Source: Candidatus Micrarchaeota archaeon
Lineage (GTDB): Archaea > B1Sed10-29 > JAJRYS01
Assembly: GCA_964496415.1 (NCBI GenBank)
Contig: CAZBZN010000032.1
Span: 1 to 5,200 of the forward strand
Direction: 5' to 3'
Length of the DNA: 5,200 nucleotides
In this document: piece after piece, positions 1 through 5,200 of the stretch
Layout of the letters: each line of letters opens with the position of its first letter
How positions within the stretch are numbered: the stretch's first letter is position 1
Translations under genes and position numbers: made by a program
Notes under the pieces: generated by a model
Databases searched by the model: none
What the model was told of the DNA's origin: nothing
Seen by the model: the letters and a program-made list of their open reading frames with translations, nothing else

Positions 1-1
1 C

Positions 2-367
2 AAAATAGTTGAAGAATATGGAGAAGAAGCTCGAAGAATTATAGAAGAAAACCCAATTGCCCTTGCCACAGTGAATTCTGACTGCACTCCGCATGTAATA
101 GCAGTAGCTTTTGTGAAAGTAGTTGATGACAAGTTAGTTATAACAGACAATTACATGAAGACAACAGTTGAGAACATAAAAAAGAATAACAAAGTCTCTT
201 TATGCGTGTGGGATAAAGAGTGGAAAGGAATAAGGATCAATGGCACTGCAGAGTATTTCACAGAAGGAGAATGGCTGGAGTTTGTAAAAAGAATCCCTGA
301 AAACAAAGAAGAGCCATGCAAAGGAGCGATAGTAGTTAAGATCAACGAAGTAAAAGAGCTGGGCTAA
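2..367 (+). CDS. Pyridoxamine 5'-phosphate oxidase-like FMN-binding split-barrel protein (5'-partial)
   Basis: The frame is open from position 2 (KIVEEYGEEARRIIEENPIALATVNSDCTPHV...), so the start lies upstream of the window. Motifs 'LATV...PHV', 'KTTVENIKKNNKVSL' and 'GIRINGTAEY' match PNPOx-like proteins. Stop TAA at 365-367. Confidence 0.85.
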   Translation, partial: KIVEEYGEEARRIIEENPIALATVNSDCTPHVIAVAFVKVVDDKLVITDNYMKTTVENIKKNNKVSLCVWDKEWKGIRINGTAEYFTEGEWLEFVKRIPENKEEPCKGAIVVKINEVKELG

Positions 368-369
368 GC

Positions 370-489
370 ATGAACCGTTCAGAGGCGTTGAAACTGCTTG
401 AGGAGAAAGTGAAAAGGGATAGTCTTAGGAAGCATTGTCTTGCGACTGAGGCTATCATGCGTGCTTTGGCTGAAGAGCTTGGCTTGTGA
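370..489 (+). pseudogene. N-terminal fragment of an HD/HDIG-domain phosphohydrolase
   Basis: ATG370..TGA489 encodes MNRSEALKLLEEKVKRDSLRKHCLATEAIMRALAEELGL*. This resembles the 'MxRxEALxLL...LxxHCLAxEAxMRALAxxLG' N-terminus of HDIG proteins but stops before the 'GLLHD' motif. It starts 2 nt after the previous stop. Confidence 0.7.
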
Positions 490-523
490 AACTGTTAAAA
501 ACCTTGAAGTATAATATTTTTTC

Positions 524-1633
524 ATGAATGCCAGGGTTGCAAGAATAGTTAGGATGATTCCTTTAATCAATACTTTTAAAGCTGCTAAGAAAGAGGATTT
601 AAGAGCTGCTCTTGCAAGGGTTTTTAACGTAAGCGAGGGTACTATTGAAAAGGACCTTGCTGTGTTGTCTTATCTTGAAGAAAAAGACTTACGTAAGGTT
701 CCTAAGAGTTACAGGAGTGAAGTAAGAGCTTTAAGGAGTTTTTTGGAGGAAAACCCCTCCATGACTAAAGAGATTAAAAAAGCTTCTGAGGAAATAGTGA
801 AGAGGACTCCTTTGACTGATTATGAAGTGATAACCCGTGGGTATGAAGGTGTTGAAGAACTTGACTTGATTAACAAGAGGATTACTGAGTACTTGGAGAA
901 AATGATAGAGGTAAGGGAAGAGGCTCTTGGTTCTCTTGGCCCAAGAGCTGTTAGAAGTGCTTGGATAGAAGCTGGTAAAATAAAGCACAAGGAAATCCCT
1001 GAGTCTGTGAAGAGTACTGTTGAAGAATTGTTCGCAATGCAGGTAGGTGTGCTTACTAATAAGAGGTTATCTGAAGAAGAGAAAGCTAAAAAGCTCAAGG
1101 AGATCAGGGAGGAGTATGGTGTTGAAGGAGTTAGGATGCCTCTTCAAGCAGCTTTCTTAAGAGCCCAGGCATTGTACCAGTATGAGCTTGCTAGGAAGAA
1201 AACAATAGAAGCTGCTAAGAAGCTTGGCTTGGAGATAAAGCTTAAGAAAGAACCAAGAACAGCTAAAGAGATGGAAGAGGTTCTTGACGAGGCTTTCTTA
1301 GCAAGCCTTGGTTATTTGAAGGAGAAAGCTCCGCGGTATTTTGAAAACGTGTACAAGGCCATAAGAAGGTGGAATGATTCTCCTGCCAAGGAGTGGAGGA
1401 GTTTCCCAAAGGCTTTCAGAAAACAAGTAAGAGCAAAGTATGTTGAAGCAAAAGAAGTTGCTCCTAAAAAAGTTGACAAGAATATTTTTCTTCAGATTGG
1501 AAGGAACATTGAAGCGGCTTCAAGGATTTACAAAGAATACAAAGAAACAAAAGAACTGCCTTTAACTTTCTTTCACAAAGAAGTTCCTGAGCCTAAACCA
1601 AGCTTTAAGCTAAGGCTTCGTAAGAAAAAGTGA
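524..1633 (+). CDS. Hypothetical 369-aa charged, helical protein with a possible N-terminal HTH
   Basis: Long K/E-rich ORF. 'LARVFNVSEGTIEKDLAVL' resembles a DeoR/HTH_11-type recognition helix. The start could be ATG524 or ATG555. The stop lies 2 nt before tRNA-Ser. Confidence 0.75.
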   Translation: MNARVARIVRMIPLINTFKAAKKEDLRAALARVFNVSEGTIEKDLAVLSYLEEKDLRKVPKSYRSEVRALRSFLEENPSMTKEIKKASEEIVKRTPLTDYEVITRGYEGVEELDLINKRITEYLEKMIEVREEALGSLGPRAVRSAWIEAGKIKHKEIPESVKSTVEELFAMQVGVLTNKRLSEEEKAKKLKEIREEYGVEGVRMPLQAAFLRAQALYQYELARKKTIEAAKKLGLEIKLKKEPRTAKEMEEVLDEAFLASLGYLKEKAPRYFENVYKAIRRWNDSPAKEWRSFPKAFRKQVRAKYVEAKEVAPKKVDKNIFLQIGRNIEAASRIYKEYKETKELPLTFFHKEVPEPKPSFKLRLRKKK

Positions 1634-1673
1634 ACGCCGGCATGGCAGAGTGGCTTAATGCGCTGGCCTCGAG

Positions 1674-1709
1674 ATCCTTGATGACTGTGACAGGAAAAGG
1701 CCACGGGGA
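1674..1709 (+). other. Canonical 37/38 tRNA intron (36 nt) with BHB motif
   Basis: CTCG(1668-71) pairs with CGGG(1704-07). The 3-nt bulges are AG|A and GA|A. Confidence 0.88.
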
Positions 1710-1741
1710 AGCCAGTGCCCTTCGGGGCTCGCAGGTTCGAA

Positions 1742-1864
1742 TGGAAGGGCTGCGCCCTTTCCAAAGGCTTCAAAAAGCCTGCATTTACAGGACATTCGCT
1801 TCGCTCAACCCCTTAAAAGCAGCTGAGGCTGCTTTATACTACTCATGCAGCTCTTCCCAGAAAG
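1742..1864 (+). other. Non-canonical T-loop (59/60) tRNA intron, 123 nt, relaxed BHB/BHL
   Basis: TTC(1736-38) pairs with GAA(1860-62), with bulges AA|T and AG|T. An 11-bp closing stem GGAAGGGCTGC(1743-53)/GCAGCTCTTCC(1847-57) follows. The exact junction is uncertain by about 1 nt. Confidence 0.8.
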
Positions 1865-1944
1865 TCCTGCTGCCGGCGTCAGTCTTAAAAACAAGTTAAC
1901 CCATAAGAATAACTCACTGGTTTTAACTGGTTAAGTGATGCTTG

Positions 1945-2520
1945 ATGCCTTTTACTCAGATTGTAAGTGTGAAGAAAAACGAGAAAGCAGTGAAAGACTC
2001 TTTGAAAAAAGTTTCTACTGAAAAGTTGGTGTTCTTGCTTACTAGTGAAAACGCAGAGCATACAATAAAGTTGAGAAACAAACTTGCCTTGGAGTTAAGT
2101 GTTCCTACTGAAGTAAGGGCAGTTAATGGTTCTGGAGTAATAAACATTGTTACTTCTTACGAGAATCCTGTCATTCACTTAGCTGACCACTTAAGCATTA
2201 ATTATTTGCTTCTGTCAACTGCTTTCGTGACTGGAGTGCCTGTGCTTTATTTCAATAATGGCAAAGTTGAAAGTCTTCCTACTCCTTCAGCTCCTTTAAA
2301 GTCAATGCTTTCAGACACTCAAATAAGGATTCTTGAAGAACTTCTTGAGAGCCCTTTAAGCGTGAAAGAGCTTTGCATGAAACTGAAAATAACTGAAAGC
2401 ATGCTGTTCTCTCATCTTTATGGCACTGGAGTGTTCAAAGGACTTATTCGTTTAGGGCTTGTGAAGGATAATGACTTGATTGAGTTAACTGAGCTTGGAA
2501 GACTCGTAGCCCATTCCTGA
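1945..2520 (+). CDS. Putative transcriptional regulator: N-terminal Rossmann/CARF-like domain plus C-terminal wHTH (DUF6293/HFX_2341- or Csa3-like architecture)
   Basis: The C-terminal 'LSDTQIRILEEL..PLSVKEL...ITESMLFSHL...LIRLGLV...LTELGRL' is a typical wHTH. The N-terminus has a beta-alpha-beta pattern ('QIVSV...EKLVFLL'). The family assignment is inference. Confidence 0.65.
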   Translation: MPFTQIVSVKKNEKAVKDSLKKVSTEKLVFLLTSENAEHTIKLRNKLALELSVPTEVRAVNGSGVINIVTSYENPVIHLADHLSINYLLLSTAFVTGVPVLYFNNGKVESLPTPSAPLKSMLSDTQIRILEELLESPLSVKELCMKLKITESMLFSHLYGTGVFKGLIRLGLVKDNDLIELTELGRLVAHS

Positions 2521-2823
2521 TATCTGTTTTAGTGTTTGTTTTGCTATTTTTCGTATCTCCTTTATTCTTTCTTCATGAGGCTTTTTCAGTAATTCTATCA
2601 GTTGCTCTGGTTCTGCTGCTTCGTACTTTCTTGGCCTTCCAAGACTGCTTTTGACTATTCCCTTGTCCTGTAAGGCTTTTAAAGTAAAGTAAATTTTGCT
2701 TATTGGCACTCCGCTTTTGTTTGCTATTGCCTCTGCTGTTGATTCTCCTTTTAGAACTGCTTCTAATGCTAAAGCTTCATACTTACATAATCCTATCTTT
2801 TGAAAGTTTTCAGCAATACTCAT
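2485..2823 (-). CDS. TrmB-family winged-helix transcriptional regulator (DNA-binding domain only)
   Basis: 'GLCKYEA...TAEAIANKSGVPISKIYFTLKALQDKGIV...GRPRKYEAAEPE' matches the TrmB N-terminal domain. It overlaps the convergent gene by 36 nt. Confidence 0.88.
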   Translation of the reverse strand: MSIAENFQKIGLCKYEALALEAVLKGESTAEAIANKSGVPISKIYFTLKALQDKGIVKSSLGRPRKYEAAEPEQLIELLKKPHEERIKEIRKIAKQTLKQISGMGYESSKLS

Positions 2824-2862
2824 AGGTTTAGTTCTGATTAATTGTTTTTAAAAGAACAAAGT

Positions 2863-3207
2863 TTAACTTGTTAAACTGCTTAGTTTAATAAAACCAGGCA
2901 AGGTAGTTTGAGTGTTTTCAGAGTATTCTTTTTCAGCTTTTTCAACAAATTTCTTTAATGCAAAAACCCATTCAATGCTTAACTCGTATTCATTCTCAGG
3001 GTTTTTAACAACAACTCCTTCTTCTACTAGTTCCATTAAGGCTTTGTATACTCCTTGAAAAGTAATGTTTTTTCCAGCTCCTATTCTTAAACGATTATAA
3101 ACTTTTTTAGCTGTTATTGGGTGTTCTTGAAGAAGCAGGTGAACGATAAGGTCTTTTGTGCTCATAAACTCAATCTTATGGTTTGGCACGAACAAACCAA
3201 AACCCAT
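2863..3207 (-). CDS. Small winged-helix DNA-binding protein
   Basis: 'STKDLIVHLL..HPITAKKVY...ITFQGVYKALMELVEEGVVVK...YELSIEWV' is a wHTH pattern. The start is uncertain (3216, 3207 or 3165). Confidence 0.75.
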   Translation of the reverse strand: MGFGLFVPNHKIEFMSTKDLIVHLLLQEHPITAKKVYNRLRIGAGKNITFQGVYKALMELVEEGVVVKNPENEYELSIEWVFALKKFVEKAEKEYSENTQTTLPGFIKLSSLTS

Positions 3208-3332
3208 ACAAATCATTTTTTACTACTTTATGGTTACAATTTTTATCAAACTAATTTAAATAATTTACTGTTATGTTTAAACAATAGCAAATATGAGACT
3301 AATAAAAAAGCATAAAAAATCAAAAACTAAAA

Positions 3333-3482
3333 TCACTTAGTCTTCTTTTCTCCTTTCTTAGGACGAAGATAAGTAGACCCACATTTCCTGCACTTCTTAG
3401 CATTCCAAGGATTAACAGCCTTACATTTCCTACATACCTTCTTCTTAAGCCTTCTTTCCTTAGTCTCTTCAAAAATCACCAT
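3333..3482 (-). CDS. rpl40e: 50S ribosomal protein L40e
   Basis: MVIFEETKERRLKKKVCRKCKAVNPWNAKKCRKCGSTYLRPKK carries the CxxC-NP-CRKCG-LRPK signature. An SD-like AAGGAGAGG lies upstream of ATG3482. Confidence 0.95.
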   Translation of the reverse strand: MVIFEETKERRLKKKVCRKCKAVNPWNAKKCRKCGSTYLRPKKGEKKTK

Positions 3483-3555
3483 ACTAATCCTCTCCTTAAC
3501 TTGTTTGATTTTAAACATTCTAGTTTAAAAAGCTAACAGATAACAAAAATCTTAA

Positions 3556-3572
3556 GGAAAAACATTTATTAA
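3556..3572 (+). promoter_or_regulatory. Putative BRE/TATA promoter for tRNA-Glu
   Basis: GGAAAAAC followed by TTTATTAA, about 50 nt upstream of the tRNA 5' end in a divergent intergenic region. Confidence 0.45.
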
Positions 3573-3620
3573 AGAAGTAAGCAATAATAACACCACCATA
3601 ATTACTCTAATTACTACTTT

Positions 3621-3822
3621 GCTCCGATCTTCTAGTCCGGTCAAGGATACAGGCCTTTCAAAAGAGGGGTTGCACCCCTTCTAACCCTGCAGGCGGCGTT
3701 CGCTTATGCTCAGCCGCCTATTCAACCAAAGCAGGGAAAAAATGGGTTGCACCCGTTGTCTTTTATAAAAAAAGACTACTTGAAGAAAGCCTGTGACCCG
3801 GGTTCAAATCCCGGTCGGAGCA
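3621..3822 (+). tRNA. tRNA-Glu: tRNA-Glu(TTC) with a 127-nt intron; exons 3621-3660 and 3788-3822
   Basis: Acceptor GCTCCGA/TCGGAGC plus A3822, D-loop AGTCCGGTCA, anticodon stem CAGGC/GCCTG with TTC at 3657-59, T-arm CCGGG-TTCAAAT-CCCGG. Confidence 0.95.
3661..3787 (+). other. Canonical 37/38 tRNA intron, 127 nt, strict BHB
   Basis: CTTT(3655-58) pairs with GAAG(3782-85). Bulges are CA|A and AA|A, and the flanking stem is AAG(3662-64)/CTT(3779-81). Confidence 0.9.
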
Positions 3823-3878
3823 TAGGTCAACTGACCGGGAGGCAAACAAGGTTCGCCCGCAGGCCGGCGAGACGGCCT

Positions 3879-3900
3879 GTTCAGATCCCGGTCGGAGCAT
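3879..3900 (+). repeat. Direct repeat of the tRNA-Glu 3' end
   Basis: GTTCAGATCCCGGTCGGAGCAT versus GTTCAAATCCCGGTCGGAGCAT (3802-3823): 21/22 identical, offset 77 nt. Confidence 0.9.
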
Positions 3901-3930
3901 TAAAATTTTAAAACAGCAAAAGGTGATCAA

Positions 3931-4044
3931 TTGAAAAGCAAGCCAAGAAAATGGAAGAAAAAAGGAAGAATGAGATGGAAATGGCTTAAAAAAAGAATGA
4001 GAAGAGAAAAAAGGAAGAGAAGAAGAAGAGCTGGAAAGCTTTAA
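3931..4044 (+). CDS. rpl41e: Ribosomal protein L41e (eS32/aS32), long archaeal form
   Basis: TTG start after SD GGTGAT (3922-27). The product [37 protein letters not shown] carries the L41e motif MRWKWxKKRxRR. It is missing from the ORF track. Confidence 0.9.
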
Positions 4045-4080
4045 AGGTTTAAAATTCTTCTTTTAACAGTAGTGGTAGTA

Positions 4081-4917
4081 ATGATAGTAGTTACTGGAGG
4101 AACTGGTTTTGTTGGAAGAAGACTAATAAAAAGAATCCAAGGAGAATACAAAATCATAACAAGAAAACCAAGTGACAAAAACCATGAAAAGGCAGACATA
4201 AGACGCTATGAAGACGTTTTAAAAGCAACAAAAGACGCTGAAGTAATAATTCACCTTGCAGTTAACAGCAACCATTTTGGTTCTTTTAAAAACTCTTATG
4301 AAACAAACGTCATAGGAACAAAAAACCTGCTAAAAGCAGCTGAAAAAAACCAAGTGGAAAAATTCATCTACTTAAGCAGTGCTGCAGTAAACTCCCCTTA
4401 CAACACCAATTACACTCTTTCAAAAAAACTAGCAGAACAAGAAGTACTAAAACATCTTGAAACCATGAACATTTCAATCCTAAGACCATCGTTCATTTAT
4501 GATGAAAAAAGAATATCAGCAATGAAAAAAGCCTTCATGCTTCCTTTTCCTTTCAAAAAGCAAAAATTAAGACTCTGTTACATTGAAACAATCACAGACG
4601 CAATAATAAAAGCAGTGGAAAAAGGAAAAAACAAAATCTACGAAGTAGGCGACAAAAAAGAAATAACTTTAACAGAACTGAGAAAAGCAGTAACGAAAAA
4701 TCCTTTATGGGTTCCAGGATTTTTAATAGAAACCGCAGCAATAATGACCTCCCCAATAGAAATAATAACAAGCTTTACTGACTATAAGATACCAATAAGT
4801 TCATTTATCCTAAACAGCTTTACTGACAAAACCTTAAACGTAAGAGAATCAGCAAGAGAATTAAAATACAAACAATATGATACTATAAAACTCTTTAAAC
4901 AAGGGGCTGTAGTGTAG
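4081..4917 (+). CDS. NAD-dependent epimerase/dehydratase (extended SDR family)
   Basis: Motifs TGGTGFVG, 'IIHLA', 'NVIGTKNLL', 'YLSSAAV', YxxxK (YTLSK) and 'ILRP'. ATG4081 is preferred, with TTTAAA at 4048-53 about 28 nt upstream. The stop codon lies inside tRNA-Pro. Confidence 0.9.
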   Translation: MIVVTGGTGFVGRRLIKRIQGEYKIITRKPSDKNHEKADIRRYEDVLKATKDAEVIIHLAVNSNHFGSFKNSYETNVIGTKNLLKAAEKNQVEKFIYLSSAAVNSPYNTNYTLSKKLAEQEVLKHLETMNISILRPSFIYDEKRISAMKKAFMLPFPFKKQKLRLCYIETITDAIIKAVEKGKNKIYEVGDKKEITLTELRKAVTKNPLWVPGFLIETAAIMTSPIEIITSFTDYKIPISSFILNSFTDKTLNVRESARELKYKQYDTIKLFKQGAVV

Positions 4918-5185
4918 CCAGGACTATCACTCCGGCTTCGGGAAACACGTCTTCCATGCTGTAACTCTCGGCGGCCCCATCAGCCGCGTACGGCTGGCGG
5001 ACAGGTAGGTGGGTTTCCGCTGACGCTTCAACCCACCGCACTGTGGCAGTAAGCATCTCTTTTAAGGGGCCGTAGTGTAGCATGGTCTATCACCCAGGCT
5101 TGGGGTGCCTGTAACCCGAGTTCAAAAACATGAGAAGACGTGTTAAAAAAAGCCGGTAACCCCAGTTCAAATCTGGGCAGCCCCA
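4903..5185 (+). tRNA. tRNA-Pro: tRNA-Pro(CGG) with a 208-nt 37/38 intron (4943-5150); exons 4903-4942 and 5151-5185
   Basis: Acceptor GGGGCTG/CAGCCCC plus A5185, anticodon stem CCGGC(4932-36)/GCCGG(5152-56) with CGG at 4939-41, T-arm CCCAG-TTCAAAT-CTGGG. BHB geometry has bulges GG|A and AA|A, but only 2 of 4 central pairs form. The mature tRNA would be 75 nt. Confidence 0.92.
4966..5126 (+). tRNA. tRNA-Pro: Circularly permuted tRNA-Pro(GGG) nested in the tRNA-Pro(CGG) intron: 3' piece 4966-4979, 5' piece 5066-5126
   Basis: The 5' piece runs GGGGCCG...CAGGC-TTGGGGT-GCCTG-TAAC-CCGAG-TTCAAA (anticodon GGG at 5102-04). The upstream T-CTCGG-CGGCCCC-A completes the T-stem (CCGAG/CTCGG) and acceptor stem (GGGGCCG/CGGCCCC) perfectly. 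The mature tRNA would be 75 nt. Confidence 0.87.
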
Positions 5186-5200
5186 TACAGCTTCAAAAAG

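Follow-up and report, generated by a model that had tools for sequence, protein, structure and literature searches.

REP and BIME sequences of Enterobacteria and Pseudomonas are short, GC-rich, imperfect palindromes that lie in extragenic, mosaic clusters, and the palindromic elements of Rickettsia are non-autonomous repeats of a reduced genome that occupy tolerated sites, including RNA genes, with no known transposase. Thermoproteales carry nearly the same introns in different tRNAs and at different positions (Fujishima et al. 2010, via PMC4090602), through a transposition mechanism that the pertinent section of the review calls unknown and supposes to operate at the DNA level (PMC4090602). 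Circularly permuted tRNA genes are described for Cyanidioschyzon merolae and Thermofilum pendens in sections of PMC4090602 and PMC3218864, and the dicistrons of tRNAs and C/D sRNAs in Nanoarchaeum equitans include sRNAs that the authors argue, in the relevant part of PMC3491384, to be mobile. A model for Caldiarchaeum, as outlined in a passage of PMC3293823, ties intron gain and the scattering of tRNA fragments to the insertion of mobile DNA at a tRNA gene.

Here, we analyzed a window of 5,200 nucleotides from a tiny, Micrarchaeota-like archaeon (assembly G000; 0.69 Mb [687 kb], 91% complete), for which an earlier note had proposed that a motif shared by the inserts of three tRNA genes is a selected RNA element. 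A pattern search of the 687-kb genome located the motif exactly where the note had placed it, at 1795-1810, 3699-3715 and 5016-5033, all on the + strand; the sole further match (C2:44754-44769) lies in a paralogous Ser-type T-loop intron, at a locus that holds a paralogous 3' part of the tRNA-Ser gene. None of 30 Markov-1 simulated genomes contained the pattern, a test that is circular because the pattern was derived from the same three sites. Support independent of the original pattern came from a looser core (TTC, GC, N3-4, GC, TCA), which is present at 19 genome sites, or 35 overlapping matches compared to a simulation mean of 7.4 and a maximum of 17. Sixteen of these sites are within a tRNA gene or at most 138 nt from one, another is at a contig end that a metagenome contig links to a tRNA-Leu trailer, and the other two, distant from every tRNA, look like chance matches. 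Two contigs from two studies, independent assemblies of the same DNA, span 1771-5010 with 2 differences (X1) and 3752-5188 with none (X2). The shared motif is the apical part of the second hairpin of a two-hairpin DNA cassette of about 60 nt, and the features of the window are as follows.

1636..1878, + strand: tRNA-Ser(CGA) gene with two introns; joined exons called as tRNA-Ser(cga) by ARAGORN
About 1673-1708, + strand: anticodon-region intron of tRNA-Ser(CGA), placed by exon joining
1743..1865, + strand: T-loop intron of tRNA-Ser, 123 nt, between positions 60/61; fold -38.9 kcal/mol, z -2.35
1764..1822, + strand: cassette copy in the Ser intron; 52.5 bits with covariance model R1
3621..3822, + strand: tRNA-Glu(TTC) gene; found by ARAGORN, joined exons called as a tRNA
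3661-3787, + strand: Glu intron, 127 nt, at the canonical position; fold -48.4 kcal/mol, z -4.83
3663..3719, + strand: cassette-like core of the Glu intron; identified by its fold, with the layout and loop of the cassettes
3824..3900, + strand: hairpin-rich insert and tail repeat, read from the sequence and by repeat search
4903..5185, + strand: tRNA-Pro(CGG), exons 4903-4942 and 5151-5185; joined exons give a tRNA-Pro(cgg) of 75 nt
4943-5150, + strand: Pro(CGG) intron, 208 nt, at the canonical position, where ARAGORN also calls an intron
4944..5144, + strand: predicted long-range helix, read from complementarity
4966..5126, + strand: circularly permuted tRNA-Pro(GGG) nested in the Pro(CGG) intron; rejoined pieces give a cloverleaf
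4980..5045, + strand: cassette in the permuted linker, directly after the Pro(GGG) 3' end; R1 37.4 bits, R2 45.3 bits
5186..5200, + strand: start of a cassette array behind tRNA-Pro(CGG), ended by the contig end; read with metagenome contig L291

The cassette begins with a small hairpin 1 (5-6 bp stem, 4-nt loop), followed by a linker of 9-13 nt with (A/G)CAGG at its 3' end and by hairpin 2, an outer stem of any sequence capped by TTC, a mini-hairpin and TCA. The earlier observation of one loop on stems of unrelated sequence was borne out, and the stems covary: 90.9% of cells are paired, and there are 95 double-change cells, compared with 33 after shuffling (none of 500 shuffles attains 95, and slid controls collapse), counts that are inflated by the relatedness of the copies and by the model-fitted alignment. 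The proposed RNA nature of the element fared less well, as both strands fold equally and nothing favors the RNA strand: summed energies are -730.9 for antisense versus -701.4 kcal/mol for sense, the sense strand folds better in 13 of 32 cassettes, and G.U pairs number 33 versus 35 in the comparison of the two strands. Together with the presence of flipped units, this makes a DNA-level palindrome plausible. The (A/G)CAGG linker and the TTC/TCA loop ends are nevertheless conserved between G000, G002, G007 and G022; a pure DNA palindrome does not need a conserved single-stranded linker or conserved loop ends, which would fit an RNA or protein-binding role. Comparison with Rfam, which the note had suggested, placed the cassette in no family: a scan of the whole window with Rfam 15 (E<=1) returned only a tRNA (5066-5185, 39.4 bits) and SNORD14, a sub-threshold match within a coding region.

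Joining the exons of Ser, Glu and Pro(CGG) yielded sequences that were all called as tRNAs with the expected anticodons, so intron removal restores the cloverleaf. The Ser T-loop intron has, next to its junctions, a terminal helix of 11 bp between its ends (1743-1753 with 1847-1857), and its cassette comprises hairpin 1 (1765-1780), a linker to 1791 and the motif in a decayed hairpin 2. The note's ranking of stem strengths was correct: the Ser hairpin region (1764-1822) is weak (-11.6 kcal/mol, z -1.65), while the Glu hairpin (3686-3724; -16.4 kcal/mol, z -2.63) and the Pro cassette (4980-5045; -31.2 kcal/mol, z -2.77) fold well. The first 37 nt of the Ser cassette are 97% identical to a cassette in the trailer of tRNA-Leu(TAG) (C30:216-252), and the two whole cassettes are 82% identical. 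At tRNA-Glu, the intron core has hairpin 1 at 3663-3682, a linker ending in CAGG, and hairpin 2 at 3691-3719 with the motif as its loop. R1 gave this core no score in the genome search; the 5' part (3657-3694) shares 87-92% identity with T-loop introns that other tRNAs carry in G000 (C25) and G004. Behind the gene is a 61-nt insert (3824-3884) laid out as a hairpin, a linker ending in ACAAG and a hairpin. After it, the final 16 nt of the tRNA-Glu region (3808-3823, from within the T-loop onward) recur without a mismatch at 3885-3900. Among 37 tRNA loci in G000, only this one has such a tail repeat.

The Pro locus holds one tRNA gene inside the intron of another. The permuted Pro(GGG) gene consists of a 3' piece (4966-4979), a linker (4980-5065) and a 5' piece (5066-5126), broken in the T-loop at 59/60; joining 5066-5126 to 4966-4979 gives a tRNA-Pro(ggg) of 75 nt that folds as a cloverleaf with perfect acceptor and T stems. 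The alternative tRNA proposed by Rfam (5066-5185) leaves an acceptor mismatch. The linker cassette, with hairpin 1 at 4981-4996, a linker to 5007 and hairpin 2 at 5008-5037, is 76% identical to a trailer cassette (C5:33857-33919). One end of the predicted long-range helix (4944-4954 with 5134-5144, 11 bp; 4955-4958 with 5129-5132, 4 bp) would draw the Pro(CGG) splice sites together, and its other end the T-loop break of Pro(GGG). A manual reading of the Pro(CGG) splice sites for a candidate bulge-helix-bulge found clean pairing at only 2 positions of the central 4-bp helix. Contig L291 matches the window over 4917-5200 at 100% identity and continues with at least three further hairpin units.

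A covariance model search, as the note had recommended, revealed a family of 34 cassettes in the 0.69-Mb genome. The note had treated the motif as a feature of introns; instead, 22 of the 34 form same-strand arrays directly behind tRNA 3' ends, and tRNA genes themselves contain only three, one in the Ser T-loop intron, one in the paralogue of that intron and one in the permuted tRNA-Pro linker. Another four abut tRNA 5' ends in flipped orientation, and five lie at most 117 nt from a contig end. Arrays contain 1-4 copies per tRNA, and cassettes start 1-4 nt past the discriminator base. From a reading of the flanks, approximately 14 of 36 tRNA hits have a cassette directly behind the 3' end, and the trailers of Ile, Val, Pro(TGG) and Pro(CGG) open with the same sequence. 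Loops and stems combine as mosaics, and near-identical copies are found at different tRNAs. Both RNase P RNA and RNase Z were found in the genome.

Relatives of the cassette are present in other lineages. In G002, of another genus, one T-loop intron of about 110 nt with the cassette as its core occurs in four different tRNAs (80-91% identical), and its start matches the beginning of a G000 trailer. G007 has cassettes in the trailers of two tRNA-Gln genes, G022 has one within the anticodon intron of tRNA-Ser(GCT), and three tRNAs of G004 have introns very similar to one another; all intronic cassette copies are in sense orientation. The cassette of tRNA-Leu(CAG) sits in the trailer of the G000 gene, whereas the G002 orthologue has it within a T-loop intron. 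By eye, tail repeats surround 60-180-nt inserts at 5 of 12 tRNA loci shown for G002, at 3 of 13 for G007, and at 1 of 5 shown plus one more locus for G004. Orthologous tRNAs of sister genera do without cassettes, and, judged by the note's own criterion, the motif is not conserved in orthologous introns: the Ser(CGA) genes of G003 and G007 lack the T-loop intron, and between the exon matches of Glu(TTC) there are only about 33 nt in G002 and 43 nt in G003, without the motif. These absences point to lineage-specific gains.

Several features of the cassettes recall described systems. As in Thermoproteales, similar introns are shared across tRNAs (four in G002, three in G004, and the Glu anticodon intron compared with T-loop introns in G000), but the cassettes lie mostly outside introns, in tandem 3'-trailer arrays, as well as in a permuted linker and flipped at 5' ends, and their lineage is Micrarchaeota-like. 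The permuted Pro(GGG) gene resembles known ones in having its 3' piece upstream of its 5' piece, a break in the T-arm and flanks that can pair, and by analogy its linker is predicted to be removed by RNase P and RNase Z; it differs in being nested in the canonical intron of another tRNA and in carrying a repeat cassette in its linker, an arrangement of which we found no description in the sections of the tRNA gene disruption literature consulted. The resemblance to REP sequences raised by the note holds for the short, GC-rich, imperfect palindromes, their extragenic sites, the tens of copies in clustered mosaics, the flipped units and the compensatory stem changes. It fails for the RAYT (Y1) transposase (no PF01797 match), the ties to tRNA genes, including positions inside them, the mostly uniform rather than alternating orientation, and the archaeal host. 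The Rickettsia elements are likewise non-autonomous palindromes of a reduced genome with no known transposase, but they lie in frame in protein genes, whereas the cassettes lie in discarded parts of pre-tRNAs, and the sequences are unrelated. Like the N. equitans dicistrons, the cassettes place a small structured element directly behind a tRNA, where RNase Z would make its 5' end, but they lack C/D boxes and guide complementarity. The Caldiarchaeum element is 1.8 kb long and encodes a recombinase, whereas the cassettes measure about 60 nt and the genome search turned up no recombinase.

We considered whether the three GC-rich inserts might resemble one another by chance, as the pattern is short and degenerate and was written after viewing the sites. 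This is very improbable, and is refuted by the membership of two of the sites (Ser and Pro) in the 34-copy family, with R1 E-values of 4e-11 and 3e-7, and by the concentration of the looser core at tRNA genes. A cis-acting role for the cassette, as a selected pre-tRNA structure such as a T-loop-like protein-binding hairpin or a rigid scaffold, would account for the conserved loop on covarying stems, the linker and loop ends kept in four genomes, the 30 of 34 copies on the strand of the tRNA with all intronic copies sense, and loop ends that are T-loop-like on manual reading; such a module might help GC-rich pre-tRNAs to fold, to have their ends processed or to be spliced by a broad-specificity endonuclease. 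We consider both the module and this role unlikely, however, because most tRNAs have no cassette directly behind them, sister-genus orthologues do without it, hairpin 2 is broken in the Ser copy, tRNAs differ in how many copies they carry, antisense folds equally and flipped copies exist.

Quite unlikely is a set of tRNA-linked small RNA genes, in which RNase Z would free the RNAs in trailers and the splicing endonuclease those in introns, which would then be circularized. The start just past the discriminator would let an RNase Z cut make the 5' end, an RNase Z gene is present, and the N. equitans dicistrons offer a precedent (in the part of PMC3491384 cited above). Yet a C box (RUGAUGA) is found in 0 of 34 cassettes, CTGA (D box) in 7 and both in none; Rfam gives no match; and variation falls in the stems rather than in single-stranded regions of the kind that serve as guides. 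The complementarity to rRNA or tRNA that the note had envisaged did not appear either: in a genome-wide search, complements of the three loops (k>=12) and of the linkers lay solely on the opposite strand of the cassettes themselves, with a single 12-mer as the exception. Less likely still are scars of integration, in which cassettes would be leftover att-flanking arms of viruses or plasmids integrated in tRNA genes, stacked by repeated integration and decay and possibly still mobilized in trans. The 3' ends of tRNA genes are a classic archaeal integration site (passages of PMC3293823 and PMC4090602), and both the tRNA-Glu tail repeat around a 61-nt insert and the repeats in G002, G004 and G007 would fit. 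Against this, the genome has no tyrosine recombinase (PF00589, 0 matches), viral contigs gave no match to the type-A pattern and one chance match, inside a coding region, to type B, tail repeats are confined to one G000 locus though cassettes are common, and the tail differs for each tRNA and so was copied from the target rather than carried by one element. An IS200/IS605-derived miniature element, which would call for TnpA or TnpB in the genome along with subterminal hairpins at both ends, is not supported either, with no PF01797 match and only sub-threshold PF07282 matches.

On balance, we favor a reading of the cassettes as non-autonomous palindromic repeats that move by recombination between tRNA gene segments destined for removal and give rise to introns; of the note's three guesses, a remnant of a tRNA-targeting mobile element fits best. 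To judge from the sequences, near-identical copies, mosaics and flipped units show that cassettes have been copied and shuffled between such places, which would comprise trailers downstream of the RNase Z site, protein-spliced introns, the permuted-tRNA linker and, occasionally, the leader. Copying would occur at the DNA level, by host recombination, duplication, gene conversion or an enzyme supplied in trans. Each cassette would fold on itself and be excised by RNase Z, RNase P or the splicing endonuclease, and cassettes may persist because self-folding and removal leave the tRNA undisturbed. They would thereby supply material for new or enlarged introns, in the window for the T-loop intron of Ser, the enlarged intron of Glu and the linker of Pro(GGG), and the family offers a case in which a possible origin of tRNA introns can be traced. 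Counting against mobile cassettes are the strong orientation bias (30 of 34), the lack of presence/absence polymorphism in the two metagenomes that hold the window, and the absence of a mobilizing enzyme from the 91%-complete genome, where searches found no Y1 transposase (PF01797, 0 matches at E<=1; the control was positive in 10 of 14 genomes), no tyrosine recombinase and no reverse transcriptase, and only three sub-threshold zinc-ribbon matches to the TnpB domain PF07282 (16.6-22.8 bits).

A possible, though doubtful, extension is that these archaea gain tRNA introns and permuted genes by way of the cassettes, through landing in trailers and tail duplication. A cassette would land behind a tRNA 3' end, and the terminal ~15 nt of that tRNA (starting at T-loop 59/60) would be duplicated beyond it, leaving two usable tails, an arrangement like that found behind tRNA-Glu in the window and behind several tRNAs of G002, G004 and G007; if the first tail were then lost, the trailer would become a T-loop intron. 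The trailer and T-loop intron cassettes of tRNA-Leu(CAG) in G000 and G002 are in line with this route. If true, it would give archaeal tRNA introns their first donor-to-intron route that can be traced.

A BLAST comparison of the window with its own genome (G000; 687 kb in 41 contigs, 36% GC, an estimated ~91% complete, with the window as one whole contig, C32) found, on many contigs and almost always directly 3' of tRNA genes, further copies of the sequence surrounding the Ser and Pro motifs. The repeated unit, which we call the cassette, is ~60 nt long and is built, in order, from the following parts.

Parts of the cassette
Hairpin 1: stem of 5-6 bp, 4-nt loop
Linker: 9-13 nt, ending in (A/G)CAGG
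Hairpin 2: outer stem that varies among copies; top in which TTC and TCA enclose a 2-7-bp inner mini-hairpin

The motif TYCGCT-N1-2-YGCT(T)CARCC, which the earlier note had picked out in three tRNA inserts, is the top of hairpin 2. The pattern does match at 1795-1810 (Ser), 3699-3715 (Glu) and 5016-5033 (Pro), and the stems are, as described there, strong in Glu and Pro (z -2.63 and -2.77) and weak in Ser (z -1.65). Elsewhere in G000, the sole further match lies in a paralogous Ser-type T-loop intron on contig C2; 30 composition-matched simulated genomes gave no match, a test that is circular because the pattern was derived from the same three sites. A looser version of the loop core occurs at 19 sites in G000, 16 of which are at tRNA genes. 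The description of a conserved loop on variable stems also held, with the same loop on unrelated outer stems in the main G000 types, in Glu and Pro, and in the related genome G002. A short form of hairpin 2, with a five-base loop and no mini-hairpin, is found on contigs C14 and C31. We rejected the idea that hairpin-2 stems are copied T-arms: only two of the six stem types compared (Pro and Glu) equal a G000 T-stem, which we judge consistent with chance.

The three inserts, one of which also houses a further tRNA gene, are arranged as follows.

tRNA genes with inserts in the window
1636-1878: tRNA-Ser(CGA), with a 123-nt intron in the T-loop, closed by 11 bp between its ends and enclosing a cassette
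3621-3822: tRNA-Glu(TTC), with a 127-nt intron at the canonical position
4903-4942 and 5151-5185: tRNA-Pro(CGG), interrupted by a 208-nt canonical intron
4966-4979 (3' piece) and 5066-5126 (5' piece): circularly permuted tRNA-Pro(GGG), nested in the Pro(CGG) intron, with a cassette between the pieces and the break in the T-loop

The Glu copy is unscored by our covariance model (R1, below), yet its layout and loop match the cassette; the 5' part of its intron has counterparts in the T-loop introns that other tRNAs carry in G000 and in the related genome G004. The Pro linker cassette follows the 3' end of Pro(GGG) exactly as cassettes follow ordinary tRNA 3' ends. No second Pro(GGG) gene was called in G000, and the literature searched yielded no description of a permuted tRNA nested within the intron of another. 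A 15-bp helix (4944-4958/5129-5144) joins the predicted splice sites of the two Pro genes. Apart from the cassettes, the anticodon-region intron of the Ser gene (1673-1708) contains a C-box-like TGATGA (1679-1684) and no clear D box, and a 37-codon ORF at 3931-4044 on the forward strand encodes an extremely basic peptide whose last 24 residues presumably resemble ribosomal protein eL41.

Genes of this kind are easily overlooked. The tRNA genes of G000 are GC-rich islands, many of them interrupted, and ARAGORN called none in the window with default settings and two of four with its intron search on; the practical lesson is that most such interrupted tRNA genes escape standard tRNA finders. The window region itself is reproduced by contigs of two separate studies, and the sequencing runs that contain it are labelled as hydrothermal-vent metagenomes. 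Among contigs from four metagenome runs compared with the window, there was no cassette presence/absence variant, and contig joints at the Glu intron traced to tRNA-Glu genes of other organisms.

We built R1 from 27 copies (alignment A1) and applied it at a threshold of E<=0.006. In G000 it recovered 34 distinct cassettes and one antisense echo.

Locations of the 34 cassettes
Behind tRNA 3' ends: 22, on the same strand, in arrays of 1-4 units, the first unit 1-4 nt past the discriminator base
Inside tRNA genes: 3
Abutting a tRNA 5' end: 4, in opposite orientation
Within 117 nt of a contig end: 5

The repeat family keeps to those parts of tRNA genes that are discarded. As the five cassettes near contig ends show, the assembly breaks at these repeats; two metagenome contigs span breaks of this kind, and one of them extends the window by at least three further units behind tRNA-Pro(CGG). 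A pattern scan of metagenome contigs returned 118 stretches, most of which come from one conserved bacterial gene or match by chance. The real cassette matches are L202, L210, L282, L283 and L291, which are 99.4-100% identical to G000 contigs, together with L232 and L271, which carry at the match the sequence of the two tRNA-Gln trailer cassettes of the related genome G007. A pattern of hairpin 1 plus linker, run over genome contigs, gave 120 stretches, those listed all from GC-rich bacteria, and is too unspecific to describe distribution. Viral contigs gave no match for the type-A pattern and one for type B, a chance match in GC-rich coding DNA.

The hairpins are maintained. When 49 matches were aligned on the model, 90.9% of cells paired, and both-sided changes occupy 95 cells compared with 33 in shuffles (0 of 500 shuffles reached 95), although these figures are generous because the copies are related and the alignment was fitted to the model; sliding the partner strand made pairing collapse. 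The earlier note had proposed a selected RNA element. The reverse complement of the cassettes folds as well as the sense strand, with balanced G.U pairs, so that selection could act on the hairpins as RNA or as DNA, between which this strand comparison does not discriminate. By eye, hairpin 2 did not fit H/ACA, K-turn or bulge-helix-bulge structures (no tandem G.A, a symmetric internal loop, and a hairpin 1 that is too small). A promoter or terminator reading was likewise set aside, as runs of five or more T are absent from the cassettes and the type-B linker ATTTAC is only a weak TATA look-alike.

We searched 31 genomes of the phylum, including G000, and 10 more distant archaea. Cassettes scored in G000 and in three of the 30 other phylum genomes, so that the family extends beyond a single species, and in none of the more distant archaea. 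In G002 (same family, other genus), four different tRNAs share a ~110-nt T-loop intron (80-91% identity) that has the cassette at its core; in G007 (other family), cassettes lie behind two tRNA-Gln genes; and in G022 (other order), one fills the anticodon-loop intron of tRNA-Ser(GCT). Copies have recently been exchanged between trailers and introns: the Ser intron cassette, whose hairpin 2 is broken, shares 97% identity over its first 37 nt with a copy in a tRNA-Leu trailer. The orthologous tRNA-Leu(CAG) has its cassette in the trailer in G000 but in a T-loop intron in G002. The introns that contain cassettes are lineage-specific. Conservation of the motif in orthologous introns, which the earlier note had set as a test, did not emerge: Ser(CGA) orthologues in G003 and G007 lack the T-loop intron, and Glu(TTC) orthologues have about 33 and 43 nt at the intron position, without the motif.

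G007 also has GC-rich hairpin units of its own, stacked behind two tRNA-Gln genes (L022, L025) and one unidentified tRNA (L042). Among them are a hairpin capped by UUCG and one of 5 bp whose loop has 6 nt; the set is in part tandemly duplicated and shares with G000 only the part comprising hairpin 1 and linker.

A separate arrangement is a repeat of the final 13-16 nt of a tRNA, from the T-loop on, 60-180 nt downstream, sometimes with the first flank bases.

Tail repeats (in relatives, counted by eye among loci returned by searches)
Window: 3808-3900 (16 nt, exact)
G002: L034, L037, L040, L049, L061
G004: L035, L337
G007: L033, L050, L056

As either tail would give the same mature tRNA, the arrangement looks like a half-way stage between trailer and T-loop intron. 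Tail duplication does not generally accompany cassettes in G000: it occurs at only 1 of 37 loci (some end coordinates being approximate). Inserts before the repeated tail in G002 (L037, L049, L061 and L335) terminate in a hairpin set between UGAUGC and CUGA, in our reading a putative box C/D-like kink-turn arrangement. A second repeat family, with compensatory changes among its copies, consists of a purine-rich stretch and then a hairpin of 9 bp and a 3-nt loop (C27:8150-8273, C27:2690-2735 and C30:276-310 in G000; L337 in G004). Its sites lie within cassette arrays, directly before tRNA-Glu(CTC) and in the G004 tail-repeat insert.

We somewhat favor a model in which cassettes are non-autonomous palindromic elements. 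They would spread at the DNA level, by recombination or duplication, would survive only where tRNA processing cuts them away, and so would give rise to introns and linkers or enlarge them. Trailers, leaders and the permuted linker can be removed by ordinary end processing, since G000 has both RNase P RNA and RNase Z. Comparable behavior as repeats is known from REP/BIME elements and from the palindromic elements of Rickettsia. The main rival, that the cassette is a cis-acting RNA module, is favored by the strand bias of the copies and by the conservation of their single-stranded linker; it fits poorly with the patchy distribution, with the flipped copies and with the broken cassette in Ser, and we regard it as unlikely.

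A small RNA linked to tRNAs seems more doubtful still: no Rfam family matched the motif or cassette in a scan of the window, cassettes lack C/D boxes, and neither their loop nor their linker is complementary to any other part of G000. The earlier note had suggested the Rfam and complementarity comparisons. About as doubtful is that cassettes are integrase scars. Of mobilizing enzymes in general, we found in the estimated ~91% complete G000 no Y1 transposase, reverse transcriptase or tyrosine recombinase (no PF00589 match at E<=0.01, even of Xer type), and TnpB was not above threshold.

Returning to cassettes as spreading palindromic elements, the closest published parallel is the transposition of introns in Thermoproteales; its mechanism is called unknown in a 2014 review (PMC4090602), and a 2026 Asgard census found no general route of tRNA intron arrival (bioRxiv 10.64898/2026.10.13.758758). 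In the literature searched, whose coverage was incomplete, tRNA-bound cassettes are not described for DPANN archaea. Here, one small cassette family occupies all the compartments that tRNA genes discard, from trailers through T-loop and anticodon introns to the linker of a permuted gene. Because some copies in different compartments are nearly identical and the introns are missing from sister genera, the way in which introns were gained, and in which direction, can be tested by comparative genomics and RNA sequencing within one lineage.

Follow-up and report, generated by a model that had tools for sequence, protein, structure and literature searches.

A permuted tRNA-Pro(GGG) gene within the 37/38 intron of a tRNA-Pro(CGG) gene in a Micrarchaeota archaeon

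How can two proline tRNAs be encoded within the same 283 nucleotides, one of them with its 3' part written ahead of its 5' part, and could both be made from a single transcript? The question is raised by the end of a 5.2-kb contig from a vent archaeon with a 0.69-Mb genome, the assembly of which is 91% complete. The window, meaning the whole stretch of DNA analyzed here, comprises 5,200 nt. Positions 4903-5185 of the window are a tRNA-Pro(CGG) gene that carries a permuted tRNA-Pro(GGG) gene as the cargo of its 208-nt intron at site 37/38. In the inner gene, the last 14 nt of the tRNA (positions 60-73) lie upstream of the first 61 nt (positions 1-59) on the same strand, and the junction falls at 59/60 in the T-loop. 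An earlier note on this DNA had divided the locus into seven segments, and every coordinate was confirmed when the sequence was reread. The features are as follows.

4903-4942, + strand: outer tRNA-Pro(CGG) 5' exon, positions 1-37 (acceptor GGGGCTG, D arm, 5' strand of the anticodon stem, anticodon CGG, G37)
4943-4965, + strand: left flank L, the 5' part of the outer intron and the leader before inner nucleotide 60
4944-4958, + strand: helix strand of L (the inner 3' bulge is A4964-C4965 plus U4966)
4966-4979, + strand: inner tRNA-Pro(GGG) 3' piece, positions 60-73 (U60, T-stem CTCGG, acceptor CGGCCCC, A73)
4980-5065, + strand: 86-nt spacer from inner A73 to inner G1
5066-5126, + strand: inner tRNA-Pro(GGG) 5' piece, positions 1-59 (acceptor GGGGCCG, D arm, GGG anticodon arm, variable loop, T-stem CCGAG, T-loop U54-A59)
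5127-5150, + strand: right flank R, the trailer after inner nucleotide 59 and the 3' part of the outer intron
5129-5144, + strand: helix strand of R, with A5133 bulged (the A-run 5145-5150 goes into the outer central helix and 3' bulge)
5151-5185, + strand: outer tRNA-Pro(CGG) 3' exon, positions 38-73 (A38, 3' strand of the anticodon stem, variable loop, complete T arm, acceptor CAGCCCC, A73)

Neither gene encodes CCA. Downstream of the outer 3' exon, a repeat module begins at 5186-5200 (ACAGCTTCAAAAAG), and there the contig ends.

Standard tRNA finders either missed this gene or gave a false hybrid. ARAGORN with default settings reported no tRNA in the window, and with introns allowed it called 4903-5185 as one gene with an intron of about 210 nt and an anticodon off by one base. 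The Rfam tRNA model matched a collinear hybrid at 5066-5185 (39.4 bits; threshold, 29 bits). DPANN tRNA sets that look incomplete may therefore hide similar genes. A strict genome-wide scan for T-loop-disrupted tRNAs returned 36 rows, in which some genes appear twice: 23 normal, 11 with a T-loop intron, 1 permuted, which is the window locus, and 1 with mixed pairing, in which the outer 5' acceptor strand was combined with the inner 3' piece via a U.G wobble. The same scan of the reversed genome and of three triplet shuffles gave no permuted match, and a chance origin of the permuted arrangement is unlikely. Elsewhere in the window, an Rfam match to SNORD14 at 2307-2423 (22.4 bits; threshold, 64 bits) was rejected as chance. 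An antisense open reading frame at 4895-5083 (62 amino acids) had no Pfam match.

When joined in silico, both sets of pieces gave perfect cloverleaves. The outer exons were scored by ARAGORN as tRNA-Pro(cgg) at 120.4 and the inner pieces (5066-5126 followed by 4966-4979) as tRNA-Pro(ggg) at 120.0, each with 20/20 standard stem pairs. The inner tRNA has G35, G36, G37, and A73, and in its 3' piece the acceptor and T-stem strands of 5066-5126 find perfect partners. Alternatively, removal of a variable-region intron could join the inner 5' piece collinearly to the outer 3' exon, which would contribute the T arm and acceptor strand; two 5' parts would then have one common 3' part, in a tri-split-like manner, and 4966-4979 would be meaningless. 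This is what the Rfam match describes, and there is a precedent in Caldivirga, where isoacceptors reportedly have a common 3' part (Fujishima 2009). However, the hybrid is mismatched and scored 107.0 against 120.0 for the inner tRNA. It also leaves unexplained a conserved 14-nt piece that in two genomes completes the inner acceptor and T stems with no mismatch, the T-stem strand and T-loop that the inner piece has of its own, and a coordinated change of C5:G68 to U5:A68 described below. We consider the collinear reading highly improbable. The mispairing itself differs somewhat from the earlier account, which held the halves to be partner-specific, as found here, and predicted A-G and C-A mismatches between the inner 5' piece and the outer 3' end. 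The C-A mismatch was borne out (C6.A67, acceptor), whereas the A-G was not, the T stem having G51.G63 instead; both mismatches were partly read by eye.

The two flanks L and R form a helix of about 15 bp (4944-4958 with 5129-5144) with a duplex energy of -22.1 kcal/mol (z, -7.0), and 0/1000 shuffles of the right strand did as well. The stem with one bulged A described in the earlier note was thus confirmed. Two bulge-helix-bulge (BHB) motifs, one on the outer anticodon stem and the other on the inner T stem, have this one helix in common as their distal helix. The inner motif, which had been called BHB-like at 59/60, was as described: the T stem is paired at 5/5 positions, the two 3-nt bulges are A-C-U60 and A58-A59-A, three of the four central pairs form, and the distal helix has 4 + 11 bp. 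The outer BHB is in canonical register, with 5/5 anticodon stem pairs, bulges G36-G37-A and A-A-A38, and a distal helix that begins exactly at intron nucleotide 2. The unconstrained minimum free energy (MFE) structure of the 283-nt segment 4903-5185 (-123.8 kcal/mol; z, -5.4; 0/200 shuffles as good) is identical to the double cloverleaf with the L/R helix, and enforcing the nested model cost 0.0 kcal/mol.

The central helix of the outer BHB is weak, with 2/4 pairs in the window genome (G000) and equally in a related genome, G004. These 2/4 pairs were absent from the earlier note, and they count against the main reading.

We also asked how well the arrangement is supported by other assemblies. 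Only 15 nt of the 5.2-kb contig follow the locus, the contigs of this metagenome-assembled genome often break at repeats that flank tRNA genes, and in run X2, from another study, the region is tiled by two pieces that split at the repeated module 4981-5010; all of this would fit a chimera near the contig end. Nevertheless, a JGI contig (L088) is identical over window positions 4701-5200 and extends 119 nt further, and in run X1 a single Logan contig spans 4600-5188 with 0 differences; the tiling of the region in X2 likewise counts for the arrangement. The same architecture is present in the independently assembled genome of another genus. The probability of a chimera is close to negligible, and the arrangement that the earlier note wanted checked against the assembly is confirmed in the independent assemblies (L088 and the X1 contig).

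Genome G004, which belongs to another genus, has the same nested order of pieces (L034, 1376-1718, identical to JAJRYS010000011.1). Its in silico products were scored by ARAGORN at 120.7 (CGG) and 121.0 (AGG). Between G000 and G004, the inner tRNA differs at 14/75 positions, and the changes in stem pairs are three compensatory, one one-sided, and none breaking. The compensatory pairs are 5:68, 11:24, and 28:42, the first of which spans the permutation: C5:G68 becomes U5:A68 in G004, with G68 in the upstream 3' piece and C5 in the downstream 5' piece. The outer tRNA differs at 7/75 positions, with one compensatory and no breaking change. The L/R helices of the two genomes are unrelated in sequence, yet each still pairs; the helix of G004 has an energy of -28.8 kcal/mol (z, -5.1; 0/1000 shuffles as good), while control duplexes of L and R across the two species were at chance level. 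The inner BHB of G004 has 3/4 central pairs (one of them G.U) and a 15-bp distal helix. Conservation of the layout and covariation, which the earlier note had pointed to as a check, are thus both seen in G004.

Two features of G004 count against the main reading. Enforcing the nested model costs 9.4 kcal/mol relative to the MFE, and the inner cloverleaf is absent from the MFE structure. In addition, the inner anticodon is AGG, and a Pro(AGG) gene is also present in G001. A34 is very unusual in archaea.

The layout has a narrow distribution. A class-wide pattern scan found it in 2/31 genomes, G000 and G004, and a scan of GTDB species genomes found one locus, that of G004. Four loci were returned by a metagenome pattern scan, one of which is identical to the window (L088); the other three are of unrelated sequence and were rejected as chance matches. 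In an RtcB comparison of 18 genomes, G000 included, the closest relative was G004 with 86% identity, and the 15 other matching genomes reached at most 71%. The layout is found only in two genomes that are each other's closest kin, and it represents effectively one evolutionary event, which weighs against the main reading. A tblastx comparison of the window with the loci in G004 and G003 found no protein genes in common, and the lack of synteny among the flanking protein genes weighs against it as well.

The proline tRNA set was then considered. Within the assembly, a tRNA-like anticodon arm with GGG was found in the inner gene alone; when the inner 5' piece was used as a BLAST query, the matches were limited to the query itself, the outer gene, and the Pro(UGG) gene on C27. 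The outer exons are the only Pro(CGG) sequence found in the assembly. A second Pro(GGG) or Pro(AGG) gene was not found in G000 or G004; for the window genome this answers the earlier question of another tRNA-Pro(GGG) with none found in the 91%-complete assembly, at which completeness a second Pro(GGG) gene may still exist. In 305 long open reading frames, CCT makes up 52.6% and CCC 3.5% of the proline codons, together about 56%, and CCU is the commonest. One transcript would supply the two tRNAs at 1:1 against a codon use of about 56% for the inner and 5% for the outer tRNA, which counts against the main reading.

These data bear on whether both genes are alive. The inner tRNA might be a decaying relic, with only the outer tRNA-Pro(CGG) maturing and CCU and CCC being read by another tRNA. 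The change of the inner anticodon to AGG in G004 and the incompleteness of the assembly would fit such decay. However, a relic should show pair-breaking changes, and the 14 differences include three compensatory pairs and none that breaks. The inner BHB and flanking helix have been kept despite different sequences, no other Pro(GGG) or Pro(AGG) was found in either genome, and the tRNA in question would read the commonest proline codon. A relic is accordingly very unlikely. Conversely, the outer gene might be a nonfunctional shell, left behind when a cassette with a replacement tRNA inserted into an older gene at its anticodon loop. The host, however, is an archaeon with EndA and RtcB. The BHB between the outer exons is in canonical register, no other Pro(CGG) sequence was found, and between G000 and G004 the exons show 7 differences, with one compensatory change and none breaking. 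The inner gene, moreover, is a different isoacceptor and permuted, rather than a complete replacement copy. We give a dead outer gene hardly any credence.

The genome encodes the enzymes that the preferred nested reading would call upon. Splicing endonuclease and RtcB ligase are present (PF01974, 113 bits, which is the EndA match; PF02778, 45 bits; PF01139, 576 bits, the RtcB match), as are an archaeal RNase P RNA (144.7 bits), a PIN_5/HARP-like protein (225.8 bits), RNase Z (356 bits), and a CCA-enzyme domain (151 bits). The genes lie on C18 (EndA), C1 (RtcB), C11 (PIN_5 protein), and C14 (RNase Z). One EndA was found, a 188-amino-acid protein that is colinear with the Methanocaldococcus jannaschii alpha4 enzyme 1a79, and a second EndA subunit was not found in the genome by tblastn or with two Pfam models. 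The alpha4-type EndA is described as strict for canonical BHBs in excerpts of PMC5829648. That EndA of this type is the only one found was counted against the main reading.

We consider it likely that the locus is one transcription unit for two nested proline tRNAs, the inner of which would mature via a circle. EndA would cut four times, after 4942, 4965, 5126, and 5150. RtcB would join 4942 to 5151 to give tRNA-Pro(CGG) and 5126 to 4966 to close the inner T-loop, leaving a 161-nt circular pre-tRNA. The spacer would then be released by two cuts, one made ahead of G5066 by RNase P or the HARP-like protein and one behind A4979 by RNase Z, and the CCA enzyme would complete both tRNAs. One precursor with four cuts at two BHBs on a common helix would thus probably yield two proline tRNAs, the major one by way of the 161-nt circle. 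We infer the single transcript, the order of the cuts, the circle, and the mature products from the sequence. Where the interpretation of the earlier note can be tested on sequence, namely the cloverleaves, BHBs, conservation in G004, enzymes, and assembly, it agrees with the results.

The spacer is relevant to the route of maturation. In this genome, ordinary tRNA 3' ends are followed by GC-rich hairpin modules, and the first ~55 nt of the spacer copy such a module, with BLAST matches to C5:33873-33918, C15, C17, C14, and C1. The hairpin lies at 4982-4995, and no pairing is predicted for the last ~18 nt. The hairpin motif has 29 strand-hits, 8 of which begin 2-3 nt past a tRNA discriminator, including that of the inner tRNA, so the trailer hairpin behind inner A73 also sits behind seven other tRNA 3' ends of the genome. 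In G004 the spacer is 38 nt rather than 86 nt, and the sequences are unrelated.

The same products could arise without a circle, from two RNAs that stay paired and are trans-spliced at both BHBs. The spacer would first be cut by RNase P and RNase Z, or it would contain a terminator and a promoter, giving a species of outer 5' exon, L, and inner 3' piece and a second of inner 5' piece, R, and outer 3' exon, reciprocal and split-tRNA-like. The helices of the nested model would hold separate RNAs together as well. With the trailer hairpin behind inner A73 and the unpaired T-rich stretch before G1, the inner ends resemble normal RNase Z and RNase P substrates even before splicing. Trans-spliced split tRNAs are established in archaea, as excerpts of PMC3218864 describe. 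On the other side, no TATA-like box was seen by eye about 25 nt upstream of G5066, the spacers of G000 and G004 differ in both sequence and length, and the permuted tRNAs that have been studied, those of Cyanidioschyzon merolae, mature via circles (excerpted text of PMC3978253, citing Soma et al. 2007). We regard the two-RNA route as unlikely and retain the circle as the preferred reading of the inner tRNA. A joint of 4942 to 5151 was also encountered in DNA contigs of X1 and X2 and was considered as a spliced form. It was rejected, as the 3342-nt contig that carries it has 5 + 2 mismatches and represents the intron-less paralogue tRNA-Pro(UGG) of C27.

The closest known parallel is in Thermofilum pendens, where the permuted genes of tRNA-iMet and tRNA-Tyr have the 3' piece upstream, a T-loop 59/60 junction, and a BHB formed by leader and trailer, together with a promoter of their own, spacers of 7 and 1 nt, and an encoded CCA (excerpts of Chan, Cozen, and Lowe 2011, PMC3218864). 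The parallel at the T-loop junction drawn in the earlier note is sound, 59/60 being the junction of the T. pendens permuted tRNAs in the quoted parts of PMC3218864 and PMC3978253. As in T. pendens, so far as those excerpts describe it, the present case is archaeal, lies on one strand, has the 59/60 junction, and is the sole copy of a needed tRNA. In contrast to T. pendens as portrayed there, the inner gene lies within the 37/38 intron of another tRNA, with the ends of the intron as its leader and trailer, the spacer measures 86 nt and its G004 counterpart 38 nt, CCA is not encoded, and the host is not a crenarchaeon.

The permuted tRNAs of C. merolae and green algae have a BHB at the junction, of type IV at 59/60, spacers of up to 85 nt, and a circular intermediate, and some of these genes carry introns with independent BHBs (portions of the Soma 2014 review, PMC3978253). 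The permuted order, the BHB at the junction, and the 59/60 type are similar here; the algal cases in those portions, however, are eukaryotic, and their introns are inside the permuted tRNA itself. No case of a permuted tRNA as the cargo of another tRNA's intron is described in the excerpted text of PMC3978253. Split and tri-split tRNAs are represented by Nanoarchaeum equitans and Caldivirga maquilingensis in passages of PMC5829648 and PMC3218864. Like these, the present pieces have complementary flanks that form a BHB, where cutting by EndA and ligation would follow; unlike the split genes of those passages, which are at separate loci with promoters of their own, the four pieces here lie within 283 nt on one strand.

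A further comparison is with introns that contain guide RNAs, given that the introns of archaeal tRNA-Trp and tRNA-Met can carry box C/D guides. These resemble the present intron in being BHB introns at 37/38 with a functional excised RNA, which in our case is predicted, and differ from it in that the cargo here is a second tRNA that would need its own BHB splicing and end processing.

The author of the earlier note knew of no description of such a gene, and we likewise found none in the literature on permuted, nested, or intron-encoded tRNAs. Among the matches listed in searches covering archaea, DPANN, and RtcB or circular RNAs since 2019, none was a permuted tRNA nested in a tRNA intron, a search for a permuted tRNA in Micrarchaeota gave no match, and neither "permuted" nor "intron" occurs in Mukai 2022 (PMC8762117). 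The nested permuted-in-intron layout apparently was undescribed before. If the reading is true, it would be the first known tRNA gene encoded inside another tRNA's intron and the first archaeal permuted tRNA outside Thermofilum. An intron would then be able to deliver a second, essential tRNA, and one helix would tie the maturation of one isoacceptor to that of the other, a new gene economy in a 0.69-Mb genome.

Disrupted tRNA genes, whether interrupted by introns, split, or permuted, are central evidence on the origins of tRNA genes and on how these forms are related, and this locus unites two of the forms in one gene. Relatives of the host provide a possible origin. Ordinary Pro(GGG) genes have an intron exactly at 59/60 in 7/13 cases (G003, G007, G027, G030, G019, G021, and G045) and are contiguous in the remaining 6/13. 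In G002, of the same family, BLAST and two patterns turned up neither a Pro(GGG) nor a Pro(AGG) gene. Doubled 3' pieces, which may be intermediates, were seen in G002 and at positions 3886-3899 of the window. A gene with a 59/60 intron is presumably the precursor state of the permuted gene, and if so, the locus would be a preserved intermediate in the conversion of a 59/60 intron into a permuted gene. As relatives keep this presumed precursor, the locus offers a directly testable case of intron-to-permutation change. The 59/60 intron of the G003 Pro(GGG) gene has a canonical BHB, with 4/4 central pairs as read by eye.

The nested locus lies in the Candidatus Micrarchaeota genome G000 (687 kb in 41 contigs, 91% complete, 36% G+C), in which the window is the entire 5,200-nt contig C32. 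A tRNA-Pro(CGG), the outer tRNA, carries at its canonical 37/38 site an intron that holds a circularly permuted tRNA-Pro(GGG), the inner tRNA. All segments were found at the coordinates assigned to them in the earlier note, as follows.

4903-4942, + strand: outer 5' exon (tRNA positions 1-37, anticodon CGG)
4943-4965, + strand: left flank L (5' part of the intron and leader of the inner tRNA)
4966-4979, + strand: inner 3' piece (U60, CTCGG, CGGCCCC, A73)
4980-5065, + strand: spacer (86 nt)
5066-5126, + strand: inner 5' piece (positions 1-59, anticodon GGG; the last nucleotide is T-loop A59)
5127-5150, + strand: right flank R (trailer of the inner tRNA and 3' part of the intron)
5151-5185, + strand: outer 3' exon (positions 38-73)

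ARAGORN at default settings reported no tRNA across the window. With introns permitted, it read 4903-5185 as a single gene with a ~210-nt intron, and the Rfam tRNA model matched 5066-5185 (39.4 bits), thereby combining the inner 5' piece with the outer 3' exon as a collinear hybrid.

The pieces were spliced in silico by coordinates with a script and then scored with ARAGORN. The joined outer exons gave a tRNA-Pro(cgg) (score 120.4) and the joined permuted inner pieces a tRNA-Pro(ggg) (120.0), each with 20/20 standard stem pairs. The collinear hybrid of the Rfam type scored only 107.0, with a C6.A67 mismatch. Of 75 positions, 12 differ between the inner and the outer tRNA, and because these differences include three fully compensated pairs (6:67, 28:42, and 51:63), the claim that the halves are partner-specific is borne out. 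Of the two mismatches expected on pairing the inner 5' piece with the outer 3' end, the C.A was present, but the supposed A-G is actually G.G.

The unconstrained minimum free energy (MFE) structure of 4903-5185 is the double cloverleaf with an L/R helix (-123.8 kcal/mol, z = -5.4, equaled by 0 of 200 shuffles), and enforcing the nested model cost 0.0 kcal/mol relative to this MFE. The L x R duplex reached -22.1 kcal/mol (z = -7.0, equaled by 0 of 1,000 shuffles). Bulge-helix-bulge (BHB) sites were assessed in the canonical register, in which a 3' bulge (the last two intron nucleotides and the first exon nucleotide) precedes four central pairs, followed by a 5' bulge (the last two exon nucleotides and the first intron nucleotide) and the distal helix. 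This register gave perfect motifs at ordinary 59/60 introns in the relative G004 and, by eye, in another relative, G003. At the inner T-loop 59/60 site, it recovered the bulges (A-C-U60 and A58-A59-A) and the three of four central pairs described earlier, with a T stem of 5/5 pairs and a distal helix of 4 + 11 bp on either side of bulged A5133. The outer site has 5/5 anticodon stem pairs, two 3-nt bulges, and a distal helix that starts at exactly intron nucleotide 2; its central helix is weak in both G000 (2/4 pairs) and G004. Since both sites, in canonical register, use L/R as the distal helix, one helix, the linking stem of the earlier note, serves both BHBs.

Assembly artifact and chance were both considered. 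A JGI contig of 8,274 nt is identical to window positions 4701-5200 and extends 119 nt beyond. One Logan contig from DNA sequencing run X1, which may be the source sample, covers 4600-5188 with 0 differences, and in run X2, from another study, the region is tiled by two error-free pieces overlapping at a repeated module (4981-5010). The arrangement is thus supported by all three. A strict scan of G000 searched for T-loop 5' halves that have, no more than 700-800 nt away, a 3' piece with fitting T-stem and acceptor strands. The scan returned 36 match rows, with some genes appearing twice: 23 normal, 11 T-loop-intron, 1 mixed, and 1 permuted, the last being this locus. In the mixed row, a U.G wobble lets the outer 5' acceptor strand pair with the inner 3' piece. 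The same scan of the reversed genome and three triplet shuffles gave no permuted matches.

The layout recurs in G004, which belongs to the same family but a different genus and is the nearest relative when RtcB is compared (86% identity; 18 genomes were searched including G000, and the 15 others that matched reached at most 71%). Its contig JAJRYS010000011.1 carries the outer 5' exon, L, the inner 3' piece, a 38-nt spacer, the inner 5' piece, R, and the outer 3' exon, the last with an extra canonical intron at 59/60. The in silico products scored 120.7 (CGG) and 121.0 (AGG) with ARAGORN; for this precursor, the nested model is less stable than the MFE by 9.4 kcal/mol. Between the two genomes, the inner tRNA differs at 14/75 positions, among them three compensatory double changes and one G:C to G:U change, and no pair is broken; the outer tRNA differs at 7/75, with one compensatory and no breaking change. 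The conserved exons and the BHB speak against a nonfunctional outer gene. The inner 5:68 pair, formed by the downstream 5' piece and the upstream 3' piece, is C:G in G000 and U:A in G004, a direct case of covariation across the permutation. The L and R strands of G004 are unrelated to those of G000 in sequence and length and still pair with each other (-28.8 kcal/mol, z = -5.1), whereas L of one genome paired with R of the other no better than shuffles. Both the conserved layout and the covariation that the earlier note had looked to related genomes for are therefore present in G004. No shared flanking protein genes were found at the two loci. Among 31 genomes of the class, a pattern scan detected the layout in two, and such scans did not find it elsewhere in the GTDB species set or JGI metagenome records. 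As the two genomes are close kin, the conservation is that of a single lineage.

The inner 5' piece of G004 (locus L034, 1503-1563) has anticodon AGG, i.e., A34, and tRNA-Pro(AGG) occurs in two genera of the family, being a stand-alone gene with a D-loop intron in the relative G001 (L109, contig C85). A34 is very rare in archaea. Among Pro codons in 305 long G000 open reading frames (ORFs), CCT accounts for 52.6%, CCC for 3.5%, and CCG for 4.9%; the CCT share could favor an A34 tRNA. The G004 RtcB match (L111, C29:5794-7086) contains one in-frame TAG, and RtcB of the relative G009 (L118, C1) lies within a 988-aa open frame that may include an intein.

Thirteen ordinary Pro(GGG) genes from relatives were examined, with boundaries placed by eye. 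Six are contiguous, and in the other seven an intron interrupts the gene at precisely 59/60 (34 nt in G003, of the same family; 40 in G007, 12 in G027, 12 in G030, 24 in G019, 11 in G021, and 28 in G045), so the permutation junction coincides with an old intron site. G003 has separate Pro(CGG) and Pro(GGG) genes with introns at 37/38 and 59/60, respectively. Such a junction fits the derivation of permuted genes from intron-bearing ones, an idea put forward in PMC3978253. The permuted unit may have entered the CGG intron through tandem duplication and later loss.

No tRNA-like GGG anticodon arm other than that of the inner gene was found in the assembly. In a BLAST search, the inner 5' piece matched only itself, the outer gene, and an intron-less Pro(UGG) on C27; another tRNA-Pro(GGG), a possibility raised in the earlier note, was thus not found in the assembly by either search. 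G000 encodes EndA (113 bits), RtcB (576 bits), archaeal RNase P RNA (144.7 bits), a PIN_5/HARP-like protein (225.8 bits), RNase Z (356 bits), and a CCA-adding enzyme. The only splicing endonuclease found (C18:3373-3939) consists of one 188-aa protein that is colinear with the Methanocaldococcus jannaschii alpha4 enzyme. According to PMC5829648, alpha4-type EndA is reputed to be strict, and alpha4 enzymes of DPANN archaea that have an extra loop accompany disrupted tRNA genes. Despite its single alpha4-like EndA, G000 has about eleven T-loop-intron matches, D-loop introns, and relaxed BHBs. The T-loop-intron rows of the strict scan show that the host endonuclease routinely processes 59/60 sites. 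The spacer hairpin begins 2 nt past inner A73 and recurs 3' of seven other G000 tRNA 3' ends, and the predicted fold leaves the last ~18 nt of the spacer, just ahead of G1, unpaired; with this trailer and this leader, both inner ends resemble ordinary substrates of RNase Z and RNase P.

A single transcript would span the nested locus. An NAD-dependent epimerase/dehydratase family ORF (4072-4917; Pfam, 70 bits) overlaps the outer 5' exon by 15 nt, so either the tRNA promoter sits inside the terminal part of this ORF or ORF and tRNA are cotranscribed; TATA-like AT-rich boxes were seen by eye upstream. The transcript would fold as the double cloverleaf, and EndA would cleave after 4942, 4965, 5126, and 5150. 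RtcB would then ligate 4942 to 5151, giving tRNA-Pro(CGG), and would close a 161-nt circle by ligating 5126 to 4966. Alternatively, the spacer may be cut first and the two paired RNAs trans-spliced to the same products. We consider the route through the circle the most likely; in it, the 86-nt spacer would be removed by RNase Z together with either RNase P or the HARP-like protein, and both tRNAs would receive CCA.

Of the known systems, two permuted tRNAs in Thermofilum pendens come closest; they share the 59/60 junction and BHB but are described in PMC3218864 as stand-alone, with 7-nt and 1-nt spacers and encoded CCA, in contrast to the nested gene with its 86-nt spacer. Algal permuted tRNA genes come next (PMC3978253). 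A permuted tRNA within another tRNA's intron was not found in these two papers or in the wider literature searched. The finding is a combination of known kinds, a BHB intron and a permuted tRNA, in an apparently undescribed nested form.

Elsewhere in the window, tRNA-Glu(UUC) (3621-3822) is interrupted at 37/38 by an intron of ~127 nt, and its final 14 nt (nucleotides 60 to A73) recur unchanged 63 nt downstream of the gene (3886-3899). A similar doubled 3' piece occurs on contig C4 of the relative G002. The doubled tRNA-Glu piece may be a scar left by integration, serve as an alternative 3' piece, or mark a stage on the way to permutation. A class II tRNA at 1636-1878, by eye a tRNA-Ser(CGA), has a 37/38 intron with a TGATGA box and a 123-nt T-loop intron; this candidate overlaps two ORFs and was missed by default ARAGORN and Rfam.

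GC-rich hairpin modules, such as AGCCGCGTACGGCT, a GGGGAT...ATCCCC hairpin, and GCTTCAAAAAGC, occur in the window (4982-5034 and 5186-5200) and on G000 contigs C1, C4, C5, C14, C15, C17, C21, C23, C26, and C27, lying 3' of tRNA ends, inside introns and spacers, and at many contig ends. The hairpin motif gave 29 strand-hits in G000, 8 of them 2-3 nt past a tRNA discriminator. The copy in the window has compensatory stem changes and an unchanged loop. On the minus strand of C1 (73300-73900), arrays of the modules lie between tRNA-Tyr (with an intron), tRNA-Leu(UAA), and tRNA-Asp(GUC) (with a D-loop intron), the last of which ARAGORN mislabels as Pro(tgg).
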